In this document: piece by piece, positions 1 through 64,000 of the stretch | Layout: every line of letters starts with the position of its first letter | Position numbering within the stretch: the first letter of the stretch is position 1 | Sequence record: OZ346158.1 | DNA length: 64,000 bases | Direction: 5' to 3' (one strand) | Source: a phage | Position numbers and translations under genes: made by a program | The notes under the pieces: generated by a model | What the model was told of the DNA's origin: nothing | The model's database searches: none | What the model saw: the letters and a program-made list of their open reading frames with translations, nothing else

Positions 1-1443
1 AATGGTTGGAAATGGTTAAAAGATAAGCTTGGCTATCCTGTAGACATGAGCGCTTTAGAATTCAAAGCCCCGCCTAAGCGAGCATTTACCTCCACAGGAG
101 ATGTCAGCAAGATGGGGATAAAATGGTGCGAAGAGATGGGCTGCAAAGACCCCGACAAGATGGCTGATTTCTTGAGAGGTTATATTAAGGGCACCTCCAC
201 ACCACAACCTTTACCTAAAGAGCTGATGGATCAGGCAATAAGTGATCTGCAGCAGAAGCGAATGCCTGACTGCAAGATACCTATGAAAATCAGCAATCAG
301 GACGACATTAAGCGATACCTGATCAGTGCTGGTTGGCTTCCGACAATGTGGAGAACTAAGGATGTAACTAAGGACAGCAAGAAGAAAGCTCTACCTGATG
401 CAGATGTTGATGCACGAGTATATGCATACATGGACGAGCTTTTAGAGTCAGAGTATTGTGACCTAATTATCAACTTCTGGAACAAAACTGATGCTAAGTT
501 TCAGACAACAGTGCACAAGTTCCGAAGCTTTCCTAACTCCGAAAGGATTAAAAAGGAAGTGTTCGGGAAAATACGCAGAAAAGCCAGGGCACTTATTACT
601 TCTCCGCAACTGAAAGATACGTTTGGACACCTATGTCCGAATCTTGAAAAATTGAACGGAGAGATGGCTAAAGATATCGTCTTGTGGTTATCATTGCGAA
701 ACCGCAGATCGGTCCTTGATCCAATCAAGGAGGATAAGGTTGATACTGGTCTTCTTAATCACCCACGTTTGAAGATTGACCATAAGCTTCCTGCTAAAAG
801 CTCTGGATTAACAAACACTTCCCGACAGAAACACAGTATTTGTGCAAACATGCCTAAACCATCTCCTAAAGTGGTTATGGGTAAAGAGATGCGTAGCTTG
901 TGGGGTGTTCCTCCTGGATACTTTGAGATCGGTATTGACGGGTCCAACTTAGAGCAGCTTATCGGGGCTTGGGGTGCCTTTGAGTTCGACAACGGCTTGT
1001 ACTATGATGTTGTAAGTAACGGGGACGCACACCAAAACAATGCTGAGGCATATACAAAAGTAGCAGGCAGAGAGGTGTCTCGTAACGACGGTAAACCTAT
1101 CACGTATGGGGTTATGTACGGGGCACAAAAAGATAAAGTTGCAGATATGCTGGATATCTCCCCAGAGTTGGGGCAAAGGGTGATCGATGCACTTTGGGAT
1201 GCCAACCCCGGTCTTAAGGGGCGCAAAGAGGATCTGGAGAAATTCTGGGAAGCAACGGGTAAGAAGTTTATCTACTCTTTTGATGGTCATGCCATCTGGA
1301 CCCGATCTAAACACTCTTTACTTAATGCATACCAACAGAATGGTGGTGCATCGCTGTGTGACTTGGTTGGGATACTTATGCACCACCAAATGGTGAAGCG
1401 TGGGTGGTACGATGAAGGTGTTCGTCGTATTATTTATTACCAT
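1..1443 (+). CDS. DNA polymerase family A, exon 1 (5'-partial; reading frame open to window start)
   Basis: Pol A motif A (IDGSNLEQL), motif B (R..SRNDGKPITYGVMYG); ORF ends ...RRIIYYH then K-stop exactly where motif C HDE is expected. Confidence 0.85.
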
Positions 1444-2285
1444 AAATAACATTGTGGCTTCGTGCAGTGATGCACGTCGAAAACCTCTTTAATTGACGGG
1501 AAGGCTAAGTTGACTTTTACACCTAAACATGGTAAAAGCTCAATATGCTAATCCGCAGCGAAGACTAAAGGGGTGTAGTTAAAATGGCTAGATCAGTTGA
1601 TTATCACGGATATACCGTGTTTGATGATGGAACAATACCTTTATCGAAACGTGATCATACAACAATGTTCTGTTTTGATAATGGTCGAGGTTACCTTTGC
1701 GTAACCATGTTCATCGAGGGGAAGCAGTGCACAAAAGGTGTCCACCACTTGGTTGCTGAATGCTTTGTATCAAACCCTGATCCTGAAAGGCTCACATGGG
1801 TGAACCATAAGGACGGAAACAAATACAACAATGCATACTGGAACCTTGAATGGACCACCCCTGGTGGAAATATCAAACACGCTTATGATAATGACCTCAG
1901 AGTAAGGCCAGTCGGTGAGTATAATGCCAACGCTGTACTGACCGAGGATGAGGTAACGGAGATTTGCGAACTGTTACAAAGTGGTTTACGACAATGCGAG
2001 ATTAGGGATCTTGGGTATCCTTATGAGACGGTCAGAGCCATAAAGCAAAGAAGACAGTGGAAACATATCTCTAAAAACTACACCTGGTAGTAACGTTCAG
2101 AGACTATCGAAAGCATAGCGCCAACATAAATTGGTGCGAAGAAGCGAGTAGAGTAGGCCAGCAAGTGCGGTCGAAATGGGAGGTGCCTTGGTAACAAGGT
2201 AGTGAGATAGTCCGATCCATACAGGAAACTGTATGGCTGTGCACGTAATGGTGCGGGGTAGCTTAACGACCTACCTGAACTATTG
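1444..2285 (+). mobile_element. Group I intron interrupting DNA polymerase at motif C
   Basis: Exon1 ends with U after CAT(His); downstream ORF begins DEYQLQV restoring HDE; P-like (aattgacgggaagg ~1489), Q-like (aatccgcagc ~1549), R-like (gttcagagacta ~2097), S-like (gagatagtcc ~2204) elements; terminal G at 2285. Confidence 0.75.
1584..2090 (+). CDS. HNH homing endonuclease, intron-encoded
   Basis: HNH motif VHHLVAECF...VNHKDGNKYNNAYWNLEW; located inside intron between Q and R elements. Confidence 0.85.
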   Translation: MARSVDYHGYTVFDDGTIPLSKRDHTTMFCFDNGRGYLCVTMFIEGKQCTKGVHHLVAECFVSNPDPERLTWVNHKDGNKYNNAYWNLEWTTPGGNIKHAYDNDLRVRPVGEYNANAVLTEDEVTEICELLQSGLRQCEIRDLGYPYETVRAIKQRRQWKHISKNYTW

Positions 2286-2639
2286 GATGAGTACCAACTT
2301 CAGGTCCCTGACACACCTAAGTATAAGACTGTGTACACCTTCGACACAATTGAAGAATTGGAAGCATTTAAGGCAGAGCAGGAGGCCAAACTTCATGTGT
2401 TCGACGGTCATAAGTACAAAAAGGCACGCAAGGATGAAAACGGAAACGAAGTGGTTGACAGAGACGGAAACACGGTGTACGATCCTATCCTGAACGATGA
2501 CGGAAAGCTTGAACTTATCTGGAGCCCTGTGGGTGAAATGGTGGTGCATTGCTTCTGGCAAGCTTCTAAAATGATGGGCGTTCCATTCCAGATCACAGGT
2601 GAATACTTGTGCGGTCGTAACTGGGGTGATTGTCACTAA
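2286..2639 (+). CDS. DNA polymerase family A, exon 2 (C-terminal, begins with DE of motif C)
   Basis: Translation DEYQLQV... in frame after intron 3' G; completes YYH|DE motif C. Confidence 0.8.
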   Translation, partial: DEYQLQVPDTPKYKTVYTFDTIEELEAFKAEQEAKLHVFDGHKYKKARKDENGNEVVDRDGNTVYDPILNDDGKLELIWSPVGEMVVHCFWQASKMMGVPFQITGEYLCGRNWGDCH

Positions 2640-2688
2640 TGTAAACTATCAGCACAGGGAGGTGCTGTTGAGCAAAGAGGAGACTTTT

Positions 2689-2973
2689 ATGGTAGTAGAG
2701 CCAACAAAAACATTTACATCCATGACCATTCCTGTTATTATGCAGGTGGAGTGTGTTCAGGTATCTCAAGTGTGGCCTGGCACCAAAATCCCAACAGGGC
2801 CTGATTTCTTTCAGGTTGGGAAAGTGTACAATGTCTGGAAGGCACCAGATTGTTACCCTTTCATTAAAGATGACCGTGGGATGCTGTGGTATCTTGGAAA
2901 TGACTTGACACTGCACCTTGGGAATGCTATTATTGCAGTATTCAGACTTAACAAGAAGGAGACCGATCAATGA
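2689..2973 (+). CDS. hypothetical protein
   Basis: ORF with SD aagaggag upstream of ATG; start codon choice uncertain. Confidence 0.5.
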   Translation: MVVEPTKTFTSMTIPVIMQVECVQVSQVWPGTKIPTGPDFFQVGKVYNVWKAPDCYPFIKDDRGMLWYLGNDLTLHLGNAIIAVFRLNKKETDQ

Positions 2974-3197
2974 CGACTTTGGTTAAAGCTACCTTTGTAG
3001 AAGAAAAGATGACAGACCTGTCATTCTTTAAAGAAGGAAAGACCTACGAGGTTTATTACGATAAAGCTCGTGCAAACAAAATGATTAAAGACGAGGAAGG
3101 GGTTGCCTGGTATATCTCTCACCTGGCAAACGGTGAGTATCATATCTACGGAACCACTTTGCTTGCCAAGTTTGTAGTTGTTGAAGAGGACCTATGA
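2970..3197 (+). CDS. hypothetical protein
   Basis: ORF, ATGA stop-start overlap with upstream gene. Confidence 0.55.
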   Translation: MTTLVKATFVEEKMTDLSFFKEGKTYEVYYDKARANKMIKDEEGVAWYISHLANGEYHIYGTTLLAKFVVVEEDL

Positions 3198-3388
3198 AAG
3201 TAAAGTATCTTGCTGAAGGTATGAATAGGTATTTTACCCTTGGTGAAGAATATTGGCCCTTTACAAACAACGGTGATGTCTACGTGAAAGATAATTTCGG
3301 CACGCCGTGGTTTCTGCACTCTAATGGGCTGGGATACTCCATTTACTGCGGTGCAGTGAACAACACAACTCTTGCAGAGTTCGTTTAG
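3194..3388 (+). CDS. hypothetical protein
   Basis: ORF with overlapping stop-start coupling. Confidence 0.5.
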   Translation: MKVKYLAEGMNRYFTLGEEYWPFTNNGDVYVKDNFGTPWFLHSNGLGYSIYCGAVNNTTLAEFV

Positions 3389-3398
3389 AGGAGGTAGG

Positions 3399-3770
3399 AT
3401 GTTAGTAAAAGGTACCCATACAGTCAAACAACGTATTGAAGTTGAGATTGATGATTGTGAGCTGAAGCATATTTTACGGTCATGCTCCAACGTTTTGCTC
3501 CTTAGTATTCTCCAGGAGCGAGCGGAGAACGAGTTCTTAAATGCACTGGCAGGCCGCCCTGGTGATTTCTGTGTGCGTAAGCGTGGTGACAACAAGTCAT
3601 GGCTGTGGGAGATAGACGCAGAATGGGATTACCATAAAAATGAGGGTATAGATGAACCTATTCGTGAATTGACGGACAACGAGGTTCAGATGTACAATGA
3701 AGTTTGTCAGTGGGCAAAAAGTCAACAAACTTATCTTGATCCTTGGTGGATGATCGAAAATAGTCGTTGA
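3399..3770 (+). CDS. hypothetical protein
   Basis: ORF with SD agaggaggtagg before ATG. Confidence 0.55.
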   Translation: MLVKGTHTVKQRIEVEIDDCELKHILRSCSNVLLLSILQERAENEFLNALAGRPGDFCVRKRGDNKSWLWEIDAEWDYHKNEGIDEPIRELTDNEVQMYNEVCQWAKSQQTYLDPWWMIENSR

Positions 3771-3795
3771 CAGGAAGTAAGATTAGATATAAGAT
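3767..3795 (+). promoter_or_regulatory. sigma70-like promoter TTGACA-N17-TAAGAT
   Basis: Hexamer match read directly. Confidence 0.45.
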
Positions 3796-3846
3796 GCTTC
3801 ACACAAACAGAGCGTTGATTGTTTAACACTTAAGGAGACCGCTAAG

Positions 3847-4101
3847 ATGAAAATTACTCTGAAGCCAGAATGCGTTGAAAATGACCGAGCTTTTAAAGAT
3901 TGCACAATCGGTGCAATTTATGAAGCAGAGTTTTGTGAGAACCCTTTGGTAAAAGCCCTTCTGGAAGAAGGGGCCCCTTTATCACAAGAAGAGATCGATG
4001 AGCTGGAAAACTCAGCACAGTGCCTTACCTTTAAAGATGATGAAGGAGACTCTGTCTGGTGCACTGTTAATGAAGTCGTTTTTGTAAAACCTGAACATTA
4101 A
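3847..4101 (+). CDS. hypothetical protein (paralog of 4165-4437)
   Basis: Shares D(R/S)AF(K/R)DCT and KDD(E/Q)GD motifs with next gene. Confidence 0.55.
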   Translation: MKITLKPECVENDRAFKDCTIGAIYEAEFCENPLVKALLEEGAPLSQEEIDELENSAQCLTFKDDEGDSVWCTVNEVVFVKPEH

Positions 4102-4104
4102 TAC

Positions 4105-4133
4105 TTGACAACAGCGATAGGACCTAATACAAT
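4105..4133 (+). promoter_or_regulatory. sigma70-like promoter TTGACA-N17-TACAAT
   Basis: Hexamers and spacing read directly. Confidence 0.5.
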
Positions 4134-4164
4134 GGTCCTATCAAAACGAAAGGGGACCACAACA

Positions 4165-4437
4165 ATGACCAAACAATACCAACGAATTAAAGCCAAGGTT
4201 AAGCCAGACTATCTGGAGAAGGACTCTGCTTTTCGGGACTGCACAGCTGACAAAGTTTACACAGGGGCCGTCCTGCTGAACGATGAACTTGAAGTAGATA
4301 TTCTTGGTAAAGAGGCCACTATTAAGGACGACCAAGGCGATTATGTTTGCTGCACCACACGTGAGCTAGAAATCTTAGAATACTTCGGTGAAATCTTCAC
4401 CTCTCTTGATGATTACTTAGATGATGAGGAAGCGTGA
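4165..4437 (+). CDS. hypothetical protein (paralog of 3847-4101)
   Basis: SD aaagggga before ATG; motif similarity to upstream gene. Confidence 0.55.
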   Translation: MTKQYQRIKAKVKPDYLEKDSAFRDCTADKVYTGAVLLNDELEVDILGKEATIKDDQGDYVCCTTRELEILEYFGEIFTSLDDYLDDEEA

Positions 4438-4826
4438 TGAAAAATATTTGGGATATCGATATCTTTGAAGCCTCTAAGCTTGATGGTGCTGATGGAGTGA
4501 TTATGGTGTCTGATGGCAAGGCAACACTAACTTCTGGGGATATCATCTATGCCTTGGACGAGCTGGCGCTTCTGAAATCTACCGGTAACACTTTAGAGGA
4601 GCGTCTTCAAGGCTTCGCCTTCAAAGAAGGCACAAATACCGCCATGATGTGCACCACACGGACAGTTCAAGTTGGTAACGGTGTCTATATGATCATTGCT
4701 GTGTGTCCTAAATTCAGCAACGTCAACAAAGATGATGCTGACGCTGTCAACGATGTGGTTGTTCTCTTCGTGGGTGACGCTATGGCAGATCTGATGAATG
4801 CAGGAGAAGCAGCAAATGAAGACTGA
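4434..4826 (+). CDS. hypothetical protein
   Basis: ORF with ATGA overlap. Confidence 0.55.
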   Translation: MMKNIWDIDIFEASKLDGADGVIMVSDGKATLTSGDIIYALDELALLKSTGNTLEERLQGFAFKEGTNTAMMCTTRTVQVGNGVYMIIAVCPKFSNVNKDDADAVNDVVVLFVGDAMADLMNAGEAANED

Positions 4827-5118
4827 AAACATCACCCCCGCAGGGTTCTTAAAAGTATACCGTGAACTGCTATATACTACAGAGGACAGTGTTCTAGAGT
4901 ATCCAGAATATCTTTTGCTGTATAAGTATCTGCAGGAGGCTGGTGAAAATCTGCCAGTTAGTGCAGAAGGTGGTCCGAACTGGATATACAGCGCATGGAG
5001 AAAGGTTGACATTCTCCCCGACCCAGGTAAAGATATGGTAGTTTGGCAGCTTATTAACAACATCGGGATTCCAATCTTTGATGAAGCTGTTAAAATCTAT
5101 TTTGAACTTGACGATTAA
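4816..5118 (+). CDS. hypothetical protein
   Basis: ORF with SD gcaggagaag. Confidence 0.5.
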   Translation: MKTENITPAGFLKVYRELLYTTEDSVLEYPEYLLLYKYLQEAGENLPVSAEGGPNWIYSAWRKVDILPDPGKDMVVWQLINNIGIPIFDEAVKIYFELDD

Positions 5119-5135
5119 TATCAGGAGACCTTAAG

Positions 5136-5381
5136 ATGACTGAAGTAGTTGCTCGCGCAGGACAGAAAGTACGTTGTGTTGAAGTAGGTTTTGGTGGCAA
5201 AGGGTGTCAAAACTTGACTCAAGGTAAGGAATACGCTGTTATTTCTGGTGGTGGCGACGAAAGTATTGTGTTCGAGGGCCACATCCTGGATGCTGAAAAC
5301 TTTGAAATCTTTGACGACGATGGGGATCCGATCACCTGCCTGCTGGACGGGAATTGGGGAACTTTCGAAGTGATTGGCTAA
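5136..5381 (+). CDS. hypothetical protein
   Basis: ORF with SD caggagacc. Confidence 0.55.
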   Translation: MTEVVARAGQKVRCVEVGFGGKGCQNLTQGKEYAVISGGGDESIVFEGHILDAENFEIFDDDGDPITCLLDGNWGTFEVIG

Positions 5382-5464
5382 CAAATACCTATTGTAATTT
5401 ACAGAAGGGGATGCTAAAATAGTGTCTCCTTCTATGTTGTTCAAATAAAATCGGAGATTCCATA

Positions 5465-5830
5465 ATGGAACAAATGAACGATCAAGCGTCGGTTGCGATG
5501 AACGAGCAAGAACAACCTCAAGAATTTTTCTTAGGGTTAAGTAAAGATCAAGTGTCTCTTTTGCTAGTGCTTTCTTCTTTCATGGGAAGACTTCAGGAGC
5601 TCACACAACAACCGGAGGCTGAACAATTATTTCAGGCTCTGCGTGAAGAAGAAAAATATCGTCGTTTGGACTATGCCTTAGGTTGGGTAGCTCAACAACG
5701 AGATATGCTGATGGCCCTCTCTGGGACCACAAGTTTTGCAATGGGCCTGTTGGCTCAAGTTCAGGACAAATTAATTCAAGCAGGGTTTGCACACACGGCA
5801 AACACTAACGAAGAACAAGGAGACAAATAA
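5465..5830 (+). CDS. hypothetical protein
   Basis: ORF with SD aatcggagatt. Confidence 0.55.
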   Translation: MEQMNDQASVAMNEQEQPQEFFLGLSKDQVSLLLVLSSFMGRLQELTQQPEAEQLFQALREEEKYRRLDYALGWVAQQRDMLMALSGTTSFAMGLLAQVQDKLIQAGFAHTANTNEEQGDK

Positions 5831-7101
5831 TGAGCGTTATTCAACAATTCGCTAACCCGATGAATCCGCGTGAAACTGTTTTACTGGCTCACGGCATGAT
5901 TAAACGCGTCAGCATCAAGCCTATCAAAGGTGCTGATCCTACAACAGGTATTAAAACCACTGTGTGGCAAGGTAAGAAAATTGAGTCCAGCCACACCATC
6001 TCTTTACTGATTTCTGAACTGGATTCCTCTGATAACCTGCTTCAAGGTGGTGAAGAAGTCTGGATCAGCATGGGTGATAAACTGCTTAAACCGGGTCATC
6101 AAGACTCTGTCTCTGTTAAGATTGATGACAAGTGGGAAACCGTAACGCCAGGATGGATCGTAAATATCCCTTTGAAGGCAAACGAGCATAACGGTAAGAC
6201 CTACTACAAGGGCTCACTGGCTAAGATGGTTAAGCTGGGTGCAGGGGAGGCTCCAGCAGCGACTCAGCAGCAAAAACAGCAACAAGGTGCACAATCACAA
6301 GGCCAGAAGCAGAAACCTCAGCAGAATGCCAATCAGGACGTTTTACGCATCTATGGCGATGTGACTCAGATTGTTGGCAACGTGGTTACTGTTAATGACC
6401 ACAAGATTGGCGAAGGTGCTATGGTTGTCACTGATGAGCAGCTTAAAGACCTGGTGGTAGGTGGTCGTGTTGCAGCCATTGTTGACAAAGACACCGGAAA
6501 CATTATCAGTGGTTTCAAAGCCTACCCACCTAAGGCAGAGAACGGCACTCAAGGCTCTGGTGGCAAGCGTAAATCCTCTTACGACCCTATTGGTGTGGAG
6601 ACGGGACATAGCATCAATGCGTTGCAAATCATCCTGGATCGCGGGTTTAAGGTAGACGACCCACTAGGTGTGGCTAAAACACTGCACGTAGTCACCATTG
6701 AGCTTAAGAAAGAGTATGCTCAAGCCACCAACCGAACTGAAGATGAAGTAGGTGCCAGTGTCGGTAATGCGGTGTTGAACGCTTGTCGCCGTATTGACAA
6801 GAAAACGAAAGTTGATGATTTTGCAGCGGCAATTACTGCAGAAGCAAAAGATGTCTTGACTAATCTGGCTGAGCCGTTGTACGATTGGATCAAGAACGGT
6901 GCTGGGTCCACTGACCATCAAGAACCTCAAGCTGCCAAACAGGAAGCTGCTTCACAGCAAAATACTGTAGACGCTCCTCCTGTAAATGACGAGGAAGATG
7001 ACCCAATGGATCAGAATCCAGCACAGTATGACTTCTGTGATGACATACCTTTCGCTCCGGTGGGTTTGCAATATGGCAAAAGTAGAATCCACGCATTGTA
7101 A
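5830..7101 (+). CDS. putative DNA-binding protein with SSB-type acidic tail motif (DDIPF) and Gln-rich linker
   Basis: Near C-terminus ...YDFCDDIPF as in bacterial SSB tails, but followed by 15 extra residues that overlap the next gene. Confidence 0.45.
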
Positions 7102-7696
7102 GAGGTGCATCAAGTGTGGAGAGGTGAAAAACCTCTCCGAGTTCTACAAACATCCAAAGATGTCTGACGGTCATCTTAATAAGTGCAAAGAGTGTTGCAA
7201 GAAGGCCAGCAGGGAGGCTGACCAATTTTCCCACGACTCTTCAGAAAAAGGTGTGATCCGCGTGTTGTACAAGACTCAAAAGTGCAACAGTAAGAAGAGA
7301 GGTCACCCACCTCCGACTTACACCAAAAAAGAGTTTAAGGAGTGGCTATACCTAAACGGTTACAAAGAGTTGTATGATCAATGGGTAGCCAGCGGATACG
7401 ACAAAAGGAAAAAGCCTTCTTGTGACAGGATAGATGATTTCAAAGGGTACTCTTTTGATAATATCCGTTTAACGACTTGGGGAGAAAATAAAGACAAGCA
7501 GACAGAGGATATTCTGTTACATAGAAGCACCAGCGGTAGACGGTGCAAAAATGTAAGGAGGTTGGACATGAATGGTAACGTTCTTAAAGAATGGGTATCC
7601 CACAATTCTTGCCGAAGAGAAACAGGGATATGTGTTGATTACTACATTCATGAAAAAATTCCAGCTCCCGATGGATACCTCTATGAATACTTCTAA
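7070..7696 (+). CDS. HNH endonuclease with CxxC zinc finger (free-standing)
   Basis: [10 protein letters not shown]...CKECC plus [25 protein letters not shown] core. Confidence 0.75.
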
Positions 7697-7711
7697 CATC
7701 TAGTTAACATA

Positions 7712-7739
7712 GCCCTGCCCGAAAGGGTGGGGCATTTTT
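7712..7739 (+). terminator. putative intrinsic terminator
   Basis: GC hairpin cccgaaaggg followed by TTTTT. Confidence 0.45.
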
Positions 7740-7758
7740 GTATAAGGAGATCTGAAAA

Positions 7759-8175
7759 ATGACATTAGAAGATATCATTGTTAAGCCTGAGAACTATGAC
7801 CAATACAACCTGTCAACTCAATCTGTAGACCTTGGATGCGCCACGGTCAGTGCGTGGCTGGTTAACGGAAAAGAGCTGGATAAATGCTTAGAAGCTCACA
7901 TGTCTATTAACAAGTTTCTGGATGAAAATACTCACTGGCTTGAGGGTGCAGGCGTATATGCTTCATGGTTGGAGAGTATGGGATTCGACTACCAATCTGA
8001 AGAGGGGTGGTGGAGCTATTTAGCTATCTGCCCAGAGACGCTGCAATGCTTCATGAAATATTCTGAAGATTTAGAGTATCGCGCTGTGGTTGACAGTGCT
8101 ATTGCCCGTTATAGCCGTAAACCTTTTTCCCACGACATTAAAACTGTGGAAGAGTTTGTTGAAGTTTTCTGTTGA
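7759..8175 (+). CDS. hypothetical protein
   Basis: ORF with SD aaggagatc. Confidence 0.55.
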   Translation: MTLEDIIVKPENYDQYNLSTQSVDLGCATVSAWLVNGKELDKCLEAHMSINKFLDENTHWLEGAGVYASWLESMGFDYQSEEGWWSYLAICPETLQCFMKYSEDLEYRAVVDSAIARYSRKPFSHDIKTVEEFVEVFC

Positions 8176-8270
8176 CACAGGTTGAAAGGTGTGCAATTAT
8201 AACTTCATAGACGGGAGGACGTGATGAACGAAGAAAACTGGGATGTATAACTAACAGGAGGCCACTGCCC

Positions 8271-8468
8271 ATGATTTATCGAATCCGTGTAAGAGAAGAT
8301 GCACCAGGCTGTTACTTTGACTGGCGTGGGTGGTGGTTTCTCCACCCGATGGATGGACTCACAGATAGAATGCTGGATGCTGCCCTTTATACAGATACCG
8401 ACATAGAATATAATCTCTATCTGAAGGACGGTATAGATAACGGTCTATTTGAAGCAATTCCTGTGTAA
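8271..8468 (+). CDS. hypothetical protein
   Basis: ORF with SD caggaggcc. Confidence 0.5.
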   Translation: MIYRIRVREDAPGCYFDWRGWWFLHPMDGLTDRMLDAALYTDTDIEYNLYLKDGIDNGLFEAIPV

Positions 8469-8536
8469 GAGACTGTGATAGCCATGTTTTATGATCTTCC
8501 TGTAGCACCACCACCTGTTGAACCCGGAGAACTAAG

Positions 8537-8962
8537 ATGATCTATGAAATGCCAAAACTGATTCGTGATGATGCCCAAAACGCTCACACCATTATTATGG
8601 GCAAACGTATGGATATTATTTGTCATAAAGATTTCTGGGAAGGAAGTTACTTCACAGAGTATTTTGGTAAACTGGACAATGGTCTGCTGATCCAGTTCTA
8701 CACCGATGCGGAAAACAACATTCACTGGGAGTTCGAAACTGAAGATATCCATAAACTTTTCACCTTCCTCGGTATTAAGGTCGAGGCCAAGTTTGAAGAA
8801 GGTGAGTGCGACGATTGTGGATTCTATGAGGTAACAGATTTCTACCTTCCAAGTGGTAAAAATCTCTACTACGAAAGCCACTTCGGCAACTCAAATATGC
8901 CACAGGGTTGGGATGAGTTTTTGGAAATTGCAGAAGAGGAGCTGGAATACCGTGATTATTGA
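8537..8962 (+). CDS. hypothetical protein
   Basis: ORF with SD cggagaact. Confidence 0.55.
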   Translation: MIYEMPKLIRDDAQNAHTIIMGKRMDIICHKDFWEGSYFTEYFGKLDNGLLIQFYTDAENNIHWEFETEDIHKLFTFLGIKVEAKFEEGECDDCGFYEVTDFYLPSGKNLYYESHFGNSNMPQGWDEFLEIAEEELEYRDY

Positions 8963-9410
8963 TACTGTAAAGGGAGATCTAATCTCCATTTTCAAGAAAG
9001 GGTCAGGCCACATGATCCACGGTTGTAACTGCTTTCACACAATGGGTGCAGGTATAGCGAAAGATATTGCCCGTGAGTTCCCTCAAGCACTGGCAGCCGA
9101 CAAAGAGACTGCTTATGGTAATCTAGACAAGCTGGGTATGTTTTCTTGTTGGGAGCATTTTGCCAAGGCCAGGGTCGTATATGGAATCAACCTGTATACC
9201 CAGTTCTACCCAGGGCCCAATGCTGAATACTTCTCAATCATGAAAGGTTTTGAGCGAGTCAACGAGGTATTCAAAGGTATGTCATTGCCGTTCTACATTC
9301 CTAAAATCGGATGCGGTATTGGAGGTCTAAAGTGGAAACATGTAGAAGATGTAATTAATCTTGCAACCACAGATATTGATGTGGTTGTAGTAGAGTACAA
9401 AAAGTGTTGA
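8952..9410 (+). CDS. macro domain protein (ADP-ribose binding / ADP-ribosyl hydrolase-like)
   Basis: HGCNCFHTMGAGIAKDI resembles macrodomain N-A-N...G-G-G-V motif; about 150 aa; start codon (GTG 8952 or internal ATG) uncertain. Confidence 0.6.
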   Translation: MIIDTVKGDLISIFKKGSGHMIHGCNCFHTMGAGIAKDIAREFPQALAADKETAYGNLDKLGMFSCWEHFAKARVVYGINLYTQFYPGPNAEYFSIMKGFERVNEVFKGMSLPFYIPKIGCGIGGLKWKHVEDVINLATTDIDVVVVEYKKC

Positions 9411-9661
9411 CGACCATCTTCTGAGGTGATATAGTTTCCACAACAACTAAGAGAGGAGAGCACTGTGGAGACTAAAATCTTAATTCTTGCTGTGGTAGAT
9501 ACAACCGAAGGAGCTATATTCGAATCTGCAGGAGGGTATTTCTACCTACCATACGGAAAAAGAACTTCCGAGCCAAGTAAAGATTCAATCCTCAAAGTGT
9601 TCCCGTGTGCTTTCTGGCTGGAGATTTTGGTATAAGATTGCAGATGATTTGGGAGAGAATT

Positions 9662-9856
9662 ATGAGAAACAAGAAAGAACTTTACTCTGGTGAGTGGATC
9701 AACGATCAACAGGTGGGAGAGGTAACCTGCTTCCGATGTTTTACCAGGTACAATCTTAAAACTGCACCAAAAAGTGTTCCAAAGACTGATGGTTATTATA
9801 TAAAAGAACCTCATTGCCCAAAATGTAAATGCCGATTGTACTGGAGCAATCTGTAA
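9662..9856 (+). CDS. small zinc-ribbon protein
   Basis: CFRCF...CPKCKC cysteine pairs. Confidence 0.45.
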   Translation: MRNKKELYSGEWINDQQVGEVTCFRCFTRYNLKTAPKSVPKTDGYYIKEPHCPKCKCRLYWSNL

Positions 9857-9860
9857 GAGG

Positions 9861-9888
9861 TTGACATCTGAAAACTGCAGTGTATAAT
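9861..9888 (+). promoter_or_regulatory. sigma70-like promoter TTGACA-N16-TATAAT
   Basis: Consensus hexamers read directly. Confidence 0.6.
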
Positions 9889-9919
9889 ATACGCATAAAC
9901 TAACAGAGAGCGATGTATT

Positions 9920-10111
9920 ATGGTAATTTTTAACCGAGATGGTATCATAGTTAGACAGCACCCGTTCCTTGAATACTATCAAATTGAGCAATGGTGCTAC
10001 GGGGATTGCAGTCACTCCTATGGGCAAAGTTGGGGATACCGTACAGTTTTTGAATCCACAGACCTTGACAAAGTAAGACAGAAAGTTTTAGAACTTATTA
10101 ACAACAAGTGA
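9920..10111 (+). CDS. hypothetical protein
   Basis: ORF downstream of promoter. Confidence 0.45.
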   Translation: MVIFNRDGIIVRQHPFLEYYQIEQWCYGDCSHSYGQSWGYRTVFESTDLDKVRQKVLELINNK

Positions 10112-10118
10112 GTATGAT

Positions 10119-10451
10119 ATGGTAACATTAGAAAGACGTAAAGCTATTGCCGCCACACTGGCAGACATCTTTTGGGATTGTAATTTAAAATCTACCCGAA
10201 ATTGTGGCGCATCTGTAGATGTATTATTCCCACGGCCTACTATTGTTGCAATGGGCAACCTTCTTGATGTGGTATATGGAGCATGGGACAAGGAAGGTGG
10301 ATTCTATATCTGGCAACCTGACTACGGGACTTGGAAAGAGGTTAGTGGTTCTACGGACTTCACTCCTGCAGTGGCTAAAATGGATGGCTGGAAAATCTAT
10401 GTCGGTAACGACATGGAACTGAAAGGCGAAATTGTTTACTGGTTACCTTAA
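10119..10451 (+). CDS. hypothetical protein
   Basis: ORF. Confidence 0.5.
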   Translation: MVTLERRKAIAATLADIFWDCNLKSTRNCGASVDVLFPRPTIVAMGNLLDVVYGAWDKEGGFYIWQPDYGTWKEVSGSTDFTPAVAKMDGWKIYVGNDMELKGEIVYWLP

Positions 10452-10471
10452 GAAAGTGCAGGAGATAAAGT

Positions 10472-10717
10472 ATGAACAAAGGGTGGACATTTGTAGACGG
10501 CGTTGAAAACATGCCTCTAGGAAAGTATATTGTAGCCATGGCAGATGAGAATGGCAAGGTTGATTTCGGAGCTTGCGAGATTGTTCTTGCAGGATCTGGT
10601 GACCATGTGCACAAAACTGGGATAATTAACGGTCATTTCTACTTTGATTACAACCCTGTTGTGGCGTATATGGCTATGCCAGAGTTAGAGCTCCCAAAGG
10701 AGGGTGCAGATGTTTAA
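10472..10717 (+). CDS. hypothetical protein
   Basis: ORF with SD gcaggagat. Confidence 0.5.
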   Translation: MNKGWTFVDGVENMPLGKYIVAMADENGKVDFGACEIVLAGSGDHVHKTGIINGHFYFDYNPVVAYMAMPELELPKEGADV

Positions 10718-10907
10718 GCTTAAATCTGCATGGAACATCGCTGTGGGGGATGAGATCCGCATCCCAGGTGGAAAGACCATTATGAAGATATCACGTATCG
10801 AGTATGAAGGTGATCGTGTATTTCATATCTTTGCAGAAGATGGTCGAGAAATTTATATACAGGCAGGCTCTCACATCTATATCAGTAAGAAAGGGGACGA
10901 CAAATGA
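10704..10907 (+). CDS. hypothetical protein
   Basis: ORF with overlapping start. Confidence 0.45.
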   Translation: MQMFKLKSAWNIAVGDEIRIPGGKTIMKISRIEYEGDRVFHIFAEDGREIYIQAGSHIYISKKGDDK

Positions 10908-11236
10908 CAGAGATCATCGTTTCAACTGCAGGGTATGTATTCCTGACAATCATTGCGTTGGCTATTCTGGTGGCGGTGTATGGATTTGTTATCCTGCCTA
11001 TTCTTGAGACATTTAGCTTGTGTCGGTGTTGGAGAAAAGCTTACGGACCACAACCGTGGAAAGACTGGTTTCATTTGGTGCGTATAGCGTTCTCTTATGC
11101 CTATGATCACTCCAGCAGTGCATGCGTAACCGGGTACCATGCCTACAACTGGAACTGGGAAGGGCTTGGGAGATGGACTGTTACAAAAACTATACCCTTA
11201 CGGTTGTATAAAGGAAAGAACACACTGGGAGCCTGA
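10904..11236 (+). CDS. putative membrane protein
   Basis: Hydrophobic N-terminal segment VFLTIIALAILVAVYGFVILPIL. Confidence 0.45.
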   Translation: MTEIIVSTAGYVFLTIIALAILVAVYGFVILPILETFSLCRCWRKAYGPQPWKDWFHLVRIAFSYAYDHSSSACVTGYHAYNWNWEGLGRWTVTKTIPLRLYKGKNTLGA

Positions 11237-11544
11237 TATTTTAAGTTATCAGATTGCCAGAGATCAGGAGGATTTCTAAAATGGATTTCCTCCTTTTGAT
11301 ATTTTACCTACCAGGATATTTTAAAATCCTTAGAAAATCAGAAAATGGATCGAAAACTAAAATGGATTTTTCAGAGCAGGCACGACGAGATGAACCACTC
11401 ATCCTATCGTCTGCACCATATTCCAGACCACCATTACAGATTTCCCGCACATGCTCACATCCTTCTACTAGAACTTCCCCCACTTACCCTTGACCTTTTA
11501 TAGTAATAATCCAACCACTACCTTGAAGTTGTGGCGCAGCTTTC

Positions 11545-11720
11545 CAAGTACTCGATCTGTTTTTCGTTTCAAAGATTTAATTTTCTGAAAATTTTTCTCG
11601 ATAAATTTCTCAGTACTCGATCTGTTTTTCGTTTTCTGAATCGGATTTTCTGGAAATCGTTCCGGCTCTCGACCTGAAATTTTTGGGGACGAAATCGATT
11701 TTTCGTTTTCAGAAATGGAT
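11545..11720. repeat. Direct repeats (25-nt unit cagtactcgatctgtttttcgtttt x2 plus degenerate copies) in non-coding region
   Basis: Identical 25-mers at 11545-11569 and 11611-11635; related atcgatttttcgttttc at about 11693. Confidence 0.8.
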
Positions 11721-11839
11721 TTTTAAAATTTCTATATGGGAATATTTTAGTGGATACTATTTTATAGGAAATTGTTACGGAGGGTAATTAGCGTGCTAAT
11801 TAAATTTATTAAATGCGAGGAGTTCTCATTTAGAATTTT

Positions 11840-12050
11840 GAATGATAATCATTCTCGTTTGCAGAATAACGGGCAGGCCCGGTGATTGTCTCCCGGCCCC
11901 TACTGCCCCGGCTTGTTATTATAGTAACACACAGGACAAAGAAAGCAAGAAGTTTTTGCATAAATTTTTAGACGATAATGATAATCGTTCTCATTTCATG
12001 CAGCGCCCATCCCCGGTGGTTGTCTCCCCCGTCACCGGTGCCTGCCGTCC
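11840..12050. repeat. Two direct copies of a ~60-bp unit (gataatc..ttctc..gcag ... ccggtgRttgtctccc)
   Basis: Units at about 11840-11901 and 11972-12048; the 16-mer ccggtgattgtctccc recurs inverted at 21016-21031. Confidence 0.75.
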
Positions 12051-12238
12051 TTTCAATAGGTATATTTTGCCACCTGGCGGGGCCGCTGTCAACACTTTTC
12101 AAAAAAAAAATTCTAACCTGATGCGCTGACCGCTGCAACCTGGCAGGGCCTAACTGACCAGGTAGGAGAGAATGAAGGCTTGCAAACCTGGTGGGCCTAT
12201 GCTATAGGATAGGTAACAATTGAAGAGGAGGTACAAAA

Positions 12239-12415
12239 ATGGAAGGTAATATGATCCCCCTGGAAAATGTAGCTATTAATGACGCTGAGGCTATCGCCCT
12301 GGTTGAAAAGGCTATGGCGGGAGCGTTGGAACATAAAGAAGAGTACGAAAAAATGGTGGTTAACCTGGCAGGGGCGGCGGCTGGAGAATTCTACCCAAAA
12401 AATAATTTTAACTAA
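12239..12415 (+). CDS. hypothetical small protein (58 aa)
   Basis: Strong SD gaagaggagg 8 nt before ATG. Confidence 0.5.
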   Translation: MEGNMIPLENVAINDAEAIALVEKAMAGALEHKEEYEKMVVNLAGAAAGEFYPKNNFN

Positions 12416-12418
12416 TGG

Positions 12419-12447
12419 TTGACAGCTCGGACAGTTCTTGTTATTCT
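12419..12447 (+). promoter_or_regulatory. sigma70-like promoter TTGACA-N17-TATTCT
   Basis: Read directly. Confidence 0.5.
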
Positions 12448-12500
12448 TATCCTCGCAAGGTGAACAACACCACACCAATTAACAGAGAGGATAAAAAATC

Positions 12501-12698
12501 ATGAACGCCTACGGAATTAAAGTACGTCGCAACACTCGCCAGGTGGTCACCAATCAAGTGATTTGCCGGGTGGATGTAACCATCAACAACGGGCAAGGCC
12601 TTTATAAATTTCGTCGCGGTCATAGCTATACCCTGCAACAGCTTAACCGTTGCGCCCTGACAAAAGGTCAGATCAACCACTGGTTTAATAAAAAATAA
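12501..12698 (+). CDS. hypothetical protein
   Basis: SD agagagga; basic small protein. Confidence 0.55.
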   Translation: MNAYGIKVRRNTRQVVTNQVICRVDVTINNGQGLYKFRRGHSYTLQQLNRCALTKGQINHWFNKK

Positions 12699-12700
12699 TG

Positions 12701-12729
12701 TTGACATAGGGTCTGACACAAAATACACT
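12701..12729 (+). promoter_or_regulatory. sigma70-like promoter TTGACA-N17-TACACT with A-rich upstream tract
   Basis: Read directly. Confidence 0.55.
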
Positions 12730-12761
12730 GAAATCACAAAAGACACTAAGAGGATAAAATC

Positions 12762-13160
12762 ATGAAAACCACTACCTTTAATTTTGATAATGCGGACTTT
12801 TCTTTTTCTGATGTCAAGAACTGCCGCCGTGATCGTGGATTTTACAAGGCTTATAATCTGGTGGGCCTGGACGATGACAATAATTTGCACGAAGTAGCTG
12901 AGATCCGGTATTATGCCGCCGCCAGTGGTAACACTCACTACTGCGTGTTTTGGATTCACGACAACAAGAACAATAAGTACGGTTATACTGGCGGCAAGGC
13001 GAGCGGTCACGGTTACGATAAAGCTAACGCAGCACTTGAGAGCGCATTAAATGCTATGGGGATCACTGCCGACGGCTGGATCTACGAAGAAGAGTTTTTG
13101 TCGGCACTTGCTGACCACCTGGGCTATAAAAAGCACATTGTGACATGCGCCCACGAATAA
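12762..13160 (+). CDS. hypothetical protein
   Basis: SD aagaggata. Confidence 0.55.
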   Translation: MKTTTFNFDNADFSFSDVKNCRRDRGFYKAYNLVGLDDDNNLHEVAEIRYYAAASGNTHYCVFWIHDNKNNKYGYTGGKASGHGYDKANAALESALNAMGITADGWIYEEEFLSALADHLGYKKHIVTCAHE

Positions 13161-13243
13161 AAATCATTGACACGCTGCAAAATTTAAGTAAACTAGACAC
13201 AAAAGGCGGGAATGTTTCCCGCCAGCACAAAGGAAAAAAGATC

Positions 13244-13639
13244 ATGAATAAGAACGTACGCCGCATCATGAACGAACTGGCAAACGATGAAAAAATTATT
13301 GACATGCATTTAGTCAACATTTGCCGCCGTTGTGTAACATATAACAACCGCGCCGCAAAAGCGCGTGAGATGAACGCAAAAGGCACCTTAAAGCCCTTTC
13401 AGGTGGTTGTAAAATCTATAACCAGTGCAGCAGGCCAGGCGCATGACCACAACAACGGGAGCACTAATATTGATCCGTCTTACGTAATGAAACGGATCCG
13501 GACTTGCAAGAATAAAGAGCAGGTGTATAATGTCATAGACTGGTTGGATTCTATGGGCGATGTGGTTTACAATAGGTTTTCTGCAGCTATCGAGATCCAG
13601 CTTGACAGGTTGGACGGTAAAGTACTGAAAACTTACTAA
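13244..13639 (+). CDS. hypothetical protein
   Basis: SD aaaggaaaaaag; preceded by promoter and 5' hairpin ggcgggaatgtttcccgcc. Confidence 0.55.
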   Translation: MNKNVRRIMNELANDEKIIDMHLVNICRRCVTYNNRAAKAREMNAKGTLKPFQVVVKSITSAAGQAHDHNNGSTNIDPSYVMKRIRTCKNKEQVYNVIDWLDSMGDVVYNRFSAAIEIQLDRLDGKVLKTY

Positions 13640-13686
13640 GATTATTTTTAGATGGCCTTGACTTCAGGGCCATCAATAAAGTAAAC
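13640..13686 (+). repeat. 47-bp conserved intergenic element, copy 1 (hairpin gatggcc/ggccatc)
   Basis: Identical to 14271-14317; near-identical to 18010-18058. Confidence 0.85.
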
Positions 13687-13719
13687 TAATCCCAGTTAAG
13701 CGAAAAAGGAGGCTTGAAG

Positions 13720-13839
13720 ATGAGCACTACACGCCAACACACAAAGGTAACGATTATCGTTTGCATCATTGGTTACATCCTGGCGCAAATGTTGATGGGT
13801 AGCGCCAATGATTTCGCAAAATTTTTCTTAGACTTTTAA
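13720..13839 (+). CDS. small hydrophobic protein (39 aa)
   Basis: SD aaaaggagg; TM-like IIVCIIGYILAQMLM. Confidence 0.4.
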   Translation: MSTTRQHTKVTIIVCIIGYILAQMLMGSANDFAKFFLDF

Positions 13840-13867
13840 TTGACAAGCTAACTTAAATCAGTATAAT
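13840..13867 (+). promoter_or_regulatory. sigma70-like promoter TTGACA-N16-TATAAT
   Basis: Perfect hexamers. Confidence 0.6.
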
Positions 13868-13919
13868 ACTAAGCACATAAACGGGAAAACTTCCCAGAAC
13901 ACCAAAAGGAGAAAACATT

Positions 13920-14270
13920 ATGAATACTTCCATCACTATGACCGCCGAAGAAAAAGCCCTGCAGATCGCCGCTCTGAAAAAACAGATTGCAGAACTTGAA
14001 GACAAGATCGACAATTTTGAAATCGACGAAGACAAGTACGACGATAAATATGATGAATGGTTAGACGAGATCTACGGCGAAATTATGATCGGAAACATTT
14101 CTTTTCTTCCGTCGCGTATCCTCAAGGAGCTAGATCCTATCGCTTACCGCTGCGGATTTAGCGACTACATCGACAGCCTGGATATTGAGGACGATGAAGA
14201 ATACCAGGAATTACAGACAGAGTTAGAAGAAGCAAAAGAAGAGCTTGCAGAACTGGAAGAAAACGAGTAA
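13920..14270 (+). CDS. highly acidic coiled-coil protein (candidate DNA mimic)
   Basis: D/E-rich throughout (EDKIDNFEIDEDKYDDKYDEW...DIEDDEEYQELQTELEEAKEELAELEENE). Confidence 0.55.
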   Translation: MNTSITMTAEEKALQIAALKKQIAELEDKIDNFEIDEDKYDDKYDEWLDEIYGEIMIGNISFLPSRILKELDPIAYRCGFSDYIDSLDIEDDEEYQELQTELEEAKEELAELEENE

Positions 14271-14317
14271 GATTATTTTTAGATGGCCTTGACTTCAGGG
14301 CCATCAATAAAGTAAAC
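14271..14317 (+). repeat. 47-bp conserved intergenic element, copy 2
   Basis: Exact repeat of 13640-13686. Confidence 0.85.
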
Positions 14318-14359
14318 TTTATACTGTTAACACTGAACTAATGCATAGGAGTTAAAACC

Positions 14360-14605
14360 ATGGCAGCACTAATCACCAAATATTATGCCCCTACCAACAC
14401 CAAAAGCGCCCGTATCATGGTAAAAGGCTTCGGACGTAAAAAGGTGTACACCTGGGATTATGCCTTAGACACGGAAGACAACTACACCAACGCGATGACC
14501 GATTTTATTAATGATCTGAACACGCGGATCTTGACAAATTATAAAATTACCGATATTGCCTATATAGGGGAAGGCGGGATCTGTTTTGTCGGTATCGTCA
14601 AATAA
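14360..14605 (+). CDS. hypothetical protein
   Basis: SD ataggagtt. Confidence 0.55.
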   Translation: MAALITKYYAPTNTKSARIMVKGFGRKKVYTWDYALDTEDNYTNAMTDFINDLNTRILTNYKITDIAYIGEGGICFVGIVK

Positions 14606-14680
14606 GCTGTTTTTTCGGTGGTCCTGGTAGCAGGGCCATCTATAAAGATAGTTTATCAATACAATGAAAGGAGAAAGTAC

Positions 14681-15034
14681 ATGATCAGCGGGGCAAGTTT
14701 TATTATTGGCGCTATTGCTACGGCTTTAATTGTAAACAAGATCCAATCTAAAAACGAAAAAGATAGCAACGCCCTTACAGAATACCCGTTTTGGGTATTC
14801 AACGACAATGAAGACTATATTATCAAGTACAAGAATGAGAAGGGCGACCAGGTAACACCTCGACCGATCCCGGCTTACAAGATGCAAGAAACACTATACC
14901 GCCTAAAGGCTGGAGGCGCAAAAATCGTAGACTTTTGGGGATACGATCACACAGATCAGGAAGTTATAAAGCGCCGTATCCGGGCTATTCAGGCCAATAT
15001 TGAAGTTAGCAAGGGGGGAATATATGAAGATTAA
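14681..15034 (+). CDS. hypothetical membrane-anchored protein
   Basis: SD gaaaggagaaag; N-terminal TM FIIGAIATALIV. Confidence 0.5.
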   Translation: MISGASFIIGAIATALIVNKIQSKNEKDSNALTEYPFWVFNDNEDYIIKYKNEKGDQVTPRPIPAYKMQETLYRLKAGGAKIVDFWGYDHTDQEVIKRRIRAIQANIEVSKGGIYED

Positions 15035-15221
15035 TTTTGAGAAGATTGTAAAGCGATCTCATGCTTCCGAAGAGCTGCCGGAACGCCGCCAGCGCAACAA
15101 TAAACTGAATAAGCCAAAAAGATTTGGGAAGATCTGGCGGAATCATTATGATCGCAAATTACCGGGCCTGCTTTTGGAACGTGAACGACAGGCGGAACGA
15201 TACCGCCACAAAGGCAAATAA
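15024..15221 (+). CDS. small basic protein
   Basis: SD aaggggggaa; Arg/Lys-rich. Confidence 0.45.
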   Translation: MKINFEKIVKRSHASEELPERRQRNNKLNKPKRFGKIWRNHYDRKLPGLLLERERQAERYRHKGK

Positions 15222-15230
15222 CAACCAACG

Positions 15231-15256
15231 CCCCGCCATTGTGCGGGGCTTTTTAT
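15231..15256 (+). terminator. intrinsic terminator
   Basis: gccccgc-cattg-tgcggggc followed by TTTTTATTT. Confidence 0.7.
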
Positions 15257-15403
15257 TTCTATCCTACAAATAGCGCCCCTGGTTGGCCCTGTAAGCGCCA
15301 AAAAGGCCCCACCTATGCAATCGCCCCCCCTTTAACCTGAAAACATCGCTTAGGGCCGTTTTATGGCGTTAAAAATATCATTGACAGTGATTTTATTTAA
15401 AGC

Positions 15404-15431
15404 TTGACATCTTAAACAGGTTAGCTATACT
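15404..15431 (+). promoter_or_regulatory. sigma70-like promoter TTGACA-N16-TATACT
   Basis: Read directly; a second TTGACA lies 23 nt upstream. Confidence 0.55.
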
Positions 15432-15463
15432 AACCACATCAAAGAGAGAAAGGAGTAAACGCC

Positions 15464-15724
15464 ATGCGTAAATTAAAAAATTTTGATAAAGTTGATGTTG
15501 TCCTGAATAATTTTTACTACTGCAACAACAAGGCCATTTGGTGGCGTGATAGTTCCACCGATAAAGTCAAGGCGCGCTTTCTCCAGGGGCACTGGCAAGG
15601 CCGCCCAGTGATTAAAATCATGGGGCAATTGGTAGCGTTTAAAAATTGCCGCCGTGTTGATGACGTTGAAGAGATCTTGAATATTTTACGCCACAATAAT
15701 TTAAAAAATAGTGTTGACAAGTAA
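15464..15724 (+). CDS. hypothetical protein
   Basis: SD gaaaggagtaaacg. Confidence 0.55.
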   Translation: MRKLKNFDKVDVVLNNFYYCNNKAIWWRDSSTDKVKARFLQGHWQGRPVIKIMGQLVAFKNCRRVDDVEEILNILRHNNLKNSVDK

Positions 15725-15741
15725 ATCTCAATAAGTATACT
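15714..15741 (+). promoter_or_regulatory. sigma70-like promoter TTGACA-N16-TATACT, followed by 5' hairpin ggcgggaagttttcccgcc
   Basis: Read directly. Confidence 0.55.
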
Positions 15742-15798
15742 TAAGCACACAGGCGGGAAGTTTTCCCGCCACTAACAAAGAAAATAGGAGAAAATATC

Positions 15799-16422
15799 AT
15801 GACCACCGTTAACATTACCACAGGTTGCAATTTATCTTTCGACGTGCTGACCGACGAACAAAAAGAAAAAGCTATTGAAATGGTCCGCGAAAGAGAAGAA
15901 CACAGCGGAGAGGATTTTTTCGCAGAAAGTGTAATTGAATATTATAAAGAACAAGTTTTTCCAGAGTACGGCCTTGAAGATACCGATGTACATTGGTCCG
16001 GCTTTTGGTGTCAAGGCGATGGCGCGTCAATTAATGCTGAAAATGTAGACTTAGAGAAATTCTTGCGTAAAGTCAAGGCCCTGACCAAGTTCCGATCAAT
16101 TCGTCACTTGTTCGGCACAATGCACGATGGCGAACTATCAGCCAGTGTTGAACGCGACAAGTACAGCCATTACAGCCATGAAAACACTGTAAGCGGATAT
16201 ATTGATACTACCTGGCTAGATCTGACCGCAAAACAAGAAAATAAAGTAGAAGATCTGGAAGAGCTGATCACCGAGACGGTACGGGAGCTATCCCGCAAGG
16301 TTTATGTAGACCTGGAGGAGGCCTATCTTGAACAGTTTACTACCGAAAACCTGATCGGCCTTATTGAAGCCAATGATTGGCGGTTTGATGTGGATGAATA
16401 TGGAGAAATGAGTTTTTCATAA
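15799..16422 (+). CDS. hypothetical acidic protein
   Basis: SD aataggagaaa; 207 aa, E/D-rich. Confidence 0.55.
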   Translation: MTTVNITTGCNLSFDVLTDEQKEKAIEMVREREEHSGEDFFAESVIEYYKEQVFPEYGLEDTDVHWSGFWCQGDGASINAENVDLEKFLRKVKALTKFRSIRHLFGTMHDGELSASVERDKYSHYSHENTVSGYIDTTWLDLTAKQENKVEDLEELITETVRELSRKVYVDLEEAYLEQFTTENLIGLIEANDWRFDVDEYGEMSFS

Positions 16423-16513
16423 ATAAAGTGTTGCAATAATCTAAAAACCTGCTATATTAAAACTTAAGGGGGAGAGATGACTTGCCCCCACACAAAACAA
16501 AGAGGAAAACATC

Positions 16514-16894
16514 ATGAAAAACACTACTAAAGCTATTGACACCGTTATGTTTAACCTGGTTACATTCCGTGAAGATATGAAAGATCTTCCACGTGAAACA
16601 GTGTGCGACCATATCGAAAACTATCGCAAACTAATCAAAGAGTTGCCTTTAAAACGTGACCAGTACGCGGCTAACGCTATGCTTAACGCCATGATCAAGA
16701 AAATGATTCAGTGCGATTTGACTTTAGCTTATGATTATGCAGGTGGTCGTTTTGCAGTATACAATCAGCCCGTGCCTGGTATGAGCACCACAGAAGAATT
16801 GCACGCGTTAAATCTAAAACAAGACGTATGGGATAACATGCCCCGCGTGGTGGTGTGGGCAGAAAGCGGAAAGATTTACGGCGATAATTTTTAA
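16514..16894 (+). CDS. hypothetical protein
   Basis: SD agaggaaaac. Confidence 0.55.
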   Translation: MKNTTKAIDTVMFNLVTFREDMKDLPRETVCDHIENYRKLIKELPLKRDQYAANAMLNAMIKKMIQCDLTLAYDYAGGRFAVYNQPVPGMSTTEELHALNLKQDVWDNMPRVVVWAESGKIYGDNF

Positions 16895-16958
16895 TCAGGT
16901 AACAGGCGGCATATTTGCCGCCTTATTGTTAAACAGAACTGCAAAAGAGGTACATAGA

Positions 16959-17330
16959 ATGGAATTTATTATTTTGGCTGTAGTAGTTGCCTTGTTCAAC
17001 GCCTGGATCGCTGGCAAGATAGGTAGATCCGCTTTTCTATGGTTTGTTATATCTATTTTCCTGGGAGTGGTTGCAACTATTGTATTGGTTATCCTTGCAA
17101 TTGTTGACAAGGGGAATAATAGAAAGGGTAAAGTATTTTCAGACCTGTACGACGCTCAAACGTTTGTCAACGCCTATTATAGTGATCTTCCAGTCTCCCT
17201 ACGTTGCAGCCTTGCACAACAGGTTTTCGATGAAGCTAAAACCAGAGATCACGCCCATGAGATTTGTTTAACTGAGGCGGATCGCCTATTTGAGAGGAAT
17301 AGAAAATATGTGGACCAGCCGTTTAAATAA
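16959..17330 (+). CDS. membrane protein (2 TM)
   Basis: FIILAVVVALFNAWIA and LWFVISIFLGVVATIVLVILAIV. Confidence 0.5.
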   Translation: MEFIILAVVVALFNAWIAGKIGRSAFLWFVISIFLGVVATIVLVILAIVDKGNNRKGKVFSDLYDAQTFVNAYYSDLPVSLRCSLAQQVFDEAKTRDHAHEICLTEADRLFERNRKYVDQPFK

Positions 17331-17547
17331 TGCCACGTTAATTAACCCCTTTAGTGAAGATTTGAAGCCAGCCGCCTGGCGGGATGGATTCAATAACGAA
17401 AGCTTTATTTTCAGGCCTGATCTTAAGGAATTTTATAACAATGGATCGAACAACGACAGAGATAATTTTTCTTGTAATGTGCGTGGTGATAATACTCCTG
17501 GGGGCCATTGCAAACCACGTCACTGCTAACAGGAGGAAAGGGGAGAC

Positions 17548-17668
17548 GATGACACCCAAGGATAAGCCCCGTACCGATAAGGCGCGCCGTGTTATGGTAT
17601 GGCTTGAGATCATCGCCCTTGAAATATTGTTAGGCGTAGGGATGTATTTTATCGCTGTAAGTAATTGA
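17548..17668 (+). CDS. small membrane protein
   Basis: SD aacaggaggaaagggg; TM VMVWLEIIALEILLGVGMYFIAV. Confidence 0.4.
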
Positions 17669-17808
17669 TAACGGCCCCGATCCCTGGGGCCTAACTTTTC
17701 AAATTTTTTTCTCCCTGAGTGTTGCAATCCGATCCAGAATATGGATAATAACAATCAACGGGGAGACACTCCCCACCGCATAGACAAAGTTCCAAAAGGA
17801 GAAACAAA

Positions 17809-18009
17809 ATGAGCAACAATATCCGCGTTATTAACTTCAAAAAAGAAGAAAAAATTGCCGTGCTGATTGACGGTCAAGAAATCTTTAAAGGTGATTATGA
17901 AGATCATCAAACGGCGATTAGTATCACTCGCGTGATTGGTTACCATAATTTTTACCCTCAAGGCGCTGAGGCAGCAGTAAAACGAATTAAAGAGATTGTA
18001 GGCCTGTAA
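17809..18009 (+). CDS. hypothetical protein
   Basis: SD caaaaggagaaac. Confidence 0.55.
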   Translation: MSNNIRVINFKKEEKIAVLIDGQEIFKGDYEDHQTAISITRVIGYHNFYPQGAEAAVKRIKEIVGL

Positions 18010-18058
18010 AATTTATTTTTAGATGGCCTTGACTCCAGGGCCATCAATAAAGTAAATT
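18010..18058 (+). repeat. conserved intergenic element, copy 3 (2 mismatches)
   Basis: tttttagatggccttgactccagggccatcaataaagtaaa. Confidence 0.8.
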
Positions 18059-18100
18059 TAAACCCTGTTAAAATAATCAGTGCAAAAAGGAGTAATGATC

Positions 18101-18400
18101 ATGTTTATCCAGGCTAATAATCTTTATTTCTTTGATGGTCAGATCGTAGACGGCGTGGAGGTGGAAATCACCGGGTGCCCTGGCGGTCAGGTTATGACTT
18201 TTCGGAATAATGCCTTTGATGATTCTCATATCGTTATGAGAATGGAAGTTAGTAAGCTGGATGACAAGAAAACACTCATTGATTATTCCGTGAAAGATCA
18301 TCCAGACTACCACATGATCTATGGTGATTTGTGCATTGTTGACCGTGACAAGGTGGGCGGCATTGTGATCGCTATTGTGAACGATGTTTTCTCAAACTAA
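18101..18400 (+). CDS. hypothetical protein
   Basis: SD aaaaaggagtaatg. Confidence 0.5.
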   Translation: MFIQANNLYFFDGQIVDGVEVEITGCPGGQVMTFRNNAFDDSHIVMRMEVSKLDDKKTLIDYSVKDHPDYHMIYGDLCIVDRDKVGGIVIAIVNDVFSN

Positions 18401-18417
18401 TTTCAGCAGGTGATTTT

Positions 18418-18768
18418 ATGAAAGTAAAACTATATTACCTTAATGAGCTTAACCCCCTTGCCCAGGTCCGCGCCATGGCTAATACCTTGATTTGTGAGAA
18501 ATCTGTATATTGTGTTGAGCTTAACTCCATGCGTGAACGTCTCAAAGGTGGTTACTTTGACATCCATGCTGCAATCAACGGCCTGAATATGGAATTTATC
18601 CGCTTACGTAACAGCCGCCAGAATCTGGGAAGAATGGAACAAGATCCGGCCCACCTTCGTAAGCTGGTTATTGAAAATCATCTAATGTTTAATGCCGATG
18701 GTGATTATTACCATTTTCACCGTAAACGCTGGTACCGTAGCGGCAATATAGGAAAGAATGCAAAATAA
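18418..18768 (+). CDS. hypothetical protein
   Basis: ORF. Confidence 0.5.
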   Translation: MKVKLYYLNELNPLAQVRAMANTLICEKSVYCVELNSMRERLKGGYFDIHAAINGLNMEFIRLRNSRQNLGRMEQDPAHLRKLVIENHLMFNADGDYYHFHRKRWYRSGNIGKNAK

Positions 18769-18976
18769 GGCCCCTGGCAGGGCCTGCAGCGATATAATCA
18801 CATAAAGGCTATGCGGTTGCATAGCCTTTATTATTTTGGCGTTACAGCGGCCCCCAAGGCGCTTAAAAAAATTTTTAAAGAAGTACTTGCATCAAGTCCT
18901 ACAATATGGATAATAAAGGGTGTCGGGGGGGCGGTGAGGCCTCCAATCATTAACCGGATAGATAGGAGTTAAAACC

Positions 18977-19261
18977 ATGGCTATTGTTACCGTTGGCGAT
19001 GTAGTAGAAATGGAAGCCAAATACTTAAAAGCTGGTATGCATATCATACGGAATGATCAAGAATTGTTATTAACCATGGTTGAATATAATCCCGGTCAGG
19101 ATTATCCAAGCATTGACTACTTTTTCCAGTATGTTGATGAAGAATTAAAAGAGGATGAGGCTTATCAGGGTGAATTTTGTAATTTCTTTTGCCCTGATGA
19201 GGTTGTAAAAGTTATCTATCAACCTGGCGTACCTTTCCCGCTGCACGCTATCAACAAATAA
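18977..19261 (+). CDS. hypothetical protein
   Basis: SD gataggagtt. Confidence 0.55.
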   Translation: MAIVTVGDVVEMEAKYLKAGMHIIRNDQELLLTMVEYNPGQDYPSIDYFFQYVDEELKEDEAYQGEFCNFFCPDEVVKVIYQPGVPFPLHAINK

Positions 19262-19316
19262 ACCTGGCGGGGCCGAAAAGGCCCCCAATTATGAAAATAA
19301 AGAGAGGCAAATCATC

Positions 19317-19550
19317 ATGATGGAACAAATTAAACGCGCCGAGGCTATTAATGGCAACGTGATCTATTTTGTCAGCAAAAACGAAAAAGGCGTACCCTAT
19401 GCGGCGGTAATAGTACAGCCTGACGGCGATTATTGGTGTACTGTGTACGGCGCTTATTCTTTTGGGCGTCCAGTGCATGATAAAATTTTGAAAGTAGCGA
19501 ACCCTACCGGGAAAAATATCACAGCAGAAAAATTTTTTGAAAATAGTTGA
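19317..19550 (+). CDS. hypothetical protein
   Basis: SD aagagaggcaaa. Confidence 0.5.
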   Translation: MMEQIKRAEAINGNVIYFVSKNEKGVPYAAVIVQPDGDYWCTVYGAYSFGRPVHDKILKVANPTGKNITAEKFFENS

Positions 19551-19621
19551 CATGACCATATAAGACTGTAGTATATAAATCAAAGGGGCAAGCCCCACCA
19601 ACCACAAAGAGGATAAAAATC

Positions 19622-19801
19622 ATGGCTATTATTGCAAAGACTGAGATCGTAGGCTTGGATTCTATTCTCCTCGCATATGAGGAAGCTATAGAAATGTATG
19701 TGGTTTCCTATGGTGAGTATATCCGTGAATATAAATCTATTGATCTGGCTTTTGAATGTTATATTCGCCAGGTTAATAAAGCGTACGATGATTATCGTTA
19801 A
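19622..19801 (+). CDS. hypothetical small protein
   Basis: SD aaagaggataaaaat; downstream of promoter at about 19547. Confidence 0.45.
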   Translation: MAIIAKTEIVGLDSILLAYEEAIEMYVVSYGEYIREYKSIDLAFECYIRQVNKAYDDYR

Positions 19802-19891
19802 AATAGTTTGAAAACAAACAACCATCTTACAAAGCATAATACATAAGGCGGTGGAATGGTCCGCCACCTGGAACAAGAAGAGGAAAACAAA

Positions 19892-19996
19892 ATGAAACAG
19901 AAATTAATTGATGCGGTGATCCTGGTTATTGCCCTGGGTATTGGCCTGATTGCAACCATGGCTAATGTGATCTTGTCTTCCAACGGTATCGGGTGA
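19892..19996 (+). CDS. small single-TM protein (34 aa)
   Basis: SD aagaggaaaac; AVILVIALGIGLIATMA. Confidence 0.35.
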   Translation: MKQKLIDAVILVIALGIGLIATMANVILSSNGIG

Positions 19997-20311
19997 GGTT
20001 GGCAAATGATCACTAACAAAACAGGCAAGCGGAATTTTTACTCAACTTACAGATCGGCAAGCCTGAGATCTGGTATTGCACTAAAACACCACGTGACGAA
20101 ATGAAAGACTTCACCGCCACGCTGCAACGGGTAAAGATATCCATCACGCAGAAAAAGGCCTTGATAGTGGTGGAAGGTGAGATCCCTCAAACCGTTGTTA
20201 TAGTTGAGCGTACAGCATAGTTTAATTTATACCGATACCCGAAAATTAACCAACAAAGCATAAACAGGCGGTTACCGCCGCCTTAAACGTAGCAGAAAGA
20301 GGATAGACACA

Positions 20312-20596
20312 ATGAAAAAGATGATCGCAGTGGTTGCCCTGGTTGTTGGACTTAATGCGCCTGTAATGGCTAAAGAGCTGGCAAAAGAGGTTAATCTAAC
20401 GGATATTCATGCCGTCAATCGAATCGGGGTTACTTATCGCTTATGCCTTGCCGCTAAAACTTTTAAGGACGGCACGACAGAGTACTACGGATTCGAAGGT
20501 GTCCGGTGCGGTGAACTTGCTCGCGACCTTAAGGAAGATCCAGACCTGGAGGATCTGCCCATCACCGTAAACGGGAAAACTTACGTAAACCGTTAA
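20312..20596 (+). CDS. secreted/periplasmic small protein
   Basis: Signal peptide MKKMIAVVALVVGLNAPVMA. Confidence 0.55.
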   Translation: MKKMIAVVALVVGLNAPVMAKELAKEVNLTDIHAVNRIGVTYRLCLAAKTFKDGTTEYYGFEGVRCGELARDLKEDPDLEDLPITVNGKTYVNR

Positions 20597-20744
20597 CCAT
20601 GATAAAGATAATCATCACCTTGGCATCGTGGCGGGATCGCTGGCGCTCTTTCTCCTTATGGTTAGGTATGTGCTGATCGGTATTGTCCTGGTAGTCAGTG
20701 ATCTATTGGAAACGGTTGGCACCTTGTTTTAAAGAGCGGTAAAA

Positions 20745-20936
20745 ATGAATATCGAACAAGTTAGAAAGGTATTGGCGGTACTGCGTTATCATAATCATAG
20801 AAAGGTCATAGACGATCCTGATTATGTCGATTCAAGCCTGGAAGGGGATACACTACAAGCCATAAGTAACATGCAAGAATTGCTAAAGCGCATGACAGAG
20901 AAAAACCGACCGGACTACATAGGCGAAAAAATATAA
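20745..20936 (+). CDS. hypothetical protein
   Basis: ORF followed by terminator hairpin at about 20955. Confidence 0.5.
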   Translation: MNIEQVRKVLAVLRYHNHRKVIDDPDYVDSSLEGDTLQAISNMQELLKRMTEKNRPDYIGEKI

Positions 20937-21015
20937 TCCTTATAAACTACAAAACAGGGCTTGCAATGGTCCTGTTTTTTGTTATACTTGTTTCACGGCA
21001 GGCGCCTGGCGACGG

Positions 21016-21031
21016 GGGAGACAATCACCGG
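21016..21031 (-). repeat. inverted copy of 16-mer ccggtgattgtctccc (extended similarity 20996-21035)
   Basis: Exact reverse complement of 11879-11894; about 85 percent match to 12014-12048. Confidence 0.8.
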
Positions 21032-21063
21032 GTGTGCCTGCTATATAAAAACTATAAAAACCG

Positions 21064-21092
21064 TTGACATCTGCCAGGTGGTGGGGTAGCAT
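21064..21092 (+). promoter_or_regulatory. sigma70-like promoter TTGACA-N17-TAGCAT
   Basis: Read directly. Confidence 0.5.
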
Positions 21093-21147
21093 TTATCTCG
21101 AAGGGGGCAAAAGCGCCCACACAACAACCGGAAGAGAGGAAAACGCC

Positions 21148-21420
21148 ATGTTAAGCTGGATTAACCAAGAAGTTGAATCACGTTTCAATGCTATTTGGGA
21201 TCTCATCGAAAAAGAGGACGGAACATCAAGCCCTTATCTCAATAATCTTGAATTCCATTTCGTGGAAGCGATGAACGCAGAACATGATCACGAAGGTGGT
21301 GCGGATGAATTCGCTAAAGGATATGGCTTCAACAATGCCAACGAAATGATCGAGGCGGTTGTACTCCAGGCTGAGGAAGATTATCAATTAAAAACGCTTG
21401 AATTCTGCCGCCGTAAGTAA
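21148..21420 (+). CDS. hypothetical protein
   Basis: SD aagagaggaaaacg. Confidence 0.5.
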   Translation: MLSWINQEVESRFNAIWDLIEKEDGTSSPYLNNLEFHFVEAMNAEHDHEGGADEFAKGYGFNNANEMIEAVVLQAEEDYQLKTLEFCRRK

Positions 21421-21482
21421 TAAGATAATGACACGGGCCAAAAGGCCCACTAAACAAAAACCACATAAAGAGGAAAAACATC

Positions 21483-21746
21483 ATGAAACGTCTTGATCAG
21501 CTCAAATTAGTTCAATATATGGCTTATCGTGTTCTTGAAGTCCAGAAAGGTAGCAAAAAAGAGGTTTGCGAGAAAGCTTATAAGATCTTCACTCGCAAAA
21601 AAGATGATTGGATGTTACGCCAGACCAAAAAAGCCGATATCTTGGGGTACCTGGAAGAAGAGATCCGGCTTGAAGAGCAAGAAGAGATCCGCCGCAGTGA
21701 GGCAGATTATCAGGCAGCTTGGGAAAACTGGATGAATAACAAATAA
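21483..21746 (+). CDS. hypothetical protein
   Basis: SD aaagaggaaaaac. Confidence 0.5.
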   Translation: MKRLDQLKLVQYMAYRVLEVQKGSKKEVCEKAYKIFTRKKDDWMLRQTKKADILGYLEEEIRLEEQEEIRRSEADYQAAWENWMNNK

Positions 21747-21812
21747 TACAACAAGTTACATGGTCAGGGGCAATAAAGCCCCTTGATCACATAAAAATTA
21801 TGCCATCCTTGG

Positions 21813-21841
21813 TTGACAGGGATCGGCAGTTTTGCTATATT
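21813..21841 (+). promoter_or_regulatory. sigma70-like promoter TTGACA-N17-TATATT
   Basis: Read directly. Confidence 0.55.
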
Positions 21842-21890
21842 CTTTTTTGAAGGGAAGTTGTAAGAAAATTAACTAAGAGGTAAAAACACC

Positions 21891-22310
21891 ATGAACATTA
21901 AATCTAATAATCCGGCATATAGCTTTGATAACGCTTTTTGTCACGGTCCGGCGGCGAAAGGATTCGAAATCGATGGTAAACTAGTTATTGTCAATGTTGA
22001 CGGGGAAGAGGTTGCAGTATATCCGGTGGCAGACGTTAAAAGCCGTCTACAATGCCGCATCGATGTTACCGCCTACCAGCTTGATCCGGTCCGGGTAGTT
22101 GCCCTGGTCCTGGAAGAAGAAATTAAAGCAATGCACCACAGCAACAAGTTTATTGGTGACGCTCAAGATAATATGAAGGTGTGCCGCCATAAAGTTAATG
22201 AAGTGCTTAAAGAATATGGCTTTAAAGATCTGATGATCAAACGTGAGGAAAAATTCCGCTACCGTAACGACCTGGCAAATCGGATTTTTGAAATATACGA
22301 ATCATTATAA
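21891..22310 (+). CDS. hypothetical protein
   Basis: SD taagaggtaaaaac. Confidence 0.55.
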   Translation: MNIKSNNPAYSFDNAFCHGPAAKGFEIDGKLVIVNVDGEEVAVYPVADVKSRLQCRIDVTAYQLDPVRVVALVLEEEIKAMHHSNKFIGDAQDNMKVCRHKVNEVLKEYGFKDLMIKREEKFRYRNDLANRIFEIYESL

Positions 22311-22328
22311 TTTCTTAACTGAATTATC

Positions 22329-22356
22329 AAGGGGCTTAAAGGCCCCTTTCTTTTTG
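22329..22356 (+). terminator. intrinsic terminator closing the + strand block
   Basis: aaggggc-ttaaag-gcccctt followed by TCTTTTTG. Confidence 0.7.
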
Positions 22357-23123
22357 TCTGCTCTTCTCCTACCATAAACGGCCCTACCTGGCAAGTGGAA
22401 TAATTGACTAGCCATCAATCCCACATACTGTACAAATATACATGGAAAATAACTATTGCATAATTTTTCATTGTGTGGTAGCAAGTCCATTTTTACCCGT
22501 TTTCTCTCCCAAAAGTGCACGTAATGCCGCTATTGCACAAATTTTAACCTGATGCACATCTCCAATATCTTGTCAACAACTAAAAATCTTTATAAGTCAT
22601 ACACTTACACAGCATCGAAAGCGTGTTCTACGCGAAAAATCGAGTATAACTATAGCCGCCAGATCTCAGAATTCACGTACGCACGCCATTCTATAGCCTG
22701 CAAAGTATTTATTCCAACCACAGAATAACGGAATAGTCAATACCTGCATAAAATAATTATTCGTGTAAACTGCATAACATAAATCAGCTCAGGTGTCAAC
22801 ATTTTTCGTAAACAGTCCGAAATTATCACGATGAGTTATCATAAACAGAGAAATCTTTAGTCGTCTAATGTTTACTGTACATTACTATACTGACTGGAAT
22901 CATTAGATGACTAATACAATAGAACAAATTAATAATGTAATTATTTTACCTGTAACAATAAGGCAACTATGCAAACGAATGGCATGGCGCGACGGAGTCG
23001 CGACATAATATAAAAGCAGTAACCATCACCCCCGTGATAGTTTGTCTGCAAACTATTAATCAGATCATAGTTGCCTTGTATTTAGTTAATCATGACATAA
23101 CAAGCAAGGCAACTATAGATATA

Positions 23124-23381
23124 CTAAACCATAGCTTCAAAAGGAGTCATGAACGAATAAACGGCATCATCATCTGCTTCAGGGAATGCTCCCAAAGACT
23201 TCATATCTGAACCCTTGACAAATACAAGGTTTTGATCAAAGGCTTCTTGGGGGTCAATCCGATACATATTTCGTAGAATATCGCTTACCTCCTCATCAAG
23301 AGGTGAGTATGCTGTGCACGTTTTTCCGATCAAGCTTTGAGAATCAGGGTATCCACCTGAAGTTTTAAAATAAACAATCAT
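23124..23381 (-). CDS. hypothetical protein
   Basis: ORF at end of - strand block. Confidence 0.5.
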   Translation of the reverse strand: MIVYFKTSGGYPDSQSLIGKTCTAYSPLDEEVSDILRNMYRIDPQEAFDQNLVFVKGSDMKSLGAFPEADDDAVYSFMTPFEAMV

Positions 23382-23472
23382 ATAGTATCACCTCTGGTAA
23401 GAGATTGGGATTCCTTTCCCACAAATAATTACAAATCTTCCTTATCGAGGAAGTATGCTAATCCAAGCAGGA

Positions 23473-23742
23473 TTATTCCTCTACAATCTCATACACATCA
23501 GGAGTTACAATCAATTCTTCTCCGTTACCCGGTGCAACAAACACCACCAAACCTTCAGGTGTGTGCTTTTTAGCCATCTCGATAACATCTTCTCGCAGAG
23601 CTGGCTCCATCAGATCAAAACCTTCACCCAGGGCATCACGAACCACCTTCATATAGTCCACTGGTTGTGCTTCAACAATCATGCCTTCAACCAGTCCACA
23701 GTTTTTGTCTGCCAGCTCAGTTTTGAATAATTTAATTTTCAT
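23473..23742 (-). CDS. small protein, distant member of MKVK..EIVEE paralog family
   Basis: MKIKL N-terminus and EIVEE C-terminus shared with 25243/28892 genes. Confidence 0.5.
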   Translation of the reverse strand: MKIKLFKTELADKNCGLVEGMIVEAQPVDYMKVVRDALGEGFDLMEPALREDVIEMAKKHTPEGLVVFVAPGNGEELIVTPDVYEIVEE

Positions 23743-23879
23743 TTAGAGGTCTCCTCAATTATTTGATATTAATAGCCGTAACCTAACACATTAACTACAA
23801 CTGCGATTGCAAACATAATTTCAAAGCATGCAATCTCTACATTTGGGACTAATTTCTTAATCACACCCATTGTAGCACC

Positions 23880-24197
23880 TCATTTTCCAAAGTCAATCTT
23901 TACTTTGCCTTTCCCCTTACCTTTCTTTCCACCGCATTTAGCCAGCTGACGTGCTGCAACATCTACCATACGGTCAGTTGCCTCGTAAGCATCACTACCT
24001 TTAGCCTTGGCAATAACTTCTTTTCCAGAATTGTCAAAAATGAACGCCATAACTTCCTGGTGATCATTTTCAACTTTTACACTCACACGTGCATAGTTGG
24101 CAGAGGGGTGCAAACGCTCCAGTTTAGACATTTTGTTGGAAATGAAAGACACCATACCTTCAGTGATTTCTACGTTGCCAGTGATTTCAATTTGCAT
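23880..24197 (-). CDS. ribosome hibernation promoting factor / RaiA (S30AE family) homolog
   Basis: MQIEITGNVEITEGM...KLERL...VSVKVE and ...GSDAYEATDRMVDVAARQLAK closely parallel bacterial HPF (MQLNITGNNVEITEAL...KLARQL). Confidence 0.8.
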   Translation of the reverse strand: MQIEITGNVEITEGMVSFISNKMSKLERLHPSANYARVSVKVENDHQEVMAFIFDNSGKEVIAKAKGSDAYEATDRMVDVAARQLAKCGGKKGKGKGKVKIDFGK

Positions 24198-24279
24198 AAC
24201 GTGTTCCTTTTAAAGAAGAGGGAACCAAACCCTCTTTGAAAACAATGATACTAAATCTGAAGCGTTGTGTCAACAGTTT

Positions 24280-24570
24280 TTACAGATTGTTGTCGATAGT
24301 TTTTAAAATATCCACAGCAAGATCTGCCATTTTTCGAACATACTCTGCAAACTCAACAGGATCCTTGATCAAAGAATTCACAGGGTCGTACCCTAGAGCG
24401 TTCAAAATGGCTGCAGCATCTACAACCTTCTCATCATTTGCGAAGATCTCTCCATCAAACTTGTAGGTCCATTTTGAGTCAATCTTGGCAGGGAAGGATT
24501 GGTCAACGCTTGTTACACCATCCTTTTTAAACGCTCCGGTGTTATCAGTGTCCAGAACTAAATCCATCAT
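24280..24570 (-). CDS. hypothetical protein
   Basis: ORF. Confidence 0.5.
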   Translation of the reverse strand: MMDLVLDTDNTGAFKKDGVTSVDQSFPAKIDSKWTYKFDGEIFANDEKVVDAAAILNALGYDPVNSLIKDPVEFAEYVRKMADLAVDILKTIDNNL

Positions 24571-24587
24571 GTTAGTACCCCACTGTT

Positions 24588-24986
24588 TCAGTTTAGCTTT
24601 TCTTCAACAACCCCATAGCTCGGGACAGAGTCAAGAGCTTTCTGGTTTAAAAGTGGTGTAGCAGAATCTGCAAACGGTGTCCAAGTTTTTGTTCTGGCAT
24701 TCCAGTAATGCTTCACTCTGGAATCTGGATGCACTATAACAAAAACTTTTTCACTTGTCAACACATTAATTTCTTCTACACCCTTGCTGATAATTTCTCC
24801 GTCATAGCCCCCAGTCTGGTATCCTTCGTACCAGGTTCTTGCATAGGCATAGCCAGCTTGCCAGCATGCAGCCTCCTCCGAGGTGGAGACTACGTAGAAG
24901 TCTTTCTCAAATTCTGGAATACGCCCTTGCTTTATGCTCCAAGCTCCGCGAATTTTCATTGTAACTTTGAACAGTTTATTTTTCAC
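24588..24986 (-). CDS. hypothetical protein
   Basis: ORF. Confidence 0.5.
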   Translation of the reverse strand: MKNKLFKVTMKIRGAWSIKQGRIPEFEKDFYVVSTSEEAACWQAGYAYARTWYEGYQTGGYDGEIISKGVEEINVLTSEKVFVIVHPDSRVKHYWNARTKTWTPFADSATPLLNQKALDSVPSYGVVEEKLN

Positions 24987-24998
24987 AACGGTTACCCA

Positions 24999-25253
24999 TC
25001 ACAGCTCTACAATATTTGCATCTGACCCTACCCCAAAGGCATAATAGGACTCTTCCCCGAAATAATATTCAGGTGCACCAGCGGTGATCAGGTCTGCTCC
25101 TAAGATAAACACTACGTTGTGGCCTACATAACTGTGATGTTGCCGAACAGGATCATCCCACGGCAACCCTTCAAAGTATACCGCAGGAACGACCTTTCCC
25201 TTCAGGAAGGATTGTCCCAAGTAGACGTTAGAATCAAGAATTTTAACCTTCAT
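24999..25253 (-). CDS. small protein, MKVK-LD/LIAAGA paralog family
   Basis: MKVKILDSNVYLGQ...GADLITAGA. Confidence 0.55.
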   Translation of the reverse strand: MKVKILDSNVYLGQSFLKGKVVPAVYFEGLPWDDPVRQHHSYVGHNVVFILGADLITAGAPEYYFGEESYYAFGVGSDANIVEL

Positions 25254-25470
25254 GATTGTCCTCCACTATCTCTACATCCTCACCTAGGGCAAAGTTGTAG
25301 GTCCACTGACTGTCAAAGCATTCCTGAGATGCACCAGCGGCAATAAGATCTGCCCCTTTTATTTTTAAAAGGTCGGGGTAATCTTCGTTAGGGACAGCAG
25401 TAAACACTTTCCCCACTAAGGGCTCCTGACCAATATAGAAGCTCGAATCTAAAACTTTAACTTTCATCAA
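25243..25470 (-). CDS. small protein, MKVK-LD/LIAAGA paralog family
   Basis: MKVKVLDSSFYIGQ...GADLIAAGA...EIVED. Confidence 0.55.
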   Translation of the reverse strand: MMKVKVLDSSFYIGQEPLVGKVFTAVPNEDYPDLLKIKGADLIAAGASQECFDSQWTYNFALGEDVEIVEDNHEG

Positions 25471-25754
25471 CGGTCTCCATCAGGTGGTTGTGGGACGTAA
25501 ACACTGTTACGAATATCGTCCGCAGTATAGTAATAAGTGTCTCCAACCCTATCTCTGGCTGCAATGTACTCTGCTATACCAATAAGTGCCATTGATTTGG
25601 TGGCGTATCTTCCCCACTCGTTAGCTCCCCAGTAGAATTTAGACCAGTAAGGAATAAGACCGAACAAATATACCTTTTGACGAACTTCCCAGTAAGTGCC
25701 TTTTCCGACAAGTTTAAACTCGACTTCACTACTGTTAATCTTTTTCATTATCAA
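25467..25754 (-). CDS. hypothetical protein
   Basis: ORF, translationally coupled. Confidence 0.5.
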   Translation of the reverse strand: MIMKKINSSEVEFKLVGKGTYWEVRQKVYLFGLIPYWSKFYWGANEWGRYATKSMALIGIAEYIAARDRVGDTYYYTADDIRNSVYVPQPPDGDR

Positions 25755-26047
25755 TCTCCCTCTACCGTGGTAGGATTGTCAGTAAGAAATTGAGCATTGG
25801 CTGGAGGCACGCCTGACATTTTCCACACAACCATAAGTTTGTAACCAGGCACTCTATTAAGTGCAGATCGAGTAGAGTTTGTGCACGTATACTTTCGCTT
25901 TCCAAACCCGTTCTCCATCATAATCCAGTACCCAGTATCTTTGTCACCAGGTATCGGTAGACCACCTTCATCAACCCACTGAATGGACCACGGCACGATG
26001 GCTACAGCTTTATATTTAAACTTTTTAAACCACTCAAAAAGTTTCAT
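25751..26047 (-). CDS. hypothetical protein
   Basis: ORF. Confidence 0.5.
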   Translation of the reverse strand: MKLFEWFKKFKYKAVAIVPWSIQWVDEGGLPIPGDKDTGYWIMMENGFGKRKYTCTNSTRSALNRVPGYKLMVVWKMSGVPPANAQFLTDNPTTVEGD

Positions 26048-26142
26048 AATTCAGCCTCGCATAGACATAATCACTATAAACAGGCAAACAATGAATCCGA
26101 ATGCCACGCCACCCATAAACGTTAATATTGATGCAATCATAG

Positions 26143-26328
26143 TCAATCAGCCTCGCTTGGCAACTCTTCTACCTTAACATGCCGAAAAGTGTTACCGTAA
26201 TGGTTGATCCATGACATCAGCTCGCTTTCTTGCTCTTCCTCTGGGATGAACTCTCGAATGCTGACAAGTTTTAAGAAAACCCAATCACAATCTGCACCCA
26301 TTCTACCAGACAGGCAATAGTGCTTCAT
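26143..26328 (-). CDS. hypothetical protein
   Basis: ORF. Confidence 0.4.
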   Translation of the reverse strand: MKHYCLSGRMGADCDWVFLKLVSIREFIPEEEQESELMSWINHYGNTFRHVKVEELPSEAD

Positions 26329-26346
26329 AAAACCCTCCCGCCTGGT

Positions 26347-26541
26347 TTAGAATATTGCTTCTTCCATTGCGCCTGAGAGCAACAAAGAGGTGATCTGGCT
26401 AACATTCATCTCAGACTCTACTTCCTCCCCTTTGAAAGGTTCGCGGCAGAATAGGACTGTTTCAGGACTTTTACTTCGAACAATATAATACAAATCATTC
26501 AATGTGTTGTAGTAATAAGTGTTAAAACGTAAGTTTTTCAT
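26347..26541 (-). CDS. hypothetical protein
   Basis: ORF. Confidence 0.45.
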   Translation of the reverse strand: MKNLRFNTYYYNTLNDLYYIVRSKSPETVLFCREPFKGEEVESEMNVSQITSLLLSGAMEEAIF

Positions 26542-26825
26542 TTTCTAGTCCTCTTCTTAGATTTTTGGGGAGAAACGCTTTCTGCAATACGAGACAGACG
26601 TTCTTCTGAAGCCTTACCTACTCCAGGTTTTTTGAGTGGATTATCTTTATGACCACAATCCAACTGGATATTGGATACCTCTCCAACTTTGTAAGTCAAT
26701 TCTAGCAAAAGGTTGTCGTCCTTGTCAAATGTTTTTACGATAAATTTTTTATCGTTCTCCTGAACTTCATATCTGGTACCTGCAGTATACAGCATGGTGC
26801 CATCAGCATAGGATATCCAAATCAT
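26538..26825 (-). CDS. hypothetical protein
   Basis: ORF. Confidence 0.5.
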   Translation of the reverse strand: MIWISYADGTMLYTAGTRYEVQENDKKFIVKTFDKDDNLLLELTYKVGEVSNIQLDCGHKDNPLKKPGVGKASEERLSRIAESVSPQKSKKRTRK

Positions 26826-27169
26826 TGAGCCTCCTTTTGCTGCAACAGCATTAACTCTTTGTTAGAAATCTTTACTGCTGTTTTTATTGTTCCATCTTCA
26901 CGAAACCACGACCAGAACTCTACAGTGTCACCACTATCAAGTAAAGCATGCCCATGGTAAAAATCTTTGTCCTTAGACAGTTTCTCATCTATATCTGCAT
27001 CAACACATTCGTGATCCATAGCATTTTGCCTGAACGCATCGGTTATGCCAATGCACGCCTTGCTCTCAAGACTGGTATATCCGATATCTTTTAATTCAGT
27101 TTCCCAAGTCCAGTACCCTATAAAAGCTAAAACAGCTACCCACAGTAATAACGTTTTAATCTTTGGCAT
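26822..27169 (-). CDS. secreted or membrane-anchored protein
   Basis: N-terminal hydrophobic LLLWVAVLAFIGYWTW. Confidence 0.5.
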   Translation of the reverse strand: MPKIKTLLLWVAVLAFIGYWTWETELKDIGYTSLESKACIGITDAFRQNAMDHECVDADIDEKLSKDKDFYHGHALLDSGDTVEFWSWFREDGTIKTAVKISNKELMLLQQKEAQ

Positions 27170-27231
27170 TCTCTCTACCTCTTTCTTAGTTTATTTCACT
27201 ATGGCACATCCTTTGTGCCATATCTCAACTA

Positions 27232-27702
27232 CTACTTAAATAGTAGTTCAAAATAGTGCAAAATTAACAGAAGTTGAACTACACCTAGTGCAACGGCGAG
27301 TATGTTAATCTTAGAATCGAAAAACTTCTTAACTTTTACTCTAAAAGGTTCCTTAATGTCCTTTACGATCCTATCTATAGATGACCTCATATCTCTGATT
27401 ACCATCCTGAACATTAAAGACGGATGCTCCCCCATCTCTGTAACGGAATCGAAAACATACTCTCTTCGGTCATAAGGGCCGCCAGCTCTGCGTATTAACC
27501 TCTCCACAGAGACCTCGAACGTCACACCTGTAACGTAATCATCTATAACAAGTCGTGACGGGTCTTTACCTTTACTGTCAAGAGGTATCAAAGTTATCTT
27601 TCCAGATTTTGTTAAAATTTCCCCTTTTTCAAGCAAGGTGTACCAATGCTCTCTGCCAAGACTGTTGAGGCACGTTTTTACATATTTAACAAACATCGTC
27701 AC
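27232..27702 (-). CDS. C-terminally membrane-anchored protein
   Basis: C-terminal ILAVALGVVQLLLILHYF. Confidence 0.5.
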   Translation of the reverse strand: MTMFVKYVKTCLNSLGREHWYTLLEKGEILTKSGKITLIPLDSKGKDPSRLVIDDYVTGVTFEVSVERLIRRAGGPYDRREYVFDSVTEMGEHPSLMFRMVIRDMRSSIDRIVKDIKEPFRVKVKKFFDSKINILAVALGVVQLLLILHYFELLFK

Positions 27703-27902
27703 CCCTCATCACACGTCTGATATAACCACTCTATGAAATCTTGATACCATTCGCCCTCTGAGCGCTCCGTAGGCCAATAATCTTCACCCTCTCGTGCATT
27801 AAAATCTGAGTATTCAACTTTCCACTCCTTTACCAGCTCGTGGAGAAGGTTTTCAGCCTGTTCTAAAGATTTATTTTTTACCATTGCTGTCTCCTTTTTC
27901 AA
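27699..27902 (-). CDS. hypothetical protein
   Basis: ORF. Confidence 0.45.
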   Translation of the reverse strand: MKKETAMVKNKSLEQAENLLHELVKEWKVEYSDFNAREGEDYWPTERSEGEWYQDFIEWLYQTCDEG

Positions 27903-27967
27903 GATAGTTATACATCAGAACTGCACCACCTAAGATGGCTACCAGTAACAATATCCCAGATAGCATC

Positions 27968-28120
27968 TCAATAAACATGGCTTGAAACACTGGAAGGTCT
28001 CCCTAAATTAACGCACCATTTTAAATACATGCTCTTTTCCCATAAAGGTGCCTGGCTAAGATCTGCGTAGAACGCAATCTCTTTAAGAACAGTATAGATA
28101 GTTTTAGGTGCGGTCTCCAT
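27968..28120 (-). CDS. hypothetical small protein
   Basis: ORF; start uncertain. Confidence 0.3.
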   Translation of the reverse strand: METAPKTIYTVLKEIAFYADLSQAPLWEKSMYLKWCVNLGRPSSVSSHVY

Positions 28121-28331
28121 CCCTACTCTCCTTCCTGATATTCTTGTAGTAATCAACTAGGCACATTATTACGATGAAGATAACAACAGGCCAAAAAGGT
28201 GCAGCAGTGATGATGGTGATAAAATCATCAAACTTCACCCTTCGTCTGGACACGATGCATACACCTGTCAAGAATACCGCTGTTATAACGGACATTACCA
28301 GGTAACCTATTAGCACAACATTTATACTCAT
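28104..28331 (-). CDS. small membrane protein (2 TM)
   Basis: VVLIGYLVMSVITAVFLTGVCIV and AAPFWPVVIFIVIMCLV. Confidence 0.5.
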   Translation of the reverse strand: MSINVVLIGYLVMSVITAVFLTGVCIVSRRRVKFDDFITIITAAPFWPVVIFIVIMCLVDYYKNIRKESRDGDRT

Positions 28332-28361
28332 TGGTCCTCCCTTTGTAGGTTAAATTGTATA

Positions 28362-28895
28362 CTACAAATGGTCGCTGAGGGTGTCAAGAAAATTATCCCG
28401 TTCTTTCTCAGAGTTTTCATGTGTGTAGCTGAAAAACATATCGAGAATAACCTTATTGATATATTCCAGCTCCTCTGTGTTCAGATGCTTAGCAGGATCT
28501 ACAATGACATCCCAAATATCATACAGACCACACTCATGATACCCATAACGCCACTCAATTGTCAAGCTGAGCGGCAAATCTTTACCTTCACAAACAACCT
28601 TCCATCTACATATGTTGGTATCTGGTCGTACCTGTGCACGGTACACCTGCACAAAATCCAATTTGAATTTGAGGTACTCGTCATACAATTTAAGCACAAA
28701 GCTCTCGATTTGTGGAGACACTTTTGCAGCAAACTGTGCGTATTTGTACTTGCACTGGATGATCTTTCTGCGTTTTGCAGTTAAATTTTTTGCCGCCAGT
28801 TGTTCTTCAGTGTATCTCCACCTACGATCAACAAACGCAACAGGGTCTTTGTCCCCATAGAGGTCTTCCCAGTTAATCAGAAGCATACCTGTCAC
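28362..28895 (-). CDS. hypothetical protein
   Basis: ORF. Confidence 0.5.
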   Translation of the reverse strand: MTGMLLINWEDLYGDKDPVAFVDRRWRYTEEQLAAKNLTAKRRKIIQCKYKYAQFAAKVSPQIESFVLKLYDEYLKFKLDFVQVYRAQVRPDTNICRWKVVCEGKDLPLSLTIEWRYGYHECGLYDIWDVIVDPAKHLNTEELEYINKVILDMFFSYTHENSEKERDNFLDTLSDHL

Positions 28896-29125
28896 TCCTC
28901 CACAACTTCAAGGCCTTTACCGCCTCGCTCTGGCAGATTACTTAAAGATAGGTAATACATATAATCAGGAGAGATCCTGCCAGACTCTGCACCTGCAGCT
29001 AGTAAATCCTTCCCTTTAACCAGGACAACATTCTCGTTTGCAGATAGCCGTTTTGCTTCCACAATTTTACCAACACAGTCAACCAAGGAAGGGTACCCTA
29101 AATCTGTAAGAAATTTAACTTTCAT
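28892..29125 (-). CDS. small protein, MKVK-LD/LIAAGA paralog family
   Basis: MKVKFLTDLGY...GKDLLAAGA...EVVEE. Confidence 0.55.
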   Translation of the reverse strand: MKVKFLTDLGYPSLVDCVGKIVEAKRLSANENVVLVKGKDLLAAGAESGRISPDYMYYLSLSNLPERGGKGLEVVEE

Positions 29126-29162
29126 GCTACCTCCTACCTACCGTCCCTGGTAAGATAAATTA

Positions 29163-29561
29163 TTACTGAACAGAGCGCGGTGCTGGGAAGGATAACTCTT
29201 CTAAAGAGAAGATTTCATTTCCTACCACCCAAGTTGCTGGGTCATCTGGATCAACAGGTTGGATAATCATTACCTCATCCGCCTCGCACACACGTTTCCC
29301 ACCCATAGTAGCGTCAGCCACTAACATACGCGGCTCTTCAGAAATGCACAGGTAGCCACCTCGGCCCACTGTTCCTTCCACGGGATCCTGCCCTTTGACC
29401 ACAATGAATACCTTCTCTCCTGTGGAGATATTACTTTTCACACTAACAGTTTGACCAACTTTAGATGTACCGATCTTGGTGGCTTCAAACATTAAATCCC
29501 GAATTACTGTTGCATAGTTGCCGGACACTTTCTTACCTTCTTTAGTAATCTCAATCTTCAT
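29163..29561 (-). CDS. hypothetical protein
   Basis: ORF. Confidence 0.5.
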   Translation of the reverse strand: MKIEITKEGKKVSGNYATVIRDLMFEATKIGTSKVGQTVSVKSNISTGEKVFIVVKGQDPVEGTVGRGGYLCISEEPRMLVADATMGGKRVCEADEVMIIQPVDPDDPATWVVGNEIFSLEELSFPAPRSVQ

Positions 29562-29833
29562 AATCTAGGCTCCTTAAATGAATCTATGTAATCAATTAAA
29601 TCCCAAGCATCGCGATGGGCTGTCAGAGGGTATACTTCTCCGAGAGGGATCATAGCAATAAGTCTATCAAAAACCCAGTCTGGACGCAACATTTTATGGT
29701 GATATTCCCACTCACCTTCCACAGATTTTTTCTGAGTGATCAGGATCTCTGTGTAGTGTTTCGCCTGTCTTGAGTAGATTGAAAATGACTTGTACATAAA
29801 TGACCCCCTCTTGTTGAAAACAACAATACACAA
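29558..29833 (-). CDS. hypothetical protein
   Basis: ORF. Confidence 0.5.
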   Translation of the reverse strand: MCIVVFNKRGSFMYKSFSIYSRQAKHYTEILITQKKSVEGEWEYHHKMLRPDWVFDRLIAMIPLGEVYPLTAHRDAWDLIDYIDSFKEPRL

Positions 29834-30148
29834 CTACCAGGTTACTGTCAAGTAGGCAACCGTATTATTTTTCTCTGGGGAGATGCCAACAACATCTACC
29901 TGCAGACCTCCTGCCCTTAAATCTCCAACAATGTGCGGGAAGTAATCTGAGAGATGCGAGGGTAGATTTATCGAAAATCCGCACCCCAGAAAGCCTGCTA
30001 ACGCTTTATTTTGTATCTCCCCTACAATCGCATCATAAATGGAGTTAAGCTCGTCAGGGAGCGTTACAGGGCGTTTTAGCGCTAGCTGGTGTAATTTGTC
30101 CTTAGCACTCATTTTCATTTCAGGTCTACCTCTGGGGGTGCCAACCAC
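29834..30148 (-). CDS. hypothetical protein
   Basis: ORF. Confidence 0.5.
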   Translation of the reverse strand: MVGTPRGRPEMKMSAKDKLHQLALKRPVTLPDELNSIYDAIVGEIQNKALAGFLGCGFSINLPSHLSDYFPHIVGDLRAGGLQVDVVGISPEKNNTVAYLTVTW

Positions 30149-30648
30149 ATAAACGGCGGCAAGTCTAAACGGTTTTTCTTATCCCACACAAAATATGCAT
30201 ATGCTTGCCCGTCAGTTCTGCCGTTTGATTGAAATGATGGACGCTTAGATATTGTGATCACAGTAGTAGGTGCATTATCAAGCCACCATTCAAATCTGGC
30301 TTTGCTTTCCAGAAAATTAAGACGCAAAAGCATAATAACTACGTCAGCATCTTTCAACGCCTTGTCTACAAACTCACGAGCCAGGCTGTATGGTGGGTTG
30401 GTGATAATACAGTCAACATGGTTGTATTCTGTATTCAGATAGTCAACACCTTCTTGTATTTCTCCCCATGCAGATCCTAACGGCATACGGGAGTAGAACA
30501 CACCTGAGGCACTATTCCTGCAAGGCTCTAAGTAGGTCCAGTCTTCTGGGAACGGAATAAGGTCATACAGCCCTTCTGCACACCACTCCGGTGTCACATA
30601 CTCATCGTAGGCGTTACGTTGTTCATCAGGTTTTCTAGCACAAGTCAT
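30115..30648 (-). CDS. DNA methyltransferase (N6-adenine/N4-cytosine class, NPPY motif), orphan
   Basis: DCIITNPPYS catalytic motif; no adjacent restriction enzyme. Confidence 0.6.
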   Translation of the reverse strand: MTCARKPDEQRNAYDEYVTPEWCAEGLYDLIPFPEDWTYLEPCRNSASGVFYSRMPLGSAWGEIQEGVDYLNTEYNHVDCIITNPPYSLAREFVDKALKDADVVIMLLRLNFLESKARFEWWLDNAPTTVITISKRPSFQSNGRTDGQAYAYFVWDKKNRLDLPPFMWLAPPEVDLK

Positions 30649-30699
30649 GCAAATCTCCAGATCATAAAAGCCCTCCGAAGAGGGCTTTAGAATTAATGT

Positions 30700-31749
30700 T
30701 TAAGCTTCTTCGACAATTCCTGCACCCAGGATTTTTTCATTGAGCTCTTTTGCTGTTTTAATAATATTGTCCACCAGACGCTTGCGAGTCTTATCTTTCA
30801 CCTTAACCTCTTCACCGCCGTTCAGAGTAGTCTTCAATTGAGACAGAATATCCTGAAGTTCAACGACAGAGAATCTCTGCAGATCTTCTGAAGTAATCTC
30901 ACTCAGGGCAATTCTGACGGTCTCGCCACTTTCCATCTGCAGATTCAGGAACACAGTGTGAACATCACCTTTCGAACCACCCGCTTTTGCAGATTCAACA
31001 GCATGAACTAACTCATCTAAAGATGTGCACTGGTGAATCTCCGGAAGACCTGCTTCACCTAACACGCCTTCTTCATCACCTTTTGCCAGAAGCTTTTTCG
31101 GTTTTTGTCCGTTCTGGATGCGTTGTATGTTGCCTTCATCCAGAATAATAGCTCCAGTGCGTGCTGCCAGCTCTTCTCCGTCCAACCACACTTCGCCACC
31201 AGCTGTGATGGATGCGATCTCATCTTCTGTCAGCACCCCACCGTAGTATTTTTCGATCAGGCGTTCAAAACGTTTTTTCCAGTAGCTGACCTGAGTATTC
31301 ATGTTCACACCGTTACCATAAGTGCCACCTTGATAGTAGTGGAACATAAACTCTGTGTCCGGAGCCACAGTACGTTCTTTACAACCAAGCCATAAGATTG
31401 TTCCAGCAGAGCAGCACATCCCTTCAGCATGTGCAACAACGCTTGCCTGAGACTCTCGGAATGCCTGCAGATAAGCCATTGCAATGTGCACGCAACCCCC
31501 AGGACTATTGATGATCACCCGAATGCTTTCTTCCGGCTGAGCCATACGGATCGTCTGCAGACGAGACATATGATCTTGTAAGTCTTCCAAATCGTCGATA
31601 TAAAGAACGTGGTCAACAACAGGTGTTGGGTAGCTGTATGTTTCCATGATACCGCCCGGCATACCGAACATTTTATTACTCATAGGTTCGAAACCGTTCT
31701 GTTTTTCTTTCATGCCGTGTACCATGGTTCTGCGAGGTGTTAAATTCAT
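30700..31749 (-). CDS. ClpP-like serine protease (S14 family) with C-terminal extension
   Basis: INSPGG...GMCCSAGTILWLG active-site serine context; about 130 aa extra C-terminal region; terminator hairpin 30661-30700. Confidence 0.65.
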   Translation of the reverse strand: MNLTPRRTMVHGMKEKQNGFEPMSNKMFGMPGGIMETYSYPTPVVDHVLYIDDLEDLQDHMSRLQTIRMAQPEESIRVIINSPGGCVHIAMAYLQAFRESQASVVAHAEGMCCSAGTILWLGCKERTVAPDTEFMFHYYQGGTYGNGVNMNTQVSYWKKRFERLIEKYYGGVLTEDEIASITAGGEVWLDGEELAARTGAIILDEGNIQRIQNGQKPKKLLAKGDEEGVLGEAGLPEIHQCTSLDELVHAVESAKAGGSKGDVHTVFLNLQMESGETVRIALSEITSEDLQRFSVVELQDILSQLKTTLNGGEEVKVKDKTRKRLVDNIIKTAKELNEKILGAGIVEEA

Positions 31750-31809
31750 GAGAAATCCTTAATATTGGAAGTTGAAAGCTATTTATTTAAACCTGATTCA
31801 CATTTACCT

Positions 31810-32121
31810 TTATTTAGCAATCACTATGGAATACTTACGATTGTCAGAAGCATCACAACTCAATGATTGCCAGTCTACCACATACCACGTATCATTGTCA
31901 ACAATTACTTTATCGCCTGTTCTGTAGCAAGTGCTGCTTTCAATAATTCGAGACTCGATAAAGAATCTGTGTCGGCGCTCACGTAGCAACGCTAAGTTAA
32001 TTATATTACCACCGCTGTCCTTGGTCCACACATTCTTGGATCCCTTATTTGCCAAAATTGTCTCGCCGTTATAGACAAACAGGCAGTATATTTTATTCAG
32101 TTTCTCTTGTATTGTAGCCAT
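31810..32121 (-). CDS. hypothetical protein
   Basis: ORF. Confidence 0.5.
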   Translation of the reverse strand: MATIQEKLNKIYCLFVYNGETILANKGSKNVWTKDSGGNIINLALLRERRHRFFIESRIIESSTCYRTGDKVIVDNDTWYVVDWQSLSCDASDNRKYSIVIAK

Positions 32122-32222
32122 ACTGTCCTTCTCTCTGTTTTGTCCGATAATAATATCTAAAGCTTACCTATTTGTCAACAACTGTTTTAGATATTTAAGG
32201 GTGGAATAACCACCCTTCTGTA

Positions 32223-33011
32223 TTACTCGGAAACAGGGGTCCAAATATGATTTGCACGATCCTCAATAAGATTGAGTGCGATCTGACGACCCAACCCAGA
32301 ACGAACGACATCGTCTGGACTATCAAAGCTGATCATTCCAACCTCAGGATCTGGATGACGAGTAAAGAAATCCGTCACCCATGCAAGGCCAGATTTACCA
32401 GGGATGTCACGTTGGCTATTATCACCCATAATTACAAGGGTGGCTTGATCAGAGATCCTTGTGATAATTGACAACATTTCTTCAGGGTTAGTTTGCTGTG
32501 CCTCGTCAATCAGGACAAAGCATCGCTCATCGAAACTACGACCACGAATGCTTTCAACTTCACAAATCTCGATACGGCTGTTCTGACCGTCTCCCAGCAT
32601 TGCGGCAAAAGCACCTTTGCCAACACGACGACAAATCGTGTCCATCATGCTTCGAAGATAGGGCCACAGTTTCTGCATTGCATTTCCAGGTTTAAATCCT
32701 GAAGTCTTTCCTGTCTGAACGTAAGGACGTGCAACAATAATCTTATCAATCTCGTTCTTACGCAGAAGATCACCTGCATATGCAGATGCCATGAATGTCT
32801 TACCGGATCCAAACACACCGTTTACAATAATAATCTTACGTGACCCTAGATAATCAAGATACTTTTGCTGCTTCTTATTCATTGGTCGGAGAGCTGGAGC
32901 GGTGTGCTCTCTTTCGTCAGCAAATTTCTCAGCAGCCTTACGCAGGCGATCAGATTTGCGAGCCTCTCTAGCTTCATCACGCATGCGTTTTGTTTCTTTA
33001 GCTCGACCCAT
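32223..33011 (-). CDS. phoH: PhoH-like ATPase
   Basis: Walker A GVFGSGKTFMA, Walker B-like VLIDEAQ, PhoH architecture. Confidence 0.85.
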   Translation of the reverse strand: MGRAKETKRMRDEAREARKSDRLRKAAEKFADEREHTAPALRPMNKKQQKYLDYLGSRKIIIVNGVFGSGKTFMASAYAGDLLRKNEIDKIIVARPYVQTGKTSGFKPGNAMQKLWPYLRSMMDTICRRVGKGAFAAMLGDGQNSRIEICEVESIRGRSFDERCFVLIDEAQQTNPEEMLSIITRISDQATLVIMGDNSQRDIPGKSGLAWVTDFFTRHPDPEVGMISFDSPDDVVRSGLGRQIALNLIEDRANHIWTPVSE

Positions 33012-33049
33012 GTTGGGACTCCTTTCAGATTGAGATGTGCCAAGTACTT

Positions 33050-33400
33050 TTACTGCAACAGTTTTTCAATAGCCGCTTCCATGCTGCTTGCAACAGCCTG
33101 AACTCGGATATTCATCTCTTCTTGGTGGATCAGCTCCTTAAGCTCTTTAATGGTAAATTCTTTAGAGAAACCTTCCACCATAATCTTGTGCAAGGCTTCT
33201 TGCGTGTCTACTTGCAAGAACTTTTCCAGTTTGTTGGCAGAGGCTTCTAAATCAGCCCGAATACGAGGGTCATCTGTGCGATTCAGCATTAGGCGTAAGC
33301 CATCAAGATTAGTAGAAATAGCATCTGCATGTTGAGTAACTAACCGTGGCAAAATGAGATCTACAAACTTATTAGCCAAATCGATACGTTCTTGTGTCAC
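33050..33400 (-). CDS. hypothetical protein
   Basis: ORF. Confidence 0.5.
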   Translation of the reverse strand: MTQERIDLANKFVDLILPRLVTQHADAISTNLDGLRLMLNRTDDPRIRADLEASANKLEKFLQVDTQEALHKIMVEGFSKEFTIKELKELIHQEEMNIRVQAVASSMEAAIEKLLQ

Positions 33401-33572
33401 TGTTGCACCCCCTCTTCATCTTCATGATGTTTCTTTTCACGCTTGTGTTTTTTCTTAAGCTCAAGCGCAATCTCTTTCTTGTACGCCTTCTTCAAGGCTT
33501 TTTTAGCCATTTGGCACCTCCTCTGCTTTCATTACGGCAATTATAACCAACTCAACAAAGCTTTGTCAACAA

Positions 33573-34046
33573 CTAGTCTACCTGAACCCAACCGCCTGAT
33601 ACTTTTTTAAACATTCTTTGGTTATCACTGCCTCGGAACGGTTTCTTGGTTGGTAAATCTTTTACATACTTACCGTCAATGATGATATCAGCCAGTTTAA
33701 GAACATCACTAGAGATATGGTCAAATGTGAACCCAGTATATACAAGAATAGTTTTCTTGTCACCAAATTTTTCCTTAATTTTCTCCATCAGGCTAATAAT
33801 ATCTGGCTCATTATAGTATGCTAAGGGTTCTCCACCCAGCAGAGAGATACCGCACACAGACGGGTTATCTAAATCTGACAAGATTTTTTGCAAGTCTTCT
33901 TCAGTGAACTCCCTCCCCTTATCTTTTGACCAAAATGCCTGATTAAAGCAACCAGGGCAAGCGTGTGGGCACCCAGATACCCACAAGGCAGTTCTAATAC
34001 CTGGTCCTTCGGTGTAAGATATTTCTGTGTATCCAGCAATGTTCAT
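33573..34046 (-). CDS. nrdG: anaerobic ribonucleotide reductase activating protein (radical SAM)
   Basis: CPHACPGC radical-SAM CxxxCxxC cluster; adjacent to nrdD. Confidence 0.85.
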   Translation of the reverse strand: MNIAGYTEISYTEGPGIRTALWVSGCPHACPGCFNQAFWSKDKGREFTEEDLQKILSDLDNPSVCGISLLGGEPLAYYNEPDIISLMEKIKEKFGDKKTILVYTGFTFDHISSDVLKLADIIIDGKYVKDLPTKKPFRGSDNQRMFKKVSGGWVQVD

Positions 34047-34159
34047 AGATACTCCGCATCACATTTAGGGCAATGCCAAATAAAATCGTCTAGTGCCTTG
34101 CACCAACGAAGATTACAACTACAGCCGCACTTGCAAATTTTATAAATACCTGATGACAT
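34043..34159 (-). CDS. small Cys-rich (zinc-ribbon-like) protein, 38 aa
   Basis: Hand translation MSSGIYKICKCGCSCNLRWCKALDDFIWHCPKCDAEYL between nrdD and nrdG; not in ORF track (under 60 aa). Confidence 0.3.
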   Translation of the reverse strand: MSSGIYKICKCGCSCNLRWCKALDDFIWHCPKCDAEYL

Positions 34160-34222
34160 ACTGCACCTCCTAGCTCACTGTGTGTCAATAATATGCCACA
34201 TCCTTGTGGCTTTTGTCAAGAA

Positions 34223-35467
34223 TCAGCAACCACAACTTCCGTAGTGCTTAACTCGCTCGATAACTTCCGCTTGCTTACCTTTATTGTAAGGACGGGAGTT
34301 AGGACTGGAAAGGTATCCAGACACACGTCGAATTACACTGATCGTTCCCTCTTCATGGTTTCCACACTCTGGGCATACAAAGCCTTTAGCTGTTGCACTG
34401 AACTCACCAGAGAAACCACACTTGAGACATTTATCCACAGGTTGGTTAATACCAAAATACATAATGTGTTTATACCCGAAGTCAACAAGAGCCTCTAAAG
34501 CATCCAGGTTGTTTTTCAGGTTAGGTGTTTCTACGTATCCGATGTTGCCACCAGAGGAGATCATAGCAAAACCTTCCTCATACTCCCACTTATCAAAAGG
34601 AGAGCTATTTATCCATACTGGCTGATGGAAACTGTTGGTGAGATATTCATGCTCGTGCTTCAACACTTCCGGATATTCACGATCCAGACAGGTTGCAGCT
34701 TTATAGCATAGACTCTCAGAAGGAGTGCCGTACAAGCTAAATGCTAGTCTACTTTCCTTCTTGTATCGCTCACAAGCATCTCTCATGTGCTGAAGGATTC
34801 CAAGAGCTAAAGCCTTGTCACCCTCTCTGCCCAAAATCTGACAGGTTTCATACACACCGATATACCCAATACTGATGGAAGCGTACCCGTCATAGAAGAG
34901 TTTATCAATACTCTCTTCAGGATCCAGGCGAGCAAGAGCGCCTTCACACCACATGATGGGGTTCTGCCCTGCCTTTGTTCCTTTTAGACGATTAACCCTT
35001 ACAAGGTGAGCCTCGTATGCAAGATCCAAGTATTCGTCAAGAACTGCAAAGAAATCAACACCTTCCGTCTTGGCTTTTGCCGCAATCATTGGCAGGTTAA
35101 GGCTAACAACGCCTAAGTTAAATCTGCCAAGGTATTTCTCCTCGCCTGTTTCCAAGTCATTGTATTTGCTAAGAAAACTCCTGCAACCCATGCTAGTTAC
35201 TTTGCCATCTGTCGAGCCTGTCACTTTTCTATTTAGTGGTACAGATACGAAGTCAGGATAGATACGTTCTGCACAGCATTCCAGAGCTAATCGTTTCAAA
35301 TCATAGTTAGGATCCCCAGGGTTCATGTTGACACCCTCTTCCAGGAAGAACAGCACTTTAGGGAACACAGGTGTGATACGTTCTTCACCAAGACCCATTT
35401 TGTGGACTTTCAGGTAGTTTTTGGTAATCATTCTACCAAAGACCGAGGTATCCAGTCCTAAACTCAA
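34223..35467 (-). CDS. nrdD: anaerobic ribonucleoside-triphosphate reductase, C-terminal exon
   Basis: C-terminal CxxC...CPECG zinc site and glycyl-radical motif RRVSGYL; exact 5' exon boundary not determined. Confidence 0.8.
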   Translation of the reverse strand: MSLGLDTSVFGRMITKNYLKVHKMGLGEERITPVFPKVLFFLEEGVNMNPGDPNYDLKRLALECCAERIYPDFVSVPLNRKVTGSTDGKVTSMGCRSFLSKYNDLETGEEKYLGRFNLGVVSLNLPMIAAKAKTEGVDFFAVLDEYLDLAYEAHLVRVNRLKGTKAGQNPIMWCEGALARLDPEESIDKLFYDGYASISIGYIGVYETCQILGREGDKALALGILQHMRDACERYKKESRLAFSLYGTPSESLCYKAATCLDREYPEVLKHEHEYLTNSFHQPVWINSSPFDKWEYEEGFAMISSGGNIGYVETPNLKNNLDALEALVDFGYKHIMYFGINQPVDKCLKCGFSGEFSATAKGFVCPECGNHEEGTISVIRRVSGYLSSPNSRPYNKGKQAEVIERVKHYGSCGC

Positions 35468-36282
35468 TGTGATGAATGGAGTCTGCTGTCTCCTCCCTGT
35501 GTTTCCACAGGGCCAGACTATCTCTTACTCTACTTCAATAAGATAATAACCCTTTATTGTGAGATGCTTACCTTCGGCATTTCCTTCGATAGCCCTATGA
35601 ACGTTACCTACGTTCAAATTTAAGGCTTTTGCACAGGCATAGAGTGAAGGATATTCACCAACCAAGGTTTTACCTTTGTATGCCTGCACTTTCCTATAGC
35701 ACTTACCTGGACAAAGTCCTGTTCGGAAAGCATGTCTCTTATTATCTTCCGGCAAAACCCACTCTAGGTTAGACGGATGATCATTCAATGTATTGCCATC
35801 TTTATGATTCACTTCCCAGTTTTCAGGGTCTACTGGGACATCTGGCAAACAATACAAGGCAACAACCCTTGAGGTTTGGATTCGAATCTTTTTGCCTTTG
35901 TGGTTGAAAGAGTACATATAACGGCGTTTAACATGCTTGTTACCTTTTCCATAACCTCCCCACAATATTGGGTGTAGCATTCCACGTTTTCCGTATACGT
36001 TTCCAACCTCATCAATCACATAGTTTGATTCTTCACCATTAAGAATGATCTTTTTCATAGAGCCTCTCCATTTCGAAGTTAGTATTTCAACTAACCCCTA
36101 CACTACTTGGTTCAGAAATGTTTGTCAAGCATCTCTGCCTTTCGTTAGTCGTTACAACCGTTCCAACTCCTGTAAGAACTAGTCACGGGATTGGCATAGC
36201 TTTCGCCTTAGCGTTCCCCGTTAGCCGGATTTACCGACCCCTCTTATGAGGTTAGGAGAGTTTTACAACGGCCAGTTTGTTA
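35468..36282 (-). mobile_element. Group I intron in nrdD (approximate bounds) carrying HNH endonuclease
   Basis: nrdD split into N- and C-terminal ORFs flanking an HNH ORF; S-like element agatagtctgg on - strand near 35480. Confidence 0.65.
35525..36058 (-). CDS. HNH homing endonuclease, intron-encoded
   Basis: NWEVNHKDGNTLNDHPSNLEWV HNH core. Confidence 0.85.
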   Translation of the reverse strand: MKKIILNGEESNYVIDEVGNVYGKRGMLHPILWGGYGKGNKHVKRRYMYSFNHKGKKIRIQTSRVVALYCLPDVPVDPENWEVNHKDGNTLNDHPSNLEWVLPEDNKRHAFRTGLCPGKCYRKVQAYKGKTLVGEYPSLYACAKALNLNVGNVHRAIEGNAEGKHLTIKGYYLIEVE

Positions 36283-37143
36283 ACCGTTGACAGAAGTTAA
36301 CGTATTGATTTGATAGAGCAAAGTCTGCATGCTGTCAAATACGTCTTTATCTGTCATTTGCATTGCAACAGTCTCAGCATCTGGCAACCAATGTTCCTGG
36401 CAAAATTTAAGGTTCTTCTCATAGGTCGCTTCAGCATACTGTGCCAGATAATGATCAATATGGCTCATAGTCTGACCACCATATTGAGCACTAGCTACCG
36501 CACTAGAGATTTGGCTAAGGATTGTTGTTGCAACCCCTATTGACTTCGGCTTACTGACATGGGCGTTACCAATGTTGAATCCGTTTTCCAACATATCTGG
36601 ATAATTTACCAAACAACAGTTTGTTAACGGACTGATCAAGTAGTCAAGATCATGCACATGGATGAATCCTTTATTGTGCTCTTCGGAGACACGGTCTGGC
36701 AGGATCTGTGTTGATGCAAGGTGTTTGCTAAGAATACCTGCAAGCAGGTCGCGATGAGTGTGTACATGATTAGTAGGCTTATTTGCGTTTTCTTTTGTAA
36801 ATTCATCACAAGTTCGATCCAAGAAGCCACTAATATCTGCAAGCAGTTTTCCACCTGCCTCTCTGTTATTATCTCTTGTCTGTCTATACTGGATGTATTC
36901 TCTGGCTGCACATTTTAAACCCATATCCATAAGAGCATCTTCAACAAGGATATGGATATTTTTTACAGAGATCGTGCACTGGTCGGTTGGTAGATTGTTA
37001 GCAACAACTTCATTAACCGCGCAGGCGATCCGGTAAGCTTCTTCTTCAGTATGTCCAGACTCAAGTAAGGCGGACTCTGCCGCCTTGATCACCTTAATTC
37101 CGTTATAGAACTCTTCTCTACCGTCCCGTTTTACAACTTTCAC
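36280..37143 (-). CDS. nrdD: anaerobic ribonucleoside-triphosphate reductase, N-terminal exon (ATP cone)
   Basis: ATP-cone start MKVVKRDGREEFYNGIKVIKA; ORF terminates at intron border. Confidence 0.8.
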   Translation of the reverse strand: MKVVKRDGREEFYNGIKVIKAAESALLESGHTEEEAYRIACAVNEVVANNLPTDQCTISVKNIHILVEDALMDMGLKCAAREYIQYRQTRDNNREAGGKLLADISGFLDRTCDEFTKENANKPTNHVHTHRDLLAGILSKHLASTQILPDRVSEEHNKGFIHVHDLDYLISPLTNCCLVNYPDMLENGFNIGNAHVSKPKSIGVATTILSQISSAVASAQYGGQTMSHIDHYLAQYAEATYEKNLKFCQEHWLPDAETVAMQMTDKDVFDSMQTLLYQINTLTSVNG

Positions 37144-37418
37144 TTTTTCTCTCCAAAACCATTCTTAACAAAAGAGATGAAATCGTCGGCACCGCCTATA
37201 TGGACACTGTCAAGATCGCTTTCTAAGAAGATCTGCGGCAACGTTCTGGGGACAATTGGACTGCACTTCTCAATAAGCTCTTCTTTTGTGTAGCCCTCGC
37301 CAAGTGTCTTATATACAAAAGGCAGACCTTTGCTGATTGCAAATTCTTTTGCTCTGACACAATGTGGGCAGTTATCCTTACCGTAAATGATGATGAAAAA
37401 AGATTTTTCGCAGCTCAT
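37140..37418 (-). CDS. glutaredoxin
   Basis: CPHC active site, TLPQIF and GGADDF motifs. Confidence 0.8.
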   Translation of the reverse strand: MSCEKSFFIIIYGKDNCPHCVRAKEFAISKGLPFVYKTLGEGYTKEELIEKCSPIVPRTLPQIFLESDLDSVHIGGADDFISFVKNGFGEKK

Positions 37419-37421
37419 ATA

Positions 37422-38510
37422 TTAAAACTCCCAAATTTCTTCTTCAGCGTCGTTAACAGTTGTGTTGACGCGGTAGTCAGTGTTCGACATTTCTTGGTTC
37501 GCCGTCTGTTGTAATGAAGGTTTCATCCACACCTGCATAAACGGTAGCGGGTCCTTTGTTGGCGGCACAAAGTCTTTGTCGATGTCGTAGTAATCATAAA
37601 TCGGTGAGCAGTTATAGTCAACCCACTCTTTAAGCAACGGTGAGTTAAGACCTATAATCGCTCTTCCTTCGCTGAAAATATAGTCACTCCAACCGTACTC
37701 TTTGGTTCGTACTTCATCAAGAATCTCTTTTAACTCCCCCTTTATCTCAAGGAAGCTTTTCTCCCATGCGGGATCATTAAGCAAGATATCAATGATGGCA
37801 AAATCACCTTTCGAATGTAGCATTTCGTCAAGCATGATTTTTTGAACAAGCTGCGCCACCTGAACAAAGATACCCTGTTCAGCTACTGCGAAAGTGCATG
37901 CAAAACTTGCAATAAACTCAATACTTTCCAGAGCTAAAAGCGCAAAAAGCGCTCTAAGAATGCATTTCCGCACAATATCTTCTTCAACACTAGAAGGATC
38001 CAGGCGGTATTTTGCACCAATAACCTCAAGCTCTTGCATGTATTTGACAATAACGCCGGATCTGCTCAGAACGTTTTGGTTTTCCTGAATCTCTTCTATA
38101 ATCTCACGGGCATTGGGGAGGCATTGTCTAACAATCTCTGAGTAAGTTAGTGCGTGAAGAACTTCAATCTCTGACTGTTTCATCAATAGAGTGAAAAGCT
38201 CACTATTAGTGATGAATGGTGAAAAGAGGCAGATGATCGATCTTGCCGCAACGCTATCAGCCTCCCATTGCCACATCAAGGTCTGCACCATCACGTCATA
38301 AGTTGACTTTGAGCATGTTACAAAATCTGAAATAGATTGCGACAAATCCACTTCATCCTCTGCCCAATCTTGCTCTTTTTGTTTTTTGTATAGTTCAAAC
38401 AGTTGTGGATATTTTTTGTTGATAGAGTCGTACATACCCATTTGCTGTCCCAGAAACAGCGGATAGTCACCAGTTTTATGAGCGGTGTTCTCAGCATTAA
38501 ATACAGCCAT
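37422..38510 (-). CDS. nrdB: ribonucleotide reductase class Ia small subunit
   Basis: About 360 aa immediately downstream of nrdA; start taken at MAVFNAEN with SD agagg; a GC hairpin lies between nrdA stop and this start. Confidence 0.75.
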   Translation of the reverse strand: MAVFNAENTAHKTGDYPLFLGQQMGMYDSINKKYPQLFELYKKQKEQDWAEDEVDLSQSISDFVTCSKSTYDVMVQTLMWQWEADSVAARSIICLFSPFITNSELFTLLMKQSEIEVLHALTYSEIVRQCLPNAREIIEEIQENQNVLSRSGVIVKYMQELEVIGAKYRLDPSSVEEDIVRKCILRALFALLALESIEFIASFACTFAVAEQGIFVQVAQLVQKIMLDEMLHSKGDFAIIDILLNDPAWEKSFLEIKGELKEILDEVRTKEYGWSDYIFSEGRAIIGLNSPLLKEWVDYNCSPIYDYYDIDKDFVPPTKDPLPFMQVWMKPSLQQTANQEMSNTDYRVNTTVNDAEEEIWEF

Positions 38511-38548
38511 TATTCTACCTCTAAAATGGGGCCGAAGCCCCTTTAAAA

Positions 38549-40864
38549 TTATAGTGCACAGCTTTCGCAATACGGATCTTCAACTGAACTATCTGCAATC
38601 AAAGGATAGTTCTTTCTGGTTTCATCTTCAGCCTGTTTCTTGGCATGAAGTTCCTCTGCCAAGGAGTCACCAGCACCAACCCTAGAGTTTAAATAATACC
38701 ATGTCTTCATCCCGAATTTAGTGGCACGGATAAGGTACCCTAACTGCTCCTTCATTGAAATTTTACCATCTTTCAACTTGGTGTAGTCTATGTATAAATC
38801 CGCGCTGATTGCCTGACCTGTGAATTTTTGAATCACGGCATACATATCGATCATGTCGTTAGTATCAACGTCCCAAGCCGAGGTATAATACTCTTTCAAC
38901 TCATCATAGTCAGGAACGATAAACAGCACCTGCCCTTGTGGCGACTTTTTAAAGATAATGTGCTCACGGACAGGATAAACCCCGTTAGTGGTGTTTGTTG
39001 CCAGCGAAGAGCTTTCATTAGGCATATATGCTTCAAGAACGCTATTACGTAGCCCACCATTCTCAATGATTTCTTTACGTAACCCTTCCCAATCCTGTTT
39101 AAGAGAAGGATCTTTCACCACGCTATCGACCTCTTTGTTATAGGTGTCGATTGGTAACCAACCTTCTGGATATTTTGTTTTATGCATCCACTCGCAGACA
39201 CCACGCTCTTTTGCCAACCGTAAACTTGCCTTATGCAAGCTGTAGCTGTGAAGTTCTGCAAGATCGTGAACGAGCTGTTTACTTTCAGGAGACCCGTAAG
39301 TAACCTTGTGGCTGGCAATAAAATGTGCAACATTGGTAAGGCCAACCCCGATGGATCTGCGTTTTTTAACTGTGCTTTCCATATTTTCATACGGATATGT
39401 CATGATTTCCATAACATTGTCAATCATAAGCACCGTATAGTATGCAACATCCTCATACTCCTCTGGAGTAACCCTCCCAGCTACAAGAGATGACAGGAAG
39501 CACAATGCAACCTCTCCATCATCAGCATCGTACTTGAAGATATTACGCATATCTGAATAGCCTTTTGTCGGGAGGGCTATTTCTGCACACAGGTTGCTTG
39601 AATAGATCACATCTTTAAAAGGTGTATGTCTATTCATCTCATCTGTCCAGTATACGTACAGCCTTCCCACCTCAGTGCGCTGCGTGATCAGTTCAACAGC
39701 AAGATCTCTAGCTCGGATCCATGTTTTAGGAATACTGTCATCTTTAGCAATACGATCAACCTCTGCATCAAACTCCTCCATAGACATGGTGAAGATACCC
39801 TCATGCAGTTGAGGCGCGTGCTTATAAGAAACAAGCATCCAATCTAAATTCTTAGCCACACGGTTGATAAACGACCTATTAATACCGATGGAGTAGTCCA
39901 TGGTGTTGATTCTTTTTGAAGCAACAGTCATAGGGTTTCTCAAACGGATTAGCTCATCAATCTGCGGGTCCAGTGCAAGGAATGATACTGTTGCAGAACC
40001 ACCACGTGATTGTTGTCTGTTCTCCTTAACCCCAGCATCAATACCTCGATAATATGGAATCTTACCCATATGTTTAATAGTGTTACCACGAACACCATCG
40101 CCTGCAGATCTTGAGGATAAGTAGTAGCCGATACCTGCTTGGTTAACCGTCATTGTGTACGCAACTTCACGTGCCACACCAATAGATTTTGCTGTATCGT
40201 CAGCTTTTATTACACAACAAGATGCATACCCTGTCTTACCTGTGCGCAGCCCGTTTAAGTACGGTGTTGGGGCATTGATCTTTAAGTCGGACAGATAAGT
40301 GTATAATTTTACAACATCGTTGATACGACGTTCTTTCGGCATATTCTTCATGACAGCCATTGCTATCCCCATAAACATCATCTGGGGAGATTCAAACAAG
40401 GTGTCTTTAAGAGTATCCTTGATCCCGTATTTGTCGCGAAACTGTTTAAGGACTGCATAGCCATAACCGAGATCTTTACTGTGGTCAATAACAGCGTCTA
40501 AAGTGTTTAGCTCGGTAAAGCTATAACCCATATCCTCCCAATAACCTTTCTCAACCATGTCATTGTAAAATGATGGTAAGGAAGGGATCTTTGTAAACCC
40601 TCCAAAAGCCTCTTTATAGATCTGACCAATAAGAACACGACCAGCCATACGGGAATGTGCTTCGTCTTTACGGCTAACACAAGAGTCTATAATAGCTTGG
40701 TTAACTTCTTTGGTTGTACATCCATCATACAACCGCTTGTAGGCATCCAGTGCAATATGTGACCAATTGCCGTTACCATCGTCACCGAAAATAGCTGCCT
40801 TATTTAAACGTTCTGGATCGAATGCCACTTCACATCCGTTGCTTTTAATTACCTTGGTGATCAA
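38549..40864 (-). CDS. nrdA: ribonucleotide reductase class Ia large subunit
   Basis: ATP cone at N-terminus, active-site SSNLCAEIALP, 771 aa. Confidence 0.9.
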   Translation of the reverse strand: MITKVIKSNGCEVAFDPERLNKAAIFGDDGNGNWSHIALDAYKRLYDGCTTKEVNQAIIDSCVSRKDEAHSRMAGRVLIGQIYKEAFGGFTKIPSLPSFYNDMVEKGYWEDMGYSFTELNTLDAVIDHSKDLGYGYAVLKQFRDKYGIKDTLKDTLFESPQMMFMGIAMAVMKNMPKERRINDVVKLYTYLSDLKINAPTPYLNGLRTGKTGYASCCVIKADDTAKSIGVAREVAYTMTVNQAGIGYYLSSRSAGDGVRGNTIKHMGKIPYYRGIDAGVKENRQQSRGGSATVSFLALDPQIDELIRLRNPMTVASKRINTMDYSIGINRSFINRVAKNLDWMLVSYKHAPQLHEGIFTMSMEEFDAEVDRIAKDDSIPKTWIRARDLAVELITQRTEVGRLYVYWTDEMNRHTPFKDVIYSSNLCAEIALPTKGYSDMRNIFKYDADDGEVALCFLSSLVAGRVTPEEYEDVAYYTVLMIDNVMEIMTYPYENMESTVKKRRSIGVGLTNVAHFIASHKVTYGSPESKQLVHDLAELHSYSLHKASLRLAKERGVCEWMHKTKYPEGWLPIDTYNKEVDSVVKDPSLKQDWEGLRKEIIENGGLRNSVLEAYMPNESSSLATNTTNGVYPVREHIIFKKSPQGQVLFIVPDYDELKEYYTSAWDVDTNDMIDMYAVIQKFTGQAISADLYIDYTKLKDGKISMKEQLGYLIRATKFGMKTWYYLNSRVGAGDSLAEELHAKKQAEDETRKNYPLIADSSVEDPYCESCAL

Positions 40865-41169
40865 TTTGCTTCCTCCACTTCACTAACGTATTTATCAAGG
40901 CAGGTATCAGTATCTTGCTGGATAAAAGTATCCTCTTCTACAGAGATATTTATAATTTTACCTGTATACTCGTCATAATAGACATCATCATACATTTTAA
41001 TATCGTTTGTCAGGCCATTGAACCAAAGCCAACCAACATACTCTGCCCGACTTGCAAAACCAAGATCCTTCCACTTGGAGTTATGACTCATCTTCACCAC
41101 CTTAGCTTTCAATACCGAATAATTTTTCCAGGCGATGCAGATCTTCAAAATTGAAAGGTTCATCAACAA
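40861..41169 (-). CDS. hypothetical protein
   Basis: ORF. Confidence 0.45.
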   Translation of the reverse strand: MLMNLSILKICIAWKNYSVLKAKVVKMSHNSKWKDLGFASRAEYVGWLWFNGLTNDIKMYDDVYYDEYTGKIINISVEEDTFIQQDTDTCLDKYVSEVEEAN

Positions 41170-41602
41170 TATGAATATCTTCAGCCTTTTCAGATTGTTT
41201 TGTATACTTTCTTACATTAACACGATCCTCTACGGGGATATCATACGGGAGATCTTGAACAAGCATTGCCTCACCAGGTGCTTTATCTACATCTAAAATA
41301 TCTACACCGTTATACATTTGTGGGTATCTAAAGTCTGCACGCATGACACCAGCAAATACATCTGCCTTTCGATAATGTGTTGGCTTATTTTTGCATCGAA
41401 CGTTTTTTCCACGAAGAACATCAATACTTTTTAAATCAAACCCTACGGCAAAGAGTGCAGCTCGGAGACCGTTTCGTGTGCGAACGTTAAACCCGGGGAC
41501 GGTAGATAGAAAATCTAAAGTAACTGAAATAAATGTCTTTTTAGGAATCATAACATTACTCATATCTGTCTCCATTTCTGGCTCACCAACAAAGTGAGCC
41601 AT
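41102..41602 (-). CDS. hypothetical protein
   Basis: ORF. Confidence 0.5.
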   Translation of the reverse strand: MAHFVGEPEMETDMSNVMIPKKTFISVTLDFLSTVPGFNVRTRNGLRAALFAVGFDLKSIDVLRGKNVRCKNKPTHYRKADVFAGVMRADFRYPQMYNGVDILDVDKAPGEAMLVQDLPYDIPVEDRVNVRKYTKQSEKAEDIHIVDEPFNFEDLHRLEKLFGIES

Positions 41603-41661
41603 TATTATAGATTATCTAATACTATTAGTCAACACAAAAGTTACCTATCGCTGTGATAGGA

Positions 41662-42645
41662 TTAACCTTTCACGAAGTGGTTATTAAGCAGTTGTCTGTG
41701 CTGAACCCACCCACAAAAGTTGGCAGACCAGAATTTACCATCACGGTCTTGATGGGTTACACCTTCCTGCCAAGTACTGATGTCTTGTGTGATTTCACAT
41801 GAAGACAGGTAGTAGTTTAAACGTTCCATTGCGTTATCGTGATCCATAGGTGTTGCCTGGTGCTCGTAAGGGCTTGCATGAATACGATCCCCACCAATCA
41901 ATTTTTTAGCCACACTATCTGCCTTTTCAAACGTGCTGTCAATATTTCGATAAGATACTTGTGCACAGCAACTAGCACTGATAGACAGAGCTTCTTTAGT
42001 ATCGAGAATGCAGAGCTTTCCTTCTGTGTCACGTACAGCGTAGTTAAACTCTCCGTCCAAATAAACGTGCTCTACATATGGGGTGTGCCATTGACCCGGT
42101 TTAAGGATTTCAGGAGTGCTATTCTCAAGAGCCTCCCACATACAATTAGCTAACATCTGAATCGTAGGATCCGCATCGTGCCAGCAACGGAGGTGGAAAA
42201 AATTATTCCACTCGGTGCTTGTTACAACTGTTTTCATGCGCTGGAACGGCTCCACTAAGCGGTTACATACTTGCTTATGGTAACCAGCAAGGGCGAACTT
42301 CTCTGCATGCCAAGCGGCGTTTTTTGCAGCTTCTTTCCAAAACTCTTCAGGAGTTAGCTCCATGTCAGTGTACTCTACACGGATCTTTTGATCGTGTTCC
42401 CCACCATCTTCCATTCCTCGCTTATTTACACCGAAGCGAACTGGCATTGCCGGATTCTCCACAATCTGTTGCAGCATCTTGCCGACAGGTACTGCACGGG
42501 AAGACATGGCGTTTCGGCTGAACACTCGGTGCGTCATAAGCTCTGAGTGAATAATTCGAGGATACTCTAGTTCAAAAGTGGTGATACGCTTACCTTTCTC
42601 GGAAATGCTGTCAGCAATAATCTTTGCAGTGCACAGTTTTAGCAT
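41662..42645 (-). CDS. thyX: flavin-dependent thymidylate synthase
   Basis: ThyX signature HRVFSRNAMSSRA (RHR..S..N..S.R pattern). Confidence 0.7.
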   Translation of the reverse strand: MLKLCTAKIIADSISEKGKRITTFELEYPRIIHSELMTHRVFSRNAMSSRAVPVGKMLQQIVENPAMPVRFGVNKRGMEDGGEHDQKIRVEYTDMELTPEEFWKEAAKNAAWHAEKFALAGYHKQVCNRLVEPFQRMKTVVTSTEWNNFFHLRCWHDADPTIQMLANCMWEALENSTPEILKPGQWHTPYVEHVYLDGEFNYAVRDTEGKLCILDTKEALSISASCCAQVSYRNIDSTFEKADSVAKKLIGGDRIHASPYEHQATPMDHDNAMERLNYYLSSCEITQDISTWQEGVTHQDRDGKFWSANFCGWVQHRQLLNNHFVKG

Positions 42646-42845
42646 TATTTAGCTCTCCTTGTTTTAATTTTGGAAATTTCGTCTGGGTTTATGTTGGCCT
42701 TAAATGCAAGGTATCTGTTGAACATGTCAGAGCACATATCTTGGGTGATCCTAGAGGCATACACTAGCTTACCTCCTAGATCATACACCTCTAGCCAGTC
42801 ACCGTATCTGACTACAGGATCGCCACCTTTAGAACATCTGCCCAT
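42645..42845 (-). CDS. hypothetical protein
   Basis: ORF. Confidence 0.45.
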   Translation of the reverse strand: MGRCSKGGDPVVRYGDWLEVYDLGGKLVYASRITQDMCSDMFNRYLAFKANINPDEISKIKTRRAK

Positions 42846-42846
42846 T

Positions 42847-43440
42847 TCAAATACCTTCTAAAAATTTTCCTATTTTATACCAGCTATTAGCGGTATAGTC
42901 AACACTGACCTTTAACTCCTCGAATTGCTCATAAGGCGTATCTTTTAGGATTTTAATAACTTCAGGTCGTGAAGCGAATTGGTTCAGGTATTCATGCCTG
43001 TCGTCAATTATAACATCTACAGCCACATTCCCTTTGAAATGTGTGGCGTAGAAGCCGTGGCCCTGGGTGTGATCGTCCAGATCCATAAAATCACTGGTCC
43101 AACGCTTTAAGAACCTTGATTTAGATGCAAGGTGACCTTTCTTGCATACCGAGATAAATGCAAGCTTGTGACCACGAGCCACCAAATCTTTCATAACCTC
43201 AATAGCCCCCTCTTCAGGCTTAAGGAAGTCGTAGAGGAACGGATCACTCCAGAAATCAAAAGGTCCTATGATGTTTTCTTTGGGACGATCAGGCCAATAC
43301 TTTGACAGATCGTAATACATTAGCCCATTAGAAGGTTTAGCTACTGTCTTACTGGCTGGACCATACAAACGCTCCAACCACTCCCACCATGCTGTTCCTG
43401 AATCTACCAGTGTCAGATCTACATCAATTCCGATTAACAT
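42847..43440 (-). CDS. HAD-superfamily 5'-nucleotidase (deoxyribonucleotidase-like)
   Basis: N-terminal DVDLT (DxDxT) HAD motif I. Confidence 0.6.
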   Translation of the reverse strand: MLIGIDVDLTLVDSGTAWWEWLERLYGPASKTVAKPSNGLMYYDLSKYWPDRPKENIIGPFDFWSDPFLYDFLKPEEGAIEVMKDLVARGHKLAFISVCKKGHLASKSRFLKRWTSDFMDLDDHTQGHGFYATHFKGNVAVDVIIDDRHEYLNQFASRPEVIKILKDTPYEQFEELKVSVDYTANSWYKIGKFLEGI

Positions 43441-44048
43441 TCTTCTTGGGCCTCTTTAGCATCAATATACTTGCACACAATCTCCGATGCACACTCCCAA
43501 GGTGCACCTTCAGGGTTTACAACATCAAACTCAACCCCTTTTATTCCGTTCTTTTCCAGACTTAGATAGGTTCTGGAATCATTTCCCCAGTCATATCCTA
43601 CACGGTGAATACGGAACAACAACAGATCTCCACCTGTGCTGTATGCGTACTCGCTAAGGCATGCCAGCTCCTCTTTGAATCCCCCATCGGAGTAAACAAT
43701 AACCCCTTTACCTTCAGGGAAATCTTTCTTCAAAGATGCGACTGCGGCTTTACCGAAAGCATCTTCACCAAAGATAGGTTTAATCAGATTTTCACTACAA
43801 TGGATCATCCATTCTCGCGGAGAAACATGCTTGCCGTCTATCATTAAGAAAGGGCAAGGCTCTTCTTTGTAGTGGCGGTCATAAAGTGCATTCCAGAGTT
43901 GAGGAGTTACACCAGCTGCCTTAATTGCCACACTGAAGAGCATTTCCTTAACCTCACGGTGGTGTGAGTTAGGAATAGCTTCCAACAAGAGATCTGCAAT
44001 GTGATCCTTACCACTGCTGGGTGGGGCGTTAAGAACAATAATATCCAT
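43434..44048 (-). CDS. P-loop nucleotide kinase (dNMP kinase-like)
   Basis: N-terminal P-loop NAPPSSGKD. Confidence 0.55.
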   Translation of the reverse strand: MDIIVLNAPPSSGKDHIADLLLEAIPNSHHREVKEMLFSVAIKAAGVTPQLWNALYDRHYKEEPCPFLMIDGKHVSPREWMIHCSENLIKPIFGEDAFGKAAVASLKKDFPEGKGVIVYSDGGFKEELACLSEYAYSTGGDLLLFRIHRVGYDWGNDSRTYLSLEKNGIKGVEFDVVNPEGAPWECASEIVCKYIDAKEAQEEC

Positions 44049-44251
44049 TAAAAACCTCCGTGGTATTCTTCAACTGCATCAATAATACTTTTACACTTAT
44101 CTACCAGCTCGTTAGCCACTACAGCATCGTCTTCCCAAACAGCCTCCTCAATCTGATCAAGCAATGATCGCATCTTACTCATCATTTCTGGGATAAAGTT
44201 TTCTGAAAAGCTGTCTGGAATTGTTAACTCTAGTGTCATTTCGGTCTCCAA
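44048..44251 (-). CDS. hypothetical protein
   Basis: ORF. Confidence 0.45.
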   Translation of the reverse strand: METEMTLELTIPDSFSENFIPEMMSKMRSLLDQIEEAVWEDDAVVANELVDKCKSIIDAVEEYHGGF

Positions 44252-44266
44252 TCATACTATGCGTTA

Positions 44267-44725
44267 TTAGAAGTTTGTTTTTACACGTCCCTTCTCATCA
44301 ACCTCGTTGTTAGCTAAAAGCGTTACAAAGTCTGTGAAACGAACATGAAGAACCCTTTTCTTATCAAGGTATCCTAAAGCCACCCCTGAGAAATTTAGCA
44401 TCAAAGGGGCTAAAGAAGCTCTGGCACTGAAATGCTGTTGTTCTACCCTTCCAACACCCTTAGTGTAGGATGGGTTAAGATTGTAAGTTCTGAATCCCAG
44501 TTTTGTTGGAGCTTTAGAATTAAAAACGACTTTATAGCGTTTCTTACTCAACTTATGCTCCAGGATAAGCATTCCCTTATCACCTTTGATAAGTTGAAAA
44601 TCTGTAAAGTGCTCTTTTAAGACGAAAGGTAGTGCCAGTCCCATCGCCTGTCCTCTTTGTACCGCTGTCTCACCAAAAGCTTTTGCATCAGTAAGTTCTT
44701 TGGTCAAGTCTATGCTTTTGATCAT
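44267..44725 (-). CDS. hypothetical protein
   Basis: ORF. Confidence 0.5.
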   Translation of the reverse strand: MIKSIDLTKELTDAKAFGETAVQRGQAMGLALPFVLKEHFTDFQLIKGDKGMLILEHKLSKKRYKVVFNSKAPTKLGFRTYNLNPSYTKGVGRVEQQHFSARASLAPLMLNFSGVALGYLDKKRVLHVRFTDFVTLLANNEVDEKGRVKTNF

Positions 44726-45536
44726 ACCTGGTCTCCAAAATGTATTGTAGTTCTTTCTTACCTATACTCTTCATTCCAGCAGTCTTACCTGCTTCTTCTT
44801 GAAAAGAAGAATAGCATTCAGCAAACACTCTGTCAACACCGTTAACTAAAGATTTTATGAAATATGTTGATTCTTCAGATTTTGGGTCATCATCCCCCAA
44901 TACTTTTCCAGCATTATACCCAACACGTCTTACACAGAAGTCGTAGTCATCTGGTGTGCTAAAAGAAAATAACTTATTCTCTCCAATCTCTACAGGATCC
45001 CTATTGCACGCCTTTTTCTCCCAAATTTGGAAAACACATGGCACGTCATAAGGTTTGCCATTAAGTAAAAACGAATTCTTAGGGCACCTTTCGCTGTAGA
45101 CAAGGTGCATCGACATGTCCAGTTTGTTTGCAAAAAATATTTTTTCAAATGTCCGTGGCAAGATGAAGGCTATAGCCCCTCCAAGCTCTAGCAATGATGC
45201 ACAATGGTTAAAGAATTTGCAAGCTAAGGATGAATTCTTGCCAAATGGTGGGTTACCTATGAAGACATCTGCCTTGGGATGCACCTCCAAGAAGTTTGCC
45301 TGAATGCACGGTGTTGGTCCTTCAAATTCAGGATCTGGTACTAAATCGTACGACAGTATCTCTGAAAATAGTTTTGAAAAAGAACCCCTTCCAGCAGAAG
45401 GCTCAACGTATGCACAATTCCCATACTTATCTTTTACTTTACCAACAAGATATTCTGCATACTCAGGGTTTGTGTAGTATTTGTCGTTGGACTCTTTCTT
45501 GCTCAAAGTGCCTCCAAAAGGAAAAGGGAGGCGCAA
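44688..45536 (-). CDS. DNA N6-adenine methyltransferase (NPPF motif), orphan
   Basis: SAM-binding VEPSAGRGSF and catalytic FIGNPPFG. Confidence 0.65.
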   Translation of the reverse strand: MRLPFPFGGTLSKKESNDKYYTNPEYAEYLVGKVKDKYGNCAYVEPSAGRGSFSKLFSEILSYDLVPDPEFEGPTPCIQANFLEVHPKADVFIGNPPFGKNSSLACKFFNHCASLLELGGAIAFILPRTFEKIFFANKLDMSMHLVYSERCPKNSFLLNGKPYDVPCVFQIWEKKACNRDPVEIGENKLFSFSTPDDYDFCVRRVGYNAGKVLGDDDPKSEESTYFIKSLVNGVDRVFAECYSSFQEEAGKTAGMKSIGKKELQYILETRYDQKHRLDQRTY

Positions 45537-45551
45537 GCCTCCCTATAATTG

Positions 45552-46535
45552 TTAGATTATCTGAATCAGGGTATTTTTCATTTCTTCTCTGGTGCGGATG
45601 TTGTTACGGTCACGAACAACAGATCCACAACCTTCGCAGCGGTATGTTTTAAATGCACTCAGTTGAGTATACGCCAAAGCTTCTTCCTCGTGAAGGTGTT
45701 CTCCACCACAGCGTGGGCAACGAACTTTTGGCTCCTCATCCTGGTAGTACAATGACATGTTGGGGTGCTGCTTAGCAAACGGGCGAGCCAGCAAATACAG
45801 GCCTTCCAGAGATAGGATATCGCCAACATTGTACTCCCGCATCTGTTTAAACGCCTCAAGATCACCGTGAACACACTTGATCCACATTTCAAATGTGTGG
45901 TCAATCAGTTTCTGTCGGGCAAGTTGGAAGTATTTGCATGCATACTCCAAAGTGTTTGCATTCAAACGGAATGCCTTCTTGATCATTTTAAGGGTGTCAA
46001 CCTCTTTGTAGGGGCTTGTTGGAGGCAATCCGTGAAATGCAAATCGTTGGTTGGCCCACCCACAGTCAAAACCTGAATTGTGGGCTACTGCGACATCACA
46101 TTTATCCAGATAATACCACAAATCCTGAATCAATTCGAGATCATTGTGAATATCCTCATCCCACATTTTGTAATCAGGAAGAGCGCAGTCAACCACACTA
46201 GGACTGTCTAACCACTTACCTGCGAAAGTTAGCATGTAGGGCATAATTTCAATACCGCAGGTTTGAATGTTGGTCTTATAGTGCCCAAAGAACCAGCCGT
46301 TTGTTGGAGATGTCTCTGTATCATACACCCAAACTTTAGCACCTTTGTGCTCTTCAAGGAAGCGCTCCGTTGCTTCTCCTACAATCTCTGACATATTCTC
46401 TTGTGCACGTTTAAGCTGTAGTCGGATCCAGCTCTCACGTGACTCACGGCCTAAAAATTCACGAGCAATTTGTCTATTAGTGTATCCCTGTTGCTTTAGT
46501 GTTAAAATTTGCTCAAGAGTTAACTTTGTCATCAT
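45552..46535 (-). CDS. DEDD-family 3'-5' exonuclease (DnaQ-like) with N-terminal HTH
   Basis: Exo I VWVYDTETS, Exo II AHNSGFD, Exo III-like YNVGD; C-terminal CPRCGG...CEGCG zinc ribbon. Confidence 0.6.
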   Translation of the reverse strand: MMTKLTLEQILTLKQQGYTNRQIAREFLGRESRESWIRLQLKRAQENMSEIVGEATERFLEEHKGAKVWVYDTETSPTNGWFFGHYKTNIQTCGIEIMPYMLTFAGKWLDSPSVVDCALPDYKMWDEDIHNDLELIQDLWYYLDKCDVAVAHNSGFDCGWANQRFAFHGLPPTSPYKEVDTLKMIKKAFRLNANTLEYACKYFQLARQKLIDHTFEMWIKCVHGDLEAFKQMREYNVGDILSLEGLYLLARPFAKQHPNMSLYYQDEEPKVRCPRCGGEHLHEEEALAYTQLSAFKTYRCEGCGSVVRDRNNIRTREEMKNTLIQII

Positions 46536-46547
46536 CGTTAAGATTCC

Positions 46548-46769
46548 TTAGTAAAACTGAAGAATGTCTTTTAAAGCGAAGTCACGATATTCGCCCTTGT
46601 CTACATCGAAGGCACGCATCAACCACTGCTCTTCTTTATGATACTCTGTAGAGCCAAACCATAAATTAGGCTCAGTAACGCAGCGATCTGCAACAACACC
46701 TTTCCAGTTACGGTATTTCATCCTGATCAGAACTGAATCGCAAGGATTGAATACCTTTTTCATCCCCAT
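46548..46769 (-). CDS. hypothetical protein
   Basis: ORF. Confidence 0.45.
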   Translation of the reverse strand: MGMKKVFNPCDSVLIRMKYRNWKGVVADRCVTEPNLWFGSTEYHKEEQWLMRAFDVDKGEYRDFALKDILQFY

Positions 46770-47313
46770 AGAAATCTCTCTCCTCAGTTTTCTTTATAAA
46801 CTCCTGCATGTAGAACTCAATAGCCTCATGCTTGGTGCACTCCGGATTAATGACAAGATTGAGATCTGATTCTGCTCGTGCAATGATCGTAGCTTTAGAG
46901 CATCTCCTCAAGAACTTTGTCATATCATCTCTGTAGTTTTTGTGGAGCGGGAAGTCGCTGTAGTCTTTCTCCAAATAGTCAGCCATCCGGCGCAACGCCT
47001 CTGATAAACTGCAATCTGTATACTCGTTACAGTATTTCATCCAGTATTTAAGCACATACCCCTCAAAGGTATTAGTGCATTGGGACAAAACACCCCTGCA
47101 ACGACCAGTCAGATGGTCATGATCCAAACAAGGCTTACGAAGTGGCTCGCACAAGATAGGATCAAGACCATCCTGCTCCTCTGACAATTCTTTTCGAAAG
47201 TTGGCTATGTCCTTAGAATCTTTTAACCACCCGTTATGAACGGGGGCTTTGACAGCTTTCTTTCTTATTTTACGCTTTGCGATAATCCCTCCAGATGCGC
47301 CCTGCCTATCCAA
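46708..47313 (-). CDS. endonuclease VII-family protein (junction-resolving / HNH-like)
   Basis: CLDHDHLTGRCRGVLSQCTN matches Endo VII core (DHDH.TG..RG.LC..CN). Confidence 0.65.
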   Translation of the reverse strand: MDRQGASGGIIAKRKIRKKAVKAPVHNGWLKDSKDIANFRKELSEEQDGLDPILCEPLRKPCLDHDHLTGRCRGVLSQCTNTFEGYVLKYWMKYCNEYTDCSLSEALRRMADYLEKDYSDFPLHKNYRDDMTKFLRRCSKATIIARAESDLNLVINPECTKHEAIEFYMQEFIKKTEERDFYGDEKGIQSLRFSSDQDEIP

Positions 47314-47894
47314 TAAGCATCTGCGAGATCGGCCTTACCTTGTACCAAATTGATCCCATCTAGGAACCCAGGTTCAGATACTTCGCAGGCCTTAACCATC
47401 AACTTTTTATCCATCGTAACAGGTTTCTTCACAGTATGCTCTTTACCTGTCTTTTTGTCAAGCTTTTTCTTCTCCTCGAAAGCAAGTTCCTCAGGAAGAT
47501 GACCACGAGCAAACTTTTTGGCAGTTGTTGGTGTCACTGTGTGGACCTTAAACAGGCCGTCATTTTCACAATCAGCTAAGGCATCCCAAAGCATAACTTC
47601 AAGACCGTAAAACAACCCAGCCAGTTCACGTGTGGCATCCCCGCGTGATCCAAAGGAAAGCCCTTCCATAACTACAGTGTCAACGCCGTGCGTGTGGATA
47701 TAATATCTGACCTGTTTGCAGATCCAGTCAATACGCTCAGCAGCTGTTGCAAAAGAAACCGTCCCTGGTTTCTTCTCTTTTGCAGATGAGCTTTGAGTTC
47801 GTAACACAACCTTATGAACAGGCTTTCCATCGTCCCATACAACGCAAGCTGTGTGTGTCAACGACTGGTCTATGGATAATAGACGCTCTCTCAT
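47265..47894 (-). CDS. RuvC-like Holliday junction resolvase
   Basis: LSIDQSLTHTACVV, VVMEGLSFGSRGD, DLADAYWIG motifs in RuvC order. Confidence 0.6.
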   Translation of the reverse strand: MRERLLSIDQSLTHTACVVWDDGKPVHKVVLRTQSSSAKEKKPGTVSFATAAERIDWICKQVRYYIHTHGVDTVVMEGLSFGSRGDATRELAGLFYGLEVMLWDALADCENDGLFKVHTVTPTTAKKFARGHLPEELAFEEKKKLDKKTGKEHTVKKPVTMDKKLMVKACEVSEPGFLDGINLVQGKADLADAYWIGRAHLEGLSQSVK

Positions 47895-48226
47895 GCTTCC
47901 TCATCCTCCTCTCCTTCATCAGGAGCATAAGCCTTATCTTTGAACAATACGAGAGAGCAAAGCTTAACATCTGTTTCCACACTGGTGAACATGCATAACC
48001 GCTCGCCCTCAATCAGCTCACAATCCTCTTTTAAAACAGCAGACCATACACGGTCATCTGCGTAATCATCCGTGTACAGGATGTATGAAATGGTGTCATC
48101 TTCATACAACCGCCACATACCTGTGGCAACAACGAATGTATTTTTTGTTTTAAGTGTCCCTGTTGTGTGATCATCCTCAAAAACAGCTTCCATAATTGCG
48201 TTATCTACAGAATTTTTAGTCATCAA
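47891..48226 (-). CDS. hypothetical protein
   Basis: ORF. Confidence 0.5.
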   Translation of the reverse strand: MMTKNSVDNAIMEAVFEDDHTTGTLKTKNTFVVATGMWRLYEDDTISYILYTDDYADDRVWSAVLKEDCELIEGERLCMFTSVETDVKLCSLVLFKDKAYAPDEGEEDEEA

Positions 48227-49362
48227 ATTGCTCCAACATTTCTAAGAACGTTAACAAGTTTTGTTTGATCATTGAATGTTCGCTTCATATACAAACAGTC
48301 AAAAATTATACTCATCCATTGACCTACAGAGATTCTACGATCAATACCATTGAAGTCAGTATACTTAACAACACCTTTCGGGAACCACTTCTTGTACTGA
48401 TCAATAATAGCCACCCACATCTCCTTTGGAGTGCTGCACTGAGACAGTAGGTAGAATGCTGAGGCATCTCCGAACTTACCCTTACCGATAAGTCCTTGAT
48501 ACGGCTTGATGTTGTCAGCAGAGTCACCACACAGCATTTGGTATCCGAAGAACAGCATTCCGTAACCACCAACCTCTCCATTAGGCTTCATGAAGATGTT
48601 CCCCATACCGTTATCGATCAGCATAGGGGTTTCCCTTACAAAATCTCCCTTATCGTTTCGCATGGGATCGAACACAAGCCCCGGTAGTGTTCTTTGGTCC
48701 TTATCAATAGAGATAATAAACTTGTTGAACTTACCTGTTTTTTGGTAGTGGTTCCAACCTTCAAATTGCTGGATAGCTAACCAGTCATCAGCCTCGATAC
48801 CGTTGATCACTTGAGCATTATACTGCTTTTGGAGATACTGTCTTGCATCTCCAAGCAGCAGTGGTCGAAGAGTATTGTTACGGTTGGCTTTGTATCTTTC
48901 CGGCATTGGAAGATCTAGTCTGAAGTTACCTGTGCCTCCCAACACCCCGACACATCGCTCTTCCGGAATACCAAGATAGTTAAGAACTGCATTTGCCTTA
49001 CATTTTATTGTGTGCAAGCAGTTCTCTACAGGGTCAGGTGTTTGGATATCCAAGACATCAAAATCTTCACGTGTCCACGGAATAAACTCCTTACCAGACT
49101 TTTTACATGCGGCTTCACGGTTGGTATTCTCAGCTTTTAGCCAACCACCAACGGTGTTCTTCTGCCGCCCCCAGAACTCTGTTCGTGTTTTAAACATCTT
49201 CTTACGTCCGGAGGCTTTGTGTGTTACCTCAATTGTCCTTTTTTCACAACTTGCTGCAGCTTGATATGCAACCTGATCGAAGTCATAATAAACTATAGCG
49301 TCAGGTTCAAGAAGATCAGCCAGACAATCTATGGACTCAATAAGTGGATATTCTCTACTCAA
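48223..49362 (-). CDS. 5'-3' exonuclease / flap endonuclease (FEN family)
   Basis: YKANR...NGIEADDWLA...ISIDKDQRTL parallels Pol I 5'-nuclease YKAGR...GVEADDVIG...STGDKDMAQL. Confidence 0.8.
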   Translation of the reverse strand: MSREYPLIESIDCLADLLEPDAIVYYDFDQVAYQAAASCEKRTIEVTHKASGRKKMFKTRTEFWGRQKNTVGGWLKAENTNREAACKKSGKEFIPWTREDFDVLDIQTPDPVENCLHTIKCKANAVLNYLGIPEERCVGVLGGTGNFRLDLPMPERYKANRNNTLRPLLLGDARQYLQKQYNAQVINGIEADDWLAIQQFEGWNHYQKTGKFNKFIISIDKDQRTLPGLVFDPMRNDKGDFVRETPMLIDNGMGNIFMKPNGEVGGYGMLFFGYQMLCGDSADNIKPYQGLIGKGKFGDASAFYLLSQCSTPKEMWVAIIDQYKKWFPKGVVKYTDFNGIDRRISVGQWMSIIFDCLYMKRTFNDQTKLVNVLRNVGAI

Positions 49363-49663
49363 AGACCCTCCTGTTAGTTATTCTGCAAGATGGTTGGATG
49401 CTGTAATGGAATGCATCATCACTCTCTGCAATAAGTGACTCAACATCCCAATACTTTTCAAAAAGGAACGGATTAGACCCCCAGTGGTGGGTTATTTTCA
49501 TCAAGGAGTCTGGTATCATATAACCACAGATCTTAATTACATCGCCAGGTTGAATTGTGTTTTCATGAAGGTTGCTTGCCTTCTTCAGAATCATACCTTT
49601 ATGATTCTCGTTTGCATACAACTGGACAATATCTTTATCTTCAACAATAAAAATTTTAAGCAT
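49355..49663 (-). CDS. hypothetical protein
   Basis: ORF. Confidence 0.5.
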   Translation of the reverse strand: MLKIFIVEDKDIVQLYANENHKGMILKKASNLHENTIQPGDVIKICGYMIPDSLMKITHHWGSNPFLFEKYWDVESLIAESDDAFHYSIQPSCRITNRRVFE

Positions 49664-49722
49664 ACCTAGTTCTCCTAGTTTATAGATATCTGACCGATAA
49701 TATCAGATTAATAACACTTTTG

Positions 49723-50016
49723 TCAAGACTTTTTAGTCTTTCTTGGAGAGCTTTTTGTTGATCTTTTCCTTTTGTGGTAGATTCCAAGTGCAGCGTTTTC
49801 TTGGGCGCACGTTTTAACAGTTCTCAGACAAGAACTTTCAGCTTTAGGCAGGTTTAACTCCCACCAACCAAGCCAGTAAAGTTCTGATTCAGACAACTGC
49901 TCAGATTCAGCCTTCCGATACAAGGATTGCATACCTCTGATGATGTCGTCCAGAGGTGTATCGAATACAAAAGCTGTCTTATCAAATTTCTCTTTTAAAG
50001 GTTTCTTAGCCATCAA
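49723..50016 (-). CDS. hypothetical protein
   Basis: ORF. Confidence 0.45.
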   Translation of the reverse strand: MMAKKPLKEKFDKTAFVFDTPLDDIIRGMQSLYRKAESEQLSESELYWLGWWELNLPKAESSCLRTVKTCAQENAALGIYHKRKRSTKSSPRKTKKS

Positions 50017-50470
50017 GGTAACCCTCTATCCACGAAAAGTCAGTCTTCCATTCTGGAACTTTACTAAGCTCACGCCACTCTGCAAAGCAGTCTCGGTAAT
50101 ACGCCTCTGCCATACCCTTGGTGATCTTATTCACCTTAGCCAACTGACTAACTGCCTGAGCATACTTTCCACGGATATTTGCTAACCCAGGATGCACAGA
50201 TGTGTGACAATCTGGGCACAACGCTATCAGTCCGACAAGCCGGATCACTCCCTCTTCGAAAGTGTAAAGTTCATGACACTCCACTGGGTGTTTGCTGCCT
50301 TTACCGCCGCACACCTCACAGGTGTAGTTGGCTTCTCTATAGCACTTCTTGCGGATCTTATCCCACTCACTCTTCTTTACAGCGTTTCGGAGGTTATTAT
50401 ACCAAGCTGTTTCTGGGATCAGTTGCACAATAAGCCTGCGTTCAGACTTCATTAAACGTCCGTCTTCCAC
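50006..50470 (-). CDS. zinc-finger HNH-like nuclease
   Basis: CEVCGG...HPVECHEL...CPDCH arrangement. Confidence 0.45.
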   Translation of the reverse strand: MEDGRLMKSERRLIVQLIPETAWYNNLRNAVKKSEWDKIRKKCYREANYTCEVCGGKGSKHPVECHELYTFEEGVIRLVGLIALCPDCHTSVHPGLANIRGKYAQAVSQLAKVNKITKGMAEAYYRDCFAEWRELSKVPEWKTDFSWIEGYLDG

Positions 50471-50479
50471 GTATCCCCC

Positions 50480-50686
50480 TTATTCAAAGAAATGGGTGCG
50501 AGGGCAGGAACCTGCCTCGCCTTGTTTCACAAGCTCGTAGAGCTCACCTTGGCTTGTCTCATAAAGGCAAATACGTTTACCATTGTCCCGATATACATCG
50601 ACAAGATACGCTGTTTCACCTGCAAACACGACACCACAGGCCAGACATGCTGCCATGAACAAAATTGCCAACAGAAAATCTTTCAT
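50480..50686 (-). CDS. small secreted protein or lipoprotein
   Basis: Signal peptide MKDFLLAILFMAACLACGVVFAG with possible lipobox. Confidence 0.45.
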   Translation of the reverse strand: MKDFLLAILFMAACLACGVVFAGETAYLVDVYRDNGKRICLYETSQGELYELVKQGEAGSCPRTHFFE

Positions 50687-50754
50687 GGTTAAACCCTCCC
50701 TAACATTGTATGAGGTAACAATACCACGTCCGTGTGGTCATGTCAATGATACTG

Positions 50755-51453
50755 TTACAATCTTTCAGCAAGAGCCTTTGCGTAACACGCTTCAGCAGAC
50801 TCTTTGGTGTCAAACCTGCCTAGCGTTTTTCCTCTGAAAGTTACTTTCCATTTGCCCCTATCTGCTTCAAATCTGACACCTCTAGATTTATCCCTCCCTA
50901 AAGGCTGTCCACGATATTCCCTGACAAACGTGCCACTTTCAAAAGACTTTTGAGCAGCAAGGGCCTCTTCTAAGGTATCGTATTCTCCTAGGTCTTTCTT
51001 ATAGTAATGACCTACCTTACCAAAAGCAGCATACCTTCCAGTTCTAGCATGAAAATATACACCCAAGTGTCCAGTGTTAGATTTAGGTATCTTGCGTGCC
51101 AGGCATCCGTCATCTGCCGCCTTTTTTGCGTTTTCTTCTGGTGTTAACAGTTGTAGGTTTTCTATCCTGTCATCAGCAACACCATCGGAATAGAAAAGTG
51201 GCTTTATGTGATCAACTTCGTACCCTTCTGGAATTGGTCCATAATGCATCTCCCACACCAATCTATGCCTGTAGTAATGCACGCCGCGATAGATTATATC
51301 CCTGTACCCGTCCATGTTAGTACATCCAGCCTCCTTTCCCATCAGTTGAGGTTTGTTTTTTGGTGGGGACTTCCAAAACAACCTTCCAGTGCCTGTATCG
51401 TATCTAAAGACACTCCACCAGTCAATCCCGTTACTCATCTGTAACAACTCCAC
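50755..51453 (-). CDS. HNH endonuclease with AP2-like DNA-binding domain (free-standing)
   Basis: HRLVWEMHYGPIPEGYEVDHIKP...NLQLLTPEEN HNH core plus C-terminal AP2-like repeats. Confidence 0.75.
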   Translation of the reverse strand: MELLQMSNGIDWWSVFRYDTGTGRLFWKSPPKNKPQLMGKEAGCTNMDGYRDIIYRGVHYYRHRLVWEMHYGPIPEGYEVDHIKPLFYSDGVADDRIENLQLLTPEENAKKAADDGCLARKIPKSNTGHLGVYFHARTGRYAAFGKVGHYYKKDLGEYDTLEEALAAQKSFESGTFVREYRGQPLGRDKSRGVRFEADRGKWKVTFRGKTLGRFDTKESAEACYAKALAERL

Positions 51454-51919
51454 CTGCCTTCTTAAAGATCTCCAGCATCTTGTCTATACTTTCTGCTCGC
51501 TGATTGTACAGCTTTCCAGCCCCTGGCGGTGGTGGGAAGCTTGCCCAGCGGCTGCGGCATTTATAAATGGCCTGATGAATACGCCCTTCATCAATGTCGG
51601 CGAGAGCCTTGCACTCACGGATCAGTTGCAACGCAATCTTGTCCTGACTGTCAGGGCCAAAATCTGGTAATCCTAACTGTTTCATGTAGTGTTTAGCAAA
51701 CTTCTCCAAAACCTGGTAACGCCCAGCAGCGGAGGAGGTAAGTTTAGCATTTAGCTTAACGTAAACACCGGGATGCTTGCTGTAATCGCTGAACAGCTTG
51801 CCTCCGACTATGACATCGTACCCCCGATCCTTGGTAGGTTGTCTACCATTATCTGTGCCTTCCGAATATGCGATCATATCCAAGAAAGCTTTTCGTTGAA
51901 CATTTTTATCAAGTTTCAT
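51431..51919 (-). CDS. endolysin, lambda R-type lytic transglycosylase
   Basis: QRKAFLDMIAYSEGTDNGRQPTKDRGYDVIVGG...AGRYQ matches lambda R nearly residue-for-residue at the N-terminus. Confidence 0.9.
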   Translation of the reverse strand: MKLDKNVQRKAFLDMIAYSEGTDNGRQPTKDRGYDVIVGGKLFSDYSKHPGVYVKLNAKLTSSAAGRYQVLEKFAKHYMKQLGLPDFGPDSQDKIALQLIRECKALADIDEGRIHQAIYKCRSRWASFPPPPGAGKLYNQRAESIDKMLEIFKKAGGVVTDE

Positions 51920-52043
51920 TTTTCATACTCTCCAGTTTACTCATAACTAACCCGATCAACAACACTGCATAGTGTGGTTATGTAGGTGCCAATTGAAAAA
52001 CCATCATTCAATTGGCTACCGTTACCTACTGAACCTCCCTACA

Positions 52044-53327
52044 TCATTCCAGCACCTCCCAAGTGTCTGGGTTAACATTTCGGACGCAGATACCGACAGG
52101 GAATTGGTAGTTGTTGTCTTCTGTCCTTGCTTGATATTTGAAGGTGACAAACTTGCCGATCATTTCCTGCATCCTGTCATAGCTACGCTCCTCGTGCGTG
52201 CCTTTCATCTTCATTTTAACAATAACACCTTCCTTGTCAACACAGATAAGAACACCTTCATCATTCTTATCTTTCTCAACGTCAATAACTTTCACCTCTG
52301 CGTCGTTGAACTTTTTCCATTTCAATGCTTCAGATGTTCGCTGACCGTACTCGTATTTACCGCAGAAATTACGCATGATAGTACCTTCATATCCTTCGGA
52401 CATGAATATACCAACAGATTCTTCGCAATGATCAACTGTGTACGCAAGCTCTGCGTCAACAACCTTGATATGGTCAAGCATCAGAGTGGTAACGGTATCC
52501 TCTGCATCCATAAGATCCTTGCAGCGTCCAGACTCTGTTTCTGGATCCCACCACACCTTGTCGCTAGGAATATCAAAAATGTGATACTCCAGATCGTAGC
52601 TACAGTACCCACCGTAACGCAAATCATCACGAACAGGCTCAACATCGACAGGAATATCTACCTTGTTGAAGTTTTTGTATGTTGATAAGCCTGCCTTAAT
52701 TGCTGCATGACGGCGTTTTTTATCTGCCTCATAGTCTTTATCGATCTCGGCCTGAATCTCTTCCTGTGTGCGCCACCGTTTAGCAAGAGACACTATTTTC
52801 TGCAAAGGAAGACCATGAATGTATAGTTCCCCATCAAGTTGTTTAATCCCAGTGGTAGAATGGAAAGAACGAAGTTGCTCTAAAAGCTTTCCTTGAATAG
52901 GGTAGGACTTATTACCACGGGAAATAAATTTAGGCTCACCATTTTGGAAAACAACAAGCAGACGAAGGCCATCTAACTTACGCAAGATCCAGCAAGGTAA
53001 TTTAAGTGCCTTGCCACGCTTCAGGTAGTCATGCACCAGCATGGGTAAAAGATCAACACCCTGCTCGCAATCTTCCATGTTTTCAACATACCCCAGACGG
53101 ACTTGTTTTTCCCACTTGCTGATAGCCTCAAGCTCGGCCTGTTGCTCAGCTGTAGTCTCGTTGGCACGACCTACGTTCTTAGGTGTGCATACCGTCTCTT
53201 TGTACTGCAGTTTACCATCAAGCTTGCCAAACTCTACGATAACCTTATCACCATCCGTGAATACTTTCCACTGTTGGTAGCTGCCATCTTTATTCAGTGC
53301 GTACAGTGTTGTTTTGATCTGATGCAT
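52044..53327 (-). CDS. DNA ligase (nucleotidyltransferase motifs I/IV/V)
   Basis: Motif I KLDGLR, motif IV EGTIMR, motif V LKWKKF. Confidence 0.7.
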   Translation of the reverse strand: MHQIKTTLYALNKDGSYQQWKVFTDGDKVIVEFGKLDGKLQYKETVCTPKNVGRANETTAEQQAELEAISKWEKQVRLGYVENMEDCEQGVDLLPMLVHDYLKRGKALKLPCWILRKLDGLRLLVVFQNGEPKFISRGNKSYPIQGKLLEQLRSFHSTTGIKQLDGELYIHGLPLQKIVSLAKRWRTQEEIQAEIDKDYEADKKRRHAAIKAGLSTYKNFNKVDIPVDVEPVRDDLRYGGYCSYDLEYHIFDIPSDKVWWDPETESGRCKDLMDAEDTVTTLMLDHIKVVDAELAYTVDHCEESVGIFMSEGYEGTIMRNFCGKYEYGQRTSEALKWKKFNDAEVKVIDVEKDKNDEGVLICVDKEGVIVKMKMKGTHEERSYDRMQEMIGKFVTFKYQARTEDNNYQFPVGICVRNVNPDTWEVLE

Positions 53328-53596
53328 TACTCGGCCTCTTCCTTAAAAATTTTAAACATCTCTTCTTTACTCATTACCAACCAGTCTCCCATAAAGTCAA
53401 CTAGCCAATCTCCCTGGTACAAGACAAGGTTACCAAAAGGCTCGACAAGCTCACACATGCGACGAAGATCTCTGGTCCGAACAGGTGACGATGTAAACAC
53501 ACCTGTATCAATCCACCGTTGCAGATCAGATACTGATGAAGAGCTTCCGTCAAACTGATGTGCTTCTACAGGTTTAGCAAGATTAAATAACGGCAT
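53327..53596 (-). CDS. hypothetical protein
   Basis: ORF. Confidence 0.5.
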   Translation of the reverse strand: MPLFNLAKPVEAHQFDGSSSSVSDLQRWIDTGVFTSSPVRTRDLRRMCELVEPFGNLVLYQGDWLVDFMGDWLVMSKEEMFKIFKEEAE

Positions 53597-53891
53597 TGCA
53601 GTCCTCCTTCTGTAGTAGGTCTTTTATAGGATAAACAAGTAAGTGTGGGTCGTAATAACGTATAGTCCTATTCTGCCACACTATGAACTTTATTACAACC
53701 AAATTTACAATATCTTTATCACCATGTAGCCCAACACACACATTTGTCCATATTTTGTGGTTGAAGACCTTGCTATCGATGTAGATTTTAGTGTCAAACT
53801 TATCTTCCATTCTACCAATAAGTTTGATCAGCTCCTTCATCTGGTCGCCAAACACAGCATCTTTTTCAAGATCTCTGGAATGCTTGTACAT
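53583..53891 (-). CDS. hypothetical protein
   Basis: ORF. Confidence 0.5.
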   Translation of the reverse strand: MYKHSRDLEKDAVFGDQMKELIKLIGRMEDKFDTKIYIDSKVFNHKIWTNVCVGLHGDKDIVNLVVIKFIVWQNRTIRYYDPHLLVYPIKDLLQKEDCNAVI

Positions 53892-53953
53892 AACTGACTA
53901 CCTCACTGCATACTTTCCATAATAAGTAAAGCCGGGTAATCCCGGCTATGTTG

Positions 53954-54667
53954 TTAAATATACTCTGTTACATCCTTGAAGCTCGAAGGCTTCATAATCT
54001 TACCTTTACTGTCAAGGAATATAATAACTTTATTGCCGTTGTAGAACTCCTCTTTAGCAACGAAACCTTCGTAGCGACCACCAAAACGACGCTCAAGATC
54101 TTTAATCTCCAACTCGATGAGTTGTTCAGCAGGCATATCTGCACTGGCACCGTGTGAATGCCGTAGATGGTTGATCCGTGCAAACTTACTGTCATTAGAT
54201 TTTAGAACCTTCCGCATCATCCCACACACATCCCCGCTAAGCTGGAACAGCAAAGCTGTTGATAACTCCGCTAGTCGGTAAGCTGACGCTCTTTGCTTGG
54301 ATGTGTTTTTCGCAGCGATCAGTGTATCATAGAACTCACCGATCTTGAACTTAAGACCTCGCGGATTATCAAACAGGTTTGACCACTTTTCGTGGTTATC
54401 ATTAACAAGATAAGCTGCATAACTTGTGACAACGTGAAGATCGCAGGCCTCTTTTAGCAGGTGATCTCCACCATCACCTTTCTCCAGCTCTTCCAAAACC
54501 TCATTGAACTCTTCCTCAATGAAGCTAAGCTGTAATTCGAATGGTGTGTATGATTTTTTCACTTTAGCTGCCACACGGTTCCAGTTTTCCACCCAGTTGG
54601 CAGACCAAAGGTAGTTTTCAGGCTGGGACAGTTTTTCCAGGTTGTCGATCAGTTTAGTATTCAGCAT
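53954..54667 (-). CDS. MazG-like nucleotide pyrophosphohydrolase (tentative)
   Basis: EEEFNEVLEELEKGD...LLKEACDLHVV resembles MazG EExxE/D metal-binding helices. Confidence 0.45.
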   Translation of the reverse strand: MLNTKLIDNLEKLSQPENYLWSANWVENWNRVAAKVKKSYTPFELQLSFIEEEFNEVLEELEKGDGGDHLLKEACDLHVVTSYAAYLVNDNHEKWSNLFDNPRGLKFKIGEFYDTLIAAKNTSKQRASAYRLAELSTALLFQLSGDVCGMMRKVLKSNDSKFARINHLRHSHGASADMPAEQLIELEIKDLERRFGGRYEGFVAKEEFYNGNKVIIFLDSKGKIMKPSSFKDVTEYI

Positions 54668-54680
54668 TAAAGGTCTCCTT

Positions 54681-55442
54681 TTAAAGTTCCATAAAGTTTT
54701 CTACAGTTTCAATAAATGCTTTATCAGAGAAAGCGTCAACAGCACCGTTAAACCATACAGGGATCCCGCGATCCTCATATTGATAAAGGTCGCTACGTGA
54801 AATGCCACTTCCATCTGCACTCTGCGAATCATACTTGTTTACAATCAGCAGTTTTGTGCCTTTACAAGTAGCAGGAAACAATTCCCAGTTAAAATTAATA
54901 ACTGTGTTAGAACAACCTACCAGGATCACCATATCATTGCTTGTGAGAGATGTCAACAGGTCATACATGTCTGTATACTTAGGAGCAACCTCACCGAAGA
55001 ACACTACATTGGGCTTAACCCAGGTATACTTGCCTGTATCTACCTCCGTGTATCCGATATTTTTAATTACATCATTACCTTCAGCATCTTCGTAGGTGAT
55101 TTCAGGCAAATACCCGTGGACATGTAAAATATCTTCATGTTTTACACCAGCACGCTCCAGCAAATCATCTACATTGGTAGTAAGGTTGATCACACGACCA
55201 GACCAGCGGGAATACCACTCAGCGATCCGAAGATGTGCAAGGTTAGGATCAACACTGCCCAGAGCTACACGACGTGCATTGTAAAAGTCATGCACCTTAT
55301 AGTAGTTCTTGGCAAAGGTGTGGATGTTGCACACCTCATCGATGCTGAAATTCTCCCACATTGCAGTGCTACCAGATCGGAAAGTGGGAATACCAGATTC
55401 AGCGCTCAAACCAGCACCGGAGATAATAATCAGTCGTCGCAT
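54681..55442 (-). CDS. Sir2-family NAD-dependent deacylase / ADP-ribosyltransferase
   Basis: GAGLSAESGIPTFR, TTNVDDLLERAG, catalytic HVHG, PNVVFFGE; no obvious zinc-ribbon cysteines. Confidence 0.8.
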   Translation of the reverse strand: MRRLIIISGAGLSAESGIPTFRSGSTAMWENFSIDEVCNIHTFAKNYYKVHDFYNARRVALGSVDPNLAHLRIAEWYSRWSGRVINLTTNVDDLLERAGVKHEDILHVHGYLPEITYEDAEGNDVIKNIGYTEVDTGKYTWVKPNVVFFGEVAPKYTDMYDLLTSLTSNDMVILVGCSNTVINFNWELFPATCKGTKLLIVNKYDSQSADGSGISRSDLYQYEDRGIPVWFNGAVDAFSDKAFIETVENFMEL

Positions 55443-55450
55443 AAGTGTCC

Positions 55451-55801
55451 TCAGTAGATGTTTTGTTTAATCTCTATTCCAAACTTCTTGAATGAGTCAG
55501 CAGCAAGCATAAATTTACGAGCTGCCGATGGATTAGAAGTATGCACGAAAATAATCACGTTGTCAATAAGTGGTGGCTTTCCGAATACAAGTTTCTCCTC
55601 TAGCGCAGAGAAGCAGTCGTACCCTTCAAGCACTTCACCTAGATCATTGTCAAAATGCCACTCAGAAACGCGCCTGTAGAGCTTTCTATTATCGTTAATA
55701 AAATCCATGAACTCAGAAGAGTTCTTCAGCCAAAGAGCATCTTGGATTCCGTAATTTGACGGATCTCTCAAGTCATCTAGCCACACAATCAACTTCTTCA
55801 T
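55451..55801 (-). CDS. hypothetical protein
   Basis: ORF; start MKKLIVW overlaps upstream stop. Confidence 0.5.
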   Translation of the reverse strand: MKKLIVWLDDLRDPSNYGIQDALWLKNSSEFMDFINDNRKLYRRVSEWHFDNDLGEVLEGYDCFSALEEKLVFGKPPLIDNVIIFVHTSNPSAARKFMLAADSFKKFGIEIKQNIY

Positions 55802-56733
55802 TGCATATAGTCCTCGTTGTGAAAATAGCAATCAAGTATCTCACGGCGTTCCTGCTCCAGGAGGCAGTTCCACACATCTTCTGTGTAATTGCTACGAATG
55901 AAGTTTACCATGCCATAAAACTCTTCGTCAATACGTTTAAAGATATCATCATCCCAAATCTTCCAAGCTTTACCCCTCATTACGGCCTTCCGTGCCAAAT
56001 AGTATGGAGACTTGATCTTCAGCTGCAGGTCATAAGGGTAGTAAGGCTTACGGATCATATACCCTTCGCCCCTTGTTTCTGCAGCTAATTCTTTTGCATA
56101 GCTGAACGGGATTTCACGCAAAGTGTGAGGACGTTTTGCACCAAGGTATTTGGCAATCCCATCTAAAGCTGCTTCTGGTAGCATTATTCCAGAATCATTA
56201 TATCTGCAACCTATCAAATATGCGCCATGGTCTTCTTGAACAATATGCGGATCTGAAGGGTGACAAATTTCAAACATGAATGTCATGTTTTCATTGCCCA
56301 TAACCTTCTTGATAAGATCTAAATTACCACATTGCTCTTGGATGGTTTCCTTTGCAAGGTTACAATATGGAGAATCAAGAGACCCGGTTGTTGAGAACAA
56401 TAGGTCACCTTTATGAGATGATACCACACCAAGGAATCCGTTCTTTTTCTCTACCGCAGTCACAAGCTTATTGTCAGGCAGGTTGGTGGAGTTTTCTCCC
56501 AAGTTAAACACTTTTGTGAAGGGCCATGCCACAACATTTCCTTCATTACCTACAACAATGCCTCGGCACTCCAGTAAACGAGGGGACAAATGCCATAAAT
56601 TGTTGTAAAATACTTTTCTAGCATATTTATAGATCTTTAACCCGAGATCTGGGTAATACCTACTGGTTACAAGACCTTTGTCAACTAGGTCGTCTGCATT
56701 AAAATACTTCATCATACGTTCCTCATTTGTCAT
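55798..56733 (-). CDS. RNA ligase-like nucleotidyltransferase
   Basis: Motif I VEKKNGFLG (Kx[DN]G), motif IV GEGYMIRKP, motif V LQLKIKSP; divergently adjacent to kinase/phosphoesterase pair. Confidence 0.6.
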   Translation of the reverse strand: MTNEERMMKYFNADDLVDKGLVTSRYYPDLGLKIYKYARKVFYNNLWHLSPRLLECRGIVVGNEGNVVAWPFTKVFNLGENSTNLPDNKLVTAVEKKNGFLGVVSSHKGDLLFSTTGSLDSPYCNLAKETIQEQCGNLDLIKKVMGNENMTFMFEICHPSDPHIVQEDHGAYLIGCRYNDSGIMLPEAALDGIAKYLGAKRPHTLREIPFSYAKELAAETRGEGYMIRKPYYPYDLQLKIKSPYYLARKAVMRGKAWKIWDDDIFKRIDEEFYGMVNFIRSNYTEDVWNCLLEQERREILDCYFHNEDYMQ

Positions 56734-56833
56734 TTTGTCAGTCTATCCTGCCACACAAATAACCTAGTGTCAACACTTGAAATTAACAAAACAGTTAGAT
56801 ATACTATCGTTGAAATTAAAACGGAGGGTCACT

Positions 56834-57244
56834 ATGTCTAAAATGCTATATATCGTGCGTGGTCTACCAGGGTCTGGCAAATCAACACTGGCAAATGCGC
56901 TATCTTTAGAGGGTCTGTATCCACATTTTGAGAACGACATGTTCTGGTATGACGATGACGGCAATTACAACTGGGATGCAAGTAAAGTAACACTCGCAGC
57001 GAAATGGTGCAAAGATAACGTAGAAGATATGATGCGTATGGGATACGACCGTATCGTGGTAAGTAATACGTTTACAAAAGAAAAACATGTGCAGGAATAT
57101 GTTGACATGGCAATCAGTCATGGGTATAGTTATACCGTGATCGTGGTTGAAAACCGCCACGGTAATAAAAGCATTCATGATGTTCCAGACAAGGTTGTGG
57201 ATCGTATGGAACGCCAGCTTAAAAACTGCATTAAACTTAAATGA
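56834..57244 (+). CDS. P-loop kinase, polynucleotide 5'-kinase-like
   Basis: YIVRGLPGSGKSTLA resembles T4 Pnk kinase P-loop; SD aacggagggtcact. Confidence 0.6.
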   Translation: MSKMLYIVRGLPGSGKSTLANALSLEGLYPHFENDMFWYDDDGNYNWDASKVTLAAKWCKDNVEDMMRMGYDRIVVSNTFTKEKHVQEYVDMAISHGYSYTVIVVENRHGNKSIHDVPDKVVDRMERQLKNCIKLK

Positions 57245-57251
57245 GGAATGT

Positions 57252-57806
57252 ATGAAATACTTTGTAACAAGCGACACACACTTTCTCCACCAGCGGGTCA
57301 TGGAGTTTGATTCATGTCAAAAACACAGATCTCAGTATGATCACAATCTTGACAGTATGAATGCGGGAATCATCGCCGAATGGAACTCTGTTGTGTCACC
57401 TGCAGACACTGTGTTCCACTTGGGAGATATTGCGTGCACTAATGATAAGAATATCAACAACTTACTTCCAGATATTCTAAATATGTTGAACGGACATATT
57501 ATTCTTGTTCGTGGCAACCATGACACACGGACGACTGTCAGAATTATGAAAGAGTTCGGTCATGAGGTTGTAGATTATTACGAGCTTCGCCACAACAAGA
57601 ATTTGATCTGTATGAGCCATTACCAATTTGCAAAGTGGAACAGAAAGCCTCACGGATCAGTCCAACTGTTCGGTCATGCTCACGGAACCACACAACAGTT
57701 GTTTGGCAGGCAGCTTGATGTCGGTTGGGATGTGTGGGGGAGACTCTTACCATTAGAAGAGGCATACCGTATTGCAATGAGTCTTGCTATTGACAGCGGG
57801 GAGTAA
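57252..57806 (+). CDS. calcineurin-like metallophosphoesterase
   Basis: DTHF, GDI, GNHD, GHAH metal-binding motifs in order. Confidence 0.75.
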   Translation: MKYFVTSDTHFLHQRVMEFDSCQKHRSQYDHNLDSMNAGIIAEWNSVVSPADTVFHLGDIACTNDKNINNLLPDILNMLNGHIILVRGNHDTRTTVRIMKEFGHEVVDYYELRHNKNLICMSHYQFAKWNRKPHGSVQLFGHAHGTTQQLFGRQLDVGWDVWGRLLPLEEAYRIAMSLAIDSGE

Positions 57807-57853
57807 TCCCTGCTATTTTAAAGAAAATTGCCACACAAGGAGAATCAGGAGAT

Positions 57854-58204
57854 ATGAAAGATGGGGATAAGCTGCTATATCTTAAAGTCCCCCTTGAAAT
57901 ACTGTCTATGTCAAAAGTTTTGAATGACACAACTGGGGAGGTTGTTGTTCTTGACTTGTATGACAAGATCGTATACTGCTACCTGCACAACTGGTATAAG
58001 CTTGGAGGAAGTTCACGCTTCACACCCAGCACAAGGAAAATTGCAGCAGATGTTGGGATAAAGAAAACAAAAGCAGCAGCGTGCGTTAAAACTTTAGAAT
58101 GTGCAGGAGTGGTTGAAATATCCACACAAGGGAGAGGTAAAAGATGCACATTTTCCAAAGTTTTGCCACCAGAAGAGGTTATTCGAATGTCAACAACTGG
58201 TTAG
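57854..58204 (+). CDS. winged-helix DNA-binding protein (replication-initiator O N-terminal-domain-like, tentative)
   Basis: HTH segment TPSTRKIAADVGIKKTKAAACVKTLECAGVVEI; immediately upstream of iteron array. Confidence 0.5.
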   Translation: MKDGDKLLYLKVPLEILSMSKVLNDTTGEVVVLDLYDKIVYCYLHNWYKLGGSSRFTPSTRKIAADVGIKKTKAAACVKTLECAGVVEISTQGRGKRCTFSKVLPPEEVIRMSTTG

Positions 58205-58278
58205 ACCAGTAAAAACTTAAATATCTGTACTATAAGGATTCGTATGTTTTATGTTCGCTCTGGAACAGAGGTTAGTAA

Positions 58279-58361
58279 CTGTCCGTGATACGGACACTAC
58301 TGTCCGTCACGCGGACACATCTGCCCGTAATACGGACACTAACTGTCCGTGATACGGACAC
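58279..58361. repeat. Four tandem about 21-bp palindromic iterons (consensus cTGTCCGTgatACGGACAc)
   Basis: Copies at 58279, 58300, 58321, 58343; each has 7-bp inverted arms with a 3-nt spacer; followed by AT-rich tract 58362-58490. Confidence 0.85.
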
Positions 58362-58864
58362 ATAAAGAATATAACTAAAATAACTAAATAATAAAAAATA
58401 AAAGATCTAGTACTTATGGTACTAAGTACATATACTTAACTTATGTAGAATATACTAGATCCTAAGTACCATGTTTTAAATTTATTACTTACTATGGGTA
58501 GTGTCGGCCCTTCATTGGCACTCGCCTACGAGGGGCGAGATGCCGGGCCTCCCTGGTGCACACAATAACAGAAGTGCATACATGCAGGTCTGGTAACATG
58601 TGTGGGAGCGAAGCGATAGCGCAGGCCAAAGGCCGAGCACTGATGTGGACCACCGACGAAAGCTTGCCAGCGCCGTAAGGAGTCGGTTGAGAGTCTCCCG
58701 CGCGAGCTTGGATGAAGTTTATGTGTGGAAACGGACAAGAAGGCCCCTAAATCGCTCCACAGCTATATAAACTATACCAGGTAAGGCAATCGCACCAGTT
58801 TGATAGAAAAGCTCGTTACAAAGCGATACAGTGAGTTTTTCTATAACTTGAAGAGGAGGTAGTT

Positions 58865-59443
58865 ATGAGTCCACGCAAAGATGACCGTGAAAAGATTGCA
58901 AAACGTTATCAGAATGAAGAACAGATGGAGAAAACTTTCAAGTGGAAGCCAGGTTTCCAGCGTAATCATTCTAACGCTCGTGATCGTAAGCATCCGGATA
59001 AGTGGTTAACACCGCCAAATGATGGCATTCAGGTTGGTGATGAGAAGGAGCTGTCACCTGGAAAAGATGGCAACTACATTCGAACTAAGGAAGCAGGTCC
59101 AAAGGATGACAGCTATCTTGTAGATAAGGTTCTTGACGGTGTTGATGTAGGTGTTGACACTGTACGAAACCTTTTTCTTGGTTGGTATCGCACAGGGTTT
59201 TTCGACATCAAGGCTATTCGTCGTGTTTGTGATATTAAAAAGTCTGCCTACGATGATGATTCCCTACATCGCACTCTGAGACAATACTCAGAGAGATACG
59301 GTCATCCAGTTATCACTCTTGACGATATTAACGAAGTTATGTATCATGTAGAGGTTGTTGCAGGTAGGTTCGGTGATGCATATCTCGGTATTCTCTCTGC
59401 AAAGGATGAGGTAATGTTAAATAAGATTTACTATGAACGCTGA
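58865..59443 (+). CDS. hypothetical protein
   Basis: Strong SD gaagaggaggtag. Confidence 0.55.
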   Translation: MSPRKDDREKIAKRYQNEEQMEKTFKWKPGFQRNHSNARDRKHPDKWLTPPNDGIQVGDEKELSPGKDGNYIRTKEAGPKDDSYLVDKVLDGVDVGVDTVRNLFLGWYRTGFFDIKAIRRVCDIKKSAYDDDSLHRTLRQYSERYGHPVITLDDINEVMYHVEVVAGRFGDAYLGILSAKDEVMLNKIYYER

Positions 59444-59453
59444 GGGGCGATTA

Positions 59454-59642
59454 ATGAACAATCCGGTAGCAAAGAACTGTAATAAATTCAACAAGTCTGC
59501 GATTCACACTGACAGGAAAAAGAGTTGGTTTCCTGACATTGACGAGGAGCTTGAGAGTTACTTTGAAGATTTAGTCACCAATGCAGAGGAGGTTGCGATT
59601 AAAGAATACGCAGACAGGAGGGATAAGGCCGGAATCTGTTGA
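59454..59642 (+). CDS. hypothetical small protein
   Basis: ORF. Confidence 0.45.
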   Translation: MNNPVAKNCNKFNKSAIHTDRKKSWFPDIDEELESYFEDLVTNAEEVAIKEYADRRDKAGIC

Positions 59643-59718
59643 CAAAAATAATGTTACCTGATAAGATCTGCAATATGATGTGATACAATTTTAACTTACG
59701 AGGTCTACAGGTAATGCT

Positions 59719-59961
59719 ATGTTTAAGGTTAAGCTCGTTTTTCGTTCCATGAATGAGGATTATTTAGAAGATGAAGGTGAATTTCGTGCACTGGATGATG
59801 CAATAGATTTTGCCAACGACTTAGCTTGTATGAATACGGGTTATGGGCTATGCTGTTGGGATGGTGGTGTTCAGATCGGTGATAGCAAGATCTTCTACTT
59901 CTACCCTGAGCCCGATAACAAACAAATTAAGTATGTTTTATTTATTTGTGCTTTACAATGA
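59719..59961 (+). CDS. hypothetical protein
   Basis: ORF with SD ttacgaggtctac. Confidence 0.5.
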   Translation: MFKVKLVFRSMNEDYLEDEGEFRALDDAIDFANDLACMNTGYGLCCWDGGVQIGDSKIFYFYPEPDNKQIKYVLFICALQ

Positions 59962-60250
59962 GGTTGTTTTCGTGTATCATGATGAATATCCAATTTAAAG
60001 ATGAATTTGATGGCTTTATCTCCGGATGCTTTGAAACAGGGTTCGGAGAAGACTGAGTTCCCCTTAGAGGGCTTGATAGTGCACCACACTTAAAATGGTA
60101 GGGGCAGCCAGCACATGACGATGTGACTCCAGCCAACCTGTAACAAGGTCGAGCCGAAGCGCGGGTAATAGGCCTCTGGTAACCCACTTGTTGGGTCTTG
60201 CTGGTCCAGGACGCTGGACAAGTCGCAGGGAACACCACCCTGCGGCGAAC

Positions 60251-60279
60251 TTGACAATCAGTATTTGCTATGATAAAAT
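60251..60279 (+). promoter_or_regulatory. sigma70-like promoter TTGACA-N17-TAAAAT
   Basis: Read directly. Confidence 0.55.
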
Positions 60280-60307
60280 CCACCTATCACGTGATAATGG
60301 AGGAAAC

Positions 60308-60646
60308 ATGGCGGATACAACTAAAAAGCGTCGCCGTAGAGGCAGACCTCTGAAAGAGGAGTCCAACGCCATTCAGCTAGAGAAGAACATCCTTGATATG
60401 AAGGAATCTTTTATAGCGATGGTTCCAGAAGCTCACAAAGTTTTAAGAGAGCTGATGTTGGACCCGAAAACCAAACAAAATATTCGTCAAAGCATTGCAG
60501 AGTATGTTCTTGATAAGGCAGACCGAATGCAGGAAGAATATGATGAGATGTTTGGTGAAGAGGAAGAGGTGGTAGTAGAAGAGGCTGAAAAACCAGCACC
60601 TTTTATGCCATTCACCACAGAAATACAGCCTGTTGGCAATAGTTAA
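60308..60646 (+). CDS. basic-N-terminus/acidic-C-terminus DNA-binding-like protein
   Basis: KKRRRRGRPLKE followed by acidic tail; SD aatggaggaaac. Confidence 0.5.
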   Translation: MADTTKKRRRRGRPLKEESNAIQLEKNILDMKESFIAMVPEAHKVLRELMLDPKTKQNIRQSIAEYVLDKADRMQEEYDEMFGEEEEVVVEEAEKPAPFMPFTTEIQPVGNS

Positions 60647-60742
60647 AATATTTTCTTGACAAACTTTGCTTAACAGTGTAATATTGTAAACATGGTCTCC
60701 CACCTTTTCTGGCGGCTAAGGTGTAAAAGAAAGCCACCCAGT

Positions 60743-60817
60743 GCCCTGTTAGCTTAGTGGATAAAGCAGCGGCCTTCTAAGCCGTTGACACTGGTTCGAG
60801 TCCAGTACGGGGTGCCA
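60743..60817 (+). tRNA. tRNA-Arg (anticodon UCU)
   Basis: Hand-folded cloverleaf: acceptor gccctgt/acggggt, anticodon loop cuUCUaa, T-loop ttcgagt, encoded CCA. Confidence 0.85.
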
Positions 60818-60821
60818 AATT

Positions 60822-60908
60822 GGGGAGTTATCCCGTAGAGGTAGCGGTGTAGACTGTAAATCTATTGTCATTGCGACTCGGGTGGTTCGACTCCACCACT
60901 CCCCACCA
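60822..60908 (+). tRNA. tRNA-Tyr (anticodon GUA), long variable arm
   Basis: Acceptor ggggagt/actcccc, anticodon loop ctGTAaa, T-loop ttcgact, CCA. Confidence 0.85.
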
Positions 60909-61022
60909 AATTTATATTTTTAGATGCATAAATAATACAGATAATGGCATTGATATTTATCGTCGTTTATACTAGTCACTAACTGCTCGAAAATCAGTGT
61001 CATTATCAGTATAATTTATAAA

Positions 61023-61113
61023 GGAGGGTAGGGAGCAATGGTGCTCAAGCGGTCTTGAAAACCGTCCCGTTGAGGATGACTCGATGATGGTTCGATTCCA
61101 TTACTCTCCGCCA
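61023..61113 (+). tRNA. tRNA-Ser (anticodon UGA), long variable arm
   Basis: Acceptor ggagggt/actctcc, anticodon loop ctTGAaa, T-loop ttcgatt, CCA. Confidence 0.8.
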
Positions 61114-61211
61114 CATTGTTGACCTTGTAATTAAGCGAAAGCCGGAAGCAGAACCGGATTATCAAATGTTACAGTCGTCATCGCCGACTAGCAACATGGT
61201 CAACATACTGA

Positions 61212-61308
61212 GCTAGGTAAGCCCTTTGGCAAGGGCGAGGATTTTTAATCCTGAAAATAGACGAGGTAGTCGTTGAATACATAGGTGGTTCGATTCCATC
61301 ACCTAGCA
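61212..61308 (+). tRNA. atypical tRNA-like gene (possible tRNA-Lys UUU with about 30-nt variable region)
   Basis: Perfect 7-bp acceptor gctaggt/acctagc, D-arm gccc..gggc, T-loop ttcgatt; anticodon arm imperfect; 97 nt. Confidence 0.4.
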
Positions 61309-61315
61309 CCTTTTT

Positions 61316-61388
61316 GCTGATGTAGCACAATCGGTAGTGCAATTGATTTGTAATCAATAGGTTGTAGGTTCAAGTCCTGCCATCAGCA
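61316..61388 (+). tRNA. tRNA-Thr (anticodon UGU)
   Basis: Acceptor gctgatg/catcagc, anticodon stem attga/tcaat, loop ttTGTaa, T-loop ttcaagt. Confidence 0.85.
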
Positions 61389-61392
61389 CCAA

Positions 61393-61467
61393 GGCCCTGT
61401 AGCTGGAAGGTTCAAGCAAGCGACTCATAATCGCCAGACGGTGGTTCAATTCCACCCAGGGCCACCA
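61393..61467 (+). tRNA. tRNA-Met/Ile2 (anticodon CAU)
   Basis: Acceptor ggccctg/cagggcc, anticodon loop ctCATaa, T-loop ttcaatt, CCA. Confidence 0.85.
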
Positions 61468-61478
61468 AATAGTAAATA

Positions 61479-61555
61479 CTCCGCGTAGCTCAGCTTGGTA
61501 GAGCGCCTGATTTGGGATCAGGAGGTCGAGTGTTCGAATCACTCCGTGGAGACCA
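61479..61555 (+). tRNA. tRNA-Pro (anticodon UGG)
   Basis: D-arm tagctcagcttggtagagc, anticodon loop ttTGGga, T-loop ttcgaat, CCA. Confidence 0.85.
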
Positions 61556-61601
61556 CTTTCAGTTATACTTTAAACATATATAAACAAAAGGAACCTTTAA
61601 A

Positions 61602-61871
61602 ATGTATACACTTAAAATTGTAGAGCGTGTAAATCCAACTCATACCGTAGATTTTCGTGACGATTTCAATCCTCTGGCTGTAAATCTTCGAGAGTCATAT
61701 CATGAACTCAGCTGCGATGCAGTGGTGGTCTTTTTTGAAGACAACTCTGAAGGGGCGGTAGCTTGTGTTGTTGATAGTGAGCAGAAGTTTTATATTTACA
61801 GAGATGTAGATGCATACTTGATGAATGAAAACGCAGTTACTGTTAGAATCATCCACCGAGTGCCTCGATAA
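61602..61871 (+). CDS. hypothetical protein
   Basis: SD aaaggaacc. Confidence 0.5.
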   Translation: MYTLKIVERVNPTHTVDFRDDFNPLAVNLRESYHELSCDAVVVFFEDNSEGAVACVVDSEQKFYIYRDVDAYLMNENAVTVRIIHRVPR

Positions 61872-61976
61872 GTATTAGTCTCCTTTTAGTTAGTTTCGAT
61901 CTATTTAGGTTACTCAATTTTAACCCGCCCCGTTAGCTGTATAGCTGCGGGGTTTTTTCGTTTCTGGAGCCTTAAA

Positions 61977-62375
61977 ATGATTTCAGGTTTAACATGGCTG
62001 AGTAGGTATAGAGGGATTATAAAAGGTTTAGTTTTTGCAGCGGCTATAGGTACAGCTTATCTTGGGGCCGTGTATTGGTTTAACTCTAAGCTTAATGAAG
62101 CCTACCAAGAAGGTGTGTTAGCAACAGAGTTGAAGTGGGAACGGATCCTTGATCAGCAACAAAAGCAGGCCGACAAAATTAAAATGGGCCACGCAGAGGA
62201 GGTTAAAAACCTTGAAAAATCCCTTTCTGATCTACAGGATAAATTAAATATAGCTGAGAGGGCAGGTAGAGAAAAGCAGATTATCTACCTCCAGTCACCT
62301 GAAGGCAAGAAGTCAACACTTCCTGATCAGCTTATAGATATTTATAATGAGAGTATCAATCAGGAGGATCAATGA
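61977..62375 (+). CDS. i-spanin (Rz-like)
   Basis: N-terminal TM LVFAAAIGTAYLGAVYWF then coiled-coil periplasmic domain; next gene is a lipoprotein. Confidence 0.6.
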   Translation: MISGLTWLSRYRGIIKGLVFAAAIGTAYLGAVYWFNSKLNEAYQEGVLATELKWERILDQQQKQADKIKMGHAEEVKNLEKSLSDLQDKLNIAERAGREKQIIYLQSPEGKKSTLPDQLIDIYNESINQEDQ

Positions 62376-62659
62376 GAGTTGCTACACTGTTTATTGTGTG
62401 CTTGTTATTATGTGGGTGTGCAACCAGCGTTGAGAGAGAATACAAGATTGACCCTCCTGATGTAGGAAGGTTGATTGTTAAACCCCCGGAAGGTGCCATG
62501 AAACCACCTGCTAAAGCTATGCCTTTGAAGAAAGGTGCGCCAGATGCAGTGAATTCTGGCATTATGAGGGATAATAATCTGTCTTGTAGCAATGATAGAG
62601 CTAAATTGATCATTTTGCAAGACTATATTAGAACACTTTTTCCAAAGGAGAGAGGTTAA
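62372..62659 (+). CDS. o-spanin (Rz1-like outer-membrane lipoprotein)
   Basis: Lipobox LLLCGCA, Pro-rich mature region; start overlaps i-spanin stop. Confidence 0.65.
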   Translation: MRVATLFIVCLLLCGCATSVEREYKIDPPDVGRLIVKPPEGAMKPPAKAMPLKKGAPDAVNSGIMRDNNLSCSNDRAKLIILQDYIRTLFPKERG

Positions 62660-63084
62660 TGTCTAAGATTTACGGACCGTGTTCTGAAAAGCAGAAGATG
62701 ATCCTAGAAAACGATGCAGATATTTTGGTAATCGGCGGTGCCGCAGGGTCTGGCAAGTCGTTCCTCTTGCAATTGATGCCACTTAAAATTATTGATGACC
62801 CCCACAGCTCTGTGGTTATGTTCCGAAGAACAACCCCACAGTTGGAAGGTGAGGGTGGATTATGGCCTAAAGCAGTAGCTATTTATAGTGATCTGCCTGA
62901 AAACATTAAGCCAAAGTTTAGAGAGAAGGATCATAAGTTCATTTTTCCACGGTTTGATCCGAACACTGGCAAGTGGGATAGAAGCAAAAAGGGAGCTGTT
63001 GTAAAATACTGCCACATGGAGTATGTACAAGATAAGCTTAACCATCAGGGGCTTGAGTACACCATGGTTTGCTTCGATGAGGGT
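62659..63084 (+). CDS. terminase large subunit, exon 1 (ATPase N-terminus)
   Basis: Walker A GGAAGSGKS, Walker B MVCFDE then G-stop at intron border. Confidence 0.8.
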
Positions 63085-64000
63085 TAATTTGTAGCTCTCG
63101 TAAAACCTCCCTAATTGCGGGGAAATCTTTATTATTGACACCACCAACCTGTCATGGTAACATGACAGAGGCTTCGAAGAGAGATCGAAGGTATGGTAAC
63201 AGTGTGTTAATTTAGATAATCCGCAGCGAAGCATCCGAGAGGATGAACGTTCAACGACTAGTCGAAAGACGTAGAATCAAGCGATTCGAAACGGGAGGGT
63301 GAATGTGTAATACTAAGAAATGTATGGATTGCCAAAGAGTTCTACCTATTGATGATTTCTTTTTATCATCTAAGAGCAAGGATGGATACTCAGGTACATG
63401 CAAGGAATGCTATATGTACTACAGGAAGGGTGGATCTCGTAAAAACAAAAATATGGTTAAGAGAGATGATGCAGCATTGTTTATTCAAGACTTGCTGAAG
63501 AAAGGTGAACTTTTTGAATGCAAATCTTGTCATGAAAGTATGCTCGCTGATAGTTTTTACACAAAACGTGACTATGGTAAAGTATATCTGGTTACGAACA
63601 GGTGTAAGATGTGTGAAAAGTTTTATCAGATTGAGAAGAAATTTCACATAACAAAAGATGAATACTATCGTCTACTCTCAGATCAAGATCATAAGTGTGC
63701 CATTTGTAGAATATCCCTTGATGAGTATAGGACGCAAGGGTATAGAGATTTCTTTTGTGTTGATCATGACCATAAAACTGGTGCTGTAAGAGGGTTGCTT
63801 TGTGATAAATGCAACAGAGCTTTAGGTTTCTTCCAAGAGGATGAGGAAACTATTCTTAGAGCGGCAGAGTATTTACACATTCATAAGATATAGTCTGGTC
63901 TGCATGGAGACATGCAGCTGCCTGAAAATGGCGGGGCAAGACTAGCGACCTTGCCCGAACATAAACGACACAATTCGAATGGGAGCAGATAGACTACCTG
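63085..64000 (+). mobile_element. Group I intron in terminase large subunit gene (3' end beyond window)
   Basis: P-like aattgcgggga (63106), Q-like aatccgcagc (63220), R-like gttcaacgactagtcg (63250); contains endonuclease ORF; shares the 15-mer taatccgcagcgaag with the polymerase intron. Confidence 0.7.
63303..63893 (+). CDS. intron-encoded endonuclease (Endo VII / HNH-like)
   Basis: Zinc fingers CMDCQ..C and CVDHDHKTGAVRGLLCDKCN core. Confidence 0.8.
   Translation: MCNTKKCMDCQRVLPIDDFFLSSKSKDGYSGTCKECYMYYRKGGSRKNKNMVKRDDAALFIQDLLKKGELFECKSCHESMLADSFYTKRDYGKVYLVTNRCKMCEKFYQIEKKFHITKDEYYRLLSDQDHKCAICRISLDEYRTQGYRDFFCVDHDHKTGAVRGLLCDKCNRALGFFQEDEETILRAAEYLHIHKI

Follow-up and report, generated by a model that had tools for sequence, protein, structure and literature searches.

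Promoter–hairpin cassettes in the early region of an rV5-like Escherichia coli phage

What might a stable stem-loop do when it stands between a strong promoter and the Shine–Dalgarno (SD) sequence of a small phage gene? The question arises from two near-identical 19-nt hairpins in sequence record OZ346158.1, of which we analyzed a stretch of 64,000 nucleotides (hereafter the window). The source is an rV5-like Escherichia coli phage of the genus Vequintavirus, with 99.9% identity to phage JeffSchatz. The initial annotation had predicted that transcripts begin with the stem-loop, which would serve either as an mRNA-stabilizing device or as the shared site of an RNA-binding regulator. Our literature search found no start-site, half-life, or transcriptome data for vequintaviruses, and hairpins 1, 2, and 3 described below are absent from the promoters and terminators tabulated in the rV5 genome paper.

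Hairpins between promoter and Shine–Dalgarno sequence

Both hairpins are present, the first at 13205–13223, one base off the 13204–13222 originally given, and their placement was correctly called: each starts 10 nt past the −10 of its promoter (TTGACA-16-TAAACT and TTGACA-16-TATACT, respectively), with an SD and an ATG farther on. Together with a third, related locus, the features are as follows.

13167–13194, + strand: promoter P1, TTGACA (13167–13172), 16-nt spacer, TAAACT (13189–13194), A-rich stretch 5' of it
13205–13223, + strand: hairpin 1, GGCGGGAAtgtTTCCCGCC, 8-bp stem, 3-nt loop, starting 10 nt past the −10
13230–13639, + strand: SD AAGGAA (13230–13235) and 131-aa gene (ATG 13244, end 13639), ortholog of bas55_0104
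15714–15741, + strand: promoter P2, TTGACA-16-TATACT
15752–15770, + strand: hairpin 2, GGCGGGAAgttTTCCCGCC, 8-bp stem, 3-nt loop, starting 10 nt past the −10
15786–16422, + strand: SD AGGAG (15786–15790) and 207-aa gene (ATG 15799), ortholog of bas55_0111
13840–13867, + strand: promoter P3, TTGACA-16-TATAAT
13882–13897, + strand: hairpin 3, CGGGAAaacTTCCCaG, 5-bp GGGAA/TTCCC core, starting 14 nt past the −10
13906–13911 and 13920–14270, + strand: SD and 116-aa gene downstream of hairpin 3

The pattern GGCGGGAAKKTTTCCCGCC matches exactly at 13205–13223 and 15752–15770 on the + strand, when shuffled sequences give 0.02 matches. Hairpins 1 and 2 both fold at −14.6 kcal/mol (z −3.16 and −3.09, respectively), and the remainder of their leaders, SD and AUG included, is unpaired in the fold, with an A/C-rich spacer; hairpin 3 folds weakly (−5.8 to −6.8 kcal/mol, z −1.2). 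From the end of hairpin 1 it is 6 nt to the SD and 20 nt to the ATG, and from the end of hairpin 2 it is 15 and 28 nt. All three promoters are preceded by an AT-rich stretch such as aaaaatca or aaaaatagtg, and P2 contains the stop codon (15722–15724) of the gene upstream of it.

The genes around these cassettes are all annotated as hypothetical. The 131-aa product matches phrog_13245 and the 207-aa product phrog_5162, both of unknown function, the former having no Pfam match. Overall, Pfam and PHROG searches with the genes downstream of the hairpins returned neither a function nor any paralogy, so that the shared leader does not stem from gene duplication. An IMG/VR search with the 207-aa protein found only two close relatives. 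Homologs of the 207-aa gene are also present in Asteriusvirus jumbo phages, where the leader is short and the hairpin absent, and the hairpin is thus not tied to this gene. In a covariance search against Rfam 15, only tRNAs reached the gathering threshold, and at E<=1 nothing overlapped the hairpins between 12000 and 22500.

Hairpins 1 and 2 are parts of repeated Vequintavirus early-promoter cassettes, and we consider it somewhat probable that a stem-loop near the 5' end stabilizes or insulates early mRNAs in them and that the repeats act also as recombination linkers. In each cassette, an A-rich stretch leads into a sigma-70 promoter close to consensus; some 10 nt later comes a GC-rich stem-loop that opens with G, then roughly 20 nt of open A/C-rich spacer, an SD, and the start codon. 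The genes behind the cassettes are small, unrelated to one another, and of unknown function. If host RNA polymerase initiates about 7 nt past the −10, as sigma-70 geometry predicts, the stem-loop would lie within roughly 3–5 nt of the transcript's 5' end, its first base being predicted near +4 to +5 at P1 and P2 and near +8 to +10 at P3. There, it would hinder 5'-end-dependent attack, that is, conversion by RppH and cleavage by 5'-monophosphate-stimulated RNase E, and, since the hairpin pairs only with itself, the ribosome-binding site would keep the same open context. This protection would extend to transcripts from the cassette's own promoter as well as to upstream read-through cleaved in the AU-rich promoter segment, and the expected outcome would be early mRNAs that are long-lived and well translated. 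The prediction that transcripts begin with the stem-loop agrees with the leader position, the conserved promoters, and a preferred spacing of 8–10 nt described below.

Other hairpins and early promoters of the window

Inverted repeats of the form GGCGG...CCGCC occur seven times in the window against 0.13 expected, six of them between 13.2 and 20.3 kb. Further hairpins and candidate cassettes of the window are listed here.

19547–19596, + strand: cassette TTGACA-16-TAGTAT, 10 nt, hairpin GGGGcaagCCCC (19585–19596), 59-aa gene (ATG 19622)
21064–21118, + strand: cassette TTGACA-17-TAGCAT, 10 nt, hairpin GGGGGCaaaaGCGCCC (21103–21118), 90-aa gene (ATG 21148)
19808–19868, + strand: cassette with promoter TTGAAA-21-CATAAT and hairpin GGcGGTGGAatggTCCGCCaCC (19847–19868)
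20267–20279, + strand: hairpin GGCGGttaCCGCC, 5-bp stem, before the gene starting at 20312
16904–16923, + strand: AGGCGGCatatttGCCGCCT then TATTGTT (TTATTGTT), 10 nt past a stop codon, no promoter
13637–13687, + strand: 51-bp repeated promoter cassette, copy 1, whose GGCC...GGGCC hairpin spans the −35
14268–14318 (100% identical), 18008–18058 (90%), 14603–14653 (69%): further copies of the 51-bp repeat

Three of these hairpins had been grouped with hairpins 1 and 2 as similar, and they differ in kind. The one at 19847 (−14 kcal/mol, z −2.4) belongs to a true cassette with the layout promoter–hairpin–SD, which drives different downstream genes in different phages and whose promoter has a 21-nt spacer here versus TTGACA-17-CATAAT in relatives. 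The one at 20267 begins just 2 nt past a −10-like CATAAA, too close for the whole stem to lie at a transcript's 5' end, which makes its membership doubtful. The third, at 16904–16923, is invariant in 12 phages, its equivalent site is labeled a putative terminator in the HdK5 record, and it is best described as a terminator-like, intercistronic hairpin rather than a 5' leader hairpin. As for the remaining cassettes, relatives carry GGGGCaacaaGCCCC as the hairpin at 19547, where the fold is weak here (z +0.45), and GGGCAaaagTGCCC at 21064.

Five + strand promoters share a fixed layout, the hairpin starting 10 nt past the −10 at four of them and 14 nt past it at 13840. Among the clearly intergenic early promoters, a hairpin is found at six of the eight with leaders of at least 47 nt (a weak one at 12419), and those with leaders of 26–36 nt have none downstream of the −10. 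When folding was assessed over all 45 promoter candidates, the excess was modest (Stouffer z −2.5) and many good promoters had no hairpin, many candidates being inside genes or having short leaders. Hairpins on the minus strand begin 3–7 nt past the −10 (41632, 36128, 24273); they would overlap the start site and are thus not explicable as 5'-leader stem-loops.

Could the hairpins act on transcription arriving from upstream instead? The promoter-early stem-loop (PeSL) cassettes of T4-like phages (Arbiol et al. 2010, PMC2839356; Comeau et al. 2014, PMC4122927) were read by their authors as terminators or attenuators, and one stem-loop gave strong termination and reduced lacZ expression about as much as rrnB T1. 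By analogy, hairpins 1 and 2 would end or attenuate upstream read-through, or block 3' exonucleases after cleavage, thereby isolating each small gene and having no 5'-end role for their own transcript. No other terminator lies between the preceding stop codons (13158–13160 and 15722–15724) and the two hairpins, hairpin 1 bears a putative-terminator label in the HdK5 record, the distance from −10 to hairpin spans 3 to 15 nt in the window, and the hairpin of the 51-bp repeat overlaps the −35. However, the sequences 3' of hairpins 1 and 2, AGCACAAAGG and ACTAACAAAG, contain no U-tract on the + strand, so that the feature defining an intrinsic terminator is absent from the transcribed strand, and the terminator scan calls neither there, when canonical U-tract terminators exist nearby (e.g., 15230–15249). 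Efficient termination at +5 to +23 would likewise halt transcription from the cassette's own strong promoter, and the 8–10 nt peak in distance from −10 to stem is a constraint that a purely upstream-acting terminator does not need. We regard this explanation as unlikely.

Being palindromic, the hairpins could in principle terminate antisense transcription. The scan does call the minus strand of hairpin 1 (13223–13205, followed by TTTTGTGT) terminator-like, and this is its only call at the two hairpins, but hairpin 2 has no minus-strand T-run (CCCGCCTGTGTG), the T-run of hairpin 1 is cut down to TTT in one relative, and between about 1 and 22.4 kb no minus-strand gene is annotated and the GC skew is uniformly positive. 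A role in antisense termination is therefore highly improbable. Three further candidates were rejected on anatomy: an RNase III site (stem too short), a lambda boxB/nut site (loop wrong and boxA absent), and an N4-type DNA hairpin promoter.

Conservation among relatives and occurrence in other viruses

From a comparative perspective, the promoters have an invariant −35 hexamer and a conserved spacer length across 10–13 related phages (10 in the case of P1), and in the orthologs the promoter hexamers and stems persist when flanks and loops vary. The loop of hairpin 1 is TGT or ACA, and in phage MiataMamis the hairpin is replaced at the same spot by GGCGG-11 nt-CCGCC; the loop of hairpin 2 is GTT, AAC, or CAA, with single stem mismatches in three lineages. 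Different hairpin sequences thus occupy the same position in MiataMamis P1, as they do at other early promoters of the window, which gives indirect support to a stem-loop that would prolong mRNA half-life through its structure and not its sequence.

The P1 and P2 cassettes are 71% identical over 56 nt, and several indels set close relatives apart in the early region around the hairpins; phage magaca, for instance, lacks 13688–14318, the junction falling inside the 51-bp repeat. Sister cassettes of those with hairpins 1 and 2 thus act as homology patches for the gain, loss, or swap of small genes between related phages. One alternative is that the hairpin has no function of its own and is a passenger in a cassette spread by duplication and recombination, template switching restoring its palindrome. 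The resemblance of P1 to P2 fits this idea, and loops that have flipped (TGT to ACA, GTT to AAC) suggest template switching driven by the palindrome. Some lineages also tolerate mismatches in the stem, and the jumbo-phage homolog of the P2 gene does without the hairpin. Against it, stems vary less than flanks and loops across orthologs, the replacement hairpin of MiataMamis sits at the same position, unrelated hairpins stand at equal distance from other promoters, here and in distant phages, and the position peaks at 8–10 nt past the −10. We hold a mere passenger to be improbable.

A second alternative is that GGGAA-N3-TTCCC is a sequence-specific site, either a DNA operator (at +5 to +23, where a dimeric repressor would shut off some early promoters) or an RNA hairpin through which a phage or host protein would control translation or decay. 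Here, none of 15 distinct ortholog and paralog variants departs from the GGGA/TCCC core when loop and flanks vary, and the core occurs at a fixed 3-nt spacing at three promoters versus about 0.06 expected. Within this GGGAA family of 15 variants, compensatory changes were found at 0 of 8 pairs and the covariation score was below that of shuffles, which leaves room for an attenuator or for a sequence-specific binding site, but this lack of covariation carries little weight given that the vequintaviruses compared diverge by only 5–12%. Moreover, the core is present at only three of the roughly 17 intergenic + strand early promoters, the rest having unrelated hairpins (GGGGC/GCCCC, GGGCA/TGCCC) in that position or none; in MiataMamis, the P1 ortholog keeps a hairpin but not the core; the P3 variant GGGAGtacATCCC alters the two half-sites asymmetrically; and no Rfam family matches. 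The shared regulator site that had been proposed is thus backed by the conserved sequence of the core and weakened by its sparse distribution and by the swap in MiataMamis.

The same architecture recurs in Phapecoctavirus- and Justusliebigvirus-like phages, on a phage contig of 348 kb, and on numerous further viral contigs. The core follows consensus promoters in 59 unique, unrelated viral-metagenome matches against 26, 13, 9, and 9 for four palindromes of equal composition, the −10 and the first paired base are most often 8–10 nt apart, as fits a stem-loop near the 5' end, and the start codon lies about 18–22 nt past the hairpin in this wider set. This excess speaks for a binding site, but the GGAGA/TCTCC palindrome is enriched too, as if composition (a leading G-run and a purine-rich 5' arm) were preferred over any one specific site. 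Of the 59 matches, 34 have G and 2 have C at loop position 3 (21 and 2 of 39 after clustering); loop bases oriented relative to the promoter argue for a strand-specific, RNA-level element and against a symmetric DNA operator. The asymmetry between G-U and A-C mismatches in the stem flanks of the metagenomic matches gave no signal (20 vs. 18). All considered, a sequence-specific site at the GGGAA-type hairpins is distinctly unlikely. There is, in our estimation, an even slimmer chance that GGG(A/G)A-NNG-U(C/U)CCC hairpins 8–10 nt past sigma-70 promoters form a widespread, oriented element recognized sequence-specifically, by a host factor or by RNA polymerase at escape, and not a generic stabilizer; if so, both the loop bias in viral metagenomes and the 2–6-fold excess relative to palindromes of equal composition would be accounted for.

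Known counterparts and meaning of the cassettes

Returning to the reading of the hairpins as 5'-proximal parts of repeated early-promoter cassettes, the closest known kind is the PeSL. Both have an early promoter that is strong, sigma-70-like, and preceded by AT-rich sequence (here with a −35 that is invariant in orthologs); a stem-loop made of G-run, loop, and C-run (here GGCGGGAA/TTCCCGCC at −14.6 kcal/mol, elsewhere GGGGC/GCCCC and GGGCA/TGCCC); an intergenic place in a variable region, the 3' end running into the SD and start codon of a small gene without known function; multiple recombinable copies (71% over 56 nt for P1/P2; 100% and 90% for the 51-bp family); and indel junctions between close relatives within cassettes (magaca 13688–14318 and the 19847 cassette). 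A PeSL subclass with the stem-loop downstream of the −10 has been described. The differences are that the lineage here is Vequintavirinae rather than T4-like, the two PeSL papers (PMC2839356, PMC4122927) making no mention of rV5; that the stem-loop here starts 10–14 nt past the −10 and should thus be transcribed from the cassette's own promoter; that there is no U-tract; and that the PeSL authors' reading is a terminator or attenuator of upstream transcription and not a 5' stabilizer. PeSLs are also described as forming mini-circles during infection. The initial annotation had missed hairpin 3 (13882–13897) and this PeSL-type, repeated-cassette nature.

The stabilizing mechanism it had put forward is that of E. 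coli mRNAs such as ompA and papA. The stabilizing role of 5'-terminal stem-loops is well established (Emory, Bouvet and Belasco 1992; Bouvet and Belasco 1992; Bricker and Belasco 1999; all listed in PMC3997798): a stable hairpin near the mRNA 5' end is followed by an open leader and protects independently of its sequence, as proposed for hairpins 1 and 2; there, however, the mapped 5' end is within very few nt of the hairpin, when here it is placed from promoter geometry, with 3–9 unpaired nt predicted. Rho-independent terminators resemble the hairpins in having a GC-rich 8-bp stem and a short loop, but hairpins 1 and 2 lack a coding-strand U-tract and lie between promoter and SD. Another phage mRNA, that of T7 gene 10, begins with a stem-loop of the GGGA...UCCC type, behind which come an open leader and a strong SD; this leader and synthetic 5' hairpin stabilizers are both in use in expression vectors. 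T7 RNA polymerase starts at the GGG, whereas the promoters here are of the host sigma-70 type and the hairpin is offset from the start.

The promoter–hairpin cassettes are ordinary in kind and do not overturn current understanding. From an annotation perspective, these hairpins should not be labeled terminators by default, as one public record does. If the proposed stabilizing role is correct, the cassettes would help to explain the fast, high expression of takeover genes from host polymerase, and they would constitute compact promoter–leader parts for expression design. Finally, gene shuffling mediated by cassettes would no longer be confined to T4-like phages if PeSL-like cassettes are present in Vequintavirinae, in phages resembling Phapecoctavirus and Justusliebigvirus, and on the 348-kb phage contig.

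Hairpins behind early promoters

The initial annotation had proposed near-identical hairpins at 13204-13222 and 15752-15770, just past -10 elements and ahead of an SD. Both are present with an exact match to the proposed pattern, the first lying one base further on (13205-13223), and their placement is borne out: each starts 10 nt past the -10 of a strong promoter (P1 and P2, respectively), with an SD and an ATG downstream (ATG at 13244 for P1 and at 15799 for P2). The pattern gave 0.02 matches in shuffled sequence, and the window contains 7 GGCGG...CCGCC repeats, where 0.13 would be expected. The hairpin feature is real and non-random; no Rfam family matches the hairpins, and we regard it as very unlikely that they have no function.

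Promoters, hairpins, and look-alikes in the window
13167-13194, plus strand: P1 promoter, TTGACA-16-TAAACT
13205-13223, plus strand: hairpin 1, GGCGGGAAtgtTTCCCGCC
13882-13897, plus strand: hairpin 3, 14 nt past the -10 of TTGACA-16-TATAAT (promoter P3), sharing the GGGAA-N3-TTCCC core of hairpins 1 and 2
15230-15249: canonical intrinsic terminator, GCCCCGCcattgtGCGGGGC then TTTTTATTT, directly after a gene ending at 15221
15714-15741, plus strand: P2 promoter, TTGACA-16-TATACT
15752-15770, plus strand: hairpin 2, GGCGGGAAgttTTCCCGCC
16904-16923, plus strand: terminator-like hairpin after a stop codon, with no promoter, followed by TATTGTT
19547, plus strand: cassette with an unrelated G-first hairpin, GGGGcaagCCCC, exactly 10 nt past the -10
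19847-19868, plus strand: true cassette hairpin, promoter at 19808-19840 (TTGAAA with a 21-nt spacer)
20267-20279, plus strand: hairpin too close to a -10-like element for a 5'-end position
21064, plus strand: cassette with an unrelated G-first hairpin, GGGGGCaaaaGCGCCC, exactly 10 nt past the -10

Three further hairpins, near 16905, 19846, and 20266, had been described as similar; the one at 19847 is a true cassette hairpin, that at 16904 is terminator-like, and that at 20267 is doubtful. Relatives phiWec193 and AlexBoehm have TTGACA-17-CATAAT at the 19847 cassette promoter, which a 4-nt insertion has probably weakened in the window phage. Among clearly intergenic early promoters, a hairpin is found in six of the eight leaders of at least 47 nt (weak at 12419), and none is found downstream of the -10 in leaders of 26-36 nt. 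On the minus strand, hairpins behind the promoters at 41632, 36128, and 24273 (GGCTCAC...GTGAGCC, GGTTAGT...ACTAACT, and AAAGAGGG...CCCTCTT, respectively) start just 3-7 nt past the -10 and would overlap the start site, so that an explanation by 5' hairpins is not directly transferable to them.

At 12500-16500, identity is 99.9% to Escherichia phage JeffSchatz (Vequintavirus, BASEL Bas55) and 90-99% to some 120 further rV5-like phages. The record of JeffSchatz shows about 55 plus-strand genes in the ~22 kb surrounding the hairpins, labeled hypothetical protein in all cases except one, and the GC skew of the window is positive until ~22 kb and changes sign thereafter. The same region is matched by 17 GenBank records (MG0656xx) titled "Campylobacter phage," 15 of which give C. 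jejuni as host; DNA identity is 94.6-95.5% among the matches listed, and these host labels look doubtful. Elsewhere in the window, ~550 bp without a convincing gene (11254-11840) may be the "non-coding" box of the rV5 map and could represent a candidate origin or regulatory region; within it lie three direct repeats of ~47-57 nt each, spaced by 65-74 nt and rich in TTTTCGTTT (11538-11723), and a hairpin spanning a promoter-like site (11264-11296). Six tRNA genes are clustered at 60743-61552 (plus strand), and a weak Rfam match to Clostridium-PBP RNA at 16444-16516 (37 bits versus a gathering score of 94, E 0.04) is most likely due to chance.

Possible leader-hairpin, terminator, and binding-site roles

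By sigma-70 geometry, transcription would start ~7 nt past the -10, so that in the P1 and P2 transcripts the hairpin would begin around +4 to +5. Folded as RNA from this predicted start, both leaders form a single 8-bp hairpin with a 3-nt loop (-14.6 kcal/mol, z about -3.1), the remainder, SD and AUG included, being open. Such a 5' hairpin reportedly shields E. coli mRNAs from 5'-end-dependent decay (Emory, Bouvet and Belasco 1992; Bouvet and Belasco 1992; Bricker and Belasco 1999, as listed in PMC3997798). The stabilizing leader proposed in the initial annotation is plausible.

A PeSL-type attenuator, or a 3'-end barrier against read-through, would account for the stem-loop in another way. 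However, hairpins 1 and 2 are followed by no U-tract on the plus strand, while canonical terminators occur nearby (15230-15249, an example of how a genuine terminator looks in the early region), and strong termination at +5 to +23 would cancel the output of the promoter in its own cassette. We consider this alternative unlikely, and a terminator acting in antisense hardly credible. In phage HdK5, the counterpart of hairpin 1 (locus L117, 4427-4445) is labeled "putative transcriptional terminator, -14.00," although the site lies between promoter and SD and is without a U-tract. Because of the missing U-tract and the self-defeating position, we lean, with some reserve, toward a 5'-proximal stem-loop that would stabilize and insulate the transcript while also forming part of a recombination linker.

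The comparison covered 13 loci taken from viral contigs and from the genomes of related phages. Neither the -35 hexamer nor the length of the spacer varies among them, and the stems are mostly retained, with variable flanks and loops. Three lineages carry single stem mismatches, and MiataMamis has, at the P1 position before the orthologous gene, GGCGG-11 nt-CCGCC in place of the hairpin. In the formal covariation count over 15 distinct variants, 84% of cells were paired and compensatory changes were absent, at a divergence (5-12%) that gives little power either way; the GGGA/TCCC core is thus conserved as sequence, and covariation lends no support. A sequence-specific binding site, in DNA or RNA, is in our estimation rather improbable. 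The loops read TGT or ACA at P1 (13213-13215) and GTT, AAC, or CAA at P2 (15760-15762). TGT and ACA are exact reverse complements, as are GTT and AAC. A switch by point mutation would take three substitutions at once; this suggests that template switching inverted the center of the palindrome instead.

Repeated cassettes and module shuffling

P1 and P2 are 71% identical across 56 nt, from the -10 through the spacer. P1, P2, P3, 19547, and 21064 each precede a gene from a different PHROG family, all five families being of unknown function, and none of these genes has a qualifying Pfam domain, which rules out gene duplication as the origin of the shared leader. The 207-aa gene behind P2 (15799-16422), also without a Pfam match, has Asteriusvirus jumbo phage homologs at 58-60% identity and remoter ones in Klebsiella, Salmonella, Serratia, and Erwinia jumbo phages, one annotated "YeeU-like antitoxin."

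Another cassette family, 51 bp long, combines TTGACT-18-TAAACT with a GGCC...GGGCC hairpin spanning the -35.

Copies of the 51-bp cassette (two are 100% identical)
13637-13687
14268-14318
14603-14653
18008-18058

Phage magaca lacks exactly 631 bp (13688-14318), comprising two genes and cassette P3, with its junction within the two identical repeats, as would be expected for recombination between them. At the 19847 cassette, downstream genes differ among phages and homology breaks between SD and ATG; other indels also adjoin cassettes.

By sequence, the P1 and P2 cassettes come closest to a kind described from T4-like phages, the PeSL cassette, in which a strong early promoter and a G-run/loop/C-run stem-loop precede small genes of unknown function; these cassettes mediate modular shuffling, and one subclass has the stem-loop downstream of the -10 (PMC2839356, PMC4122927). 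All sequence-level PeSL features are present in the window, although the lineage is Vequintavirus rather than T4-like. By these features, the window cassettes belong to a known class and can be described as PeSL-like promoter-hairpin cassettes whose hairpins lie in the 5' leader. In the lists of promoters and terminators given by the rV5 genome paper, these hairpins do not appear.

Occurrence beyond the genus

A scan of IMG/VR for consensus sigma-70 promoters with GGGAA-N3-TTCCC 6-18 nt downstream returned 65 stretches and 59 unique matches. Among these are E. coli phages resembling Phapecoctavirus and Justusliebigvirus, a 348-kb phage contig, and many unrelated contigs. Many matches have a stem longer than the searched core, with SD and ATG ~18-22 nt further on, and the first paired base most often lies 8-10 nt past the -10. 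Four palindromes of equal composition in the same promoter context gave 26 (GGAGA/TCTCC), 13 (CCCTT/AAGGG), 9 (GGGTT/AACCC), and 9 (AAGGG/CCCTT) unique matches, pointing to a preference for G-run-first, purine-rich 5' arms, with GGGAA the favorite. This preference might be tied to purine-rich initially transcribed sequences aiding promoter escape.

The loops of the 59 matches are biased toward NGG or YNG on the sense strand: TGG occurs nine times and CCA never, and position 3 is G in 34 and C in two (21 and two, respectively, in 39 groups after clustering). Such an orientation relative to the promoter favors an RNA-level, strand-specific element; the vequintavirus loops depart from this rule. 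The preference for GGG(A/G)A...U(C/U)CCC hairpins behind phage promoters is the sole part of these observations that may lead somewhere new.

Follow-up and report, generated by a model that had tools for sequence, protein, structure and literature searches.

A family of four intercistronic repeats

What is the function of a 47-bp non-coding repeat that recurs behind stop codons in a run of small hypothetical genes of a Vequintavirus? The window analysed here comprises 64,000 nucleotides of phage record OZ346158.1, and all coordinates refer to it. The 47-mer occurs identically at 13640-13686 (c1) and 14271-14317 (c2), and the expected number of matches to it in dinucleotide shuffles of the window is zero. 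An earlier note made from the sequence had reported this identity, which in fact reaches 51 nt (13637-13687 and 14268-14318). It had counted three copies in all and described the third as carrying two mismatches; neither statement stands. The third copy (c3, 18010-18058) differs from c1 and c2 by one inserted T and by three substitutions, A for G at its 5′ edge, C for T in the loop and T for C at its 3′ edge, and a search tolerating three mismatches missed it because of the extra T. A fourth, diverged copy (c4, 14603-14655, 69% identical) had been overlooked; searched with a covariance model, it reaches 69 bits (E about 1e-11). The same model, applied to the whole hairpins on the + strand, gives 80.5 bits for c1 (13639-13687), 83.1 bits for c2 (14270-14318) and 81.4 bits for c3 (18009-18059). 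A 44-nt core, TTATTTTTAGATGGCCTTGACTYCAGGGCCATCAATAAAGTAAA, is common to c1, c2 and c3.

Each of the four copies directly follows a stop codon, as had been stated for the original three: the upstream ORFs end at 13639 (c1, ORF 13244-13639), 14270 (c2, ORF 13920-14270), 14605 (c4) and 18009 (c3, ORF 17809-18009), and the next ATG lies 25-45 nt beyond each copy. The genes flanking different copies are mutually unrelated, which excludes an origin of the copies by gene duplication, the finding that the note had named as a refutation. The search for further copies, which brought up c4, was extended to related phages: the genome of MaxBurger, a phage 99.6% identical to this one, contains exactly these four copies, c4 is present once in each of 118 Vequintavirus records, and the element recurs among Vequintavirus relatives. 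The repeat family is thus genuine. The element measures about 55 nt, and there are only four copies of it in the 136-kb genome, all of them inside 4.4 kb.

The conserved object is a sense-strand RNA hairpin

The predicted fold consists of a 10-bp upper stem (GAUGGCCUUG/CAGGGCCAUC, including one U.G pair) closed by a 4-nt loop, a 2-nt/3-nt internal loop below it, and a 7-12-bp A-U lower stem in which the upstream U-tract pairs with the downstream AAAGUAAA. The simpler geometry proposed before, a 7-bp stem with a 10-nt loop, is incorrect and hid the two-turn interrupted helix, which is the most important feature of the element. In c1 the upper stem pairs 13651-13660 with 13665-13674 around the loop ACUU (13661-13664), the internal loop is formed by UA (13649-13650) and AAU (13675-13677), and the lower arms are 13642-13648 and 13678-13684 (-20.7 kcal/mol, z -6.2); by identity, the upper stem of c2 pairs 14282-14291 with 14296-14305. 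The c3 fold (-23.6 kcal/mol) has a lower stem of 18009-18019 with 18049-18059, an upper stem of 18022-18031 with 18036-18045 and the loop ACUC. The c4 fold (-27.0 kcal/mol, 22 bp) pairs 14603-14614 with 14644-14655 and 14617-14626 with 14631-14640, with the loop GUAG and internal-loop strands UC and UAU; in a scan with 56-nt windows, c4, at 23 bp, has the most base pairs among the best 30 local folds listed. Overall, the folding free energies of the copies range from -21 to -27 kcal/mol, with z about -6. A scan of positions 11000-20000 with the Rfam 15 covariance models gave no family match, only two sub-threshold chance hits.

We compared 30 distinct element sequences drawn from genomes of Vequintavirus. 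In this set the pairing of the upper helix is complete (100%): four of its pairs vary, every change leads to G.U or C-G, and all one-sided changes yield G.U on the sense strand. In the lower helix five pairs have changed on both sides (GC/AU, UA/CG and AU/UA). The covariation score is 0.194, as against 0.120 for shuffles (none of 500 reaches 0.194) and at most 0.062 for slid controls. The independent events behind this covariation are few, mainly c4 versus c1-c3 plus variants within c4. The sequence AUAAAG, which surrounds the cleavage bond predicted below, is invariant in all 30, and 11-15% of the element columns are variable, compared with 41-56% of third codon positions in neighbouring genes. 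Gene conversion between the copies might make them look more conserved than they are.

The pairing is also strand-specific. The - strand of the element reaches only -13.6 kcal/mol, and the + strand folds better in 30 of the 30 sequences (mean -24.3 versus -14.7 kcal/mol), with 78 G.U cells in the alignment versus 6 A.C cells. Two further observations come from divergent copies: c4 has no promoter hexamers, yet its fold is kept and is conserved genus-wide, and a divergent copy on a metagenomic contig carries two insertions that leave the hairpin intact and alter the hexamer spacing. Since pairing has been maintained by G.U pairs and compensatory changes, the conserved object is the hairpin of the sense-strand RNA. 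The earlier suggestion that exact conservation implies function was right about function; the argument itself is weak, as c1 and c2 have been homogenised by recombination and enclose a stretch that some relatives have lost (see below), and the sound evidence lies in the comparison between genomes, not in identity within one.

The element is not a canonical intrinsic terminator

A consensus scan places a sigma-70-like promoter, TTGACA-N16-TAAACT, at 13167-13194 on the + strand (P194 in Table S4 of the rV5 paper), from which c1, c2 and c4 would be transcribed within one early mRNA. The first canonical intrinsic terminator past these three copies is at 15230-15249 on the same strand (GCCCCGC...GCGGGGC, then TTTTTATTT) and is annotated as a terminator in EdH4; in the operons that hold copies, promoters precede the copies and the first terminator is the one at 15230. 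Around the element, a U-rich run precedes the hairpin and an A-rich run follows it. The 3′ flank is AAUAAAGUAAAC, no U-tract follows the stem on either strand, and a terminator scan of both strands did not list the element. A canonical intrinsic terminator, a G/C hairpin with a U-rich tract within 0-2 nt, is thereby ruled out, in agreement with the earlier note. The element resembles intrinsic terminators and the REP-type hairpins of E. coli in being a G/C-rich sense-strand stem-loop directly past a coding region. It differs from both in its much longer, interrupted helix and its missing U-tract, and from REP elements also in showing no REP-sequence similarity and no Rfam family match.

The fold follows the plan of T7 RNase III sites

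Judged by analogy, the most likely function of the element is probably that of a T7-type RNase III processing signal. The 10-bp upper stem, the 2x3 loop and the 7-12-bp lower stem together span about two turns of a quasi-continuous helix, as in single-cleavage sites of E. coli RNase III, where the internal loop confines cutting to one strand. In R1.1 of T7 and in uR1.1, a minimal substrate, an 11-bp helix extends from the loop, and the cut falls 2 nt 3′ of the nucleotide at proximal-box position 4 (PMC1540722). By these rules c1-c3 have an 11-position helix between the loop and the predicted cleavage site, made up of 10 Watson-Crick or wobble pairs and one A.A apposition, and the register with R1.1 and uR1.1 puts the predicted scissile bonds at 13677|13678 (c1), 14308|14309 (c2), 14643|14644 (c4) and 18048|18049 (c3), all on the + strand.

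The distal box of c1-c3 is canonical (closing G-C, next U-A, next U.G), and that of c4 is UA/CG, as in T7 R0.5. G-C or C-G at proximal-box positions 2 and 4 acts as an antideterminant of RNase III (Pertzev & Nicholson 2006, PMC1540722); c1-c3 have the favourable A-U at position 2 and a non-Watson-Crick apposition at position 4. Positions 1 and 3 are U-A and G-C where G-C and A-U would be optimal, and in c4 position 2 is G.U, a pair that may hinder the binding of RNase III.

The likeness extends to the T7 early sites as a group (R0.3, R0.5, R1, R1.1 and R1.3). Like the element, these are intercistronic, lie directly after stop codons in early operons transcribed by the host polymerase and occur as mutually similar copies within the genome. 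Both have a 9-10-bp upper stem capped by a small loop and, beyond an asymmetric internal loop, a lower stem of about 8 bp, and the element shares with T7-type sites the UA/UG distal box adjoining the loop-closing pair. When refolded here, R1 shows the plan of the element, its 8-bp lower stem being separated by a 2x3 loop from a 9-bp upper stem that ends in a tetraloop, and so does R0.5 (8 bp, 4x5 loop, 10 bp); the coordinates used for these sites are attributed to Dunn & Studier 1983 and are not those of the RefSeq annotation. The overlap with a putative promoter, described below, also has a T7 parallel: the region of the R1 hairpin contains the minor E. coli promoter C. Unlike the T7 sites, the element has suboptimal proximal-box positions 1 and 3, its cleavage is predicted, sequence homology to them is absent, and its four copies are confined to 4.4 kb of the 136-kb genome. 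Such a distribution would be unusual for a processing signal of general use and agrees with a spread through the shuffling of cassettes. A literature search found neither mapped transcript ends nor data on RNase III or on promoter activity for any Vequintavirus.

REP elements and other intercistronic stem-loops block 3′-to-5′ exonucleases, and the element might likewise be a passive stabiliser, an uncleaved hairpin that protects upstream cistrons after distal cleavage or Rho-dependent termination and so makes them differentially stable. Its covariation-conserved sense-strand structure, its position directly 3′ of stop codons, the missing U-tract and the stable G/C-rich 10-bp upper stem all agree with this. 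A short G/C hairpin would suffice for that purpose, however, and such hairpins occur nearby, for example at 13205-13223; the lower stem, the asymmetric internal loop, AUAAAG and the UA/UG distal-box pair would be left unexplained. We regard this explanation as improbable.

Promoter-like hexamers overlap the hairpin in three copies

Sigma-70-like hexamers are embedded in c1-c3 on the + strand. In c1 (13658-13687) they are TTGACT at 13658-13663 and, after an 18-nt spacer, TAAACT at 13682-13687; the same arrangement, identical in sequence, is found in c2 (14289-14318), and in c3 (18029-18058) the -10 hexamer is TAAATT. The shared pattern TTGACW-N18-TAAAYT agrees with the consensus at 9-10 of 12 positions (9 in the consensus scan), and chance alone often yields a match of 9 of 12 with such a spacer (47 found versus 26 expected). 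Upstream of the hexamers lies TTATTTTT, whose T-tract (13642-13649 in c1) occupies the would-be UP-element position, and AAGTAAACT is common to the element and the -10 region of P194. PhagePromoter annotations stand at the c2 and c3 equivalents in Gotham, and the EdH4 element has a perfect TTGACA. The loop bases AC of TTGAC are invariant in the aligned c1-c3 sequences, the following two loop bases showing three and two states; the one exception is a divergent metagenomic c1-like copy with TTGATA. Taken together, the hexamers and T-tract of c1-c3 plausibly form a sigma-70 promoter of weak to moderate strength.

This composite is reminiscent of the promoter-early stem-loop (PeSL) cassettes of the T4-like phages RB49/phi1, PST/T4 and nt-1/KVP40 (Arbiol et al. 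2010, PMC2839356; Comeau et al. 2014, PMC4122927), which together with the T7 RNase III sites are the closest known systems. Both PeSLs and the element lie in early regions rich in ORFans, where they occupy the gap that separates a stop codon from the Shine-Dalgarno sequence and ATG of the following gene, and both are present in several near-identical copies per genome. PeSLs, and c1-c3 with their putative promoter, combine an A/T-rich tract and sigma-70-like -35/-10 hexamers with an overlapping stem-loop that has no U-tract. The stable stem-loop that in a PeSL overlaps or adjoins the promoter is present here in a geometry unlike that of RB49. The RB49 PeSL, as refolded here, has a 7-8-bp G/C hairpin exactly in the -35/-10 spacer between near-consensus hexamers; in the element the -35 is found at the tip of the 10-bp stem, and the UP-like tract and the -10 region pair with each other in a second stem of 7-12 bp. 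The element further differs from PeSLs in its host genome, a Vequintavirus rather than a T4-like phage (the rV5 annotation lists early genes with RB49 homologues), in its weaker hexamers (9/12, 18-nt spacer; none in c4), in its number of only four copies and in that its promoter and terminator roles are predicted.

Could the element then be a true PeSL, in the first place an early sigma-70 promoter at which host RNA polymerase starts, with an attenuator stem-loop that only damps or terminates read-through from upstream, and no RNase III component? The hexamers and upstream T-tract of c1-c3 fit this proposal, as do the annotations in Gotham, the TTGACA of EdH4 and the invariant loop bases AC. 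The RB49 stem-loops, likewise without a U-tract, are reported to have terminator activity (PMC2839356), and the cassette-deletion pattern with a chimeric element at the junction, described below, also matches. However, c4 has no credible -35 (CTGGTA at that position) and is nevertheless conserved like c2, its pairing kept via compensatory changes. A promoter gives no role to the lower stem or to the invariant AUAAAG in the spacer, the match is 9/12 and its 18-nt spacer suboptimal, E. coli RNA polymerase is not expected to terminate intrinsically where the U-tract is absent, and the element is missing from the stringent list of 33 promoters drawn up by the rV5 authors. We consider a true PeSL rather unlikely.

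Recombination between copies deletes a gene cassette

Between c1 and c2 lies a 631-bp cassette (13688-14318, + strand) that comprises an ORF (13720-13839), a consensus promoter (TTGACA-N16-TATAAT, 13840-13867, + strand), a second ORF (13920-14270) and c2 itself. It is precisely missing in magaca, ime, phiWec189 and the IMG/VR contig L011, each of which retains one chimeric element, and the cassette is present in 115 records versus 121 for the element. Blast break points fall exactly within the element in magaca (L032), phiWec189 (L034) and contig L011, and the junctions are 100% (magaca) and 99.6% (ime) identical to the flanks of cassette-bearing phages. The element has thus been a crossover point at which the genes between two copies were deleted; PeSLs, too, flank ORFan cassettes that are swapped for one chimeric copy in sister phages. 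The roughly 50 bp of shared identity make c1 and c2 substrates for homologous recombination. Their loops are identical within the window, within EdH4 and within Gotham and differ between these genomes, which points to homogenisation by recombination.

An alternative is that the element acts at the level of DNA and that the RNA fold is incidental: it could be an inverted repeat for a dimeric protein of phage or host (an operator over the -35), or else a recombination hotspot or cruciform at which the phage's EndoVII-like resolvase cuts. It is indeed an imperfect palindrome overlapping a promoter-like -35, the deletion junctions lie within it, the phage has a gene for an endonuclease of packaging and recombination, and RB49 PeSL crossovers have been mapped to the stem-loop (PMC2839356). 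Against this, every non-Watson-Crick apposition in the core reads G.T on the sense strand and, on the opposite one, would be an A.C mismatch (the 78 versus 6 cells above). The 10 kcal/mol between the strands is an asymmetry expected of RNA, not of a DNA palindrome or cruciform, and ordinary homologous recombination between 50-bp identical repeats suffices to explain the deletions. A DNA-level site is therefore very improbable.

A composite regulatory cassette

Our preferred explanation, which we hold tentatively and at slightly less than even chances, is that the four copies are a small family of regulatory cassettes placed between cistrons in the ORFan-rich early gene cluster of a coliphage, an rV5-like Vequintavirus, and combining a conserved RNA hairpin, an RNase III signal, a promoter in c1-c3 and recombination. 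The polycistronic early mRNA would carry the sense-strand structure, with the lower stem reaching the upstream stop codon. We infer a single RNase III cut on the 3′ side of the internal loop (after U13677 in c1), which would separate the cistrons and leave the upstream message with the stable upper hairpin at its end, shielded from 3′ exonucleases. The DNA of c1-c3 would double as a moderate sigma-70 promoter, whose TTGACW lies at the tip of the hairpin and whose TAAAYT belongs to the lower stem's 3′ arm, and may restart transcription for the next gene; with hairpin and promoter in the same DNA, the element would be a PeSL-like composite. Recombination of c1 with c2 homogenises the copies and has repeatedly removed the 631-bp cassette. 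In this account the analysis establishes the repeat family, the conservation of pairing at the RNA level, the strand bias and the deletion junctions; the RNase III cut and the promoter activity are predictions. Of the four functions that the earlier note had listed, the processing site, the promoter and the recombination site each gain support. The element would thus be a familiar kind of phage regulatory cassette, and its mechanism is not new.

Four copies of the element in a run of small genes

Over 13000-19000, the part of the window that carries the element, identity is 99.6% with Escherichia phage MaxBurger (Bas54, MZ501093.1) and no lower than 90% with ~120 further Vequintavirus (rV5-like) genomes. 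The surroundings are a long plus-strand series of small hypothetical genes 3′ of the DNA polymerase gene. Near-consensus sigma-70 promoters are frequent in this series, with 47 promoter-like sites against 26 expected; a consensus scan places a strong promoter, TTGACA-N16-TATAAT, at 13840 on the plus strand. Comparison of seven flanking proteins with Pfam returned nothing informative. By tblastn, the gene upstream of the element is confined to the genus Vequintavirus, and the downstream 81-aa protein has scattered homologues in unrelated phages, where the element is absent. A 116-aa gene at 18418-18768 is missing from phages Gotham and rV5 and from IMG/VR contig L011, a separate indel without the element at its borders. 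Seventeen GenBank records (MG0656xx) named ‘Campylobacter phage’, with Campylobacter jejuni as stated host, share >90% identity with E. coli Vequintaviruses across the region; the host given is probably mistaken, unless the records are contaminated.

The earlier note had reported a 47-nt intergenic sequence, identical at 13640-13686 and 14271-14317 (copies c1 and c2), and this repeat is genuine, with no chance match in shuffles of the window; the identity in fact spans 51 nt. The third copy (c3, 18010-18058) had been described as differing by two mismatches, but it carries one inserted T and was missed by a search allowing three mismatches; a 44-nt core with one degenerate position is common to c1, c2 and c3. 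The further copies that the note proposed to look for amount to one in the window: a repeat search recovered a fourth copy that it had not listed (c4, 14603-14653, 69% identical). When the whole window was scanned, with filters off, using a covariance model built on ten copies, exactly four plus-strand matches were obtained (69-83 bits; reverse complements score half) and no copy besides c1-c4, and in the complete MaxBurger genome the same model finds only these four. Every copy begins at the stop codon of a different small gene and these genes are mutually unrelated, so the copies are not part of duplicated flanking genes.

Pattern scans of IMG/VR and metagenome contigs yielded a few Vequintavirus contigs and otherwise chance matches, a protein-seeded locus search for distant relatives gave two loci, and blastn with c4 matched within the same genus only. 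Since the searches for distant relatives stay within the genus, no covariation from deeper divergence was obtained.

The element folds as a two-part hairpin

The 7-bp stem with a 10-nt loop proposed from the sequence is not the best fold. RNAfold predicts an upper stem of 10 bp, GAUGGCCUUG/CAGGGCCAUC, with one U.G pair and a tetraloop cap, separated by a 2-nt/3-nt internal loop from an A-U lower stem of 7-12 bp in which an upstream U-tract, reaching into the stop codon, pairs with the downstream AAAGUAAA. Free energies range from -20.7 to -27.0 kcal/mol (z ~-6), and none of 200 shuffles folds as well. In a scan with 56-nt windows c4 ranked fourth by energy, and c3 was also among the 30 top-ranked folds listed; among those 30, c4 has the most base pairs (23 bp), despite just 40% G+C.

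The earlier judgement that this is not a canonical intrinsic terminator stands: the stem is followed by AAUAAAGUAAAC, and on either strand U residues are concentrated 5′ of the stem and A residues 3′ of it, which also rules out a terminator on the minus strand. A search of 11000-20000 against Rfam matched no family. Type III antitoxin-like RNA repeats were ruled out, since the copies do not stand in tandem but lie scattered, and similarity is lacking.

Other repeats in the window were also seen. The strongest local fold lies at 58276-58361, between minus-strand genes (MaxBurger bas54_0205 and bas54_0206), where four tandem 21-22-nt repeats each contain the palindrome GTCCGT-N4-ACGGAC; this looks like an operator or iteron array. 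At 11538-11723, in a stretch with little convincing coding capacity, a sequence of ~47 nt occurs three times in direct orientation, at spacings of 65 and 74 nt, and this stretch may correspond to the ‘non-coding’ box of the rV5 genome map.

Conservation identifies a sense-strand RNA

Copies were gathered from 12 further Vequintavirus genomes or contigs, and the model matches came down to 30 distinct aligned sequences. In the upper helix 100% of cells are paired, and its four variable pairs show one-sided changes only, always to G.U or C-G. Two-sided changes occur at five lower-helix pairs (G-C/A-U/G.U, U-A/C-G, U-A/G.U/A-U/G-C, A-U/U-A). The covariation score is 0.194, as compared to 0.120 +/- 0.009 in column shuffles (0/500 reach 0.194), and falls to 0.062 or below when the partners are slid by 1-3 columns. 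We consider the covariation supportive but not overwhelming, as it reflects few independent events, mostly c4 versus c1-c3 and variants within c4.

The strand test is clearer. Core pairs contain 78 G.U cells versus 6 A.C cells, and the plus-strand RNA folds better in 30/30 sequences, with a mean of -24.3 versus -14.7 kcal/mol. Since a DNA palindrome or cruciform would give no strand bias, the selected object is the sense-strand RNA, and the G.U asymmetry rules out an N4-type hairpin promoter as well as a DNA cruciform. Among eight genomes, 11% of element columns vary in c2 and 15% in c4, as compared to 41-56% of third codon positions in the neighbouring genes and 29-62% of positions in the leaders just downstream. 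We are therefore confident, short of certainty, that the element is a real, selected family of sense-strand RNA hairpins.

Recombination at the element

Two phages, magaca and phiWec189, have the gene that precedes c1 immediately followed by the gene downstream of c2. When the window is compared by blast with these two loci and with IMG/VR contig L011, the alignments break exactly at the element, and because the two alignments overlap by the element’s length, 631 bp (13688-14318) are missing. The missing segment holds two small ORFs, the strong promoter at 13840 and one repeat, and what is left is a single chimeric copy with its upstream flank from c1 and its downstream flank from c2. The interior of the cassette is found in 115 records, versus 121 with the element. 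At its junction magaca shows 100% identity, across 251 bp, with the flanking sequences of EdH4-like phages in which the cassette is still present, and phage ime has the same junction as magaca. Loop variants differ at the three sequenced junctions (ACAC in magaca, ACTT in phiWec189, ACTC in L011), which argues for independent deletions.

The c1 and c2 loops are often alike within a genome and unlike between genomes (TT/TT in the window, AC/AC in EdH4, TC/TC in Gotham), and this sharing of variants indicates gene conversion between the two copies. The identity from which the earlier note had deduced function is thus real, but in part it is a product of concerted evolution. That the element acts as a recombination substrate is demonstrated by the deletion junctions.

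Two variant copies were also recorded. In Gotham c1 (L002 4877-4929), a 5-nt deletion (GGGCC) destroys the 3′ arm of the hairpin and reduces the hexamer spacing to 13; either this copy has been knocked out naturally, or the hairpin was misread in sequencing. Metagenome contig Ga0129313_1000039 (L012 2768-2827) has a divergent c1-like copy in which the loop is 5 nt long (AUAAC) and the 3′ internal loop contains one more A; a different downstream gene follows this copy, suggesting that cassette replacement, as well as deletion, occurs at the element.

Likeness to T7 RNase III sites

The early RNase III sites of T7 share the element’s plan: a two-turn helix with an asymmetric internal loop, located straight after a stop codon in a host-transcribed operon. 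We refolded five T7 early sites for comparison, at what we take to be the coordinates of Dunn & Studier 1983. At these presumed positions the lower stem is 8 bp long in both R1 and R0.5; above it, R1 forms a 2x3 loop and a tetraloop-capped upper stem of 9 bp, whereas in R0.5 the loop is 4x5 and the upper stem 10 bp.

As defined by Pertzev & Nicholson (PMC1540722), E. coli RNase III targets have an 11-bp helix from loop to scissile bond, a distal box with U-A then U-G adjoining the loop-closing pair, and a proximal box of 4 bp that requires A-U or U-A at position 2 and forbids G-C and C-G at position 4. Placed in this register, c1-c3 have a closing G-C followed by U-A and U.G, the canonical distal box, which would explain an otherwise puzzling conserved wobble; four G/C pairs follow, and then a proximal box of U-A, A-U, G-C and an A.A apposition, of which positions 1 and 3 are non-optimal. 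In c4, C-G replaces the U.G, as in T7 R0.5, and proximal position 2 is G.U. With the usual stagger of 2 nt, cleavage is predicted immediately 3′ of the U in the 3′ internal loop (13677/13678, 14308/14309, 14643/14644 and 18048/18049), and the AUAAAG across this bond is invariant in 30/30 sequences. A literature search found no transcriptome or RNase III study of a Vequintavirus. On this structural resemblance, the likeliest role would be T7-type RNase III processing with 3′-end stabilisation of early mRNAs, which we put forward as a serious possibility rather than as probable.

A possible promoter overlying three copies

Copies c1-c3 also read as TTGACT-N18-TAAACT (TAAATT in c3), a 9/12 consensus match, with TTATTTTT in the UP-element position; EdH4 has a perfect TTGACA, PhagePromoter annotations stand at the equivalents of c2 and c3 in Gotham, and AAGTAAACT, the -10 region, is found again in promoter P194 (13167-13194), which was predicted independently. 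Across aligned c1-c3 sequences the two tetraloop bases that complete TTGAC are invariant, the sole exception being the divergent metagenomic c1-like copy (TTGATA), and the remaining two loop bases have three and two states, a pattern suggestive of -35 constraint. Several points speak against a promoter as the element’s primary function. Copy c4, with CTGGTA in place of a -35 hexamer, is no less conserved and keeps its structure through compensation; two insertions in one divergent metagenomic copy keep the hairpin but alter the hexamer spacing; 9/12 matches are frequent by chance; and the element does not figure among the 33 promoters and 20 terminators listed by the rV5 authors. For these reasons we regard the promoter as plausible in three of the four copies, c1-c3, where it may, in our tentative view, overlie the RNA hairpin. 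T7 offers a precedent: promoter C, an annotated minor E. coli promoter with its start at 3113, falls within the predicted hairpin of R1 at the presumed T7 3103-3143 (2604-2644 of the T7 locus collected here). Reading ATAAAG as a T4-type late promoter was set aside, as rV5 lacks gp55 and gp33 homologues (PMC3606486).

Relation to promoter-early stem-loops

The element behaves like the promoter-early stem-loops (PeSLs) of T4-like phages, which comprise an A/T-rich tract, sigma-70 hexamers and an overlapping stem-loop, and at which ORFans lying between two PeSLs give way to one chimeric PeSL in a sister phage (PMC2839356; PMC4122927). On refolding, RB49 PeSLs have a 7-8-bp G/C hairpin exactly within the -35/-10 spacer, near-consensus hexamers and, like the element, no U-tract. 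In contrast, the element places its -35 in the hairpin apex, has a second stem that pairs the UP-like tract with the -10 region, has weaker hexamers with one copy lacking a promoter, and occurs in a different phage subfamily. A more classical PeSL-like cassette is repeated at 13167-13223 and 15714-15770: TTGACA-N16-TAAACT/TATACT, ~10 nt, then an 8-bp G/C hairpin, GGCGGGAA-NNN-TTCCCGCC, with promoter followed by stem-loop in the classical PeSL order.

The element adds one more member to kinds of phage regulatory cassette already known, and involves no new mechanism. It is improbable, in our estimate, that it constitutes a mobile, self-contained ‘cut-and-restart’ module, in which a 55-nt site for RNase III (or a phage-specific RNA-binding protein) on read-through mRNA and a DNA promoter would move and evolve as one recombination-competent unit, a Vequintavirus-specific class distinct from T4-type PeSLs.

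Vequintaviruses are much used in phage therapy and are represented in the BASEL collection; the element marks predictable deletion points in their genomes, which bears on genome stability and engineering. If the RNase III reading is true, they would be a second phage lineage, besides T7 and T3, in which RNase III-type hairpins punctuate host-transcribed early operons. The four copies offer exact positions for tests of transcript processing. If the likeness to PeSLs holds, PeSL-style cassettes that drive modular gene shuffling would not be peculiar to T4-like phages but would also operate in Vequintaviruses. The main value of the element lies in these testable processing sites and in the documentation of PeSL-like shuffling outside T4-like phages.

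What the first reader, a model, noticed from the sequence alone, without database searches (positions are those of the whole stretch)
22357..23123. Convergent 0.8-kb non-coding gap with AACTAT/ATAGTT repeat cluster
Both flanking gene blocks terminate here. The gap is AT-rich, ORF-free and holds aaggcaactat at 22960 and 23105, its complement catagttgcc at 23066, a palindrome atagtttg-tctg-caaactat at about 23033-23056 and a gcgac-gga-gtcgc hairpin at about 22988. Such clustered half-sites suggest a protein-binding locus (termination zone, partition or packaging site) or an unannotated small RNA.
Basis: seen in the sequence. Interest (0 to 1): 0.5.

Follow-up and report, generated by a model that had tools for sequence, protein, structure and literature searches.

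The report
Terminator hairpin cluster beside phage genome end
The repeat cluster is real: it is the surviving left half of a strongly conserved hairpin-rich element, most likely a pair of facing transcription terminators, that in all related rV5-like E. coli phages sits 95-330 bp from the physical end of the genome, and in this sequence a unique 6.4-kb gap in the DNA has cut it in two and removed that genome end.

Summary
The window is a Vequintavirus (rV5-like E. coli myophage). Five AACTAT/ATAGTT words lie in 176 nt, against 0.69 per kb in the window (P about 2e-7).

The gap is truly non-coding. It is the left arm of the 2.3-2.6 kb "non-coding" region already noted in rV5. In relatives that region holds the 459-bp direct terminal repeat (DTR), i.e. 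the physical genome ends.

The repeated words are the stems of hairpins:
- A complete minus-strand intrinsic terminator, T(-), at 23049->23005.
- The 5' half of a plus-strand terminator, T(+), at 23102-23116.
- A 12-bp hairpin, 23067-78 with 23105-16.

In relatives these make a ~152-nt palindrome with perfect 18-nt arms. Stems are invariant in 20 genomes, while loops vary and one takes a 33-nt insertion. FV3 lacks the element, so it is dispensable.

The window's right edge (23120/23127) is a junction found in no other record. It removes 6,386 bp, including half of T(+), the DTR and about 17 genes. This is either an assembly or record artefact or a defective genome.

Best reading, with confidence 0.5: a transcription barrier next to the packaging end. 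Ordinary in kind and modestly interesting.

The parts
22329..22356 (+). Intrinsic terminator of the + gene block (AAGGGGCTTAAAGGCCCCTT followed by TCTTTTTG). It equals t164 of rV5.
   Evidence: -13.1 kcal/mol. Listed as t164 in rV5 Table S4. Annotated as a terminator in EdH4 and Murica.
22357..22856 (.). Non-coding spacer that varies more than the flanking genes. Its GC skew is opposite to that of the adjacent + block.
   Evidence: 7-23 variable columns per 50 nt, against 2-10 in the neighbouring CDS. No conserved ORF. GC skew -0.23 over 22357-22950.
22857..22914 (+). Conserved hairpin H2: arms TTAGTCGTCTAATG (22857-22870) and CATTAGATGACTAA (22901-22914). It has 14 bp with one G.U on the + strand (C.A on the - strand) and a 30-nt loop.
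   Evidence: I1; alifold z = -5.3 on the + strand; arms invariant in 21 genomes while loop and flanks vary.
22960..22970 (+). Copy a1 of the 11-mer AAGGCAACTAT. It can pair with a'1 across 94-96 nt.
   Evidence: (I2). One relative (EduardKellenberger) breaks the pairing without compensation.
22969..22988 (+). 20-nt direct repeat ATGCAAACGAATGGCATGGC, copy 1. Copy 2 lies 231-339 bp to the right in relatives and is missing here.
   Evidence: (D2). FV3 has deleted everything between the two copies.
22988..23002 (.). Short GC hairpin CGCGAC-GGA-GTCGCG, invariant in relatives.
23005..23049 (-). T(-), a complete minus-strand intrinsic terminator. On the - strand it reads GCAG-ACA-AACTATCAC-GGGG-GTGATGGTT-A-CTGC followed by TTTTATATTAT. 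Its U-tract is the left arm (23002-23019) of an 18-nt perfect inverted repeat.
   Evidence: -20 kcal/mol, z = -3.5. (I1). The few changes seen weaken single pairs of the stem or fall in internal loops.
23037..23056 (.). Palindrome ATAGTTTG-TCTG-CAAACTAT. Its left half belongs to the T(-) stem. The palindrome itself is not conserved.
   Evidence: broken by A->T in 8 of 20 relatives.
23067..23078 (.). Copy a'1, ATAGTTGCCTTG. It pairs perfectly (12 bp) with 23105-23116.
   Evidence: (I5). The core 11-mer 23067-23077 is invariant in 21 genomes. The spacer takes a 33-nt insertion in rV5, LL12 and phita32.
23102..23116 (+). Copy a2 inside AAGCAAGGCAACTAT, the 5' half-stem of the plus-strand terminator T(+). 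The 3' half (ATAGTTGCCCTGCTT followed by TTATATTATG) is absent from the window.
   Evidence: I6; intact T(+) in WalterGehring: -23.6 kcal/mol, z = -5.1. A terminator feature is annotated at this position in Murica.
23120..23127 (.). Junction unique to this genome. Homology to the left ends at 23120, followed by a 6-nt filler ATACTA (23121-23126). Homology resumes at 23127, which lies 6,386 bp further on in relatives.
   Evidence: The junction was not found in five other collections.
23124..23381 (-). 85-aa ORF (87 aa in WalterGehring, bas51_0151). Its last codons and stop codon come from the junction filler.

Best explanation
The AACTAT/ATAGTT cluster is a set of paralogous hairpin stems. Together they form a compound, palindromic pair of face-to-face Rho-independent terminators at the inner edge of the vequintavirus terminal non-coding region.

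Proposed mechanism in intact relatives:
- RNA polymerase running rightward, after escaping the strong t164 terminator behind the last + gene, meets a weak hairpin and then T(+). T(+) is a 15-bp stem with a 10-nt loop followed by CUGC-UUUUAUAUUAU.
- Polymerase running leftward out of the DTR side meets T(-), a 13-bp interrupted stem followed by the same U-tract.
- The region that holds the 459-bp DTR, where terminase cuts and the ends are duplicated, is thereby shielded from transcription arriving from the left. Anything transcribed out of that region is stopped before it runs antisense into the early genes.

In this window T(-) is intact. Because of the 6.4-kb junction it now lies about 75-120 nt downstream of the minus-strand gene block. 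T(+) is cut through its loop and cannot form.

Shown: the hairpins and U-tracts, their stability, conservation of stems against loops, and their position relative to the mapped DTR.
Inferred: that termination actually happens and that insulating the DTR is its purpose.
For: - Hairpin plus U-tract on the correct strand. T(-) was found by the scan and folds at -20 kcal/mol, z = -3.5. T(+) in WalterGehring folds at -23.6 kcal/mol, z = -5.1, and a terminator feature is annotated at that position in Murica.
- Location between convergent transcription units. LL12 and EdH4 place the 459-bp DTR in this non-coding region, and the two mappings fall on the same alignment columns.
- The cluster is the most conserved stretch locally: 5, 0 and 2 variable columns per 50 nt, against 7-23 in the rest of the gap. 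It is present at 96.6% identity or more in almost all of the 118 records that match it over at least 80% of its length (the few lower values reflect the 33-nt insertion).
- Variation avoids stems: 6 of 91 stem columns vary against 21 of 102 other columns, Fisher P = 0.006. The T(+) loop varies freely. A 33-nt insertion sits in a loop. In EPFV3 an A->G change repairs the single A.C mismatch of T(+).
- The stems are copies of one unit: a 34-nt module repeated at 60 nt with 76% identity (D1). This explains why the same word recurs.
- FV3, an isolated phage, lacks the element. That fits a non-essential back-stop terminator.
Against: - No transcript data exist for any vequintavirus, so no 3' end has been observed.
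- These are not the primary terminators of the gene blocks. t164 lies 650 nt upstream. In relatives T(-) is about 1.7 kb beyond the last minus-strand gene, so it is unclear what it terminates.
- No convincing promoter feeds either terminator.
- There is no compensatory double substitution. The stems simply do not vary.
- The two U-tracts form a perfect, invariant 18-nt inverted repeat, and 150 nt including some unpaired stretches is about 100% conserved. That is more constraint than two independent terminators need.
- The T(+) stem pairs slightly better as minus-strand RNA (G.U) than as plus-strand RNA (A.C).
Confidence: 0.5

Rival explanations
1. DNA-level palindrome used in concatemer processing. 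The ~152-nt element with perfect 18-nt arms extrudes or snaps back as a DNA hairpin next to the DTR. It would help nicking or priming when the single DTR of a concatemer junction is duplicated, as proposed for the hairpin end seen in T7.
For: - As single-stranded DNA the intact element folds at -39 kcal/mol, z = -11. As RNA it folds at -78 to -80 kcal/mol, z = -9.5 and -7.5.
- The 18-nt arms are invariant.
- It lies 95-328 bp from the DTR's left edge, with degenerate 15-16-nt tandem arrays in between.
- By my recollection, T7's terminal repeat is likewise flanked by short-repeat arrays. A review passage in PMC4281155 recalls the T7 hairpin intermediate.
Against: - FV3 lacks the whole element yet is a propagated phage.
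- The distance to the DTR is not fixed, ranging from 95 to 328 bp.
- There is no homologous element in Phapecoctavirus or Septuagintavirus, although the neighbouring gene is 87-92% identical.
- The mismatches differ by strand, so a symmetric cruciform would be imperfect.
Confidence: 0.2
2. Regulatory RNA reading. The four alternating 11-mers (a1, a'1, a2, a'2) give mutually exclusive pairings: 1:2 plus the 3:4 terminator, against a 2:3 anti-terminator. The element would act as an attenuator-like switch or as the structured 3' end of a non-coding or antisense RNA. The convergent transcripts would overlap by about 150 nt.
For: - Alternative 12-15-bp pairings are all available.
- On the minus strand all three hairpins are perfect, counting G.U pairs.
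- H2 is a further invariant hairpin.
- The GC skew of the gap is that of a minus-strand 'sense' region.
Against: - There is no gene downstream of T(+) to regulate, no leader peptide and no Rfam family.
- No conserved promoter was found.
- The a1:a'1 pairing is broken without compensation in one relative.
- No expression data exist.
Confidence: 0.15
3. Array of binding sites for a DNA-binding protein, such as small terminase, a phage repressor-like factor or an origin-binding protein. ATAGTT(G/T) would be the half-site.
For: - The word is strongly enriched and locally unique.
- The 11-mers themselves are invariant.
- GTAAAC words and tandem arrays nearby look like protein-site arrays.
Against: - The sites alternate in orientation, with gaps between neighbouring words of 4, 10, 26 and 66 nt.
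- The 26-nt spacer takes a 33-nt insertion in rV5, LL12 and phita32.
- The best 'operator-like' palindrome is broken in 8 of 20 relatives.
- The motif is not found elsewhere, as a regulon would require.
- The skew switch at the gap coincides with the change of transcription direction, as rV5's authors concluded.
Confidence: 0.1

Closest known systems
The 'non-coding' box between genes 163 and 164 of phage rV5 (Kropinski 2013, PMC3606486) and the LL12 and EdH4/HdK5/Gotham terminal-repeat notes (PMC6658697, PMC6563267, PMC7471380)
   Same: It is the same locus. The window's gap is 90-98.5% identical to the left third of that region in 120 records. LL12's authors state that the 459-bp terminal repeat lies in a non-coding region between two convergent transcripts.
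   Different: Those papers expected bidirectional terminators here but did not locate them. rV5's Table S4 lists only t164. The hairpin cluster, its palindromic architecture and its conservation are not described there. This window also lacks the DTR-bearing part.
Rho-independent terminators, including face-to-face or bidirectional terminators between convergent operons
   Same: Stable stem-loops are directly followed by U-rich tracts on both strands, between convergent units. The A-tract of one is the U-tract of the other.
   Different: There are two separate hairpins about 90 nt apart rather than one shared hairpin. They are embedded in a 152-nt palindrome with extra copies of the stem word. 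They lie far (0.65-1.7 kb) from the nearest coding genes. They are conserved well beyond what stems alone require.
T7-group concatemer junction (terminal repeat flanked by short-repeat arrays; hairpin intermediate; transcription pausing at the junction). This comparison rests on my own knowledge plus the summary in PMC4281155.
   Same: There is a short non-permuted DTR, arrays of short degenerate repeats beside it, and a large inverted repeat close to one DTR boundary.
   Different: There is no sequence relationship. The host is a myovirus with host-RNAP-type promoters. The element is dispensable in FV3, and its spacing to the DTR is variable. No functional data exist.

Membership tests
Rho-independent (intrinsic) terminator | Stable stem-loop of roughly 5-15 bp | tested here: met
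   T(-) folds at -20 kcal/mol. T(+), intact in relatives, folds at -23.6 kcal/mol. Both lie well below their shuffles. In the window only T(-) is complete.
Rho-independent (intrinsic) terminator | U-rich tract immediately 3' of the stem on the transcribed strand | tested here: met
   UUUUAUAUUAU directly follows the CUGC closing segment of both hairpins.
Rho-independent (intrinsic) terminator | Lies downstream of a transcription unit reading into it | tested here: inconclusive
   It is a convergent zone. However, t164 precedes T(+) by 650-800 nt, and no promoter feeding T(-) was identified in relatives. In the window T(-) follows the 85-aa ORF by about 75 nt, but only because of the junction.
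Rho-independent (intrinsic) terminator | RNA 3' ends map to the U-tract | not testable with these tools
   No vequintavirus transcriptome was found in the literature held.
Packaging / concatemer-processing signal of a DTR phage | Adjacent to the physical terminus | tested here: met
   In relatives the cluster ends 95-328 bp left of the DTR. In the window the DTR is absent.
Packaging / concatemer-processing signal of a DTR phage | Indispensable and present in every member that packages the same way | tested here: not met
   FV3 retains the DTR-left marker but lacks the cluster.
Packaging / concatemer-processing signal of a DTR phage | Bound or cut by terminase | not testable with these tools
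   This needs biochemistry.
Iteron-type origin or protein-site array | Three or more same-orientation repeats at regular, helical-phase spacing | tested here: not met
   The copies alternate in orientation and the spacing is irregular. One spacer accepts a 33-nt insertion.
Transcription attenuator | Mutually exclusive terminator and anti-terminator pairings | tested here: met
   a'1:a2 (12 bp) competes with a2:a'2 (15 bp), and a1:a'1 competes with a'1:a2.
Transcription attenuator | A sensor (leader peptide, ligand or protein site) and a regulated downstream gene | tested here: not met
   There is no gene on the + strand beyond T(+) in relatives, no conserved small ORF and no riboswitch or leader family in Rfam.
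Known RNA family (Rfam 15) | Match at the gathering score | tested here: not met
   Only tRNAs at 60.7-61.6 kb reach the threshold. The best sub-threshold hits in the gap have E = 0.5-3.4.

The most novel reading that the evidence does not exclude
The invariant ~152-nt palindrome with four alternating 11-mers could be an active part of how a myovirus with a short fixed DTR makes its ends. One possibility is a DNA snap-back that primes duplication of the 459-bp repeat. Another is a switchable barrier that lets transcription into the DTR only when packaging starts. If the 23120/23127 junction is real, this genome would be a natural mutant lacking the DTR. That would imply that end recognition lies elsewhere.
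Probability: 0.12. Interest if true: 0.65.

Novelty: new member of a known kind. Interest (0 to 1): 0.3.

Why it matters
Vequintaviruses are among the most commonly isolated E. coli phages and are used in therapy and biocontrol cocktails. Their 2.4-kb terminal non-coding region has so far only been labelled 'non-coding'.

Three things would be useful to people working with them:
- Its left arm carries a conserved terminator pair or palindrome 95-330 bp from the DTR, together with a hot spot for indels. This matters for anyone engineering these phages, mapping their termini or annotating their transcription units.
- An FV3-type deletion removes the element, so it can be lost without killing the phage.
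- For this particular sequence the practical point is a warning. The record lacks 6.4 kb, including the packaging ends, so it should not be taken as a complete, packaging-competent genome without checking the reads.

Tried and rejected
- Coding. Seven ORFs of 27-58 aa lie inside the gap. Most, including the longest, are disrupted in several or nearly all of 11 relatives; three short ones stay open in 9-11. None shows codon-position bias.
- Known RNA. Rfam at the gathering and E-value thresholds gives nothing. There are no tRNA or tmRNA genes here.
- Promoters. Only 9/12 sigma-70 matches occur, at about the shuffle rate. A rV5 'late'-type GGTAAAATA lies on the - strand at 22942-22950, but its upstream bases vary in relatives and it has no -35 element.
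- Palindrome as operator. It is broken in 8 of 20 relatives.
- Origin of replication. The skew switch coincides with the change of gene orientation, as rV5's authors found. There is no iteron geometry.
- MITE-like insertion (18-nt inverted arms, 20-nt flanking direct repeats, an 'empty site' in FV3). The arms are 13 and about 46 nt away from the direct repeats, the right flank is variable, and no other copy exists, so this was not pursued.
- Fixed spacing to the cut site. Rejected, because the distance ranges from 95 to 328 bp.
- Homologues in other genera. The 139-aa neighbour gene is 87-92% identical in Phapecoctavirus and Septuagintavirus. The DNA after it is unrelated, although it is also rich in inverted and tandem repeats.
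- Covariation. None could be obtained, because the stems are invariant.
- Transcriptome literature. None was found.
- Source of the junction. There was no match in IMG/VR, metagenome contigs, GTDB genomes, E. coli genomes or plasmids.

Full report
WHAT THE WINDOW IS

The region and its flanks match about 120-220 phage records, depending on the query, at 90-99% identity. Almost all are Vequintavirus, the rV5-like E. coli myophages. The window is collinear with phage WalterGehring over positions 1-25015, apart from one break described below. No record is identical. The best matches are 98.6% to the left of the gap and 99.0% to the right.

CHECK OF THE OBSERVATION

Every motif is present.
- AAGGCAACTAT is at 22960 and 23106 on the + strand, and at 23067-23077 on the - strand.
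- The 12-mers ATAGTTGCCTTG and CAAGGCAACTAT (23067-78 and 23105-16) are perfectly complementary.
- The palindrome is at 23037-23056.
- The GC hairpin is at 22988-23002.

The clustering is far beyond chance. Five AACTAT/ATAGTT words fall in 176 nt, against 0.69 per kb in the window (P = 2e-7). This is the densest such window in the 64 kb.

The gap is non-coding. Most ORFs inside it, including the longest (58 aa), are disrupted in several or nearly all of 11 relatives, and none shows codon-like substitution. GC content is 36%, against 43% for the window.

In every relative the non-coding stretch is 2.3-2.6 kb long, not 0.8 kb. It is the 'non-coding' box drawn in the rV5 paper. That paper expected bidirectional terminators here but did not find them.

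Three later reports place a non-permuted terminal repeat of 458-459 bp in this genus: EdH4/HdK5, LL12 and Gotham. LL12's authors place it explicitly in this non-coding region. I confirmed that EdH4's record begins and ends with a 459-bp repeat. Its boundaries and LL12's PhageTerm coordinates fall on the same alignment columns.

From left to right, the layout in relatives is:
- the t164 terminator;
- about 600 nt of spacer;
- the motif cluster;
- a hypervariable stretch with 15-16-nt degenerate tandem arrays that have a TGTAAAC core;
- the DTR;
- about 1 kb of very conserved non-coding DNA;
- the minus-strand genes.

The cluster ends 95-328 bp before the DTR.

THE JUNCTION

Homology to all relatives stops at 23120 and resumes at 23127, which lies 6,386 bp further on in WalterGehring. 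Six unmatched bases (ATACTA) sit in between.

The missing piece holds:
- the 3' half of one hairpin;
- the tandem arrays;
- the DTR, which is not found anywhere in the window;
- the conserved right arm;
- about 17 small genes.

The filler supplies a new stop codon for the 85-aa ORF. No record in the phage collection has this junction. It is also absent from IMG/VR, metagenome contigs, GTDB genomes, E. coli genomes and plasmids.

A random 6.4-kb deletion would include the termini only about 5% of the time, and it would remove the packaging ends. I therefore think an assembly or record artefact, or a defective genome, is more likely than a viable deletion mutant. My estimate is about 0.6. I cannot settle this without the reads.

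So 'both gene blocks terminate here' is true of the sequence. On the right side, however, it is a consequence of this junction.

ANATOMY OF THE CLUSTER

The repeated word forms the stems of hairpins.

On the minus strand, GCAG-ACA-AACTATCAC-GGGG-GTGATGGTT-A-CTGC is followed directly by TTTTATATTAT (23049->23005). It folds at -20 kcal/mol, z = -3.5.

In relatives, AAGCAAGGCAACTAT-N10-ATAGTTGCCCTGCTT is followed by TTATATTATG on the plus strand. It folds at -23.6 kcal/mol, z = -5.1. A terminator feature is annotated at this position in Murica. The window keeps only its 5' half (23102-23116).

The two U-tracts are the arms of a perfect 18-nt inverted repeat. The whole intact element is therefore a ~152-nt palindrome:
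- RNA: -78 and -80 kcal/mol, z = -9.5 and -7.5;
- single-stranded DNA: -39 kcal/mol, z = -11.

A 34-nt module (AACTAT-N10-ATAGTTGCC...) is duplicated 60 nt apart. This explains why the same word recurs.

Its 14-bp arms are invariant while its loop and flanks vary.

CONSERVATION

The cluster is the most conserved stretch in the neighbourhood. It shows 5, 0 and 2 variable columns per 50 nt. The rest of the gap shows 7-23, and the adjacent gene shows 2-10.

Almost all of the 118 records that match it over at least 80% of its length carry it at 96.6% identity or more; the few lower values reflect the 33-nt insertion. Nothing outside the genus matches.

In a 21-genome alignment:
- Variable columns are 6 of 91 in predicted stems, against 21 of 102 elsewhere (Fisher P = 0.006).
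- The T(+) loop varies freely.
- rV5, LL12 and phita32 carry a 33-nt insertion in the loop between 23078 and 23105.
- EPFV3's A->G change repairs the only mismatch in T(+).
- No compensatory double change exists.

The ATAGTTTG/CAAACTAT palindrome is broken in 8 of 20 relatives, so it is probably incidental.

FV3 has lost everything between two 20-nt direct repeats (ATGCAAACGAATGGCATGGC). That is the whole palindrome. The element is therefore dispensable.

INTERPRETATION

I take the cluster to be a pair of facing intrinsic terminators. They would form a transcription barrier between the early gene block and the DTR/packaging zone (confidence 0.5).

Three things fit RNA or DNA hairpins better than spaced protein sites: the stem-versus-loop pattern, the loop insertion and the U-tracts. 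Dispensability in FV3 and the variable distance to the DTR argue against an essential packaging signal.

Several points remain against the terminator reading:
- The terminators are far from any gene.
- No promoter is seen feeding them.
- The invariant 18-nt arms and the about 100% conservation of unpaired stretches suggest an extra constraint.
- No transcript data exist.

The rivals are:
- a DNA palindrome acting in concatemer processing, as in the T7 hairpin model, at 0.2;
- an attenuator-like or non-coding RNA element using the alternative a1:a'1, a'1:a2 and a2:a'2 pairings, at 0.15;
- protein-binding sites, at 0.1.

COMPARISON AND NOVELTY

The locus is known as an unannotated non-coding region that carries the DTR. 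One hairpin is annotated as a terminator in one record. The palindromic architecture, its conservation and H2 are, as far as I could find, undescribed. In kind, however, they are ordinary: terminators and repeat-rich DNA beside a genome end.

Related genera keep the neighbouring 139-aa gene at 87-92% identity. The DNA after it is unrelated, though similarly rich in repeats.

Interest is modest at 0.3. The main practical result is that this genome lacks its terminal 6.4 kb.

Noticed in passing
window 23120-23127: A junction unique to this genome. 6,386 bp present in all relatives is absent, replaced by a 6-nt filler ATACTA. The missing piece includes the 459-bp DTR, the tandem arrays, about 1 kb of conserved non-coding arm and about 17 small genes. 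It may be an assembly or record artefact, or a defective genome.
   Followed up: yes
window 22857-22914: A second conserved hairpin, H2, with 14-bp arms that are invariant in 21 genomes while its 30-nt loop and flanks vary. It pairs fully only as plus-strand RNA (one G.U). Its function is unknown.
   Followed up: partly
L005 2419-3377 (WalterGehring 95418-96376); absent from the window: The right non-coding arm of relatives is 97-100% conserved. It carries an 11/12 sigma-70 promoter with a TG extension on the minus strand (L005 3250->3223), followed by terminator-like hairpins at 3200-3188 and 2536-2517. It is a candidate ~0.7-kb non-coding RNA.
   Followed up: partly
window 22357-22950; L005 2419-3377: The GC skew of each non-coding arm is opposite to that of the adjacent gene block. 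The gap is at -0.23 beside a +0.1 block, and the right arm is at +0.11 beside a -0.10 block. It looks as if both arms were 'sense' in the direction away from the DTR.
   Followed up: partly
L007 (FV3) about 3650-3700; L010 (JES2013) 3862-4117: The stretch between the cluster and the DTR is an indel hot spot. FV3 has deleted about 230-340 bp (depending on the relative compared) between two 20-nt direct repeats. V18 lacks the second repeat. The copy number of the 15-16-nt TGTAAAC arrays differs between phages. rV5, LL12 and phita32 carry a 33-nt loop insertion.
   Followed up: partly
window 61212-61310: Within the tRNA cluster at 60743-61555, ARAGORN calls a 99-nt 'tRNA-???' with a four-base anticodon (atcc). 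Rfam scores it as tRNA at only 35.5 bits.
   Followed up: no
window 21891-22310: The 139-aa gene just left of the gap is 91-92% identical in protein sequence in Phapecoctavirus and 87% in Septuagintavirus. In several of those records it also sits next to the record ends. The non-coding DNA after it is unrelated.
   Followed up: partly
plasmid record CP057073.1: A 137,565-bp 'plasmid' of an E. coli isolate from cattle faeces is an rV5-like phage genome.
   Followed up: no
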